Assembly (NCBI GenBank): GCA_964057225.1
Contig: OZ059894.1
Coordinates: 9,300,001 to 9,364,000, forward strand
DNA from: Auanema rhodensis
Taxonomy: Eukaryota; Animalia; Nematoda
Length of the DNA: 64,000 nucleotides
Direction of reading: 5' to 3'
This document shows, in pieces, positions 1 through 64,000 of the stretch (position 1 is its first letter; each line of letters begins with the position of its first letter). Position numbers and translations under genes: made by a program. Below the pieces are notes generated by a model. That model did no database searches. It was not told the DNA's origin and saw only the letters and a program-made list of their open reading frames with translations.

Positions 1-2307
1 CCCGAAATAGTAGCGAAGCAAGTTTTTGAAACTTAAAAATGTTTTGTTTATTTTCTATTCGCAGATCAAAAATATCATGTCTTTGTCCATTGATGCAACA
101 ACAACAAAAAAAAACAATTCTTAGTTATTCTTCAGGATTTTGTTCAGAAGTTCTTCAGAATATCTCGAACAAAATGTATGTGTGGCTAAGTTTTGAACCT
201 GCTACTAGTTGTTGTTCTTATAATTTTTCTAATTTACCTCCGATTTTCCGAAATTTCCGATGAAATATGTTAAAATAGAAACATTTTGTTTGTGGTAGCT
301 CATTTCAAATTTCTAATTGTAGTTTGACCTCGTATTACACACAATTCCTTACTTACCTATTCATATTAATTTACAATTTTTCTATAAAAGGTATGCGTAC
401 AACTGAAATAACAATAATATTTTTTTCGTTTAACTATGTAATTTTTCATCCTTTATATGGAAATTTGTATTTTTCTAATAGTTTATATTTCACTTTTCTA
501 TTTCCTTGTCTGTCGTACTTCATGAATCCTAATATCCCCCCCCCCTTACTTTCCTCAACTCTCTGTCTTTCATTCTGTTTCAACAAACACACTTTGTTGA
601 AAAAACTTCCTCACCTTCAATTCGGAATGTAGTTTGTCATTTTCTCGTTTTCTCCCAAAATCTTATAGAATAGCTCTAGTTCATCATGTTCATGAGGCAG
701 TATCAAATCATCAAATTTGCAGCTTCAAACGAAAAATCTTACCAAATGGGGCTTTACACAAGATTTTTGTAATACGATATTCTTAACGAAATGATGAATG
801 AATCACATGACGAGGGTGTTAGCAAGTACATATACATATATGTAGCATAGAGACGTAAGATCAAATACAAGCATTATTCGGATTTTCATGTATTTTTACT
901 TGAATTAGTAATTATTCTAAAAATACTTTTGGTAATAGGATCGAAAAATCTTATTCAATTTCGTTAGTCATAAAAAAAGTTTCTATGGAAGAAGACTATT
1001 CGAGATTGGCAATTGAGCTGAAGCTGAAGCCCTTTCGAAGATATCTCCATCTGCTAAACAGCACTAGGGATCACACTTTGATATTTCTTTGTTCCCCTCC
1101 CCCTCTTTCTCTTGCTCCCTCCTTCTTCCTCCTCCTCCTCCTCCTTTCTCTCTCTCTCTCTCTCTTTCAATCATTCACTCTTATCTTCAAATTCAAGCAA
1201 AAAAAAACTTCCGCTATTTGAAAGACGTAAGATGTATATAGTTGGAAAAGAACAGAATGATTAATAATCCAAAACTAGCAAACTTACATCCGTATACAAC
1301 TATAGCTTCTGAGGAGATGATCAGATGTCACAAGTAACATTTGACCATGTTCCAAGCGTGCTGGTTGCTCATTTCCCACTTATCCAGATAGAGTCTGCAT
1401 GGAAAAGCCTATGTTTAAAACGAGTCAAACATCTAAGAAACAACATATCTAACAACGCAATTGGTTGTGTTGTCTCCAATTTCTCCCAAATGTGTTGGTG
1501 TCATGCATTCGTCGTCTGTTACGTAGTTGAATGACGTATAAACGGGTTTTTTACGTGGAAAAAAATTATTATTTTGTTTCCAAAGTTAAACCTACTGAAC
1601 GGTTGAATGATCGTTTCGTTCTGTTGTATGAGCATTATCTCTCATTTCCCGTCTACCATCAGCTGGCATTGAATCAAATCTCTACCTTGTGCATACTTCA
1701 TGGAATCATTGCAACATTCTCTTCTCAATGCTACATCCTCTTACTCTTCTCAGATTCCAGACAATATTTCGATATTTGATACTTCACCGAGATTACTTGG
1801 TATCAAATAAGTTTATCCTTATTTGAAATATTCCTCTCCTCCCTCATCCAACACACTCATACACACCGACGCCCCCACATACTACATACATATCATTCAA
1901 AGTTTTTGTCTTTCATCATAACGTTTATCTTTTCGCTTCATCTAGTGTAAACTGTGCCTTGTCTCCAGCTTCATCTATCACATATTCTGATGACTGTCTT
2001 CCTCATCTGAATGTCAAAATTTATTTTTTTTCAATGCATTAAGTAATTTTATTTTCTTCTTTTCCAATCATTCATTGAACTATTTCTCCTTATTTATCAA
2101 CTATTTCGCCAAACTCTATTTATCATGTAACTTCTAAGGATACAAACTTGCACTTTCTATAAATAATACTACCTTGTTGTAGTTTTGAGACTTTATTTTG
2201 GAAATATTTTGAAGAAGAAAATACTTTTTTTAAACAAAGCGAGAGAGTGAGAACATAACCATAGGTAAGTAATTAATAATGACTTTGTTCCTTAGTTTAC
2301 TCTCTCA

Positions 2308-2344
<37 letters not shown>

Positions 2345-2452
2345 TTCGACTTTCTTTTCGACTCTCTTTTCGACTCCCTTTTCGACTCTCTCTATGACTC
2401 TTTCTTCGACTCTATATTCAACTCTCTCTTCGACTCTCTATTTAACTCTGTT
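2345..2452. repeat. 12-bp minisatellite, 9 degenerate copies (consensus TTCGACTCTCTT), embedded between (CT)n tracts
   Basis: Units begin at 2345, 2357, 2369, 2381, 2393, 2405, 2417, 2429 and 2441. They explain the FDSL repeats in the spurious ORF 2279..2617. Confidence 0.9.
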
Positions 2453-2473
2453 TCTATCTATCTCTCTCTATCT

Positions 2474-2480
<7 letters not shown>

Positions 2481-2524
<44 letters not shown>
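2481..2524. repeat. (TC)n microsatellite
   Basis: Perfect TC run. Further CT/GA runs occur near 1148, 2301, 2875, 6000, 6470, 14385, 15610, 29408 and 49250. Confidence 0.95.
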
Positions 2525-2529
<5 letters not shown>

Positions 2530-5500
2530 ATCTCTCTTTAATAACAAATTTTTGACTTTCATGTTTAACATATTCAACAATTACAATTCATCTGTAGTAG
2601 AAGATATAGGGAGATAGACCTCGACAGTAAAGAGAAAGACCGAAGAGAGAAAAACAGAAAAGATAACGAGCCATCACATATCAGATTTTTCACTTGTGCA
2701 CTTTTCGTTTTTGATTTTTATTGAAAATTTTCTATATTTCCAGCTTACATTTACGATTCTCTGAATGATTTTGTCTTTTCGTCCTCTACCTTCTCTTCAT
2801 CTTTCCATATACATATTACACATTTTCATCCTTAAAATGTGTTTTGTTTATGAGTTAAACACAAAAAAAAGAAGAGAGAGAGAGAGAGAGAGAGAAGATA
2901 AAGAGAGAAAGAGTAAATCTACCCAGATGATCATCGGGCTTTAATATTACTTAATCTTTTCTACTCTCTCTTTCTTTTTTTCATCTTCCATATTCTTTTC
3001 TCTTTCTCTTTCCTTTTTCTCTTTCCTCTTATCATTGTTGGACATAGTCATGTTTTATGTTTGAAGTGAAGCTTTTAACATACTTAACTAACCATTTTCT
3101 GCTACAAACATGCCGACTTATTAAGAAAATTGTAGTTCATACCAGTTGAGCCTCTTTTACATTCTTCTATACACGAAATTTTCTTTTTTTCTCTTCAAAA
3201 CTTATTATTTTGATGTCTCCCCCTCGTTTTCTCTTTTTCTTTCTTATTTTCTCTCTCTCTCTTTGCCTTGTTCTCTCATTTGCTATCCTCGGCATCACAT
3301 AAAATTTTTCAATGTGATAGTAATAATGCAGAAAAAGCTTAGTAGTAGCTGCAGTTATTTGCTATTTTGCTTCAGATTTTTCTTCATTTTTGCCTATTTT
3401 CAAATATTTTATTTGCATTGTCAATTTACCTCACCATCTTAAGGCAATACATACAAATTTTTTCATTTTAAAGACGTTTTTTCTTTTCCATTAAAGGCTT
3501 CTAACCATTGTCTTCTCTTCACATCTCTGATTTTGCTTTTATCAAAGTGAAATAATTAATTTTTTTCTTTTATAACCAAAACGATTGATGATGTAATTCT
3601 GGGAGGACAATGGGAGGGATGAAGGGAGGAATGGAGGGAAAAAGGGAGGGAAACAACGTGGTTTCAGAAGAAAAAAAAGATGAAATATATGTGCGTGGGA
3701 CATGCACACTAAAAGCTTCAAGAATCTAATGAATATAAAGATCAGATAAAAGATTAAAGAGATGTGCTCTGATTAGCGTTGAACATGCTTATATAGTTGA
3801 ACTAAGGCATGAAAAATCTGATTCTATACTCTTGATACTTTGAAAAACACTAACGCTCTTCGATGACTTACTAAAGTCTATTACTTAATCCCTTCCATTC
3901 ATCCATGTAATTCTATATAGTATATATAAAATTTTTTGTGATGAAGATGAGTACAAGCTATCAAGTTTCTTTTTCATTCTTTTGATATTTTGCGATTATT
4001 CATGAAAATCTGTTTTAGATCTGTTAAGTAGATCATACACACATACCCACACACACGCAAAGAGAAATAAAAAAAAATTATTTTGTCGCTGAAATGATTA
4101 AATACATTTGTAACTCATTCTCTGACTCTTGTGGCTTGTCAAACATTTGAAGTTGTAAGAAGTGAAATCAGAGCAACTACACGATATCTCTCTAATCAAA
4201 CAAGCCTCATATCCTTCATTTTCATACTCATTTTAATTTTTTTTTTGATTTATTTTATCTGCAATACTACTTGTATTGCATGTAATGTGCTGTTATAACT
4301 AACTATATCTAGATGTATATCGTCGTCATGAAATATATTATATTTGTCGAAAATTCTGACAAACATTTTCTATTTTCAGTTACTTTTATTGCAATATCAG
4401 CAGTAGAAATCGAATGAAGTTTTTCAAAACTGAATAGGTGATCATTCGAAGCTTATTCTGGTGGTTATCATTTCAGTTGACAACTTGTTCAATCAACAAG
4501 CCCCATGAGAATTTGATTCAAAAGCATCTTCTTATTCATTTTCTTCTTTGTAGAAGGTGGACATGATGTGGGTGGCTCATCCAACATGAGAGGAGCGTTA
4601 TCTGCGACAAACCATGCAGTAAATTGCATTTCGTCTATCCAGCAATCAAATGACCTGAGGCATTATAGCTAATCGAATTGTGCTTCGAACATGAGAAGCG
4701 CGAAGCTGTAGACGAATGAAAACTTGAAAGTAAATGAAAGATGATGAAGAGGATAAAAGAAGAACATGAAGAAGTAGAAGCAGAAACCCAAGCTCAAACC
4801 CTAAAACAAGCATTTCAAATCTAGCTCGAAAGCTTTTACAGATTGGGTTCGTTGACCCAATACATCCATTCCAAGCTTCAACAAAATTGTTTCTTTTCCT
4901 CTTCATCGAAGCAATCGCAGACATAACATAGCATGAAATCTCCAGACACAAAACAGCCAAAGCTTCCAACTAGCGTCTTCATGCTTACACCTGAACTTGT
5001 ATTTACTTGAAAAGGTCTACTCCCCTAAGCTGCGTAGGTGCTTTTGTATGAGAGCATTTGTCCTTCTATTTTTAAGTTTTACCTTTATTCTTGGGTTTTA
5101 ACACATATACATGTCTACACATACAGATATAGTATATATATACATATGCTTAAGCTATAGGAATAGTTAACAAAGCTGGAATCATAGCTTTAACGATCTT
5201 CTTCTGTCAACTTCAGCTTATATATAAACTTCTCACTAAATGTATTCATTCAGCATCATAGAAAATGCTTGATATATATATATATCTCCATAACTCTTAT
5301 TTTTAAGACATCAGAGTTCCTTTCACTCTTCTTCATCAAGAAATCTTTTAATTAGTCTACACATGATCTCATGCATACGAAGCTAAGCATATACAATGCT
5401 CAACGCAAAGTAACATGTTAAAGCTTAATGTCCTCTTCTAATCATATCCATCAATTTCTTTTATTTTCTATTTTTTTTTCTAAGAAGCAGGCTTTGTACA

Positions 5501-8500
5501 TGTTTATTTGAAGCTTTCTTACCAATTTTTCTAATTATTTTGATTTCGTATTCATACTACCGCCTGCATCTCCTTTCTAAACTTACAACCTTTTCAACGG
5601 ACAATATGTTTCCAATTTGTATTAGTTGAACCAGCAAAAAAGTTGTTTTCTAGCTTTGTAGCATAATTTCAACAATGAAACAAGAATCCCACTTGTTGCG
5701 AAATGATCCAAAAAAAAGAAAAAAAAGAAAAAGCAAGTTACTCCAAGTATATTGGGTGGCTTTTTTCCATTTTTATTTTACTCATTTCATATCTGATGCG
5801 ATGTCTAATTCTTCCACTCGCCCTTTTCATCAATCTGTGGAATCGCTCTGAACTATTGTCTAGAGATTTGATTTTGAAATTGAACTTTTGGTTAGTTGAA
5901 ACATGAAAAACGACTTCCTTCAATACGTTAGAACTTACTCTCTTAAAGTTCGGCAGTGTGTTTAACCTACAAACAGCTTGAATTTTTTCCTCATTCTCTT
6001 TCTCTCTCTCTCTCTCTTTCTCCCTCTTTCTCCCTCTCGCTTTCTCTCTATTGTTGTTTTTGTAAAGACGAGGTGTGCGAATAAAGAGAGAGAGAGTCAC
6101 GTAAATACAGATATATAGATATTCATAGACATATGAGCTTGAGCTGTTATCCTCCTTCAACTCACTACCTGTGAGTTTTCCATTTACTTCGTCACTAAGC
6201 TTTTATTAGGTTTGAAACGTGTGTTTGAAAAACAGACTTTCTTACTGGTATTTCAGTATCTTTTATAATTCGTTAAAAGCACGAAGAGAGAAGATAAGTC
6301 ATTTGAAAACCCTAAAAGTCTATTTTTACGGATATCAAGCTATAATTCGATATTTTGAAGCGAATCAGACACCAATATCCTTATGGCTTATTATATTTTT
6401 ACATTCAATATATATATTCTGGAGAAATATACACATTGTGATCGTAACCTTACTTGCACTATATATTTCTCTCTCTCTCTCAATCTCTCTCAATCTCTCT
6501 TTCTCTCTCTCCCTCCCTCGTTGTCCTTCTTAAGTATCTCTATCACAGTGTCAATCTTAAGTATTTTACCTTGGATATTCTGCTCTTTTTCACTGTTAAT
6601 CATCTAGCTATTTCACCTCATTTTTATTTTTTTCCGCAGCCCTTTTCTCTTTCTTTCAATTAGGACATACTTCCTGTTTCTTGAGAAACATGGTAATGTA
6701 GCTTTTTCTTTTAAATTTAACTTAAGCGCTGATGTCATGCAGCAGGTTTAATCTCTCAGTGTGCCCTCTTTTTTCTTTGTTTTCATCAAATTTTGCCATA
6801 TTATAATACTAAATGTATTATCTCAGATGAATTTCTAAAAGGGCTAGACTAATCGGACAACTTCAAATAAAGATTTAGAAGTTTTTGTTTTGTTGTATAT
6901 CCTTTTTCATCTTATAACACTTCTATTTTTATTTTCAATTCTTCTTTTTCATCTTAATATTATTGCGCTTTACATGAGCATAAGCTTCTAAAGAGGCTAT
7001 ATCAACATCATCATCAGCTTCACATACTTTCTATTTCATCATCATTGTCTGAGCTATTATACGTAATCTAGCTTCATAAAATCAACAACATTAACATCGT
7101 ATAGCTTTTCCGTGAAAAGGGCTGTCCACCAACTTCGATGTTGACCTGATGTTGTCTATAAAAAATTCCAGATTACATATAGCTAATGAAGCATCATCAT
7201 CATCATGTTACTGATGTAATCTGCTTGAGCATCATGTTCTAATGCCTCAATGCCTTCAGATGTCCTCTCGATGTCCGTTAATATACGTGACGGAGTCGAT
7301 ATATTCTCAAGTCATTCACTTATTCTCCTCAAACATCTTTGAGCTATTTGAGCTCATTAGGTAATCTCAACGCTAGTCTACAACGGTTCCATTCATGACT
7401 ATTCAACCTCCTACTCATGCTGGCACCCATCGACCCTTCCTTATTTCTCTTCATTCATATTTCTCATTCGAATGCTTGATCTCTTTCGATTATGATCTTT
7501 ATCACATAATCGTTCGATTTGTAATAATCAAGATCTTTATTCTAAACGTATTCACTCATTGTTCTCTGTTCATTTCACTTTCTCATCAAACTTTACCTTT
7601 CATCACTTAGTGAACTAACTCAAATGTATTTTGAAGTTTGTTCACTTTTGCTTCTCTTGCTGCCCACTCTCTCAACGTCAACTCAGTACCTCCAGCACAT
7701 ATTAAACAAACATGTGTACACATGTATGTACCGACTTCAAAAAAAGTTTGTTTTGGTCTAATATCATGCTGGTGATGCAGTTAACGTCCATCCTTACATA
7801 CGTTTACTTATTCGTATGAATTGTCATTCAATTTACCAATAAACTGATCAACAAACTGTTTGCATCTTCCTTTTCATCTTCTCTTCACTCTTTTTCCCTT
7901 CAATGCATCTTTCCTTATACTTCATTTTCCGCTTCGGTTCTTGAGACAGATGAACATTTTATTGTTTTTTCGCCTCAAATCTGCCAAAACAGAGATGGCG
8001 TCATCGTGTTCCGTATTGCTTTTCACTTAGTGGTCAGCTGAAAAGCTTATGCTTGCAACCTTTTTCTATACTCTTCAATGTTAGCTCAGATCCTTGAAAT
8101 ATTTTTATTTTCTCCGCAGACAAGTGTATGTATATCTTGCATTGACTTTTGGCGTTTTCCTTCATCTTCTCCAAAATCTTTAACAAATCTTGCAATCATC
8201 AACATCGCTAAATTGAAAGTAAGAAAGCATACAAAACGCAGAATATTGAAGTTGAATGGTAAGTACTTTGCTGTGCACTATGTTGCTTCTAAGCCATGTT
8301 TCATGATGATTCAGGATATAGCTCAAATGTGATGCTTTGATTTTTCCTGTCCTCAAGCTAATTATCCCAAAATCTGAAGACATGCGTTGACATTTCCGAA
8401 ACAAAATATGGACCTTTGTCTTCAAAGCTTCCATTTCATCCGCAATATGCGAAGGGTCATTTCACGTTCCATCTTGCCAGCAAAGCCGAAGCTTAGAATG

Positions 8501-10145
8501 AAATTCCATTAAAAGTTCTTTGTCTATGTATTTGAGCTGTTCTCTCTTTCCCTTCCGATTTATATCAATTCCATCTCTTTCATTCTGTTATACTCCTTAG
8601 AACGTGAGTCCACTGCCAATTATTTGGTTCAGCTGGAACCATTCCTCGTAGCCGATTCAGCAGATTATCCCTCCCAATGTCTGCTGTCTCTGTCTTCCAT
8701 TTATCTCCATTCCCTTTCCCCTTTGTTCATTTTCCTTTTTAAAAACTTTGTTTCATGAAGCACTTGCTCATCTGATCATTCTAATGTTCTGAGAACAAGC
8801 TGTCCATCAACATCATAAACTTTCTCGACGAATATATGTTATAACTTTGTATCTCCATTCCCTTATTAGACAACCAACTTGAACTATACTCTTCATCCGT
8901 TTCCTATTCAACTACTATTTCATCTTATTCACCCAATATGCACTTATGTTGTTTGTCTTTTAATCATATCATACTGATATCACTTCTTTTGTATAACCTT
9001 AAGCTATTAACTATGCAAAATCTTTATTTCTATACACCGTATACCCAACCTTCATTTCATTTCTCCCTCTCTCTCTTTCTCTTTACAACATCTTTCTAAG
9101 TTTTCTCACCGAAAACTTTTTTCTTCGTTTGAAATATTTTCTAGAAATTCAATAACAATATAGAAACAACCGTGTCAATCATTGCGCAGAATAAAAATAA
9201 AATTTCCGTTGATTAACGTCTCATGATTGCGTGAATTCACGTACTTACCCACGCCATCTGTTGTAGCGTATAGCCCTATATAGTATCTATTTCACATGAA
9301 TACTTTTATTTTATTTTAAAATTCATTTCATTTTAATTTCTTTTCGGCAATTCTATTTGTTTTGAAACCCTTTTTTCGCATTAAGGGCAACTCATTTGAA
9401 GGACTGTGTTATCCATAGAAATGTGTTCTGATTACTTGTTACTTACAAAAGTCTGTAGGTTGATGGAAACGCCAATCACCCAATATTGACTACATTGATA
9501 GCTAAAACATTCATTTCATTGAAAACGAGATAGCACACAGCAAGCTATTGCAAACAAATCTGAAATCTTGACCTTTGTCAGGCGTCAACGCTGTTGCTCA
9601 CCATTTTAGCATCTTCAACTTTGCACTCTCTACTTCGCCATCGAAGCAGCATAATCAGGCGTTGGCTTCTTCCAGTGTCCAGCCTTGTTTTCCCCTTGTC
9701 ACCTTTCTTTCTAATCTTTTCATTGTTGCTCTAACAGCATGTTTTTGCAACAATTCTGAATATGATCATGTTGAGCATAGCTAAAACGCCCCCTCCGTTT
9801 TTTCCGGTTGCTCAATTCATTGTCGGTATCCATTCTAGTTCTTTGCTGTCTTTCAAACGAGAGTTACCGAAGATGCCATTTCAAAGTTCTTTGAAGCTAA
9901 ATGCCTTTTCAGACTGTTCTTTGGCGGTCATTAAGACTTAACAGCCACAAAATGAACTTCATCTATCGTGCTTACTCACATCTTTTCCAGAAAATGCAAG
10001 AGGTTGAAAGATAGAGCAGCCGGTTGAGGGTGGCAAAATATGAGAATATGAAGTGAAATAGAGAGAGATAGGGAGCAAGAGAGAGAAAATGAGAATTTTT
10101 GAAAGAAAAGAATATTCTAAAATAGACTGAAGATGGATGCAAAAC

Positions 10146-10188
<43 letters not shown>
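10146..10188. repeat. (CT)n microsatellite
   Basis: Near-perfect CT run, visible directly. Confidence 0.95.
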
Positions 10189-10193
<5 letters not shown>

Positions 10194-13100
10194 CTCTCTT
10201 TATTAACTTCTCTTTCTTTCATCTCATCTTCATTTCTCTTACTTCCTTCTCATCATTCTCATATCCTCTATATCTGTTAGCTTCTATAGATTCTTGTAGC
10301 TCATGACTTATTGAATATTAATATTACTTAAACTTCACTATCCTGCCATCTCATCACTTGTAGAAATATATTTTATTTACGTATTACATCATGTGTGTCC
10401 GACAGTAGTCGTTTTCAACTAGAGAGATAGATATATGTTTTTCCTTCTTCTGTTCCGGTTGCCGATATGTTATAAAGCTTATGCTCTCTTTCAGCAGTAC
10501 TTTGCAAGTACAGCCTAGTCACATTTCCAAGGTATTTGGTTTCTACTGTTGATCTGAACTCTCTTTGTCTAGAGTTCATGCTTTTCAGAGTTTTTTTGCT
10601 CGAAATTTAGAGATTAATTCTCACTTTTTTCATTCAAATGACTTCTTTAATGGTATACGATATCATTGGAAAAAAGAATTGAAAAAATGCCAAATCTTGT
10701 CATTCATTATATTACTTTATTTGACCAGGCTTTTAGAAAAAATGCAAAATATAAGGCTTTTTTGCAGTTTGAAATGAAAAAAAAGGATGAATTGCTTCAA
10801 ACGACGTTCTTTAAAAGTTTATGAAGAGAATAATGCTCTCTTTGCTCTTTAAAAAACTTCCTGTATCGACCTCCCTGAGGAGCAATTGCCAAGTTTGATA
10901 CTGCTTTGTCTTGTTCTCTTTTTCTTTCATTTTTTTTCACTTCATCTTCCCCAATCTTTTTCTATTTTAGCCACAATTTGTTCTCCTCTTTCTCGCCCCC
11001 ACATCATGAGATTTGATATGAAAAATTTGCTTGAACCTCTGCCAAGCGGATGAACTCATCTGGCTGGACTAGATTCAAACACAACGTTTATTCCAAAGCT
11101 TTTAAAAAACATTTTCTTTCCAACTTCATCAACTGCCCTTTGCGTTGAAAAGGCACGTAGCACGACGTTTTGCACGACTTCTTGGACTTCATCATCATCG
11201 TCATGATTTTCTTTTTCATATTTGCAGATCTACGCTTGGACGTAAATTGTAGTTAAGAGCTCTTGAGAAAAATAATAATTTTCAAAATGAACTTCATCAA
11301 GAAGCATTAATGTTTTCTTGTTTTTTTGAACTTTTTGACCTTTTTTTTCTTGAGTGGAAAATGTTTGATATTAGTTCAATAAACAACTCTGTCGTGTTAT
11401 TAAAAGCAGATCTACGTATATAGCTATGTATAAGCAATATGAGCATACTTTACATGAAATTTTTTCAAAATAATTACTCTATTATAGCCTCATAAAGAGT
11501 AATTTTAATTAAAATCTATCTTATATCTTATATATTCATATATTTAAAACTAAAATTTTAATTATATCGCTATACGTGTAATATATATATGAAAGAACAG
11601 TCATTTTAATCTTTTTTTGTTGGTTCCTATGACCTTTAAGCTGTTTGATGACCTCGTTCAACTGCTCCTTTTCTTCATCACACAGCTCTTATCGCAGTTT
11701 TTCATATTTTTCTCTTTTTTCATATTTTTATCCGCTTTGCTCATAGTAATTTGATATAAACCTGCAGTTGTTTGTTGCAACTTTCTTCACCAAAAAACTG
11801 GGAAAAAATCTGGTCTGAAGCTGGAAATCTCACCAACAAAAAAAAAGAATCTGTCAACAAGGGCTATGCCTTCAGGCAATATGCTGGTCCTTTAAAAGGA
11901 ACATCAGCTATGGCATCAACTTGTTAAAGACAGACAAATAAATATAAAAGCCGTTTAGCAAAAAGGATGATCTCCTGGTCGTTGATGTTTCAAGTTGCGG
12001 TTTTGATGGCACATGCTTTCGTTTATATCCGTTTTCTCACACTTTTCGCCGAATTCTCATAAATTTTTATTTCTATTAACAGTATTAAAAAAATTATTCG
12101 ATACAAGCTATTCTATACATATACATACATAGTATATAGATATATAGCTCTACATACATGGTCTCCTGAACTGCAATTAATTCCTGTCAGATCGAATGAA
12201 GCATTTCACTTCTGTCAGTTAAGTTGCATTTTAAAATGGCTACTTACTCTAGCCCTATCCTAAAGCATACTAAACGTCTGACGAACTAAAACGATATTTG
12301 AGTTTGATGTCTATCCTTTTCCTTCATCACATCTTCTAGCCAATGACGATGAGGAAGATGATGATGATTATGATGATGGCTGCGAAGTATTACTAAGGTT
12401 TAAGTTGTAAAGCTTGCGCTCAAGCTTAACAGTATCCTAGAGAATCAGCATGATCTTCAGCTAGCTCTTGTCAGCAAAGTAGATAACGGCCAATTCTTTA
12501 GCAATGAAGTAGATAGGCGCATGATTCCGAAGAGGACAATATATAAAAATGCATGTAGTCGTAGGCTATATTGGCATCAGAATATTGCTTCATCAATATT
12601 CTGAGACATTGGAAGGAATATAGAGTGAAGAGAGAATGTGGAAGAGTAACAAGAAGCGAGATTGAAAGAGAACGAAAAAAGATGAGAGAGAAAATGAGAG
12701 AAGAAATAGGAAAAGAGAAGAGTGAGACTGATCTTCTTCATGTGTTGCGGATGCATCACAATCAAGCATCTCCCTCCCTCAATATCCAAATATATTCAAT
12801 TCTATAACTGTCGTCGACTCTCTTACTCTTTTTCCTCATCCAAGCTCCTCCTTCCTATCTCATTTGGTCGAATCACGTTGTTGAATTTCTACTCGGATTA
12901 ACTCACGTTAGTTCTACCCCAGCTGTAATAGAAACGTGAGTCGTCTCATGATCGACAAAAAAAAATATTTTCTCCCAGTCATATGGAAAGACCGTATGAT
13001 TCATCGTCAGAAATCGCTATTACCTTCTTCTTCTTCGTCTTCGTTTTCGTCTTCTCTATCTGTCGTCTCACTACTAATCTGCATCAATTGTACTCTTGTG

Positions 13101-14200
13101 TCTTCATACATTCGTCGTCGTATTACATCTAATTTTCAATTTTTCGTAGTAAAAGTCGATTTCTGAGATTGTCCTTCTTTCCACCCACACTACATCTATC
13201 CCTTATATACATTGCCAATTCACTTATTCGTCATATCTTAAATAAAACTTTGTCACTTTTAATAACCGCAATCCACTCTCCCCTATAAACTTAAAAGGAT
13301 ATGCTTCAACTATATGTCAGTTTCATCCTCTTTCGAGAAAAAATATAATTCAAGTCGTCGTCCTTCTATCTTCTTTATATGTTTGACGATGGAAAAAAAG
13401 TTTTAACAAGACTTACATACATTCATTCCATGTATTTCCAAAGTCTTTCATTCATATTCCTTTAAGTCTTGAATATGTCCTCGTAGGCTTAAAGAACTAA
13501 TTCAGAATCTTATGATCTTGCTTCTATATTTTTGGAAAAAAAGAACAATAGTCAGTCGTCCAATCATATGTATTCAGTCATATTTAGCATAATTTTTATT
13601 TTCCAGATTAAATTTTAAAAAATGATTATGGCAAAATGAAATAATAATAATAATAATATATCCTCAAGTTACATATTTCTTATATTTTGCCGATTAAATC
13701 ATATTATATTCTATCTGTCTTGTAGTTTAATTCTTTTTTCCGTTTTTTATCGTTTTAGTTTCATTCCATTTTCGTTTAATTTGTTGATGATACTTGATGT
13801 TATAAATTTGCTTTTAAGACTCATAGTTCACAATCATTTGTGACAACAATTATTCAGATTTTACTTAGAAAAACAAGTAAATGAAATGTAAATTAATAAG
13901 TTATAATATTAATTATTATTATATATTATAATTTGAAATATACTTGTATAATTGAGTTGGTAAGACTATGCGTGTATGAGTATGTGTATGTATTTGTGAG
14001 GGATGAAGCAAGTTTTACACGAAACTCAGTAGTAAGCTAAATAACTAGCGGAAGTCACAGCTCATCTGGCCTAGAGTGAGTAAAATAACATTTCGTTTTT
14101 CAATCAGCAGAATTGAAATCCTGTACTATTGAAGGACTTACATAACTACATCTACATACATGCATATGTATGGTTACTGGAAAAATGTGTCTGTGTGTGT

Positions 14201-14204
<4 letters not shown>

Positions 14205-14252
<48 letters not shown>
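14205..14252. repeat. (GA)n microsatellite preceded by a short (TG)n
   Basis: Perfect GA run, visible directly. Confidence 0.95.
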
Positions 14253-14256
<4 letters not shown>

Positions 14257-16459
14257 AAGAGAGAGAAAAAATCATACATATACATATGCTTAGTTCAACA
14301 ACAACATCTCCATCATAAATTTTATCTCATTCGAATGATTTAGGTGAAAAAGATTTCACCTCAAACATACGTCTTAGAACTTTCTCTCTCTCTCTCTCCC
14401 TCTCTCTCTTTTACTAGAATATTAGCTAAATACAATGAATTAACTTCTTCTTCTTCTTCTTCTTGTAATGATTATCTTTAGCATTGTCTTTCTTTTTGAC
14501 ACCAATTCGTACTTTGTTTATGCTTGACTCATTTTAGTGAAATCGTTTCTGAAGTCTAAACTGAGCGTCATCTGCAGTTGATTAGTTTGGGCATGTCACA
14601 ACGTTGCTCCATCGTGGTTTCATCTTCATACATCCATATGTATAGTATATTCCAATATACATGTATATCATGATATTCTTAAATATACATAGAAGTATAC
14701 CATCGTGGTTTCTCCGAAGAAAAATATAAGAGATTTTAGTAACGACGATGATCATCAAATCTAAACTATGCTATGCATAGTTTTTTTTGTTGTCAAATAA
14801 CATGCATATAATTCAGATTGCACTTCATTAGCTATACTTAAATGGTATAAAGATCAAACAACCAAGTAGGCGTAGCATGCAAACCATGCTGACAAGTTAC
14901 AGATCTCGTCCTGAAAACCGGCTCATCAGCTTTCTGATCCGATCATCCGTATTTTAAGCCGAAATTGCCACTTCAGCTTGTTTTGGATTATTCAAGTTAA
15001 TTGCTAGCCCTAGAAATTAATCTGAGCATCAAATTCTCACATGTTTTCTAATAGAATTGTTTGGGAAAACATTTCTAATTCTCATTATTTACAATCTTTC
15101 TTCAACTTTGTATCTCCTCCGATGATCAAGAAACGTTGAAACCTTCCCATTGTCATCATCGATATTATGAGAATGAGAAATATGCTTGTATTTTTCTTTT
15201 TTAGTATTTTCTTCTTCATTTTCTTTCAAAGCAGACAAAAATTATGAGGAGCAGCTGATTGGCTTAGCCTACCGTAAAGAATAAGAAAACAATGAGTGAA
15301 GAAGGCTTTTTGCCATTTTTTCACCACGATACTGTCGGCATATTATACTCACATATCTTAATCATATTAACTTACTTTTATACTTCAACTTTCTTTTTTT
15401 TCAAATTGTACTTATCTTCATATTCTTTTAATTTAAATTCATTTCTCGTATTTCATTACCATTTACTGCATTGTCCTAGTACGCTGTTCACGTGTAAACT
15501 CACGTGAGCACTATGAGAGATCATTTTCTTTTTGTGAAGCATGTAGAACGGTTGTATCAAGTACTTCTTTTTCTCTATTCTCATTTATAACTAACATTCA
15601 TTAGTAATTTTCTCTCTCTCTCTCTCTCTCTTTATCTCTTATTCTAACGTTCGTTTTTTCTCTTTTTCTTCTTTTCTCTTTTTTTCTTTCTCTTTCTCTT
15701 TTTAACTCTTCCACTCTTTTTAACCTCTTTATCTATCCCAATTTTATTGCATCTCACTTTATTCTCCACTTTTGCAACATATAAAACCTTTTTTTTCTTC
15801 ATCTATAGCTGGAATATATAAAATCACAAAATTCTTACCACTTCTCAGCCTTTCTGGACAGCCAGCATTCTCACGTTTCAGTCGACTTTGTAGCAAGCTT
15901 CTAGTATTTCTCATCGTGCCTTTCGAGATTCGTGAGGATTCCAGCTGGACGGACGAAAAACATCACTAAACTGATATGATACCAGAATATGTTTACTTCG
16001 AAGTCTTTTTGCATGAAATTTGACCTCACAGAAGCAGAAATGAAGTTAAGTACTCAGTATTTCCATTCATTTCGGCATAATTCTAATGAAACTCTAATCA
16101 AAATATATTATGTATATATATGTATATCTATCTCTCTTTATATAGATATATAAATATATTTCTAATAATCATATTATAATGAAAAATTATAGTTAATGGT
16201 ATTATTCTGCTTTTTTATGCTCATGCACGCTTATTTGTTACCAAGATTAGCCTTTGTTTCCATTTCGAATCTTGCACCCTGTCCAACCCACCCAAGATGA
16301 ATTGTTGTTTTTATACATTTCAATTTTACATTTTGAAACTTGTAAAGCTTTTTGATCTTGTTCTTTCCTTTAATTATTTATTTTTCTTTCTAATGTATTC
16401 TTAATTGTCGTTATATATCGTAGTATATAGCTAAGATTTTGACTTTTTCAGATGATTCG

Positions 16460-19400
16460 ATGATTCCTCTACTCAATACAAGTTCAGTTCCTCATGCAAA
16501 CTCTCTATTCAAGGTAAGTTTTAATAAAGAATGAGCTTAATCTTCATCTCAAGCTATATTATGATCTTAATATTCGTCTTGAATCATATTTTCTGTTGTT
16601 TTTCGTGTTATTTACTTTGCTTTCTTTTCAAACTCAGAACTGTTTCGACGAACAACTAAACTAACTCAATTACTATGAAAATAAGTTTGAGCTTTCATTC
16701 TGCCTCGTAGAACATGTATATTTATTTTTTTTAAATAATGATGTCATGAAATCTATAAATAAAAGAAAAGAAAACAGAAAAAGGAGAATAATTGATATTG
16801 CAAAATCATTATCATTTGATTATTCATCATATGATACGATTTGTATAAAATCAATTGCCAAAATTGTAGAGAAGAAGTCATTGTTTTTCCTATTGACTTT
16901 GTATTTTTCTCCAATTTTGTACTCTCTCTCTCTCTTTCATATCTAGCTTTTACTCAATTTAAGTTTTACTATGTGTTTTGCAAATCTGAGATCTCTTTAA
17001 GTTCAGATAGGAGAGTTCCAAAACCAAGTAGGGAGTACAGAATAAGAACTAAACTGCATAAGTTTGTGTGAGCAATGAACAAGAAGGTTGAAGTATTAAA
17101 AGAAGAAGAAAAGTAAGATAGTAAGGATTTGGAGAGAAATTAGTTCTTCAACCAATTACGGAAACTAACCTTTGAAATTGTGTCTATTTAAGATTTATCT
17201 CGATCACTAACTTGAAGCCTCTAATTTCCGGTCATGTGAGTTAGAAGTGACCAAGTGTAAGTGAGCTAAGATGAAATGATTTCTGTTGCTGTTTCATGTA
17301 CAACTCATATGCCCATATGACTATTGAACCGAGAATTGTGAGATGAAAAGAAGTTTGGAACAAGTGGAAGAAGCAGTAAAATAATGAAAAAAAAATTTTT
17401 TTTTGGTAAAAGAAAATGGGAGAGCAGTGAATGGAAGGAACATGGGGGTGAAGGAAAGACAACGAAAATAGCAGGGAACACTGAGCAAGAAGATAATAGA
17501 TACAAGAACTTAAAGAAGTTGAAGCTTCTCCTATTCTTATTCTTAAGTTGTACATTTCCAAGTTTTCCTTTCATTCCATGTAAAACATAATAATATATAG
17601 ATTATGTATGAATGAATGGTAATAAGTTATATCATAATATATGAACATTGCAACTTCAGTTGATGAGATGAAACCTATGGGCATTTATGCATGTTTCATC
17701 TTTTCTTCAAGCTCTTCTTCTCAAACTACATATGTTGGAAATGCTCACCAAGGCGGACATGAGCTTGTTTGAAAAGAAAAATAATCGGTTCCTGGTATAA
17801 TAGAAGGAAATAATCTTTTTTCTTCTCAAATTTAAAAACTTCTTCTCAGCAATATCTCCAATTATGGCTATAAACCTAATTGTTTTCTTCCAAAAAAGTC
17901 ACATATACTATGTATTATGCATATTTCACTTACTATATATGCATATATACATCTAAGTATTATGGATATCTTGCAAAAACATTTGCTGCAAACTTTGACT
18001 TGCATACACACACTCACACATGTCAATGTCATCAGAAGCACATGGAAGCGTTCATTTTCTATTTTGGACATTCATCGACAGCCATTTCGAACAGTTGCAT
18101 GCACTCATCCATCATTAAATTTAATTTAAACATTGCCATCTAAATATAAGCTGAGATTAAAGATTTTTATTCGGCAAATTTATAATTTATAAATAATTAA
18201 AATAACTTGTTACAGGTCTCCTGGTCATTTGCTCATGTACTATTGCTTATACTTATAGTACTTGTAATATTTGGCAATGCTCTGGTTATATTGGCTGTAC
18301 TTATTGATAAAAAACTTCGAACAGTCACAACTAACAAGTTTATTGCTAGTTTGGCTGTCTCCGATATACTTGTTGGAACAATTGTTATGCCATTCTCACT
18401 GTATTATAAGGTAAATTTCAAGAATTTAATTAATCCAAACGAGAATATATTTCCAATTTTCAAAATTTCATTGTTTTCTCTTAATATAGAATCTAAAAAT
18501 TTTGATAAAACTCACGAAAAACGATCAAAACAAGGATTTGAAACAGCCAAAAAGACTACAGACTGTGTATCTTTAAATTTAATTAAAATGCTATAGGTTT
18601 TTGGTGTTCAAATAAAATTCGAAGAAAACCTTACCTTCAAACATATGTTTTTTCTATTTTAATTTATTGTAGTTCATGTTTTTGCTTGAAACAAATGTTT
18701 TAGTTATCAAATGATGAATGGACACTTGGATATGCTTGGTGTCAATTCCATCTAGTATCCGGGGTATTTTCAACTACAGCTAGTATAGTTCATTTGGTTG
18801 CCATTAGCCTTGATAGGTGAATTTTGATTTGAAAAATCATTTGTTCAAATCAACATTGATGATTTTCAGATATTTTGCCATCATGTTTCCAACTGAATAT
18901 CAACGACATTCTGTTTCGACTTCAACATTGCCTTATGTGGTTCGTTCAGACATTGAGACTCTCTTTGTTCTTGCGCATGATCTAGATTGCAATTGTTTTC
19001 TGAATCATTCATTACAGATTATGATATGGTTGATGGCTTTAGCTGTATCCTCAACATTATTCATGGAAGGACCTCAGCATAATGCTCGAGTATGCTGGAT
19101 TGAGAATCCACAATATATTGTAAGTCTGCTAACATCTTTCTTTCCTTTTAAATAGTTAATTTGAAAATTAAAAATTCATTTTTCTTATTCAGGTTCTTTC
19201 TTCATTTTTAAGTTTTTTCCTTCCTGGTGTTATAGTTGTATATCTTTACATCAAAATATTCAAAAAACTACGTAATCACCAGCTCTATATGTTTGGAAGT
19301 ACTTCACAGGGAAAACATACTGGAGATAAACGACGCTCATTACCTCGCGTCATCATTGAAGAAGTGAGAAGAAGTTGTAATTCAACTTATTAATTTTATT

Positions 19401-22400
19401 TTTTTTATTGGAGGTTCGATCACGACGTGGTTCGCGACTTTCTCAGACCGGCTCTTCTGGAGGTTCTCCAACCAGACGCGGGAGCAAAGAACGATCGCCC
19501 AGTCAGCCAGATATCTTGCATAACACCGCTCGACCACCACAGAGGTATCAATTAAAATTATGAAAAGGAAATTTTTCTGAATCAAATTTCTTGGTTCAAG
19601 TTTCAAAACTGAAAAATCGTCGAGCTAACTAAAGCAATTATTGTTCTCAGTTCGTTCAAACAAAATCAAATAAATGCCAATCTAAATTAGAAATCTATTG
19701 AGTTAAATTCAGATTTTGTCGAGTTAGTGGCAATAATCATGGCCATGGCAAGTAGTCTTGGGATGAAAAGTACATATTCTTAATATACTTTTTCTCTTTT
19801 TCCCCTTTTTTTTTCTTTTTGAAAATGAAATAGATAGAAAGTAGGATATGAGAAGATGTTTGGTTGAATTGAAAATATGTCAAAGGGAAAAACGAAATGA
19901 AAATGTTTCTTTTTATTGTGGTTGTGTAGTTGATATTAACGAAAAAAGGATTTTGATTAACAGAAATAATTTCAATTTTGTTATTTCTTGACCGCTTTGC
20001 TCGGTTAGATCTTTGCTTAAAGTCGTGAAATGGAAATGGAAGATAATAGTAAGAGGGAGGAGAGACGGGGGACTTGAATGTGGTGCAACAGAAATCAGAT
20101 GAAGAGAAGAGCGAAGAACATGGAATAAGATAGAAGAACATACCAGGAAGCTAGAGTATTCACCTCATGTTCAGATCAAAGTTAAGCTGGTTTGAATTTT
20201 CTTTTCAGCTTGAACTGGAAAAAGAATTTTGAATTGGTTTAGTCCACCCTCAAGTCTCGGAGAAGATAGCTTACAAGACTTGCTATATGTTGAAAAGAGC
20301 ATTGTTCATTGTCTCTAATCGAAGACAAGAGTACGTTTTCGAATTAAGAAGGTTCACTGCACAAAGTTTGAACGAACCTTCTAGAATTCAAGATGAGTAT
20401 GATGTTTCAAGCTTAAGATTAAGTTAACTAGTTAACCTATCCAGTCTCATGAAATAGATTCGGGACAAACTGGAAGTATTTCCAACTATTTTAAGAATAA
20501 ACGTGAGAGTTTTGAAAATAATAATTAAAAATAAGTAATTATTTTATATAAATTATTAAATAATTTATGTTTATACTGTTAATTATATTTTTGTATTTTC
20601 AGATGGCGAAGTCCGACGATCTGTGCTGAAACTCTTGAACACGATCGAACGTCAGCAGCTAAGAAGCGTGTGTCCATTGTACCTGATCCACCATCAATGG
20701 ATGTTAGTTGTAATATGAGTAGCATAGAACAGATGAAGGATGAGCATATGATGAATAGGTAAATTCATGATATTAACTAATCTAATCATGCAATATTCTT
20801 TGTAATTAGGATGAGAGAAGAAGAGATGAATGATCCACTACGTAAGCAAAGCGAGGAGGAAGTTCGAAAACTGAGTGAAGAACGAAAAATAAAAATAGCT
20901 GAAAAGCGTCGAATGAGTACGCAGGATAATCCCAATGGTTTGCCTATTATGCAAGCTTTCCAGAAAGTATGTGTCTTCTTTGGCTGCTCTTTTCTAAAAT
21001 AGATAAAATTCTAGGCTTATAATGATGTTAGAAATGGCCGTCGGCGATCTTCAATCCAGGAAGTTGAAATTTCTTATCACTTTCCCACTTTAGCTGGTGT
21101 AGCTGAAGATGCATCCCCGGGGTCAGCAGAGAAAAAACTTTCCTCAGAATCAAGTATTGCAGAAACTGTTATAGCTTTACACAGAGTGAGTCATATATCA
21201 GTAATTCTAAGCGAATTCGTATCTTGTTAACATGTCCATGACATATTCTCTTGAAGGTTTCCCCTGTTCTTCTAAATAAGGATGACTCACATGACGAATC
21301 AGTATCTACTGATGCTAGTCAAAAGCCTCTGCTATCCGTTCCAAGCAATTGTTATAAGAAAAAGTTAGTGCATCGTATGACTAACAAGATAGTTTTAAGT
21401 TTATTCAGGCCAATTCCTTGTATTCCTCCGCCAACTTTCCTAATGGTTCCAGCAATGATGTCACTTAATACTCCTCCACTATCTCCGAATCTTAAAGATA
21501 ACTGCACTTTGAAGGTAAATTCATTCAATAATTTGATTTATCAAGCATTTCTGTAGGTCCCTCGATTATTCGATTGTCCATCTCCTTGTTCAGTACCTTC
21601 AAATAGTAGTCATTCTTCATATACATCAGCCAGTGGAAGTAGTGATACCTACAGGTAATCTCTATATTTTATTTTATTTATTAAACTATTTATTCCTTTT
21701 CAGAAGAATATCTATGAATAGTTACGGTAGTTCTTTGACAGATGCTACAGATAGTACTTTTGAAATCGACTCAAGGTATTCTGAAAAGATATCTCTTTTG
21801 AATTTCTTACAAATAAACTTCAGACGATCGTCAGCATGGTCAACACTTCGCGCAGCAGTCTTAGATGGAGGTAAATCACATCACAGCAAATCTCACCAAT
21901 CACATCACTCGTCTATTGATATAACGATTGAAGGAACGAATGGAACGCCCCAGAAGAAAATCTCAACAATCAGCAGAGGAAAGCTACGTCGAATCGCTAC
22001 ACAGGTATGATGTCTTTCTAATAGACAAAGTTTAAATTTATGATATTCAGGTAACAAGAGCAATCCGAAGAAAACGACGAGAATCTATGGCTATCAGACG
22101 TGAATCCAGAGCAACACGTGTTGTGGCTGCAATCTTATGTATGTTTCATCTCTATTGTCTCTCAACTATCTACTCATTAATTTTGTTTTTCAGTAGCATT
22201 TTTGATTTGCTGGATACCCTACTTCTGTGTGAGCGTCTTACGTGGAATTCTAACCGGCTTCCGATTTCCCATCAATGAACAGTTTCACATTCAGCTGTTC
22301 GTCAGTACATCATGGCTTGGATATGCTCATTCCTGTTTCAATCCTGTAATCTACATGTGTTTAAACAAAAACTTCCGAGCAACCATGAAAAGACTGTTTT

Positions 22401-22411
22401 CACGCAGCTAA
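16460..22411 (+). CDS. dop-5: Class A (rhodopsin-like) GPCR, biogenic-amine-receptor-like, very long third intracellular loop; most similar in architecture to nematode DOP-5-type orphan receptors
   Basis: Multi-exon model: exon 16460-16513 ([18 protein letters not shown], with N-glycosylation sequon), exon 18216-18410 (TM1 GN; TM2 LAVSD), exon 18704-18816 ([27 protein letters not shown]|Y), TM4 W, TM5 exon from 19193 ([12 protein letters not shown]), a Ser/Arg-rich ICL3 over many exons, TM6 ([20 protein letters not shown]), TM7 ([14 protein letters not shown]), helix 8 NKNFR, stop 22409-22411. The GPCR call is firm; the dop-5 symbol is tentative and from recall only. Confidence 0.9.
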
Positions 22412-22818
22412 CTGTGATATCCAATGACTATTCTCTATTGCCATACTCAATATACTGTAACTACTGTAGGATTACGGTAATATTCATATGTCTGCGCGTC
22501 TGGTATACGGTATATAGTCTAGCTTTCGCAATCTACATTCAGTCATTCCTTCAAAATCTCTAAACATCGATCTCTTGTTAGTTTCCAAATTCTGTGTTCT
22601 ACATATCATATACAACAAATCAAGTTGTTTCTATTGAACATCACCTATTAATCTCGTTTGTTGCTCAATGAAGGCATCTTAACGCAAACTTCCTGCCGGT
22701 ATGCAATGTCATAATAATGTTTCATCATAAATTTATAATTTATAATTTTTTTTATTAAAGCTTTAAGGCAAAAACTGCTCATATGATAAAGTATTAAAGT
22801 TGGTCAAAGTTGATCATA

Positions 22819-22861
22819 ACACACACACACACACACACACACATACACATACATACACACA
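22819..22861. repeat. (AC)n/(ACAT)n microsatellite between the convergent GPCR and globin 3' ends
   Basis: Visible directly. Confidence 0.9.
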
Positions 22862-23130
22862 TAGCTCATAAATAGATTTAAAAAAAAAAGTAAAAGAGTC
22901 TTAAAAATTAAATGAGAAGAGGAAGGAAAAAGGTTAAACCAGCAAGATAACACGGCGAATTTCAAAAATATGTACATATGTATATAATTTATAAAATATA
23001 GTTAACAAGTGAGACGAATGTTTTTTAATTTTTTGTGCAATACTGCGAATATCCCGGCTATAAAGCTTCATTTTGAATTTGAAAAATAATAAAAATCACT
23101 CTGATACCCAACATATTACGCCTATATTAG

Positions 23131-24841
23131 TTATACATTTGAAACACGCACTCCTTTTGAAGGCACAAATCTAGCTTCTGATTTCGATCGACTCATTTCT
23201 TGGCTTTTGTGTAGTCGTAAACGTGCGGCGGAAGGATAAACGTTGGTTGAAGGACAGCTTCCAGATGCATTCACAAACGCTTGACGACGTACATTGGCAG
23301 ACGTATTCATTGATATTGGGCATGTCTGAAACAAACAGTTGTTTAAAGAGTAAGCTATGAATCACACATTGAAATTATTCAAAACAAAACACGAAATTCA
23401 AAGCAAAATGTTTGTTGTTTCAAGTTTCATCACGTCAATCTCACATCAAAAAAGGCATTTTATGTAGAATTTCAAATGTTTTTCTTCCTTTTTATCACAA
23501 TAGTATTAATAGCTTTTCATAGATTCTTATGTAATTTCATGTTTTCTTCTCACACAGGCTAACTAACCCGTGATCTTCCATGAAATTCTTCACAAAAATA
23601 TTCTCTCGGTGTTACAAACACCTGAAAAAACGATTCATAAGGTTATGAAAACTTTTGGTAAGTATAGTTCTTACGTCATCATTTGAATCTGCACTATTCC
23701 GTTTTTCTAAAGCTCGTACTCGATCATTTGAACTACTTCTCCGATGATCATCCATTGATGCCTAAAATAATAGAAAATGTTAGTTTTTAGCATGTAAACT
23801 ACATAAACTACTTGTGCTCCTATAGTTCTACCAAAAGAAAACATTTTATCCGTCATTGCAACAGCTAATAAAGACCAGGCTGATGGTGCATGAGGATAAG
23901 CTCGAATACATTCTTGCATGAACATCACCTAAGAATAATATTTGTCACTCCAGCTATAAGTCATTGGAAATGTATACCTCAGCAAAACATTCGCCAAGCT
24001 GATGCCACATTCTTCTTTCAAAGCCTAGTGGACATAATTTTGCATGGCTTCTCCCTAAAGAAGGAAGTATCATTAATTCAAATGTTTTGAAACTAATGAC
24101 TAACCAATTGATTCAGGATCTAAGCCTTCTATTCCGGTGCCACCTTCAAACATGCAGTTCAATATTGAATCAACAAATTGAACTAAGATATGAGCATGGT
24201 CCCTAAACAGGTTAGAAGTTTATACAAACTTCTTTCAATTCAATACCTGATTGTAGATATTGAGCATCCTGTCACTCGCCTATTTCTGCGATCTTCTATA
24301 CATGAAAGAAATGCAGATTTATAGAAAATTCGGGGTACAGCCGGTTCAAGTTCGCATAGCTTATTTAAAACCTTGAAAAGCATAGTTAGTCTTATATTCT
24401 ACGGATTTAGAGTACTTTTTCCATAATATGTATCGTTCCTCGCCCAGATGTTTTTGGTGCTTCCGATAATCGTTTCCATGTTACTTTCAAGGCTCGTTTC
24501 TAAAATTAGAAAACAGAATCATAACTATATCCCGTATAGCATAATGTGCTACCTGCAAATCATTCAATTTTCCGTTCAAGTAAACAACAAAGTTTTGAAG
24601 ATTATTGGCTCCTGGCTGACTCTGTTCAAGCTGTTTAGTATCCTGCTTGTGATAGTCTGGCACCGGAGACGGACTGCCTAGTCCAACTACTGGATGGACT
24701 AAAGAGCATATGCGATGAAACTTATTTTTTCTAATTGTACATACTATTTGTGCTCAAATTATCGAAATCATAATCTTTCCATTCTTCATTCATCTCATGA
24801 ATGAGCTTTTTGCGTTGTATAGCTTCCTTGATTCGCATCAT
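23131..24841 (-). CDS. Nematode-type globin (glb family) with N- and C-terminal non-globin extensions, about 10 exons
   Basis: Spliced translation: MMRIKEAIQRKK...LNDLQ|KRALKVTWKRL (helix A) ...IMEK|VLNKLCELEPAVPRIF (B/C-CD) ...TIRDHAHILVQFVDSIL (E helix, distal His) ...SIGRSHAKL (F8 His) ..GFERRMWHQLGECFAE|VMF (G) ..AYPHAPSAWSLLAVAMTDKMF (H). The tail ends ...GVRVSNV* at 23131. A TTTCAG acceptor lies just upstream of the ATG with an in-frame stop in between (likely trans-splice site or UTR intron). Confidence 0.88.
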
Positions 24842-25129
24842 CTTGCACTAACTTCCTGAAAATTTGAAATAAAATTTGAACACTGAATGCATAAAACAGA
24901 ACTTAAACGATGGACAGAAGATATATAAAGTGAAATACAGTTATAATATTATGAATAATTGAAAAAATATATAAAAAGTAGTTGGGAAATACATGGAATA
25001 GTTGAAATAACGGGAAGAGCTTTAATCATTGCTGAAACATTTGAATGGTGAAATTATACGTTTCATATAAAGGGTAGGTTCAAATGCAAAAAAAAAGGAA
25101 AAAGAGTTCTTTTCCTTACATGTTAATTC

Positions 25130-25139
<10 letters not shown>

Positions 25140-25174
<35 letters not shown>
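25140..25174. repeat. (AG)n microsatellite upstream of the globin gene
   Basis: Visible directly. Confidence 0.95.
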
Positions 25175-25177
<3 letters not shown>

Positions 25178-28100
25178 TAATAAAGAGAAGAAGAGATTGA
25201 GAGAGAAAGAGATTTAGACTAGACAGGAGAGGAGAAGGTAGATTGAAATGAACAATTGTCCTTAGGAATAAGTGTTTTTAAGATAGAATTTCTATGTTTT
25301 AAGCATCCGGAAAGTATATGAATAGTTTCCTTTGTCAGATGAACTGAGATATCTCTATCTCACATTTCAAACTTCTCTATTTGAATATCTACCAGTTGTG
25401 AATGAGAGGAAGATGGAACACAGTTAAAAACGTGACAAGCAGAAACATGAGGATTCAATTTCAATTTATTTTTTTTGTGTCAAAGTATCTGATTCATTTA
25501 ACATATTCAATCTCATTTCATAATGCTAAAATTTTGAAGAAGAGGGGCATGTTAACAACGAAAAGTTAATCATTTTACTGCAAATTGAATTGAAAAATGT
25601 TTGAAGCTATTATTCTCAATCTTCAGCTCAAACTTCAATATCAACACAATATAGGATTAGTCAGGTAATACAAGAACCTTCTTCTTCTTCTTTTTCTTGA
25701 AATTTTTAAAAAGGAAAAACTTTTAAAATGTCAAATAGAAATTGAATTAAATGCCATTTTAGTCAATGCCTAATGTAAGCTTCTATGAGAAAGTTGTAGT
25801 AGCTACAATGGTCATAAATTTTAAAGAGAGTTAGTTGACAAGGTAATGTGCAAATAAGGAAAATTAAATGAATTACCGCGCTCAAACTTATTTGAAATGA
25901 AAAAAAAAGTTTACTATTGGCTATAGTTCAATCTGTCATACTATTGAGCTTATTATATATGTTTGTAGTTTGAAAAAATAACATTTGTGAAGATTGTTTG
26001 ATGATATTTACCTCAAACATGAGATTTCTTTCTTGGCAAAAAAAACATTTTTAGACTTCTCGTACGGCAAATGAATCATTCAGGAGTTGTAGGAGTTCAA
26101 AATACTCAAACTGAATAATTTAAGACTGTTGAGATTCATTAACCAGATGAGGTGAAGTTTAGTTTATTCGAGTTATTCCTGTTGAACCATAATAAAACCC
26201 GGAACTTCTCCAATTTTAAGAAAAAAAGATGATATAGTTTGAAATTTTGCAAATACTTTTTCGAGAAACAGAAATGTTTAGCTAATGTGCAATAGCTGGA
26301 CCGGAAACGGAATTCCGTACAATTTACACCAAAACATGAATTATTTGAAACAGCTCACAAGGGATATTACAAGTCAAACATGAACATTTAATTTTTTCTA
26401 TTTATGAAATGAATTAAATTCAGAAGAACTTGAAAGTAAGATTCTTGTTTCCATACTTGAACTGAGGTGTAATGTGCCGTGAGAGAAAGTTTTTTTTGCT
26501 CAAAAAACGTATAAATGGCAGGATTCACTGATCTGAATTATTTAATTCGACTAAGCTTAGCCTTTAGAAACGTGAACGAAACCTCTGTATGTATGATGAA
26601 GGCAAAAGAAAAACGGAATAAGTGAGTCCAACAGAGAATATATTCTCAAATTGGTTTTTGGACGAATCAGCAGAAAACGGTCAAGTTCATGGATCAAAGA
26701 CATAAAGAAATAGTTTTTTTTATTTTATTTATATTAAATAAAGAGATTGAATTGAACAAAAAAAGCGTTATCTTCTCAACTTATATTGCACTACAGCTGG
26801 TAATGGTTCATAAAGTTGCTTGCTGAAACATGCTTAAGACGAGATTGAGTAAGAACAGGAACAACTTTAGAAAGTTTGATAGTAAAAAGAGAAATATGTA
26901 ATAAGACATTCTATCATATACTGCCATATATTTGAAAACTTTTATGACAATAGAGAGATCTGTTAATAAGTCATCAGGATGAAATAACAGATTATGAGCA
27001 TTAAGATTAGATTGCAGGATTTCATATTGCGAATGATGTTCAAAATTACGTTTTTATTATAATCATTGCTCAATACTATGAATATAATTCGATAAATATA
27101 TTATAACTAGTTAAGATTATTAAGAATTACCTGTTTTTCTAGTTAAAAATCCGAGTGAACTAGATGTTTTTCTAAAAGATTATTTAAAGAGAAAAAGAAA
27201 ATAGAAGTATTAGAAGACATAAGGACTGTAGGATATAATAGATTTAGCTGGAGATGTTTGAACGCAAGAAATGAAACATTTTACAAATTTTTGAAACTGA
27301 TGTCAAATGTAGTTTGAAAGAATGAATTTTTCATGATAGATGATTAAATACAAGACTGTAATGAGGAAGTTGATTAAGCATATTTGAAAGATGTCATCAT
27401 TTAATATGAGATTCCTCTCATATTTTCATAATTACAAGCATTATATTAAAATATTTGACCATTTTTAGATATGAACCAAAGACTTCCTAGTTACAACATT
27501 CCTAAAACATTGATGTTAACTAAGAATCATTTCTTGGAATCGTCACAGAGGAATACCAACGACGTATCTAACCCAAACCCTGCGGCATGGGTCTATGTGC
27601 ATAAACTATTAAGATGAGATGTGATCTGAGACATGTAAAGCGTTGACGATACATCCGATCTGACAGCTAAATACGAGATGTATGACCTTTTCTGGGTGGA
27701 ACACTGAGCTGTATTTTTTTAATTCAAGTTGTCGTCGTTCGACCTTTCCTTTCTCTATCTACTTACATACATGTTTATGTTTTTTTTTGTTTTTGGTATT
27801 CAGATATTAATCAGAAATGTATTGTTTAGGAGATGGCTTACGTACTTCCCCAACTTCTTATGAGCGTTTTTCCAAATTTTGAGATGTCTTATGGCTTTAA
27901 GCTTAGACTTAGAATTGCTGCTACTTGAACTGCAGACAATTTCAGTGCAAAAAAAATTGACACAGTGTATCGAATAGGAAAAAAGAAGTTGGGTATGAAG
28001 GAGTTCAATTGAAGAAAAAAATAGATTTAACATGGAAGACAGAAAAATGACAGAAAGCAGTTCAACTTTAGAAACATGCGAACAAGCTGCTTTGGTTTTT

Positions 28101-30082
28101 CTTTGTTTAGAAAACTTGCCTTCTTTTCTTCCACAAGGCAACGGTAGGAGGATTTTTTGAGGTACCTCCGTTAGGATATAAATGAATGTTAAATCATAGT
28201 CTAAAGCAAGTCAATTATTCTAGAAAATCATATTTAATGCATTTTGGTCTTTGACAAGCGCTGGCTCGGTCGTCAAATACAGCTGTGAAGAAATCTGTGT
28301 GTGGCCGGTTGCTACGGAGAATATAGGGCCGAAAAACAGAAAAGAAGCAAATTTATTGGTTGGAATTCATGAATACATTAGTACATGAGTCTGAGATATG
28401 TTACATATGTTCTGTCATACCAATCATATTCACAAATTCATGACCGAATAGTGTGAAACATAGAAGTTCGTTGATGTTGTAGAGATGAGATACATGCACA
28501 TGTATATGTCTATGTCTATGTCTATGTACATATACATATATTTTTATTTATATAAATATATATATATATATATATTTTTTTTTTGTATATGAGGGATAAT
28601 TCATATCTGCACTTGTGCATTCATTATTTAAGCTTGCGTCATATTTTTCTCACATTCAAATTTAAAAAGCAAATATTATTGGAAGCTGAATATGATCAAC
28701 AATTGTCATGAAATTAAAAAAATGAATTTCAAATAAATGAAATTACTTTTACAATTTTTGGCAGTAAAATTGGCGCCAACTGGGACGCGTGCTAAAGGAT
28801 TCTATTTGAAATATATTAGAATAACTTTTCATTTTTGAGTAGCACGATGACAGAGATTGGTTGCAATTAGTACAAGCAGTACAAAAATAAAAGTTTCTCC
28901 TTCATCAAATTACGAAACAAATCACGATGAGCACAAAAATGATGATGATGTGTATGTATATGAGTGTACATGTGTGTGTGTGTGTGTGTGTGCCGAGTGG
29001 GTTCAGTCTTTTTTTTCTGGTGTATTCCTATATAGCAATCATGGCAGCAAATGTATTTAAAAAAATAGAAATCGAAACTTTTAGCTGAACTCAAAGGAAA
29101 TTAAAATATAGCAGTAAGACAATCAACCCGAATAAATCAAGCTTGAGCAAAAAAATGGCTGCAACAATTTTGAAGATTTTAAACGCGACACGTTCGTTGC
29201 AATTTACGGAGACATTTAGAACAAAAAAAAGATATGTGGAAGAAGCGTGATGAATGTAGGTTGAACCTGTTCACTGGATATTTGATAGAAGGGAAAGCCG
29301 AGAAAACGAAGGAGGTGAGGGAGGAAAGGACTGCGAGAGTCAAATAGAAATAGAGTGTGGGAGAGAGAATGAAAGATAGTCTAACCAGTACCTACAAGTA
29401 AGGCATGCTCTCTCTCTCTCTCTCTCTCTCTATACGTATATATCTATATTTCGCTCTTTCCTGTTCACTTCAACATTATGCTACATGAAATATCTTAAAT
29501 ATCAAAATCCACATGATGGCCAGAAAAAAGTCTAGTGTATATACATTTGCCAATGAAAAGCTTGATTAGGTGATGTAGTTTGTTTATGAAATATGAAGAT
29601 TTTAAGGGGACTCTTCCTAGCGGTAGTTACCGCTTTAATGGAGTTTATAAAACAATTCAATAGACACATAAACTATGATAGAAAGCAAACCATAATACAG
29701 GGAATGAAGAACAACGCATAGACCGCATCAACTAGACTATTTCATGTCATGACTTGTTATATTATATGCATAGTTTCTTTTTCCATGTATAGATGTTATT
29801 ATCACATCTCATCTGTTTACAAACGTTTTAAGCTACATTCTAGAGTCACATTCATCTATTAGTTTCCTTCTCAAATGTTTTAGAATGAATTTCAGACTGT
29901 TTTCTTCATAAATTATCAAAGATGCGACTGTTGAATAATGCCAAACGGCTCCCTGATTTCGAAGATAAAATAAATGTTTTAAGGAATAATACAATTTTTT
30001 GATTCTTGAACAGTTTTTTGGACTGTGGAGAGGATGTGTTAGTCGCAATGTACTGTAGCTTTAGATATAAACATGTCAACAT

Positions 30083-30150
30083 ATGCGCCCAAACAGCACA
30101 TAATATTAGCCCCGCCCCTAAAACCACGCATCGCTTGCGCAGCGTCCTTG
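30083..30150 (+). promoter_or_regulatory. GC-rich proximal promoter patch upstream of PHF10 (CCCCGCCCC GC-box, TGCGCA/TGCGCC motifs)
   Basis: Local GC island 115-180 bp upstream of the ATG in otherwise AT-rich DNA; TTTTGCAG acceptor immediately before ATG 30264. Confidence 0.45.
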
Positions 30151-30263
30151 TTTGAAATCTAGTTATCATAAATTATTCGTTCATCTTCTTATTTTTCTTG
30201 ATTTTAATTTTTTTTATTTTATTAGTGCTTTAATTCAATTTTTATCCTTGCAATTTTTGCAGA

Positions 30264-32720
30264 ATGTCCTTTCTTAGTGAAGATTCCGTGGTAGGCGGTG
30301 AAGAAAGCAATCTTTCATCAGCAGAAAGTATTGAATCCACAGCACTAGGTAATAACGAAACCATGGATGCTGAAACTGAGGCAGAGGCAGAAGCCGAAGC
30401 CGAAGTCGAAGCAGAAGCAGAAGCAGAGGCTGGGACTGAAAGTAATTTTCTTTTGTTCATATTTATTATTTATTTTAAAACGTATTAATCAGATTCTCAA
30501 ACAGCCTCCAGTGTAACTGCTACTCCACGAACCGTACGGCCTCTCAGCGATGACACAAGGCATATTCAAGTATTTTATTGTGATATAATTCCTTCATTTT
30601 AATTTTGTACTTTCAGGTTGAACCTAAAGATGTTATTGAATATGAGTGGCCGATTAAATCGGGAGAAAAATGGTTCCTACAGGTTGGATATCATTTTTAG
30701 AATTTTTTTAAATGAAATTTGTCTAGGAACAAATTGGTGAATTATTAGATATTAAATCATTCTCAAGAAAATTTCCTGATCTCACTCGGCGTAAAGTGGA
30801 GAAACACGAACGCGATTGGTTATCTGATACATTTAATATTCATGATATCATGAATGAGACGCGTAAGCCCTATTTCTCATTATTCTCTTGAATAAGGTTG
30901 TTCAGAATTGCGAGACCTCTGTGCAATGCGTGCTATTGAAATTCACGACTTGATGGCAAGTGAATATCCAACGATTCATCAGGTAAACATTCAAAATTCT
31001 CTAAATAAGGAAGAGTAAGGAATGAATAATCGACTCTAGGTATCATGAAAGGTAGAGAGGCCCAAGCAAATACTTGTTTTGGCTATATTTTGCTAAATTT
31101 TGTTTGGAATATGAATCTGTTCTTTGATTAATGTTCCTTAAATGTGTATTGCTCAAAAATCGAGATTTATTTTCAAAATATAAGAACATTTTCTGATGAA
31201 ATTACAACTAGTATTATTATCTTTTTTTAAGGAATATCAAAAAGTGACTGCTGAACGATTAAAAGCTTTAATGGCTGCACAAGCTAAAGAAATGGAGGCT
31301 GTATGAGATTTCAAACAAAAAAAAGTAATATTAATATTTTCTTTAAAGATTGCGAACGACTCCAAGAGGTTAGCTGAATTACGGGAAAAAGCAATCAAGA
31401 GTGCTTCTGAATATAATCATGAATTGCAAGCTACGAAAGCTGTTGAGAGAAGACATTATTGGGATGTTCAAACAAATGTATGTGAAGATTATCTGTGTTT
31501 ATGATTTTAAAAATATAATCTAGATTGTCCAATCAAGCAGTAATAGATGGAAAAGACTTCCTTCTAAGTACACACGTGTTGATCCCTATCCAGTAGCTGT
31601 TATGCTGGGGCAATATCAAAATTATTATAAAGAGTTGGTTTTTTTTTTGAGTTACAACTAATGAAAGTTTTTTAGATTCACTCCTGAAGAGTTGAGAAAG
31701 ATTCCATTTTCTACTGCCGTTGATATTGATGATCTCTACCCTGTTCACAGGGAAACCTCACCACCGCCAATTACTGTTTCTGAAAAGGAAATAGAAAGTA
31801 TGGTTTTTGAGTGGCGAACTTGTGATAAATTGATACTTCAGAAATAGAAAAACTAGCTGCTGCCCAAACGCCGATTAAAATTGAAACGCCAAAAGTAATG
31901 ACTGAAAACGTTCGAAAATCGGTAAGCAAATTTTTAAATTTCGAGTTAATACTGGGAGTGAGTAGGAACAGCCAGTTTATTTCAGCATGCTCAAATTTTA
32001 CGAATAAAATGAAAAGAAAGAAAGAAAGAAAGAAAAAAGAAAGTTAAGAAAAGGCTGTTTAGGCTCGCTCGTCGAGACGTGTAACGTATGCAGACGATGA
32101 CGGCGATGACTTTTAATACTTTTACATGGTTGTGTCATGGATATATTTTCAATTTCTGTATAGATGCGTGTATAATAAATAATAGTGTCACCGTATAATG
32201 TTTTTCTTAGTCCAAATTTATCATTTGTTTCAGTCAAGAACTGTTGATACTGTAATAGGACCATGTAGCATCTGCGAAGTTACAATGAAATCGTCAACAA
32301 AACATATTCAGTAGGCTCACCTATTTGAAGATTTATTTTAATCCGAATCCTTAGATGTGCTTCATGTGACTATCAAGTTCATACTGCTTGTGTTGAAATG
32401 AGTGACGAGATGATTCAAATAGTTTCTACTTATAAATGGAATTGTATAGACTGCAAGAAGTGTATAACATGTTCTCGTAGTGATAAAGATGTGGGTTTTG
32501 TCATTCCATTTTTTTCAATAATCCTTTGATATTTTCAGGAATTTATCATGATTTGTGATCGGTGCGATCGAGGCTTTCATACATTTTGTATTGGCTTAAA
32601 AGGTGCTCCCAAAGGAGAGTGGATTTGCGATAATTACTGTGGTATTGAATACAAGGTTTCTAAGCTAAATCACGAAAACATTTAATACTATTAATTTTTT
32701 AGAAAATGAGGCAGCGATAA
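30264..32720 (+). CDS. phf-10: PHD finger protein 10 (PBAF subunit, BAF45A/SAYP orthologue)
   Basis: Acidic N-terminus with an (EA)n tract; SAY-domain motif [16 protein letters not shown]|[22 protein letters not shown]; [23 protein letters not shown]; C-terminal double PHD ([47 protein letters not shown]). Last exon 32703-32720. Confidence 0.93.
32063..32116 (+). CDS. phf-10: Candidate alternative terminal exon of PHF10 ([17 protein letters not shown]), giving a PHD-less isoform
   Basis: TGTTTAG acceptor ending 32062, in phase with the phase-0 donor at 31922; GC-richer coding-like composition; TAA at 32114-32116; AATAAA at 32174-32179; lies in an unusually long (312 nt) intron. Confidence 0.6.
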   Translation, partial: ARSSRRVTYADDDGDDF

Positions 32721-32990
32721 TCCGCACGACAAGGCCGCTCACCAATTTTGTTAAACATATTCCTAATTTATAATTAGTTTCGCATATCGTAATTTCATAT
32801 TGTTTTTTACTATTGATAATCGTAATTAATGGTCTCATTATTCAAAATTATGTTGCACTCATTTGTCTGTCATTCCGGGGAAAATAACAGATCTCGATAT
32901 AAATATTAAATTAATATTGGCTGAAATCAGGTTATATCCATGAAATATCTTAAATCTTAACAAATACATTTCAACATTTCGGTATTTAGT

Positions 32991-35740
32991 ATGTCGGCTT
33001 CATCAGTATCTTTGAATACTGATGTGAATGTGAGATATGAAAAGTTAGCCGCCGAATATGGAAAGGTAAATATTGAAGAAAATACTTTTTTTAAATTTTT
33101 TTTTCAGTTACGGGCACAAGCTAAGGTTTTGCGAGAAGGTGTTTTAGATGAAAGAGCGAATTGTGAAAAGTTGAAGGTTAAACAAGCGTTTAAATATTTT
33201 TTAAAGATTGTATGGCTTTAGGAAGATAATAAGAGTAAAGATTCAATAATCAGAAAATTACAAAGTGAAAATGAAAGCCTGATCTTCCGAAATGAACAAC
33301 TTTCAAAAAGGGTTGAAACTCTTCAGAATGAAGCAGAACTTTCGAGGGTATAATTGTTTTTTATTTTTTTTGTTCAGGAATTTTAAGTTTTTAGGCGCAA
33401 AGTCAAAGAGGATCGAAGAAGGTGAAAGACAATCCTTCTAAAGATATAATAGAACAGCTAAAACAAATGACAAATAGAGTTGTAGTTCTCGAAGAAGAAC
33501 TTGCTAATAAGTTGGCTTTAAATGAGGAATTATCTCGAAAAGTAATAGTTTCATTTTTATTTCAAAGTTTAATGAACATTTCCTTCAGGTTATCGATATG
33601 GAGAATATTCATATTGAAGAGATATCTGATCAATCTGCCAAATTTCGTGAAGAAATTACTAAACTTGACAAAGCATTACAGGATGCTCTTGCTGACAATA
33701 CTAAGGTAACATTGGAACTTGGGGAAACTTTTAGAACTGTTAATTATTTCCAGATTTCTAAAACAAGGCCCATTGAACCAGTACGCCCATTGTATATACA
33801 ACAGCCAGAAGTTAAACCTTCTCCTGATCCAGTAAGTTTTATCCTTTTTAAACGAATTCAAATTGTTTATTAAAGATAGAGCAACTCCTGCCAAAAAGTA
33901 CAATTGATGGATCCTTGTTTGAAGATATATCTGATGTATATCTACAGGGATTAGAATCTTCTAAACAAATTTTACAAAGTAAACTTAACGTTTATAGTTT
34001 TTTTGAAAATTTAATAAATTCCAGATTTATCTAATTTATTTCATCTTTTATCCCAAAGATGTGAACTGTATCCATTTGATTCGTCCATGGAGCATCTACC
34101 TCAAAGCATTAGCAAGGTAATTTTATTTCAAAAATTCTTTTTCTTCATATCCCCGTATATTTTAGCTCTCAAGTGAATTATCTAGTAAATGTACAGTCAT
34201 CAATAATTCGGTAGATGTCATAGATGATATTATAAGCCGCGGATCTATTGATGTAATACTCTTTAGTTGTTACATGGTTTGATTTATTTTTATTTTCATT
34301 GCAGTGGGCATCCGATACCAAGTTACTCCATTCATCATTAATCTCTTTTGTTACCTCTTGTAATTCAACCATGTCATCACATTTAAAGGAACTTTCACGG
34401 GAAGAAAGCAAGGTTGGTATTATTATAAGCACTGCTATTGCTACAGTAATCTTTAGACTCTTTATGCTGATAAGAAAATTGAAGAATTGAATTCCCAGTG
34501 GTGTCTAGCGTTTACGAATTTGATTGAATCTGTTTCTTCATTCACAGAAGGCTTGCCAAGTAATAATATGGATCTTGTTTGTGAGAAAATGAATGAGTTG
34601 GCCAGTAACTTACAAAGTTAGTTACTTTGATTTCACATAGTTATTTATGTGTATCACTTTTCAGACGTTGAGCGTATTTTCTCAGAACGTTGGAAAATTG
34701 AATCTCGTTTCCCTGGATCATCCAGAAAGTTGCAATGCATTTGTGAAGCCATCGTAAATTGTTTGAAAAAACTTTCTTGTGAATCCGGTAAATTGAACCA
34801 AAAAATGTTCGCCATAATGAATACTGTAGGTTGTATTGTGATTATCAATGTTTATATTGATATGTTTTAGAATTCTGAATCACCAGTTGATATAGCTGAT
34901 GACCCTGTATCTTCATTAGGTATGGAAGACACCCCTATGTCTCCTCCTGAACTAATACCTACTAGTGAAGAAATATTAATTTCAGTTATCGAAAGACAGG
35001 AAGTAAGTTTTTAATTTTATTTCATTGTACTGTTTATCATTTGAAGGACTCGGAATCTTCTAAGTGCTTAGTATCTCCTACTATTGCGTCTTCAAAGGAT
35101 GACCTTCTTATCATAAGTAATTTGAATGCACGTGTAGCTGAGTTAGAACTAGAAAGAGAGAAAAATCTGGTTGATCTTTCACTGCTACGGAGAAAACTAT
35201 CTAATCTTCAAATCAACGGAACGGAGTAAGTATTCAGTTTTTTTTCTTGGAACTGAAGTATTTGCAGGAATGCTGAAAACCCTGCCAATCCTGTAAGTGA
35301 TGCTGACCATGTTAGAGAATTCGGAAAAATTCGCATGTTGCATCTTATGGATGAACGTCAACAAGCCGAATCTAAAGCTATGCATTATCACAAGGAATGC
35401 TCTATTTTAATTCGAAAAACAAGATCAATTAGAGAAGCAAATTTAAAGTTAGAAAATGAAGTATCGGATTTACTCAAAATTCGAGATAAACTGGAGGTAA
35501 TGAGCCTTTTTTGTAAATTGTTAATGATTAATTCATAGGATGAATTAGCTTCTGTTCGCCATGGTTACGAATCTCAACTTTCTTCTCTGTCCGAGCATAT
35601 AGCAGAGCTAAATGCTAGAGAAAAACTTAAAGAAAAAAAAGTTCAGGATCCAGCACCAGCTCCATCGAGAGGGGTATGTTGAGAATTTCGAAAAAAAAAA
35701 GTAATTCGAATATTTTCAGTTGAAATCATTATTCAAATGA
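32991..35740 (+). CDS. PPP1R21: Protein phosphatase 1 regulatory subunit 21 (KLRAQ1/CCDC128, FERRY complex Fy-2) homologue, about 17 exons, roughly 670 aa
   Basis: N-terminal YEKLAAEYGK|LRAQAKVLREGVLDE (KLRAQ motif) and SIIRKLQSENESLIFRNEQLSKRVETLQ; central QRCELYPFDS; C-terminal coiled coil QQAESKAMHYHKEC ... LE|DELASVRHGYESQLSSLSEHIAELN, matching the TTKRSYEDQ-type tail. Stop at 35738-35740. Confidence 0.9.
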
Positions 35741-36317
35741 TCTGATGGAAGTGTGTACATAAAGCTCTGTGATTCTTTCTTTCTACTTGTCTGTAATTGG
35801 GTACTTAACTGTGATAGCCATTTTTTCAGTTGTGATTGCATATTGAACTTAGCATAGTTATATCAAAATAATTTAATTTATCTCAGCATATTCCCTTATT
35901 CAGTAATAATATTAACATAGATCTGATTTTATGACTGTATTTACCTTTTGATATATATATACTGTTTTCATTCATACAAGGTTCAGTTTTTTTTTACAGA
36001 AAAATAAATTCTTTCATATTAACTAAAATTGAAATCAACTATATGAAACTACATATCAATTACATTGAATGAAATTATAGAACAGTAATAACAGCATTGC
36101 GGTCTTAATAAGAAATTAGCATGAAAGTTCACGTGAACAATATCACGTCATAGCTTATCATTTTCGAAAATGTATGCTCAAGTGACGGTTGTTCGATGTT
36201 AATCCCACGAAAAGATCATAAGTTATCTACACATTATATACATTTCCGGAATATTTATCATTTTTATTTCTTTATAGAATGCGCTGTTTTGAAAAAGAGT
36301 TAATTACAGGATTATAT

Positions 36318-39300
36318 CTACATTCTGCACGAATCAGTACGGGCGGTATGCTCGGATGCAGTTTCTTCTTCTCCATCATCTCTTTCGTCAGAGTCTGAGT
36401 CATGTTCATATGCTTCGTTGGCACGTGCCATGTCGTTTCTGAATTACAAAAACTCATTGAACTATTTCAGGTATAGCCTTACAGATTAATTTCTTCAAAT
36501 TGTTGAGGTTCCTCCTCGATATTTTGTTGTCCCTAAGTTAAGAAGTTAAACAAGGGATGCAATGAATAAGTCAAACTTTGAAAGCCCATGGGTTGTTTGT
36601 AAGATTCTGTCCAGCTTTGCGAGCAGCTTCGGCCTCTAGCATTTCCTTCTTCAATTGTTCACGAATTTCTACTTGTGCAAGTTTATGCCCAGCCGCCAAT
36701 CTTAAATTCTAACAGTTAAAGATGAAGGATCGTAACTGATACCTAATCAAAGCGCGAGGAAGCTCATTTTCCAATCTTCCGTAATTTGCTTCAATCATCT
36801 GATCCATCAATGCCTTTCCTTTAGTTTCGGGTTGAAGGAAGAAACCTAAGATGAGAGTAATAGCAATCAACGCCTCAGGTACAACGAATGCTCCAGCCGG
36901 CCATGTTGATTTGAGAAGGGGTCCCAATACAAACAATCCAATGATACTTCCAATGTGTCTGAAACAAATTATTGCTATTAGATCACTCTGTTCGAACAGA
37001 ATTTACTTCACAGAGTGAAGGCATCCGAATGCACAGCAACGGATTACGGTAGGGTAACGTTGAGTTGTGATTTGAACGATATTGATAAGGAAAACACAAT
37101 CATTGATCATTGTTGTAATAATAACCAAAATAGTAACAACTGAAAAAGAATGTTAAAAAGATTATTTGAAAAGCTAAAATTACTTCTTTGATCATACTTG
37201 CCAGTTGTAAGAACAATGATAATAACTGCCCCGAATAAAGCAAACTCAGTGACTGCAAATGATACAACTTCGTTGGGATTTAATGTTAAACTGCTTACGT
37301 AAAGCTCCCACAAACTGTACCTTACGACCGAATCTAGGAATTGTGAGATCGAGAATAATTATGATAAATGGTGTAAACAAGCGGAAAACTCCATCAAGAA
37401 AGACGAACATAATGGGAGAATCTGAAGATATTAATTGATTGTAATAGATAATTAACTAATTATATACCATGCATTCCATTAACAGTATATAAATATGTAT
37501 TGGATACCATAGCATAGGTAAACATGGATAACATTTGCATTACTGATTGCTTAGCCAAACGAACTGAGCTGAAAACAAGAAAAAGGTTATACAACACAAA
37601 TTGGTAAGCTTAAAACCTGAAGAGATGATAGAAATTATAATATACGCGTTTATCCTCCGATGATTTGTGAATTGTAGAAATTGTATTTGTAGTAAATCTA
37701 GCTTTCGTATTATTCCATCGAGGATGTGCTATATCGTTTAAGACCTAAGAAATTTGAAATTATAATCATGAATAGAATATGATGTTAGTACTTACATCAC
37801 AAGCTTTATTTAGATTTCCATTTGCTATCAACCAACGAGGTGATTCCAAGAATAACATAGAAGCGATGGTTAGAGGACAACTGACTAAATTCAAAAACAC
37901 CAAATAGTTTTGCCAATCCTGAAACAAACATCAGTTTGAGTTGAATTAAGATAAAAATTTCATTTTTTCACCTTTGTTAGTAGAGCGATTAATGACATAA
38001 CCATATAAGCTAATGGCCATTGGTAAGCAGTAGCAAGAATAACACGATATCTACAAATAATATTTTTAAGTTTAGAAATGAAAAACTTATGCTAGAGCTT
38101 ACTTGTTGTTTGTATATTCCATCATCATTGTCAATGACGTCGTCTGAAATGCAATAATATGAAATAATTTCTTGAAATATGTATATTACTTCAATAACTC
38201 CGTATAAGAAACAATTGAATGCTTGTAAAACAGAGAAAGCAATCCAATCATGAGCAGCTGTACTCATTATTGAAGTTACAATAATCAAAAGCTGGGCATA
38301 GAAAAAGATTGTTTTACGTCCATACCAATCACCCATGTGTCCTCCAAAGATGGAACCCACAAGCTACAATACAAATAATTGATTAGAAAGCTTTAAGAAC
38401 ATTTGCGTACTGATCCTCCAGCTTGAATGATCTGAATCCATTTTACTTTATCCTCATCTTTACAAATTAACTTGAATGCTCCTACAACTGAATGAAATTC
38501 CACTGAACTTTTCTGAATTTTTATTTATTTTTGTAGAGAATTTCGAACTAACCACAGCAGTTAGCTGAATACATTCTCTTTCAATAATATCACATTTTAA
38601 ATCATTTGTTGGTGATGTAACTGAAAATAAACATAATTTAATAAAAAAAGAAAAGAAAATTCAATATTTTCATTCAAAGATCAGAAAGTTACGTACTGAC
38701 AGCTGTTGTACCGTCAGGGCGTGTGCAGTTCCAATCAGGTTCAAGTGAGCCAAGCACTTGCATAAACGTGGTATTTCCTATAACAAAGTGTCATTTTATA
38801 TTGTTTACATTGACATTTATAAGTTTTTTATAAGTTTTTTATGATTTTATTGTGCTTTTAGTCTATATTAATCAGCGTAACATTGAAATTTCTTCATAAA
38901 TTACTAGACGCTTTCGATAGACAGCCTCCGGGGGCTTCCGTTTCATTTGATAATCTATTGATAAGAAAGACAAATACGTATGAAACGTGGAATGTCTTAA
39001 TGTTAATTAATATTAAATCATTGAAAAAACTCATAAACAAACAATTTTATATGAATGTTTAATAACTTTTAGATGTATGACATTGGAAATTTGTGAAATT
39101 ATTACCTGCCCATTCGATTGAAGCGTAGAGAATTACGATAAAAGCAAAAATCTGATATGCTCCGAACGGATTGATTTTCTGAAAGAATAGAAAAACACAT
39201 AAATATGTAAGAAAAGGCTTGAAAATTTATTGAATTTTTAAGAGAAGCTTAACAATTTATGAATCAAAACAAGTTAATGATAAGAAAAGAAAACCAAAAT

Positions 39301-39659
39301 GTAAAACATTATGAACTGTACCATATGCCAGATGCGCTTCACATTGAGTCACATATACCCTTGATTACATTGAAAAGATTTCGAACTTTTATTTTTTTTT
39401 TTTGGTTTAAAAAATAAGTTTCAATGATGTGTATAGCATTAAAACTTGATTTACAAACCTGAAGAACTTCCTCAAAATGTGTGTAGAAAGCCACATTTGT
39501 CTTGTTCCTCCGCCTTCGAATAAATGCTGTCGGCCTGGAAATAAAAACATAAGTAATTTGAGATATTTAAGTAATGTGACTTTTATGATAAATAATATGT
39601 TTTTTTGAATAATAAAAAGATAATTACCCATCGGCACTAGATATGGTTGAGCCAACCAT
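36318..39659 (-). CDS. SLC22-family (OCT/OAT-like) MFS organic ion transporter
   Basis: THFEEVLQ|KINPFGAYQ N-terminus; extracellular loop with Cys residues and FHSVVGAFKLIC; GHMGDWYGRK (MFS motif A); MMEY; ESPRWL; FGRK; QRYPTVIR; LQPETKGK; acidic C-tail ending ...TDSCRM* at 36318. Confidence 0.92.
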
Positions 39660-40308
39660 GATTAGAAAGGAACCAAGAAGAAAATGATCTAAGGGTCTAT
39701 TTCTGCATGATGCTTATCAGAAGCTGCCGACAACTAGCTCATGCATAACAATACAACAATCGATTTTTGGATTAAACTTTTTGCTCCAAAAAAAAATAAT
39801 TTTTGTAACAAACTATACATATTTGGAATTTTTATCATGAAAAGTTGATAGTTTATGATGAACTAATAATTAAGATATTAAATCAATGATAAATCATGCT
39901 TGAACTTGATGCTTTCAACAGGAAACTTTTTTGAAACTTAGATTACCATACTTTACAATAGTCTGTAGAAAGGTATAGTATATGAAAGTTAATTATATAT
40001 GAATATTTGAAATATTTGAAATGAAATTGCAAATATGAATTACAAATATTTGATGAAATAACACAGGTATTATAGTATTCGTCATTATGTGTTCAAAGAA
40101 AGAATTTTCGAATATACGTTTAAGTATTAATAGTTAATTAAAAGAATTTTCAACTATCAAATAACATACTTAACTATATTAAATATGTGTATATTCGTTG
40201 ATTTAAACTTATTTCAAAGCTTAACTATGTTCATTACATAATAAGTTGTTTGATGTGTGGAAAAAAATGAAAAAAGAGAGAAAACATTATGAAATCCAAA
40301 TCACTTAC

Positions 40309-40367
40309 TCTTTTCTCGAATCCATCTTCGAGAGATGGGTAGAACCCGCAAGCTTTTCGTTTGTCAT
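40309..40367 (-). CDS. Alternative (distal) first coding exon of the SLC22 gene (MTNEKLAGSTHLSKMDSRKE-)
   Basis: TTTCAG acceptor at about 40430, ATG at 40367, perfect GTAAGT donor at 40308; ends in phase 2, the same phase as the proximal first exon. Confidence 0.6.
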
Positions 40368-40792
40368 TAGTGGACTACAGGATCAGGTTTGAAGCTATGA
40401 GTGAAGTCCAAGCGGGAAATGTCAAAAGACTGAAATATATGAAGAATCATGATCAGTATAGGGTAATAAAGATATGCAGAAGAGACAAGTGCTGATAAAA
40501 TTCAAACTTTTCTTTCATTTCTACTACTCATCTGGCTAACAGAAACAGGAAATTCACAATAATATACATAATTCTAATTGAGTAACTGTTTAGCAGGTAG
40601 ATATTCAAGCATTGTCTTCGAAATTAATTAAATTTTACTGACAACCAGTGCATGAATGGCAGGTACGGCGTGATTGCAGCAAACGTTATTGCTATGTTGT
40701 AGCCGTTAAAGGAGTTTCCAACTTTTTTTTCCGTTTTTTAAGTTATTTATTTACTTCTCCACCTGTCTTATAAACAAATAAATGTCATTAAC

Positions 40793-42878
40793 ATGATTAT
40801 TATAATGGTTGGGGTATGGTATACGTGTAGAACACCTACTATTGCCAGCCATCTATGTTTGTTTATGTTTCTGAATCAATAGGCTGAAAGTAGATATTCC
40901 ATGTTTCCGAAAGGTAATTTTCGTTATTACGTGCCTGAAATGAGTAAATACTATGACATAGCTGAATGGTAAGCGCTGTCCTCAGTTCATTATGCTCTTC
41001 TACCTCATTCCAGCATTTTTTGCAACATTTTTACCAACTAGCGTCAACTCAAGTAATCGTTATCATTTTTCTTTTCGAAATAGTCATTTATTAAGATGAA
41101 TCAGAGAATAAACGTCCTTTAGAAATAGCTGTTCTTTTGGATTCACCAAGACTAATTGACGTTGTAAGTTACTAATATTCTGAATACTTTTTTAAATTTT
41201 CTGATATTAAGGATGAATACACAAGTTCAATTACAATAGTCTTCAATCTACTCATTGAACCTATTAACAGAACTCAGAAAATTCCGGAAACATTCCAAAA
41301 ATTGAAGCATTCATCTCTTCTACATTTTGAAAATTCGTTAGTGTCAATATTTAAATTTTGAGATCTTATTCCGTTTTGGCTCACAAAGCAAAACGTTTGA
41401 TTCTGAATGCCTAAATGACATTTATAAAATTAAAAATAGATAAAAAAGGTTCAAGTCGAATTGGAAGAAAGCTTATCAATGAGATTTTCATTCAAACATT
41501 ATTTCAAAACACTTTTCTGCCTTCTATATCATGAAGAAACGGATTAGGACATCAACAATCTTAAATTTAAATTAAACTTTCGTTTTTAGAATTGTTGATT
41601 CTCCTACAAGCAGCCCATTACCTATTCTGTCGGTTGAGAGCTTTGGGCTAACTCGTGTAGTGAAGCTTCATTTACTATGTGATGTATTCAAGTTGGATAA
41701 CCATCCAAATGATGATCATACATGTCGATTATCGCTTATCTCAAATGTGTTGAATGCTACGAATCTATTGCTTGTACCTCATGTTACAACATTATCCACA
41801 TTGAAGGTAAAAGCTTATATTTCTATAGAGTATGTTGTTCCAACGAATATTCATTGTACAGGCAAATTTGAGATGGAAAGCCGACATTTCAAAAACATAC
41901 GTTCAATGGATTGTTCAAAACAACGAAACATATGAAAAGGTTTAATTCATAGCTGTATATGATGTAGAAAATAATTTTTATACTTTTAAAGGCAATATTT
42001 GAATGGAATGTCTATCGTCAAATGAATCGTACACATCTTGTTATTTGGGTTTTATATTTTTGGAATGTTTTCTCATTATCATTATCATATCCTCTTATTT
42101 GGAATGGAAAGCTATCAAAGGTTCAAAGGACTTCATTTCTATTTTCTCGCAAATCATCCTAAAAACCTTCAGCCATTTTCTTATGGAGCGTGGATGTGTG
42201 TGGGAGAAACCTTAATTCTGCTGTCGTTGTCATCTGATCCGATCTTATCAGACCGTTGGACAGCTGGATGTGAGTTGTATCAGATTCATGAACAATTGTT
42301 TCAAATTCACTTTCAGTTAGAAAAGCCTTCGCTCTATACTCGTATGGACTAGCATGCTGTACTCTATCGAACTACTTACCAGCATTGCTGTTAATGCTCC
42401 GTTTGCTACGAAGTGATGCTCATCCATATCCATCTCTGTATCCAAGTCCAGAAGAGCAAATAAGTTTAGATAGTGAGAGAACAAGGTTGAACTTTCATAA
42501 AATCAAGCACATCTGTATGAAGCTATATGTTACAGACTTACAGCAGTTCTTGACTCAGCCCGCCTAGATTCAGCTAGAAGCACACGAACAACTCAAATGG
42601 AATCATGCCTGGTTCTTAAGAAATTCTCCCAAACTTCTCAAACTTATTTCTTTTCAGGCAGAATTGAAATACACATTAGTTCATTTGAACGAATTTATGA
42701 ATTACAAAGCAAATGGCCAATATCGTAGGTCAGTTTCATACCTTTAAACATAAATTTTTCTAATTTAAAATCTTTTCTTTTTAGATTTTTATGGACATCA
42801 TCTTACAATAGACTACTAGCATTTATTGGTGTAATTTTGCAATTATTTAACGGTGCAATCTTTCTAATGTCCTTGTGA
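40793..42878 (+). CDS. Highly divergent pentameric ligand-gated (Cys-loop) ion channel subunit (lgc-type); 5' end unresolved
   Basis: Spliced in frame: ..FLPTSVNSNESENKRPLEIAVLLDSPRLIDV|DEYTSSITIVFNL (beta1-beta2 pattern); CDVFKLDNHPNDDHTC (Cys-loop-like); pre-M1 AIFEWNVYR; three hydrophobic segments; cytoplasmic loop; amphipathic AELKYTLVHLNEFM; FLWTSSYNRLLAFIGVILQLFNGAIFLMSL* (M4, stop 42876-42878). The start codon is uncertain (candidates 40652, 40793, 40901). Confidence 0.72.
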
Positions 42879-45053
42879 ACAGTAGTCATTTATAATAACA
42901 TTTACGTTATTTTTACGGATTTTTTTTCATTTTTTACTTTTTAAAGCAAAAAAATTAAGAAAAAACATATTTCCTACGATAACAAATATTTGAAAACTCA
43001 TTTTTATACCTCTATAAGTAAGCTTAAACTAGAATTTTTTGATGACTGCTTTATAGAAATGACAACAATGTTTATTTTTGAAATTCAAATAAATTCCTCT
43101 CTATTTTTCAATTTTTTTTTCAAATGATCTTAATATCAATGTAATTGTTTAATTGAATGTTCTTCTAAAGTTTAAACCTTGTTCTATATTTTGCTTTATC
43201 CAATTACGGTTGTAGTTCCGAGTCTCGAATCCGGAAATTATTGGTTTCGGTCAATTCGTTGCTAATGGAATAACGATCAAACAGTTTTCTTATCAAATCG
43301 TATATTTGCTTCATTTTGAAACTTTAATGAATCATGGCCGATTTGTAGCTAAACTACTCTTAAACTTTGTATCTTCCATCATCAGCGAAATTCGAACAAC
43401 CTACACTCAGCATCATTAACCAATCGGACAATCTGTGTAATAGATACATGTTTCTCTCGAAAAAGCTGTTTCTTTGGTCTTTAAAATCTGAAGTGATGAA
43501 AGTATTTTATGACATACTATGGCGTTAAGTGTTAAAGCATGATGTTAAAAAGGTTTAATTAAGTAGTCAAGTTTTATCTTATATTTTCTTTTGTCAAGAA
43601 TTCGTTACAATACTCTCTCACATATATTTGTAATAGAAGAAGCTTAAAAACTTATTTTCGAAGACTATATTGTTCAAAGGATCATATACTTTCACTTTCA
43701 TGGCTTCAAACAGATTTCTTGATTTGAACTAACATGGATACAATTTCCGAATCTGGACTTAATCGATCTCTCGAGCTATTGAACATAGAACTAAGATTGT
43801 CCATCGAGTTTGATCAGTTATTCGCTAAATACCACCTCTATTTGCTAACAGTGTTGTTCAATAGTTCAGTAAATAGAATTGTTTTTTTTCGATTAACTCT
43901 CAATACCGTAATCTTCATCATGAATCTGACGATTTATTCAAGTCTAACGTTTAAACGATATAATTAGGCAGCAACGAAAAAAAAATGAAAAATTCACAAT
44001 GGTTAACTATTCAAAAATCTAGATATGTTCACTGATAGAACCAAATATGGCGCATGACTGTTCTCAAAAAAAGAAAACAGAGATTGGCTTTCCAATTGTT
44101 GACAGCATTGTCTCACATAGTCTCATAGTTACTCGTCATCATTACATTCGAATACATATATGTATGTAGTCTGCGCGTGACCTACGTGATGATATTCTAG
44201 AAATAAATGATAATGAATTAGAAATAGTTCTCAAGAAAGGATATCATGACGTAGTCATTGACTGTTTTGTCTTGTAGAATGATGATCAATGAATTACATG
44301 TTAAAAGCAAAAGCAGCTATGATTCAGTCAATGACATCTAGTAAGTATTAGTTTTGCTGAATGATAACAATACATTTATCAGAGAATTATCTGAAGAATT
44401 CAGCAGAAGGGTGCACATACACTAAACATGTCCTCAATACATTGTATATTCTTAGCTTTCAATCTTACTAAAATAAAAATGTAATGTCTGAACAGAAAAG
44501 ACTGCGTATGTTTTCATTTTCCTATGTCCCAAATTAGAAAATGATTAGTGGCAAGCGCTGAATCTTCAAACCAAAGCGGTTTGATCTTTGAATCTTACCG
44601 AAAGCACAGTGTAGTTGATCGTTTCGTTCTGAAGAAGGATGAGTAGCAGAGAACGAGGTAAGAGACAGCTAAATGAATGAAGAAATTCCAAGACAAACGT
44701 ATGATTCTTCGTTTTCTTTTACCTTTGGTGACTATAAGGTTGTGTGTATGTTGGAATTCTGTGAAAAAGATAGATTGCAAGAGAAATTGCCTTGATGACA
44801 ATGATATTCATTTTCTTTATTCATCATCAACCCGTGAAAGCTGGAAATGATCAACGAACAGCAACTAGAATGAAATAAGTTCTCTCTAGCATGAATGAAG
44901 ACATTTAAAAATATGTTTATATGAAGCAATTAAGCTAGAACTATTATAGTTTCAGAAAAAATCGAAAAAATTTTGAACTTTTAAGCATAAAAATACCGTC
45001 GGATACTTGTTTCAATGAGTTCATTAGCATAAATTAATATTTATACTGAAGAT

Positions 45054-45108
45054 CTCGTGAAATTTACGTGACGTTCACGTGATCTTCACGAGATGTTCAC
45101 GTATATCA
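45054..45108. promoter_or_regulatory. Array of five E-box-like (CACGTG) elements with 11-bp period
   Basis: Units CTCGTGAAATT / TACGTGACGTT / CACGTGATCTT / CACGAGATGTT / CACGTATATCA; a perfect TCACGTGA at 45075-45082. Confidence 0.65.
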
Positions 45109-45159
45109 ATTACGGCATCTTTTGTAGTTTTTTTTTCATTTCAGTTTATGTGAGGCTCA

Positions 45160-45189
45160 ATGATCCGTCGTTCTAGCAGGATGAACAGT
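45160..45189 (+). CDS. Candidate distal first coding exon (MIRRSSRMNS) of the PTR gene
   Basis: TTTCAG acceptor at 45144, ATG at 45160, GTGAGT donor at 45190 (phase 0). It is in frame with the TTCTTAG acceptor at 49977, giving [23 protein letters not shown]. Confidence 0.5.
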
Positions 45190-48100
45190 GTGAGTTTTCT
45201 TTACATTTTTTTTTATTCTAAAGAAGCTGTATATGCTTGTACTCTGAGTAATTCTTTTTCCTTTTTGTATCGTAGATTATCCGGAAAAATTAATCCAGCT
45301 GAAAGAATCTTTTTACATTTATGTTATTACAATACTGAATATAGATTTAATTGCTTAATATTTCTTACTATGCTTACTCTGCTTAATCTATTTTAATGCT
45401 TATTCCGTTTTTTTTGTTGTAAAAAGATGTACATATGTACATGTAAGCAGCAGGTATCTCAACTTTTACTTGAATTCTTACCGGCATTTCTATATTTTCT
45501 CGATATACTAGATATAATCTAGTTTATTTAGTGAAATTTATTTCATATTTTAGAATCATTTAAACAAATATTATATATATATATGTATATGTGCTCTAAC
45601 TTTAAAACATTGAGCGATTTTCTATATATATTCTTTTATTACCTTCTTCCTTGACAGTCAGTTGTTGACCAGTTAATTGGTCAGTTGTGACTTAGCTCAT
45701 CCATCTCATCCACCTTCTTGTCTACAAGCTATTATAACTAGTCTCCCTCGTATTGAAATTCTTACCCTTCTTCTCCTCATCTACCGCTAGAAAGAAGAAT
45801 GAAGTAGCATGACGAAGGTATAGATGACCCACAAATTACCTATGAGACACCCTCTCTTGGTCATTAAAAGTCTCTTATATCTCAACACTTTAAACCAGCA
45901 AGAGTGTAAAAGCTTCAGACTTCCATCTAGAACACTCATCTTCAACAATTCCATTTTCTTCATTTACTGGCTATTAAAGATTTATTTCATTCTCATTTCA
46001 TGTCCGACCCATTAGATCTTCTCTACCTGATCGTGAAACTTCTAAGTTTGTTTATTTATTTCCTTCATGGAATCCAATTATCCCATTATATTGTCGTATT
46101 TTGATTAAAAAAGCTCTGTGAAATCTACTTATTCTTATCTTGAATACAGTTCTCTCATCCATACTACATGTATTCAGATGTGCGTTTTTGTTCTTTTCTC
46201 TCCAAAAGTGTGTTCATCTGTCAAAATCGTCATCATTAGGTTATCGCATTTTCTTTCTGACCACTTCTTCACCTTCAAAAGCCCTTCGTTCATATATAGA
46301 TCTTTCTCTGTATCTTTCAACCCTTCTTCACAGATCATTTACGCATTAGCTATCTAGCTGTATATTTTCTCCCTGCTGTGCTTGCTTCTTGTTTTCATGG
46401 TGTGATCAGATTATCATGTAGTACACTACAACTTAAGATTTCTTATATCATGATAATATATCTTATTTTTCAATTTATTCTTCTTTTCTCAAATTATGCT
46501 ATATACGATTCTTGTTTGATCCTGCTCATTTATTGCTATATCTAACTTCCTTGAACCTACTGGCTAGCATGGTAAAGTGAATTAGTGGACTGGTCTCTTG
46601 TTCTCTATGTTATTGCATCTTCGCTTTTTCTGGAACACCCACTTCAGCTCTTTTACTTTCTTTCTTTTATTTTCCATATGATCTCATATCATTAGTCATC
46701 ATAGACGAACTATTCGTCTGTCAAAATAATTAAAGTAGTTTATATGTCAGACTAGCCATACTATATAGACAAATGCCTTTTTGTCTTTTTCAATTTTCTA
46801 GAATTGTCCTCTTCATTCGCTTACCATTCACATCTCTTCTTACTGTTCCTGGGTATATGTACATACATCAATGTATATATACATATATACAAACATAGAA
46901 AACACATACGCGACTAAACGCCCATTTCATTCGCTTATCTCGTCTTCAGCATGTCCTCATTGTCATCTCAACTGTATCTGCTTCTAAGCCTGTCACATAC
47001 TGAGATGTCTTTCATCTTTTTGCCGATACTATTAATTATGCGTCAAACACCTTTTCAGCGAATTTACCTCTTTCGCAGCATCCCCTACACGTATTGTCCT
47101 AACTTACCCTTTTACCTTTCAATCATTCTCATTATCGTATGGACACATCGTTCTCATTCCTTTACAGACATTTCTTTTTGAACTCGACTGCTTCAGTTAG
47201 AGAACATTTGAAACCTTTCTCTTATGAAAAATTGTTTTTTCGTCTAATATTTGTTATATGCAATGTTCTCCATTCTTATATTTAATGCTTATCATTAGAA
47301 ATTATAAGAATTCTAGACTATGCTGTAATTTTATTTCAACAAAAATCTGAGACAATGTTACGAAAATCAATTCATAAATTAGTCGTCCGAACAAGTGTGA
47401 ACATATCATAACTGCCTAAACATTTGATCTTTTCTTTCTAAAATTATTGTGACCTCTGCTGCAAGCATAACAGACCCAAAAATATTCTGCATTCACTTTT
47501 ATCTCGTTCGCTCCCTTTTTCTCTCTCTATCATGTTCTCTCATCCTCTGCCTATTTCTCCCGAACATATCTTCATTTTTGTCTTTCATATTTTGCTAATA
47601 TGTCTTGTTTCTATCATCACCTCTCCAACTTTCAACGTTCTCTTTGGTTTTTTGAACTGATACACTAATTTCGTCTGCCATCAGTGTCATGACTATAATC
47701 CAAATACGGTGGCAGACCTGTGTGTAAAAACCGTATTTTTAGACTTTCTAGTTGTTTCATCAGGAAAACAAATGTTTGAGAAAAAAAAAGTTTGTTTTTC
47801 TCCCGCTTTAATAACCATACAAACTAATTGTAAATCTCTTTTTTTTTTCATTTTTGTTTTAGCCATTCAACTATTTCTATAATGATTGATTTAAGCTCTT
47901 CCTTGTTTCACAGATATACCTGTATGAACTATCATTGAGCTGAATATGACCAGCAGTTAGCTATTTCTGCTAATTTACAAACAGAAGAAACGATATCAAA
48001 CTTACAACTTGAACACAACTATCAATATTTCGATGTATCGAAATGTCAATTTGGCCACCCCCTTAAAAAGATTCATACTGTTCCTTAAGGTGGCCAAACG

Positions 48101-49995
48101 GCAGTAAAAGTCATTACTGGCTTGTTAACGCAGAATCCAAATACTTCTCGATTTTCTCATTGATACCACTATCATGCCATGTGTGTACTTAGCTTAGAGA
48201 ATTATCGTCAAAAAACTCACATATTCTGTTAATTTGGCCGTTACAGAATGTTCGATGAAGTTTCTTATCAAACCAAATGATTTTATTCTTTTCTAGAAAA
48301 AAAGGGGGAATACCCCTCTTCCAGACTGCGGTTAGGTTAACACCTGATCCCCAGGGATCATTATAGCCTAAACTCACAAATTATTTTGAACATAAGTTTA
48401 CTTCCTCTTCCCAAACGTTCATTCGCCTTTTTATAAAATTTACTAAAATGTCTTAATATTAAACAAAAGCTTATAAGAACTTAATTATTCGATTTAGTCT
48501 TAATGGAGGTTAGTTTTCTCAAGATGAGACCTCATTACTTTTCGTCTAATCTCGTTCTAATAATTATCTCTGTCACCCGCATTCTGTTCGGATTTCTCAT
48601 CTCCTTTTTTAAATCGAAAATTGTTTGTTTCGCTTTATGAATTAGATATAAATCTTCGCCAAATCATAAGTTATCTCTATTGTTTCCAAAGTTTTCATTA
48701 GCCTTTTACATATTTGTAATAAACAACGAGGCTTCCGTCTTGGACTTTTTTCTGTTTCTTATTGAATTTCTTTATTTAAAAATCTTGCGAAGAAGATTCA
48801 ATGATATGAGATGTTTTTATTTTACCGGTGTAACTGGAAATATTTCCACAGTTTTCATCTATCCAATTACTATAGAAATCATTCTTCTTAAGGATTCGTG
48901 AACAGTATTATTTCCTTGTTTTTCCGCTTCTTCAACGTTTTTGCTTTTTTTTTACTATTTGTCTGCTTATTGTATGCTAAATCTACTTGAAGTAATTCTT
49001 ACTCTTTCTGTCAGTCTGACCAGCAGAAACCGGCAGTTTCAGCTAGATCAGACCATCCGTTCATAACTTCTTACCAATCCTATTTGTCTTTATGGCTAAT
49101 GATGGTTAAGAAAAAGTTTCAGTTTTCTGATTTATATACTGAAATTAGAAAGCGTGTTTGATCTATGTGCACAATCATGTTCCGCTATTCTTATTTTCTA
49201 CAGTACTTGCATATGTACAAGAAGAGAGTGTATGTGAAAGATTGAGAGAGGTAGAGAGAGAGAGAGAGAAAGAGAGAGAGTCCACAAGTACTACTGGTAT
49301 TACTCTCATGATTGTCATTTGCTTCCTGTTCTTCTCGAATATGTCCTTTTCTTTTAAGAATTTTTTTTGAACCCGGATCATTAATTGCAACAATGGTATG
49401 ATTTTTGAAATATTACAAAATGTGCTGACAGGTTTTAGATAATCAGAAATTTATTGAATTACGTGCAATACATTCATATTGCAATTGACTTCCTATGGTG
49501 GGAGGGGTGGGTGGAGAACACAACTAAAAGTTCATAGAGCTACAATCTATCTTAGAAAATTGACCTTGACTCCTCTCTAAAGGATATTGAGAAATGAAGC
49601 AATTTACCTCGAAAATAGCGATGAATCTTACTCACACCTGCTTTGTCAGACTTCACTGTGCTTAATTGCTGATACCAGGATATCTAGACGGCCGGCATCA
49701 ATCTGTCATTGAAACATGCTTCTCATCTCCTTCAACTCCTCTATCTCAATCTTTAACAGTCGTTTTCGTATTTGAAAACCAGATTTTTAACGGATAATTG
49801 TCTCACTCCTTTACAGCTTCTTTACACTTTTATCATTCTAAACTATCATATTTCCTGTTCTTATTATTTTGAAGTTTTTATAATTTATTCAAGAACATTC
49901 CTGTCATCTAATTCAATCTCATTATAGGCTCAACTCCGAATATACGAGATATTCTATATATTTTCTATTTTTCTTAGTTTTTAATTCGATTAATC

Positions 49996-52900
49996 ATGCG
50001 TCTTTGTACGCAAAAGTATCAAGCTCATCTAGAGGTAAGACAGTATTTTGAAAAGTTTTATCTCTAATTATCAAAAATTTTTAGAAATATTGTTATAATT
50101 TGGGATTATCAATAGGATATAATCCATGGAAGTATATTATTGGCATATTACTTGTAACAGCTTTATCTTCTCTTGGATTCCTCCGATTTCATCAGGTATT
50201 TTATGCTTTGATATAATATATTCTATATATATATATTGTTATTTTAGCTAAACAATGCTAGAATTACTTTTACTGCTTCTGATTCCCGATCTCATGTGGA
50301 AGGCGCGGTTATGGAAAACTTTCTGCGTCAAAACGGTAGCCTTCACATGGTTGAGGTATATTCCATATAAGTTCACGATAATATGTATATATAAGCTGTA
50401 TAGGTTATGATAAAATCCTCTGATAATGGCTCATTACTCAGAGATGAGTTTAGACATCAGCTTTGGCATATGGTAAAGGAAATTGCTAATGACATCAAGG
50501 CTCACGTAAGTTTAAATAAGTTTTAATGATCATTGACACATTATGTTACAGGGTTCTGATAATAGACTTCTATCCTATAATGATATGTGTGCACCATATT
50601 GTCAAAAGAATGATCCATTCTATGCTTTTATCAAGCTTTACGAACACAACATAACCGATTTACAAGTATAATTTGAAATAATTTTCTTAAATTCAAATAG
50701 AAGAATGTTATAGTTAACATATCCAGCATTGGATATTATGGGAAAACAGTTATTCATTGCAAATAATCTTTATGGAATTGAATTCGTTAATGGATCGAGT
50801 AAGATTATAAAAGGATTCAATACTGTTATTCTGAGATACTATATGGTACACCAGGATATGAAGCCAATGCTTGAATGGGAAGGAAAAGTAAATTATATTC
50901 TTATAGTTATAATTAATGAGAAACGTTTTTCAGTTACTTCATCTTCTATATGAATCTAATAAGTATCCTTTCCTCAGAGGTGGTGCTGGTTCTGATAACA
51001 TTGTTTCAAAGGTAAAAATGAATGAGAATATTCTATAATCATTCTTATATTTCAGGAAGTTAAAGCTATGGGAACTCGAACAGCTCCATTACTCTCAATC
51101 TCTTTGGTTTTACTTATGTTCTTCCTCGTTGTATGCTCATTCCGGTAGCAATCGTTAATAATATATATCGATGTTCATAATCTAATTCTAGCTACCGTCG
51201 GCAAGAGTCTAAGCCGTGGGAAGCTTTGTTGGGAGGTGCTATTCCGATTTTGGCCGGAATAACCACGGTTGGTATGGTTTCAGCTACTGGTTTAGCTTTC
51301 CAATCTATTGTTGTCAGCTCTCTCTTCCTCATCTTAGCTATAGGTCTGTTTGAGAGTTTATTTTTCAATTTAAAAAAATATTCGCTACAGGAATCGATGA
51401 TGTTTTCATCATGTTATCAGCTTGGCATAGAGCTGATAGATCACTCGATATTCCACATCGAATAGCTGAAATGGTGAAAGTGAGCTAATTACAATGAACT
51501 GAGATTTCATTCTCTTTACCTAGGAATCTGGATGTTCAATGACTGTAACTTCTATTACTAATGTAATTTCATTCGGAAATGGAGTACTATCGACAACCCC
51601 TGTTCTTCAGGTAATTTTTCATATTTTGCTTTTCGTTTACTTCAATTTGTTATAATTTAGAGTTTTGCCATATACTCTACAGTTGCCAGTGTTGCATGTT
51701 TCTTCTATCAACTTATGCTTTTCCCTGCCATCATGACTTTGACGGCACCAAATGAGTATAAGAAGATTGATGATGTAAAGTATGTGACAATTGTTTGAAA
51801 CTTAGTTTTATCTTATATCTTCAGCAAGTCATGTCTACCAAATGAAATCAAAATTATCAAGCCTCTAGGAAAATTCCATGATAGAGCATGGAAGAAATTG
51901 GCTAAGCTTGTAACTGAACCATTAACAGCTGTCATTACTATTGGAGTAAGTGAATATCTTTGATTTATTAATTTTTCAAAAATCTGTATTAATGAATGAA
52001 TGTTTATAAACGATTTACAGATTTTGATTGGATATTGGACACTCTCCGTTTATGGAATTTACATTGTCGAAGTAGACTTAGCAGTTCAGCATTTGGCACC
52101 AAAAGAAGCTAAAATTGCGCAATTCAAAGCTGAATATGATGAAGCTATAAAGGTATAATGCAACAAATTGTCATACTGTAACTCTATTTCCGTTTTCAGG
52201 GTATGCAAACTGTTGCTACTGTGGTGACAAATCCAGGAGATTTAAGAAATTCTACTCGTTTAGAGAGTATAAAGACAATGCTTTACGATTTTGAGCATAC
52301 TAGTTACAGGTTAATTATACTAAATTTACTAGTTTCTAATAATAAATGAAATTTAAGTTATGGAAATGAATCAACTTTCTGTTTCCTTAGACCTTATTTG
52401 GATTATTTGAATTTCTATGAAGCTGACGAAGATGATACGGTAGTTTATTTATAAAATATTTTAGATATAATATGTTGTAATATATTTTAGCCAGTTGTCT
52501 TCACTTATGAAGCTATGGAATCCTTTTTAAGAATTGATCCATTTTGGGCTCCAACAATTCATATGAACATGACAGCTTGTAAACTAAATCAGCCTGAATG
52601 TATTGAATCATTCCTCTTTACAAGTGGATTTACCACTCTTAGCAGGTATATGAACTCAACTTTTTCTACTAAATTCACTTATTTTGTTCAGTTATAATGA
52701 AATGTATCCATTGCTGGAAGAGTGGAGAGCTATCAGTGATAATACTCCCGAGCTTGGTATCTATTCATATTCAGAGCGAAGTAACTTTGCTGATCAGGTT
52801 TAATAGTCAATCGCAAATTTGTTATGTAACAATTTAACTTCAGACTGCTGCATTAACTGGTGTAATCTGGGAAACATTGTTATCAGAAGTTATATGTATG

Positions 52901-53719
52901 GGATTATCTTATATAGTTCTTGTTCCGGATACAGATTCCATTATCGCTTCCATGTTTGCTTTATTATCTGTTAATATGGGAGTAAGTATTTTTTCCTCAC
53001 AAAGTTTAAATTTATTCGTTTCGGAACATTTAGTTTTACCTTCTATTGTCTATGTTCTTTTAGGTATTTGGCTTCTTGTCTCTTTGGGGAGTTGGTGTTG
53101 ATCCAGTATCTATGGCAGCTCTCTTGATGAGTATCGGATTTTCTGTGGATATTTCTGCTCATATAAGTTATCACTACTATACAGTCAAAGCACCTGTACG
53201 TATATAAAACTATTTTAATTAATACAACTACTTCTAAATACATCATTTGGATCTTTTCAGACAGCACGTGAACGTTTAGAGGATGCTTTCCTTACTATTG
53301 GGTGGCCAACGGTTCAAGGAGGAATGAGTACATTGGCAGCAATGTTACCTATCATGTTGACACCCAATTATTTGTTATTAACCTTCTTGAAAGTGAGATT
53401 ACCATCTAGGCTTCATCACTTAAACTTTGTTGTTGTTCAGGCTGTAGCTCTTGTCATCGTCTTCGGTCTTCTTCATGGCCTCATAGTTCTACCGGTATTC
53501 TTATCACTGATAGACATTGCTATGAAATCATGTAGACAAGATAGGTATATCCTCATCAATAAATACTCACTAATCTCATCATTTGCTATCTTTAGAATTG
53601 CTGATAGTTCGGAAACTGCTACAGCTTCGTCAAGCAGCACTTCTTGTGACAGCCTGCCTCAGACTCTAGCACCACATCGGATTTCGATCAAAAGTTTCAC
53701 CAACTACTCATCCAAATAG
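49996..53719 (+). CDS. Patched-related (PTR) sterol-sensing-domain / RND-family membrane protein
   Basis: TM1 [19 protein letters not shown]; luminal MCAPYCQKN and LTYP; SSD with [10 protein letters not shown] and [12 protein letters not shown] (GxxDD); [13 protein letters not shown]; second repeat [29 protein letters not shown]; GWPTVQGG; [14 protein letters not shown]; stop at 53717-53719. The exact ptr paralogue was not recognised. Confidence 0.95.
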
Positions 53720-54113
53720 ATATCAGACTTCATCAAACCGGGTTGACCAAAGCATCAATAACAGCTACAAGCCAAACGCTAGCATATAGCCGTGAGATTA
53801 CCATGTTGCATCGCAATATTTTTACGTTGTCCTTCCAAACTTTTGCATTCATTATACGGGTTTTACACATATTATTTGTATTGGAAAGATTATTCGTCTT
53901 CGATTCTTGAAAAATATTAGTTTGTAACTAGTTTTGATAGCCGAACATGCTCAAAATTTGGTTCGGCTAATATATATTGAATGTTATAGAAATTTCAGTA
54001 CAAAACGGTTGCATTCTTTTGCAGAAAATAATGTAAATGTGAAGTTGTATGACAAAATGTATTTCATAAAAATTTGCAAAACACTTTTAAACAGTTTTTT
54101 TACGTCAAATTGA

Positions 54114-54549
54114 TTAAGGAAGACCCCATTTTGGATCAGTAAAGGTAGGATAAAACGCATTACCCCATGCCTTGACATGGTTGCAGAAATTTGTTGAATG
54201 CATCTAGAATATTTACAAATGACTAAGAATACGCTTGATAAACATACCTTGCACAATCCCTTTGCTTTGATATTGTCGAGACAACGGCAGAATTCCTGAT
54301 CGCATACTTCTGACTTGGTACGTTTTGCATAGCACTTACCGTGTATAGTACAACAACTTGCATAATCAGCTAAATTTTACAAGAAAATGTATGAAAACCA
54401 GCATATTTGATTCACTTACAAAGTAAATCTACGCAATCAAGCTTCACATTTACTTCCATTCCGTTATTCGTAAAAGGGTCCAAACCACAATAAAATCTTG
54501 ACAATACATATGAAGGAAGCAGAGCTACCAAGATTGAAATAAGAAGCAT
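54114..54549 (-). CDS. Small secreted cysteine-rich phospholipase A2-fold protein (nematode PLA2-like family), 3 exons
   Basis: Signal peptide MLLISILVALLPSYVLS; FYCG; CCTIHGKCY; CDQEFCRCL; FCNHVKAWGNAFY; ends WGLP* at 54114. Confidence 0.8.
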
Positions 54550-54815
54550 TACGCGATGTGTTGACAATGAATAGAACTTGGTTTGAAATATGCACATATA
54601 TAAACTTTTTTCTTAATGAATATTAATGGACAAATAAGATTTCACAAATGGATTTCGCATTATGAAGTTAATCTAAACTAGTTTACGAATATATCACAGT
54701 TCAAGAAGAATCCCAAAACATATTAAGAGCACTTATACATTAAAAAAATTAAATTAATTAATACACCCGGTCAACACTAATAAACATCCCAGGGTAGTTA
54801 TGCTCCAGATAAAAA

Positions 54816-57800
54816 CTACCAGTCAGCAAAATCATCCATTTTTGCTGTTGCTTTTGTTGGTTCTAATTTCAAAGCACCTTTAGCAGCGCGTTTCTTGGCT
54901 AGTTCAGCCTTTCGAGCCTCCTGTCTAGCTGCCGCCTCGGCCCTACGGGCTTCTAAAAAAATTTATTTGAAGATACATTTTACGCGCATTACCTCTATCA
55001 GCATTGTTAGAAACCACAGGTTTAGCTACCTTCACTGCTTCTCCTTCCCATTCATTATTGTCCCATCCACTTGAAGTATCTTGATTCCAGTCTAAATTTT
55101 GAAATCAACAGATGTTTTGACAAACTTTGATTACTACCTGAGTTACTTGAGGGTGATTTGGATAGACTTGTGTCAGCGAACAGATCTGTTACTGAAATAT
55201 GGAAATTTGTCAAATTAGCAATTTAAAACTCATACCTTTTTCTACAGCTGGCTTAGGTACGGATGGCTTTCTAATGACTGGCTTATCAAAGCTCTGTTTC
55301 TTAACTGCGGGACTACTAGCTGGCTTCGTAGTTTGCCAGTCATTGGACCAATCGTCCTCATCATTCTTCTCGGAAGCATCAGCCCAATCATCTAAAATTG
55401 CAAATATTCATCTAAATAAAATACAAAACTACTAACCAGCAGGATCGTCGTCCAAATCACCCCAGCCATCATTATCAGAGCTTTGGGGTGGAGCAGTAGG
55501 AGTGTTTGTTGGTTTTACGGGAGGGCGACATTCTTTTTCTTCATTATTACTGGGGCTGCCCTCTTTCTTTCCTGGAGATCCAGTATCTGGTGGTGGTGGA
55601 CCCTTATAGAACTTTCCAGATAACGACTTCAGAGCCCAGCTAGCCCATTGTGGAACCTAAGAATGCAACACGTCTTTCTATTCCGCCAAAAAGTAAAATA
55701 TATACCTTGTCACTAGATAATAGAGACTTTCCTCCAGCTCTAACTTGTGCTTCATGTTCCGCAATCAACTCAGGATTTTCACTCACACGTTCAAGAGTAC
55801 TGAGAAAACCTTTAATTGCTTTAAAGGCTTGTTCTCGAACCTAAGCACGAAATTCGAATAAGGTTAATCAGAATGTTAATTACCTGTGACTCAGGATCAC
55901 AACATAAAGGAGATAACGACGGTAAAACACGGTTAGCAATTTCACCGATGGAATAGAATTGTTGAGTAGCGGACAATGCAAGTAAAGCTGCTAACCTTGC
56001 TGGAGGAAACGGATCCTATAGTGTAAGTATTAGGAATTACATATTTGATTTCAAGCTTACTTTCATTCCTCTAGTGAAAGCACTTAAGAGAATCTGTTGA
56101 CGTTTTGAAGGATCCAACAAAGCTCCAACTTTTCCCAAGCAAATTGTCGTGTTTGTACGAATGCCACCATGTTCATCGCCTCCTGCAGAAAGAGACAAGT
56201 CATTACTTGACAACAAAGCATGAGAACGTATGCCTCGATAGCTCAGTTGGGAGAGCGTTAGACTGAAGATCTAAAGGTCACCAGTTCGATCCTGGTTCGG
56301 GGCAACTTGTTTTGCAATTTTAAAAAAATGTTTCCAAACATGATAAAGCAAAAGCAGTGATCACCTTACAAGGAATTATCTTTTAAATTTGTTTTAAGCA
56401 AAGAAAAAGTTAAAAAAAATATATAAATAGGATATATAATATAAATAATGTGAAATGATTGAAAAGGTAATAAAATTTAAAAAAAAAAGAATAATATATA
56501 TAATTTAAAAAATCAACAAACTAAGATACTAACCTTGTAATCTAGCAAGATATTTCATTAACTCCACGTTAAGATTGTGGAAGTTAAGTTTCTCAGCAAG
56601 TGGAACCATGGCTTTCACAGTACTTTCTCGTACAGCAGGTGATGTGTCCAAGAATCCAGTAATCAAATTGCTGAAAATGTATAAATTTGGTTAAAAACTC
56701 AAAATCTTCTAAGATCTAAAAAGCACCTAAAGATTTTGTCATTAACTACAGATGAAGTCAAATGAGCACTGAATTCATCAATTCTCTCCAATAGTTTAAC
56801 ACGTGTTGTTCGGTCAGAACTACTGAACAACTGAAATATGATTGAGATTATTGTGAAACTAACTTTCAAATAATTACTTTAACCAAGCAGGGAACAATTC
56901 TCCGCTGATATTCTTCTTCATCAAGTAATCCTCCTAACTTAAAAAGAGGAATGAGAATATTTGGTCCAGCATCTCCATACTCATAAGTCTAAAATAGAAT
57001 TAAGAAATAACTTTTTTCTGTGATAGAAATACCATAATCAATCTGGGGAGAATCTTATATTTAGCAATATCATCAGGAAATATTCCAAGATTTTCACTGA
57101 ATTATTGAAATTATACAAATACATTTGTACAAAAAAACTAACCGTAAATGCATAAAAAAGCTTTGTTTTTCACTGGATTCTTTCAACTGGAACTCTTCTA
57201 AAAACAATAAAGTGTCCACAAATTTATTCTTGAAATATCCTCCATTCAGTCTCTGCTCTGAAATTTTTCGTTATGTTCAACACATATTATAAATTAAATA
57301 AACCTCTAATAAGATCAGAAACTGACAGTCTGGATGCAGATGGAGCAGCAATTTTTTTGTAAATTTCAACAAGTCTAGAAGATGTAAACTAAGCAATCAA
57401 TAGAAAAGAGCAGTTATACCTAGAAGGTAGCTTTCCTGGTGCTTGAGGCTTACTAATACCAGCATTAAAGCCATTAAAAATTTCCCAAAGAACTATACCA
57501 AGTTGATTCAGATCATTTTGGGCATTTCTAGAAGAAAAAATGGGTTTACTGGTAAAAATATCTATTTGAATACGTGAATGATGTGATTTTGTGAACACAT
57601 GATAACTTCCAATCTCCCCCTTCTGTTACATAAATTCCTTCTCGAATATTTTCATGACTTAAATTAGCCTCATGCAAAAATTTCAGACAATTCTGAAAAA
57701 AATCAATATATCCAAAGAATGGTTCTATGGGAAACTGACCAAAACTTGGAAAAAACCCCACGATACAAAAAATTCTTTCTGTTCTCCACTAAGTTCCCTA

Positions 57801-58210
57801 GTTCGGAAATAGTGAGAAAGGGGAACACAGCGTTCAGTGACTAAGTAGAATGTGTTTTCAATCTTAAAACAGGAAAAAGCTTCTAACAAACAAAAAATAT
57901 ATAAATCCAACCTCAATACTTTCCTGGAACGCAATAATATTAGGATGTCTCATTGTCTTCAACTTTTGTGCTTGGGCTCTGAGATCAGCAACATCAGTTG
58001 ATGTCCAGAAGACAGTTGCTAATACTTCTGGTTCGCTCTAAATCAAATTTCGTACAAATAGTTTATTTGAATACTTATTATTACTTTTTTGAAGCTTTTA
58101 GTAAGTTTAATCCCATTGACTTGAATAAAGTCTTCATTTCCAGAAGGCAGTTCATAGGCAAATCCAGCTTTAGGGTCCCTTGAGAAAAATGACGACAATA
58201 CTGAGGTCAT
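54816..58210 (-). CDS. scyl-1: SCY1-like pseudokinase 1 (N-terminal kinase-like protein)
   Basis: [15 protein letters not shown]; [13 protein letters not shown]; YLVTE; GDWKL; [18 protein letters not shown]; HEAT region with [35 protein letters not shown] and [10 protein letters not shown]; PQWASWA; acidic DW-rich tail; coiled coil; ends MDDFADW* at 54816. Confidence 0.95.
56232..56304 (+). tRNA. tRNA-Phe (GAA), intronless, antisense inside a scyl-1 intron
   Basis: GCCTCGA/TCGGGGC acceptor stem, GCTC/GAGC D stem, TTAGA-CTGAAGA-TCTAA anticodon arm, ACCAG-TTCGATC-CTGGT T arm, discriminator A, T4 run at 56310-56313. Confidence 0.98.
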
Positions 58211-58451
58211 ATCTTTAGAAAAATATTAGTACTAGTGGAATGTGATAAAGCTTCTTATCAGAAGTGCAAGTATATATTTAAATACTGAAGAATTAGCGTG
58301 AATAGGAAATATTGTACGTAAGACAACAGAGATAACGTGTTATTACGTACGTAATTTGAATTTTTTTCTTGCTTGTATATTAATAAAGTGGAAATATTTT
58401 TTATTTAAATATTTTCTACAATTTGAAGCCTTTCTAGGGTGATTATAGGAT
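58211..58451. promoter_or_regulatory. Bidirectional promoter region shared by scyl-1 and symplekin
   Basis: Divergent ATGs only 241 bp apart; central perfect palindrome ATTACGTACGTAAT at 58342-58355. Confidence 0.7.
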
Positions 58452-61400
58452 ATGGATGAAGACGTAGTACATATGGAAAATACTGACAATATCGCAGAAA
58501 AAGTAGGTGGAGCTATAGCAGCAGCACAACAAGCTAATAATGATCCGCAAGAAACGATAAGCCACTTGGAAACCGTAAATAGAAACCTTTTTTACTTTAA
58601 ATATCGTTTTGTATAGGCTGAAAAGTTGTTGTTAGATGGTAATCATGATCTCCTTGATAATTTTTTGGATGAAATGCTTGAATTTACTAGCTCAGGTGAA
58701 CCTGCTTTGATTCTGTATATTGTTGCGTTCATCGAGAGAGCATGGTAAATTAAATTATATTTTATTTTTAAAATGTAATGCTTTTAGTAAGAAAGAACCC
58801 GAAGTTATAAAAAAAGCAGTACCTGTATTATCCTATCTACTTAGTACTGAGCATACAAAATCTGTAAAAATCACTAAACGAGTAAATATATATATATTTT
58901 TAAAAAATTTTTGCTCAAATTTATTAAGGTTATTACGGTTATTGCGAATATATACCCTTTCATATTGAAATGGGCTGTTGGAAGACGATCAGATGCAGAT
59001 GCTGCAGGAGCTTGGGAAGCGTTTTCAGTTCTGAAAGGAAGAATCTTACAAATTATAGAAACAGACAATGAAGGGTATGTTATTTTTAATTTTTTTTGAT
59101 TTTTATATTCTCTTTTTAGAGTTAGAACAATGATTATCAAGTTTTTAGAAACAGCTGTGTTAGCACAATCTATAAAATCTCCTGTAAGAACATATATTCA
59201 ACCGTTTGCATTAATTTCAATTTCGTTTCAGGAAAGTGAGAGTGGAAGAGGTGATATCATGTGTTTGAATGATATTCCAAGGGATCACAGATTCATATCG
59301 TTCAGAAAAATGCAAGCTGAAGCTAATCTTCATCTTCAGTCTCTGATCGATCAAACTGCACTTGCTCACATCTCAGCGCAGGTACTGTCATCTTATTTTG
59401 TTTTCTGTACTTGTTTTTTGGCTTCAGAATCTTGTTTCATGTGTAAATGTATTATGTGCTATTGCTCGACAACGGCCAGATTACATGGGTAAAGTGATGG
59501 ATGCTTTGAAAGGATTGCACGCCAACCTTCCCCCAACCCTTGGTACTAGTCAGGTATTCCGAAGTTTTATATTCGCATTTATCAATTTTATTTCAGGTAA
59601 AATCAGTTAGGAAAGAATTAAAACTCCACATTCTTAAAATGCTACGACTTCCATCAGCAGTTCCCTTCCATTCTAGGTTTATTACTCTTTTAACTGATCT
59701 GGGAGCTTCTCAAAGTGTACTTTATAAACATTTTTTTCTCTATTGATAATTGTTTTTTTTTTAAGGAGATTAATCGTGCTATTCCTGCTAATATTGCAGA
59801 ACTTAAGAGAAGAGGTAAACGAACTGGTGATATCTCTGAACCATCCGTGAAAAAATATAAAGCAGATGATGGTAAGTATTTGTCTATTCAAATATTATAA
59901 GTTGTATTGGTTTTAGAAGACCATGATGATGAATATGGTGAAGAAACACCCAGTTCTCAAAAAATGGAAATATGTGAACAGAGGTAACCTTTTCCATGTA
60001 TATTTTATGTTCATTTTGTGTCCAACTTGTAGACAGGCTATTGACACAACTACCGATTTTATTTACGAAAGATTGAGTCCCTCTTTGGCCTGTAACTTAG
60101 TTCTTATGTCTTTGGTAAGAAAAATTGCTAACTTAAGCTTCTCGTAATTTAATTTTTCTTGTTTTAGATGACTTTACCCGATGAAATTCCTCCTGCTTTT
60201 ATGTCTAGCTATACACCAATATCAGCAGCGGGCTCAGAGGTTTCTTTGAATATTGGAATTTTTAATATAATTTCTTTCTTTAAGGGACAACGAAGACATT
60301 TGTCAGAGATGATGGCTGTACAAGCAACAGCTGCCGGATTAGGACCTGGATATGAACAATCGAAAGATAAGATTCAGAAGATTGTTGAGAAACCTACCCC
60401 AAAAATGGAAAACACGTTAGCATCTTCCCTTTCCGGCTTCAGTCTGAGTTCATCTAACAAGGAAATCAAACCAATGACTAATGTACTCTCTACATATTAA
60501 AATTTTGAATCGTCATCTTGAATTCAGGTTGGGCAGAAGACTAAGCTCCAATTTGATCTTATTGCAACAACGGTGGCTCAAAAGCTATCTAGAGAAGAAA
60601 CTATTGAACTCTTCGAGATGACATTTACTAGAGTAATGAATGCTGAAAGTATGTTTCTGATTATCATATCTTTCCTCAGTTTTATATTTTTTAGGAAGAG
60701 CAATACAGGGTGGAACTGCCGGTCTCCATAACTCCATCTTAGTCCGCTTAGCCTCAAGATATCAGATTAACGATGATGTGTTTGAAAGTTTGATGATTGA
60801 TTTCATTGTTCAAGATCACAAGGTTAGAACGGATTTAGCACTTCTCTGGATAGCAGAGTTATATGCTCAATATCAAGGGTAAATTCGTGAGCGTTCTTCT
60901 TTAATGTATCTGTTTCTTTAAGTTTTTCATATTGCTACAATTTCAAAACGGAGGATGGAGTTTCAACTCCACAGGTTAGATTAGAACGATATAACAGGGT
61001 TATGGTAGGACTTCTCTCAGCTTTAGTGGATAATAACCTCCCAAGAGAAGCGTATGTCTTTCAATTAGAAAAGTTTATCCTTATTTCAAATTTTAAGTAT
61101 ATTTCATAAAGTTCTTCTGGAAGTTCCTTTAGTAACACCAACTGCTATCCAAATTCTCAAGAAAGCTTGTTTAGATGAAGTAAGTTGCATCTTTCTTACC
61201 AGAAACATACTTTCTTCTAGGTTTTTGGTGCTTACAGCATGACAACACTTCGTGAGCTTATCTTAACTCGAGGAAGACAAAGACATGAAATGTTAGATAT
61301 TCTTTTCGAGTTATCGTTCTATGAGAAGCCTGCTCATGTAAGGATTCGTTTTATGATTTTAGTAACTGCGTTACTTTCAGCTTCGTCATTCATGTGTAGA

Positions 61401-63142
61401 TATGGTTAAAGAATTTTGTGAATTACCTTATCTAAAAACTGATATTCGAAATCACTTGGTTGATCAGTTAGAACACCTTAGACTACCTAATCCTCCTCAA
61501 TTCATTGCACCCGAAGTTTCAGTAATTCTGCTTCTTTTCTTCTGTTTTCCACTCTATTATACTTTAAGGAATGTGTTTGGGATGAAGCTAGTTATAGGAA
61601 TGCCTTACACTTGTACATAGCAGTGCTTTCAACTGATGCCTCGCTCTTACTTCCCCTTGCTCGTGTTTATGCGGATTCTAGCAAAGACTTCAAGAAGGTA
61701 CTTTTGCTACATTTATCTCATATATTCTAACCTTTTCTAATGTAAGGTTGTGCAAAATTCGATAGATTCTGCAGTCCGCTCTATTGGTATACACAATAGA
61801 GAAATTTTGAGATTTATTGAGGAATGTCCTCATGGCGCTGAACCTTTAGTTGCCAAAGTTGTAAATCTTTTGACTGAAAGAGGTATGATCAATCATCTAA
61901 GTAATCATTTCTAAGTGAGGATTGCAGATACTGTAACGAAGGATCTAGTTGTTCGTTTGAAAACTCTACAAGAAGAACGTAATGCTGATGTTCGTACGAT
62001 GATTCCTGTATTGAATGGTCTTGAAAAGGTAGAGCTATATCGTAGATTTTTGTTTAAGATATCAAGTTTTTAGGCTGATATTATTAAAATTCTTCCTCAA
62101 TTTGTGCTTAAAAGTGTCAATCAAAGGACAGTTCGTAGTGTATTTAAGAAACTTCTTCTCGGACGTCGTAAGACTTTGGTGGAATCCACTACTATAATTA
62201 CAATATTTCGATTTTCAGATATTGACACAGGTGAACCAGTTTTGACAGGATTTGAACTAGTATACGAGTATCATTTAATCAATCCATCTACTTCAAATGA
62301 AGAAGAAACTCAGATAGAAAGTATGTTCTGAACTTGAAAGAACTTGAATTTTGACAAAAAATTCAGATTTGCGTGATTTATTAGAATATCTTCCGAAGGA
62401 AGCCGTTGCTAATGCTGTTGAAAAATTATTGGATATTAGGCCAATTCCCTTATTGTTTTACTCCACTATAGTTGCTGTAATCGACAAGGTTTACAATGTT
62501 TTAAAATCAAGTTTAATGTTTTTCTTTAAACTTACAGTATCCTTCATTGGACGGGTTCCTATCAAATGTTTTACAAAAATTAATTAGTAAAGAGTTGTGG
62601 AAAGTTAGTGAACAGACGAGGATTGCATTTTTCCGAGCACTTAGCCAACTCAAAATTGTTGCTTATACGGCAAGTTGTTTGTATATAGGATCTAAGTGAC
62701 AGCCTAATTCTAGCCTATCCTAACATGTTTTTCAACTGACGAGTTCTTAGAATATATGGATTATCATGTAGCTAATGGAACGAAAACTGAAACTTTGAAG
62801 TTCTTGAATAAGCATTTACCTACCCTTTCAACACATCAACAGAAATCGATCAGGTAAATCAGTTATTCTCTTCTTTTCATTTCATGATTACAATTTCCAG
62901 CTCAACGATGATGGATCTGATAAAGGGGCGAGAAGAACGCAAGGAAATGGATAAAGAAGAGAAAGAACGTGATCGAGAACGAGAAAAAGAAAAAGAGGAA
63001 CGCCGAGAGCGTGAACGAGAGAGGGAAAGAGAAAAATCAAAAGTAAGATCTATCATAGAAGTCTTCAACTATATTCTTACATCTTACATTGAATTTTCAG
63101 AAAGAATCACGTAGGGAATCTAGACGGTTGTCAGCAGATTAA
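58452..63142 (+). CDS. symk-1: Symplekin (pre-mRNA 3'-end processing scaffold)
   Basis: LLDNFLDEMLEF; DNEG|VRTMIIKFLETAVLAQ; IARQRPDYM; LHANLPPTLGTSQ|VKSVRKELKLH; LPDEIPPAFMSSYTPISAAG; RTDLALLWIAELY; ECPHGAE; DVRTMIPVL; an RE/KE-rich tail; stop at 63140-63142. Confidence 0.96.
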
Positions 63143-63307
63143 TCGGGTGCTCTTTGTTACTGGTGATGTTTTGTTAATATTGTTATATTTCTTAAATAAA
63201 ATACTAAATATACATTAATTATTTTTTTATTTCTTTACTCGGTTTTCCATATGTGTTTAATATGAAATATGAACCAGCAAATGTAGTACAGTTTGAATAG
63301 TTCTAAC
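63143..63307 (+). promoter_or_regulatory. Operon-type intercistronic region (poly(A) signal, U-rich element, trans-splice acceptor)
   Basis: AATAAA at 63195-63200, T-rich tract at about 63219-63250, AG acceptor at 63300 (100 nt after the AATAAA), ATG at 63308. Confidence 0.65.
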
Positions 63308-64000
63308 ATGAGTTCTTCTAATCTACCTTCGCCTACTTTTGTGCATCATGGAATCAAGGCATCCTGCTGCTCAACGTTTTCAATGAATGACACAGAATAT
63401 CTTATAGTCGGAACATCTAACGGAAAATGCTCTCTTTGCAATATATCAACTTATAAGTTTATAGAAACAATATATGGTTTGCATTCCTAATTTTGAGCAT
63501 GAAGAAGTTCTAAATGTATCCAGATGATCCAGAGAAGCGGTCCATTGTTGGTGTTGGATCTACGCATGAAAATACAATTCTTGCTCATGTTCGCAGCTTT
63601 GCTATCATTTTTTTTTCGAAAAACGAATCAGTTTGGGAGCAAACCAAACAAATTGATGTAGATCATTATGGGTTTTGTTCCATTAAGATCACTCCAACAA
63701 GCTTAATTTTCCCTGACTGCGAGGTTTGTAGTTATTATTTTTATATGAAACTTGAGAAAATGGTTTAGAGAGCTCAAAGTTTTATAAGAATTCACAAATC
63801 AGGCAAAGAACTTGACAGGTGCTTATTCTCAATAACTGAAATTCATCTTCTTGATTTCAGAATTAACCTAGGGGATCAAGTTACTCCTCTCTGTATTGAT
63901 GTTCTAAGCTCTTCAGAAACAATTTTTGTAGGAGATGATTCAGGAACCTTGACTATATCTAGGAATGAGCAACAGACTACTGTAATTTAAAACGAATAAT
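63308..64000 (+). CDS. WD40-repeat protein, probably GNB1L/ASA1-like; 3' part is outside the window
   Basis: MSSSNLPSPTFVHHG..YLIVGTSNGKCSLCNI..|DDPEKRSIVGV..ILAHVR..IDVDHYGFCSI; later exon TPLCIDV..IFVGDDSG. Beta-propeller periodicity and the P-x-P..H start plus GFC motif recall GNB1L/Asa1. Confidence 0.6.

Follow-up and report, generated by a model that had tools for sequence, protein, structure and literature searches.

The nematode Auanema rhodensis carries a gene that is transcribed, spliced and under purifying selection at a syntenic position, and that we read (probability roughly 0.6) as a working gene that encodes an extremely diverged pentameric ligand-gated ion channel (pLGIC) subunit, acting either as a structural or accessory subunit that binds no agonist or as a channel fold with an intracellular output. 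It lies in the window analysed here, a stretch of 64,000 nucleotides (assembly GCA_964057225.1, contig OZ059894.1, forward-strand positions 9,300,001 to 9,364,000); the coordinates below are positions within this window. The gene is known only from the genus, and its divergence leaves it barely recognisable to standard searches.

An intact 11-exon ORF on the + strand (CDS 40992–42878, 1185 nt) encodes 394 codons followed by TGA, has no internal stops and is preceded by a stop codon in frame 5′ of its ATG. The intact multi-exon ORF described in the initial annotation is thus confirmed, including all introns by spliced RNA contigs, but the gene start given there (41014) was wrong; the true ATG is at 40992 and a 5′UTR exon, ending at 40913, also exists. 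The ten coding introns and the single 5′UTR intron (40914–40961) are all GT..AG, and all 11 are exactly spliced out in RNA-derived contigs (four runs, single study). At the 5′UTR junction (40913/40962) 48 nt are skipped, and the RNA contigs of X2 and X3 extend 27–28 nt upstream. A seven-codon uORF starts at ATG 40901 and spans the 5′UTR intron. The 3′UTR is short, the RNA contigs stopping at 42915–42920. Joining exon 8 to exon 10 via a phase-0 donor at 42529 was ruled out, since the RNA points to a donor at 42486 and an additional exon at 42536–42611. No paralogue was found within the 64-kb window by tblastn with all exons. An Rfam scan of the window gave a sole match, a tRNA at 56232–56304. 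The gene is made up of the following features.

40886–40913, + strand: 3′ end of the 5′UTR exon; RNA junction 40913/40962.
40962–41052, + strand: start-codon exon (coding 40992–41052), 20 codons + 1 nt; hydrophobic, signal-peptide-like N-terminus (hydropathy).
41096–41163, + strand: coding exon 2, start of the extracellular domain, β1-like (...LDSPRLIDV); joints seen in RNA; 68% identity to JU1783.
41212–41336, + strand: coding exon 3, β2-like DEYTSSITIVFNL, then the region where WxDxRLxW/WxPD is expected; joints seen in RNA; conserved sequon (NRT in the A. rhodensis window, NST in JU1783).
41590–41806, + strand: coding exon 4, C-x14-C loop; Cys codons 41678–41680 and 41723–41725.
41862–41939, + strand: coding exon 5, β9/loop-C-like (RWK..., NNETYEK), without a Cys pair; joints seen in RNA.
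41992–42120, + strand: coding exon 6, pre-M1 Arg (42016–42018) and M1 (∼ 42034–42102), without a mid-M1 Pro.
42173–42269, + strand: coding exon 7, M2-like (W.C.GETLI.LSLS conserved) and M2–M3 loop with conserved Pro.
42317–42485, + strand: coding exon 8, M3 (∼ 42325–42402) and start of the intracellular loop (YPSPEEQISLDSERT, no difference between the two species); 76% identity to JU1783.
42536–42611, + strand: coding exon 9, intracellular loop with LDSxR repeats; 84% identity to JU1783; joints 42485/42536 and 42611/42658.
42658–42728, + strand: coding exon 10, intracellular loop, pre-M4 helix-like; 22 of 23 residues identical to JU1783.
42785–42920, + strand: coding exon 11, M4 (∼ 42804–42875) and TGA (42876–42878), then 3′UTR to ∼ 42915–42920.

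The sole relative found among ∼ 5.8 billion proteins is CAI4225138.1 (390 aa) from Auanema sp. JU1783, which shares 65% amino-acid identity with the A. rhodensis protein and matches the window Cys-loop exon in phmmer with E 2e-13. Its record reads ‘unnamed protein product’ and lists no Pfam domain. This orthologue served as a proxy for the spliced A. rhodensis protein in full-length searches and models, and the window exons were queried singly. When 1.84 billion representatives were searched exhaustively by phmmer, the Cys-loop exon returned CAI4225138.1 and one spurious fragment only; word-seeded searches with full-length CAI4225138.1 and with its most conserved part, residues 255–390 (E ≤ 10), which may miss relatives below ∼ 30% identity, returned only CAI4225138.1 itself. 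No C. elegans protein and no related locus in metagenome contigs was returned with CAI4225138.1 as query; a metagenome protein of 127 aa made of tandem repeats (E 1.7e-4) was set aside as a match due to composition or chance. We likewise found no 1:1 orthologue among the characterised lgc/acr genes, subject to the same ∼ 30% identity limit of word-seeded searches. The gene is so far known only from A. rhodensis and its congener. The JU1783 locus is fully syntenic, with PHF10-like, PPP1R21, MFS transporter and Patched neighbours in both species, and exon lengths and phases are conserved, exons 5 and 6 being fused in JU1783. A MAFFT alignment of CAI4225138.1 with the window exons as fragments misplaced the short exons and was discarded.

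Between the window and JU1783, nucleotide conservation is limited to the exons. Synonymous sites are saturated (pS 0.81), so that dS is inestimable and pN and pS are given as proportions; pN is 0.21 and pN/pS 0.26. Saturated synonymous sites together with this low pN indicate purifying selection rather than a pseudogene, as had been proposed from the preserved frame and splice phases: its transcripts are correctly spliced, a syntenic orthologue keeps the exon phases, and the gene is neither silent nor evolving neutrally. Constraint is distributed unevenly. The intracellular loop, by a wide margin the most conserved part and the best clue to function, which the initial annotation did not note, has a pN of 0.059 (pN/pS ∼ 0.07; 84–96% identity), the extracellular domain, the least conserved part, a pN of 0.277. 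This appears to invert the gradient generally known for the family, in which the intracellular loop is normally the least conserved region. The gene as a whole evolves faster than its four neighbours, which at the same pS have pN values of 0.11–0.18 and 71–83% identity.

Hydropathy maxima give the order signal peptide, extracellular domain (∼ 180 aa after the signal peptide, where the family has ∼ 200 aa), M1–M3, M3–M4 loop (∼ 70 aa) and M4. The extracellular domain contains just two cysteines, both in the loop, hence a single pair, and four sequons at positions homologous between the two species; the fourth abuts M1 and may lie too near the membrane for use. Canonical metazoan Cys-loops have 13 residues between the two cysteines. 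Here the loop is C-DVFKLDNHPNDDHT-C, with 14 residues and the same spacing in JU1783; the additional residue sits on the stretch from the first Cys to the Pro, while the distance from the Pro to the second Cys is the usual 6. The loop is therefore as first quoted, with Pro and Asp kept, and its core NHPNDDH, which contains HPND (Pro with Asp two residues on), is invariant in both species. Across the superfamily, according to Jaiteh et al. (2016; PMC4795631), the Pro at the tip of the β6–β7 loop is absolutely conserved, an Asp stands at the second position after it ([F/Y]PxD), and the residue directly before it is Phe (71%) or Tyr (25%); in both Auanema proteins this preceding residue is His, not Phe/Tyr. 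Manual alignment places a conserved pre-M1 Arg (..VYR / ..ITR) a few residues ahead of M1 and a conserved Pro between M2 and M3 in both species. These correspond to an Arg that is 94% conserved and is joined to the loop Asp by a salt bridge, and to an M2–M3 loop Pro that is 88% conserved (Jaiteh et al., 2016; PMC4795631). Of the seven residues that the same authors list as most conserved in the superfamily, both species keep five. The M1 kink Pro, found 12 residues past the pre-M1 Arg and 77% conserved (Jaiteh et al., 2016; PMC4795631), has no counterpart: neither species has Pro or Gly at the expected position, and the sole M1 Pro lies near the cytoplasmic end (SYPLIW / SFPLIW).

The M2-like string PFSYGAWMCVGETLILLSL, quoted exactly in the initial annotation, opens the exon at 42173–42269. 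An indel relative to JU1783 falls in the upper M2 / M2–M3 region, just before the M2–M3 Pro, and the pre-M2 stretch reads KLSK / KCSP in the two species, not GEK. The definitions of the aromatic box and of the pre-M2 GEK motif are textbook knowledge for nicotinic acetylcholine receptors (nAChRs). Inspection of the exon translations bore out the reported loss of WxDxRLxW, WxPD, the vicinal Cys pair, GEK and PAR, all of which are absent, and revealed none of the aromatic-box signatures, namely WxPD in loop A, Trp in loops B and D, and Tyr with a vicinal Cys pair in loop C. A lone Trp near loop B in JU1783 is replaced by Leu in the A. rhodensis window.

These data are consistent with a model in which the classical agonist pocket has been lost, because none of loops A to D has its signature residues and no part of the protein evolves faster than the extracellular domain; gating by a classical transmitter at the orthosteric aromatic box would then be unlikely. 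The residues through which the extracellular domain is coupled to the membrane domain (loop Pro/Asp, pre-M1 Arg, M2–M3 Pro) are kept and conserved, so the protein probably still folds and assembles as a subunit of a pentamer. The strongest constraint falls on the M3–M4 loop, which suggests that the essential activity most likely needs a cytosolic partner, whose role may be trafficking, anchoring or regulation. The output would be that of a non-agonist-binding structural or accessory subunit, or of a channel-fold protein acting intracellularly. This mechanism is drawn from conservation patterns between two sequences only. On that footing a non-agonist-binding subunit is plausible, and the original suggestion of a non-ligand-binding or unconventionally gated protein fits both the loss of the binding-site motifs and the rapid evolution of the extracellular domain. 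We tentatively entertain a genus-specific ‘pseudo-channel’ with the pentameric-channel fold, descended from a nicotinic-type subunit, that would have abandoned transmitter gating and would work mainly through its hyper-conserved intracellular loop, which holds triple LDSxR repeats and an invariant pre-M4 helix, as a scaffold, trafficking or signalling module.

The protein may instead be a fully functional homo- or heteromeric channel whose remodelled, fast-evolving extracellular domain senses something non-classical or peculiar to the species, for example protons, metabolites, peptides or pheromone-like compounds. The conserved coupling residues and NHPNDDH suggest that gating machinery is retained, and the M2-like segment keeps a conserved pattern. 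Across the superfamily, binding-site motifs vary much more strongly than the core does (Jaiteh et al., 2016; PMC4795631), and many nematode orphan ligand-gated ion channels (LGICs) have proved to be gated by unexpected ligands (PMC9962794). However, constraint is weakest on the extracellular domain, an unusual pattern for a specific receptor site, and strongest on the intracellular loop. The pre-M2 selectivity motif and the M1 kink Pro are missing, and the orthologue differs by an indel in the upper M2 / M2–M3 region. We regard a channel of this kind as rather unlikely.

Assignment to the pentameric channel superfamily is probable, on weak signals from profiles, features, a predicted model, topology and conserved residues. 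Pfam Neur_chan_LBD (PF02931) matches the JU1783 protein with 19.1 bits (E 9.4e-4, profile positions 117–191) and the window Cys-loop exon with 11.8 bits (E 0.16, positions 122–158); both matches cover the Cys-loop part of the profile and both are below the gathering score of 26 bits. Exon by exon, the Cys-loop exon alone gave a weak Pfam match, and Neur_chan_memb (PF02932) matched neither the JU1783 protein nor any window exon at E ≤ 10. In ESM Atlas, 27 of the 30 clusters nearest to the JU1783 protein carry Neur_chan_LBD and Neur_chan_memb and the other three Neur_chan_LBD alone. The top cluster scores 0.94 (200/256 features shared), and the nearest clusters are nAChR-alpha-like and nematode Neur_chan_LBD proteins; the Cys-loop exon alone retrieves nematode Neur_chan_LBD clusters (score 0.89). 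The ESM Atlas model of the JU1783 protein, of medium confidence (pLDDT 0.63, pTM 0.49), has as structural neighbours a GABA-A gamma cluster (TM-score 0.61, 310 residues), a lev-1-like cluster (0.57) and an archaeal pLGIC cluster (0.56), with overlaps of 267–310 residues. AlphaFold2, given the lone JU1783 sequence and no alignment, produced a model too poor to use (pLDDT 36), so the evidence for the family fold, a β-sandwich on a four-helix bundle, comes from the medium-confidence ESM Atlas model only. The pLGIC topology proposed in the initial annotation draws weak or indirect support from the sub-threshold Pfam matches, from the features and model of ESM Atlas, from hydropathy and from conservation at the Pro/Asp/Arg/Pro positions. 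Counted against a pLGIC subunit are the sub-threshold Pfam scores, the lack of a Neur_chan_memb match and of any pLGIC among all PDB chains at E ≤ 10 (phmmer, JU1783 protein whole and each half), as well as the loop His, the missing M1 kink Pro and the M2-region indel. Matches of the JU1783 protein to uS7, YkoE and G-alpha-q in the PDB (phmmer) were attributed to chance.

An unrelated, lineage-specific four-pass membrane glycoprotein that resembles Cys...P.D...Cys by chance would account for the lack of a database match at curated threshold, the lack of sequence similarity to solved pLGICs, the non-canonical loop spacing and the failure of single-sequence AlphaFold2 to give a fold. We consider it improbable, because both orthologues independently match the same Neur_chan_LBD segment, all 30 nearest Atlas clusters and all three structural neighbour sets (TM 0.56–0.61) are pLGICs, the order signal peptide, β-rich domain, Cys-loop, Arg, three transmembrane segments, long loop and transmembrane segment is that of the family, and five of the seven residues conserved across the superfamily are kept. 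A former channel gene decaying under relaxed selection, transcribed but becoming a pseudogene, is more improbable still: its faster evolution than four neighbours (65% versus 71–83% identity; pN 0.21 versus 0.11–0.18), its many lost signature residues and an RNA contig depth below that of the neighbouring transporter gene (depth being a poor measure of expression) are outweighed by ORFs intact in two species despite saturated synonymous sites, by pN/pS values of 0.26 overall and ∼ 0.07 in the intracellular loop, and by correct splicing with conserved intron phases, sequons and loop cysteines.

Nematodes have the largest known Cys-loop channel repertoires, and their Cys-loop channels are major anthelmintic targets. 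The gene illustrates how far such a protein can drift under selection, to a 14-residue loop, no recognisable agonist pocket or selectivity motif and sub-threshold profiles. With constraint centred on the cytoplasmic loop and not on ligand or pore regions, it offers a tractable natural case for pLGIC folds beyond classical receptors. Public annotation overlooks such members, the orthologue being unnamed and without a Pfam domain. CRISPR and RNAi methods in Auanema are reported in bioRxiv 10.1101/429126.

Nicotinic-type Cys-loop subunits (PF02931 + PF02932), including the orphan nematode lgc/acr proteins, have the same domain order, and the Auanema protein shares with them the disulphide loop with Pro-x-Asp, the pre-M1 Arg, M1–M3, the long M3–M4 loop and M4. 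A DVDE-type β1–β2 motif and the Trp ... N/D-R pattern around M4 also recall nicotinic subunits, and the gene probably derives from the nicotinic-type branch. It differs from that branch in its loop spacing (14, not 13), in the His instead of Phe/Tyr before the Pro, in lacking the loop A/B/C/D signatures, GEK/PAR and the M1 kink Pro, and in that its intracellular loop is the most and not the least conserved region. Counted against the canonical length, the extracellular domain is ∼ 30 residues shorter and without the N-terminal helix. A Cys-less nematode pLGIC clade, Dirofilaria immitis Q70GM3 and four relatives, has a register-shifted YPFE Pro-loop (Jaiteh et al., 2016; PMC4795631), which indicates that such register shifts are tolerated. 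Compared by description only, that clade resembles the Auanema protein as a nematode pLGIC with a Pro-loop moved by one residue in register and altered consensus residues; it has, however, lost the cysteines, kept the aromatic and shifted N-terminally, whereas the Auanema protein keeps the cysteines, has His for the aromatic and carries one more residue between the first Cys and the Pro. C. elegans CUP-4, a ligand-gated ion channel homologue, is required in coelomocyte endocytosis (Patton et al., 2005, cited in PMC10298762). As a functional analogy only, it gives a precedent in which a diverged nematode protein of the LGIC family serves a cell-biological role outside the synapse, and a role of the CUP-4 type would fit the hyper-conserved intracellular loop.

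The gene model was built by three-frame translation and splice-site inspection, and then checked against public runs over 39000-44500. The window has a G+C content of 33%; the gene region is AT-rich and its introns are short. All proposed introns are spliced out at GT..AG in contigs of four runs from one study, which identifies these runs as RNA-derived. Nine predicted junctions were borne out by the contigs and one was corrected: an end of exon 8 at 42528 was rejected because the contigs place it at 42485, and an additional 76-nt exon (42536-42611) follows. The relevant features are:

36600-40435, minus strand, MFS / sugar-transporter-type neighbour, 83% identical to its orthologue in Auanema sp. 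JU1783
40914-40961, plus strand, 5'UTR intron of the gene, 48 nt, from RNA contigs
40992-42878, plus strand, CDS of the gene, 11 coding exons, 1185 nt, 394 codons
56232-56304, plus strand, tRNA gene (Rfam RF00005, 68.6 bits)

The initial annotation had described an intact multi-exon ORF, and this holds: 394 codons have zero internal stops, the introns are removed in the RNA contigs, and an in-frame stop lies 5' of the ATG. Its M2 string matches the gene model exactly, and so does its C-x14-C loop, whose Cys codons lie at 41678-41680 and 41723-41725. Its start was wrong; the ATG is at 40992, so 41014 falls 22 nt within the first coding exon. A 7-codon uORF (window 40901-40972; ATG 40901, MFPKAEW, stop 40970-40972 once spliced) spans the UTR intron; the contigs stop short of the transcript's true 5' end. 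RNA contigs of the MFS neighbour are much deeper (60-87 versus 3-9 for our gene), and its minus-strand introns are 39179-39458 and 39534-40307.

An exhaustive phmmer search with the 72-aa Cys-loop exon, one of the protein's less conserved parts, returned one real match among 1.84 billion cluster representatives (E 2e-13). This is CAI4225138.1 (390 aa, hereafter P0001) from JU1783, recorded as 'unnamed protein product' and without a Pfam domain on record. P0001 stood in for the joined 394-aa window protein in the whole-protein search and fold work. Word-seeded searches of 5.8 billion proteins (E up to 10) with full-length P0001, or with its best-conserved residues 255-390, found only P0001 itself; the metagenome scan found no relatives, nor is there a paralogue within the 64-kb window. 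Within the available data the family thus has two members, both in Auanema-type genomes; relatives that are less than about 30% identical may be missed. The phmmer search also brought up a 127-aa tandem-repeat protein on a 7-kb metagenome contig (JGI), which aligns twice to the strand immediately preceding the Cys-loop (63% over 32 aa, E 1.7e-4), probably for compositional reasons.

The JU1783 locus (L001) is collinear with the window, with the common order PHF10-like, PPP1R21/KLRAQ, MFS sugar-transporter-type (opposite strand), our gene and Patched-family. Spliced alignment of P0001 to L001 gave the same exon lengths and phases, except that three exons differ slightly in length, always in frame. 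The 52-nt intron 41940-41991 (coding exons 5/6) is present only in the window, JU1783 having a single 207-nt exon (L001 10657-10863); the introns after exons 3 and 8 measure 253 and 50 nt in the window versus 47 and 441 nt in JU1783. Within the gene, nucleotide similarity is confined to exons. Two short blocks are shared with L001: 45643-45684 matches 14081-14122 at 88% identity, and 45751-45811 matches 14204-14266 at 78%. They sit in the otherwise unalignable ~7-kb gap before the Patched-family gene, and no gene is called at their JU1783 counterpart.

The product is very probably a member of the pLGIC superfamily; it falls short of the formal profile thresholds. Hydropathy recovered the predicted topology: a signal peptide, then four hydrophobic segments, the last of which follows a long loop. 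The N-terminal domain is probably glycoprotein-like and, in the protein encoded in the window, has exactly two cysteines; both species carry four sequons at homologous positions, of which the fourth adjoins M1. In the suggested Pfam check, the sole per-exon match is the Cys-loop exon to Neur_chan_LBD (E 0.16, profile positions 122-158), and P0001 matches the same part, but both score under the gathering cut-off. All of the 30 nearest ESM Atlas clusters of P0001 are Neur_chan_LBD families, 27 with Neur_chan_memb and three with Neur_chan_LBD only (top score 0.94, 200/256 features shared). Its Atlas model superposes on a GABA-A gamma cluster with TM 0.61 over 310 residues, and on lev-1-like and archaeal pLGIC clusters with TM 0.57 and 0.56. 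Jaiteh et al. 2016 (PMC4795631) list the seven positions that are best conserved across the superfamily, and both species keep five of them: the loop Pro and Asp, a β9-like Trp, the pre-M1 Arg and the M2-M3 Pro, immediately ahead of which lies an indel between the two proteins. Against membership we count the His that replaces the aromatic residue preceding the loop Pro, the missing M1 kink Pro and the failure of single-sequence AlphaFold2 to give a usable model. Neur_chan_memb had zero matches in window exons or P0001, and phmmer against the PDB found no pLGIC even at E 10.

Amino-acid identity between the two species is 65% overall by exon-by-exon alignment: 52-68% for extracellular exons, 62-76% for M1-M3 exons, and 84% and 96% for the two exons wholly inside the M3-M4 loop. 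The proportion of synonymous differences (pS) is 0.81; these sites are saturated, so that dS is not estimable. The non-synonymous proportion (pN) is 0.21 for the whole CDS, 0.277 for the extracellular domain, 0.213 for M1-M3 and 0.059 for the intracellular loop. Four neighbour genes have pN 0.11-0.18 at similar pS (0.73-0.82). The gene therefore evolves faster than its neighbours, yet comparison with its orthologue, as initially proposed, shows that the protein is clearly under purifying selection rather than neutral. Together with the correctly spliced RNA contigs this excludes a pseudogene, as the initial annotation had held; the gene is expressed, spliced and conserved, and its product is four-pass.

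Conservation falls steeply from intracellular loop to membrane domain to extracellular domain. In pLGICs in general the opposite gradient is expected, and the gradient seen here may point to an essential cytosolic interaction. The M3-M4 loop holds three LDSxR copies (LDSER, LDSAR, LDSAR; window 42460-42590) within 21 residues, kept in both species, and 22 of 23 positions of the pre-M4 stretch are identical. A fourth copy, LDSPR, lies in the first β-strand region. The signature residues of loops A, B, C and D are absent and so, as first noted, are the vicinal Cys pair and the GEK/PAR motifs. We suggest that the classical orthosteric site has been lost and the coupling interface kept; with that interface the subunit would probably still fold and assemble like a pLGIC. 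The leading alternative, a working channel whose ligand is unconventional, we consider less likely. The M2 pattern W.C.GETLI.LSLS is kept in both species; assigning the pore register would take a structure. The combination of lost site, kept interface and conserved loop leads us to favour, tentatively (roughly 40%), either a structural or accessory subunit that binds no agonist or a protein with a channel fold whose output is intracellular.

Compared with canonical nAChR-type subunits, the mature extracellular domain (~180 aa) has almost nothing before the first β-strand, hence no N-terminal helix, and the β2-to-Cys-loop stretch is shortened. The interval from first Cys to Pro holds the extra loop residue (nine positions, eight being usual), whereas the distance from Pro to second Cys is canonical; a precedent comes from another nematode clade, in which the register of this loop is shifted by one residue (Jaiteh et al., PMC4795631). 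The β1-β2 motif ..IDVDEYTSS.. is reminiscent of nicotinic-type subunits, as is the pattern leading into M4 and inside it, in agreement with the Atlas neighbours. The gene represents a new, very divergent and apparently genus-restricted lineage, unannotated as such in public data, of a well-known superfamily, and not a new kind of system. Since nematodes are known for large, odd LGIC repertoires, specialists should find it interesting but not astonishing.
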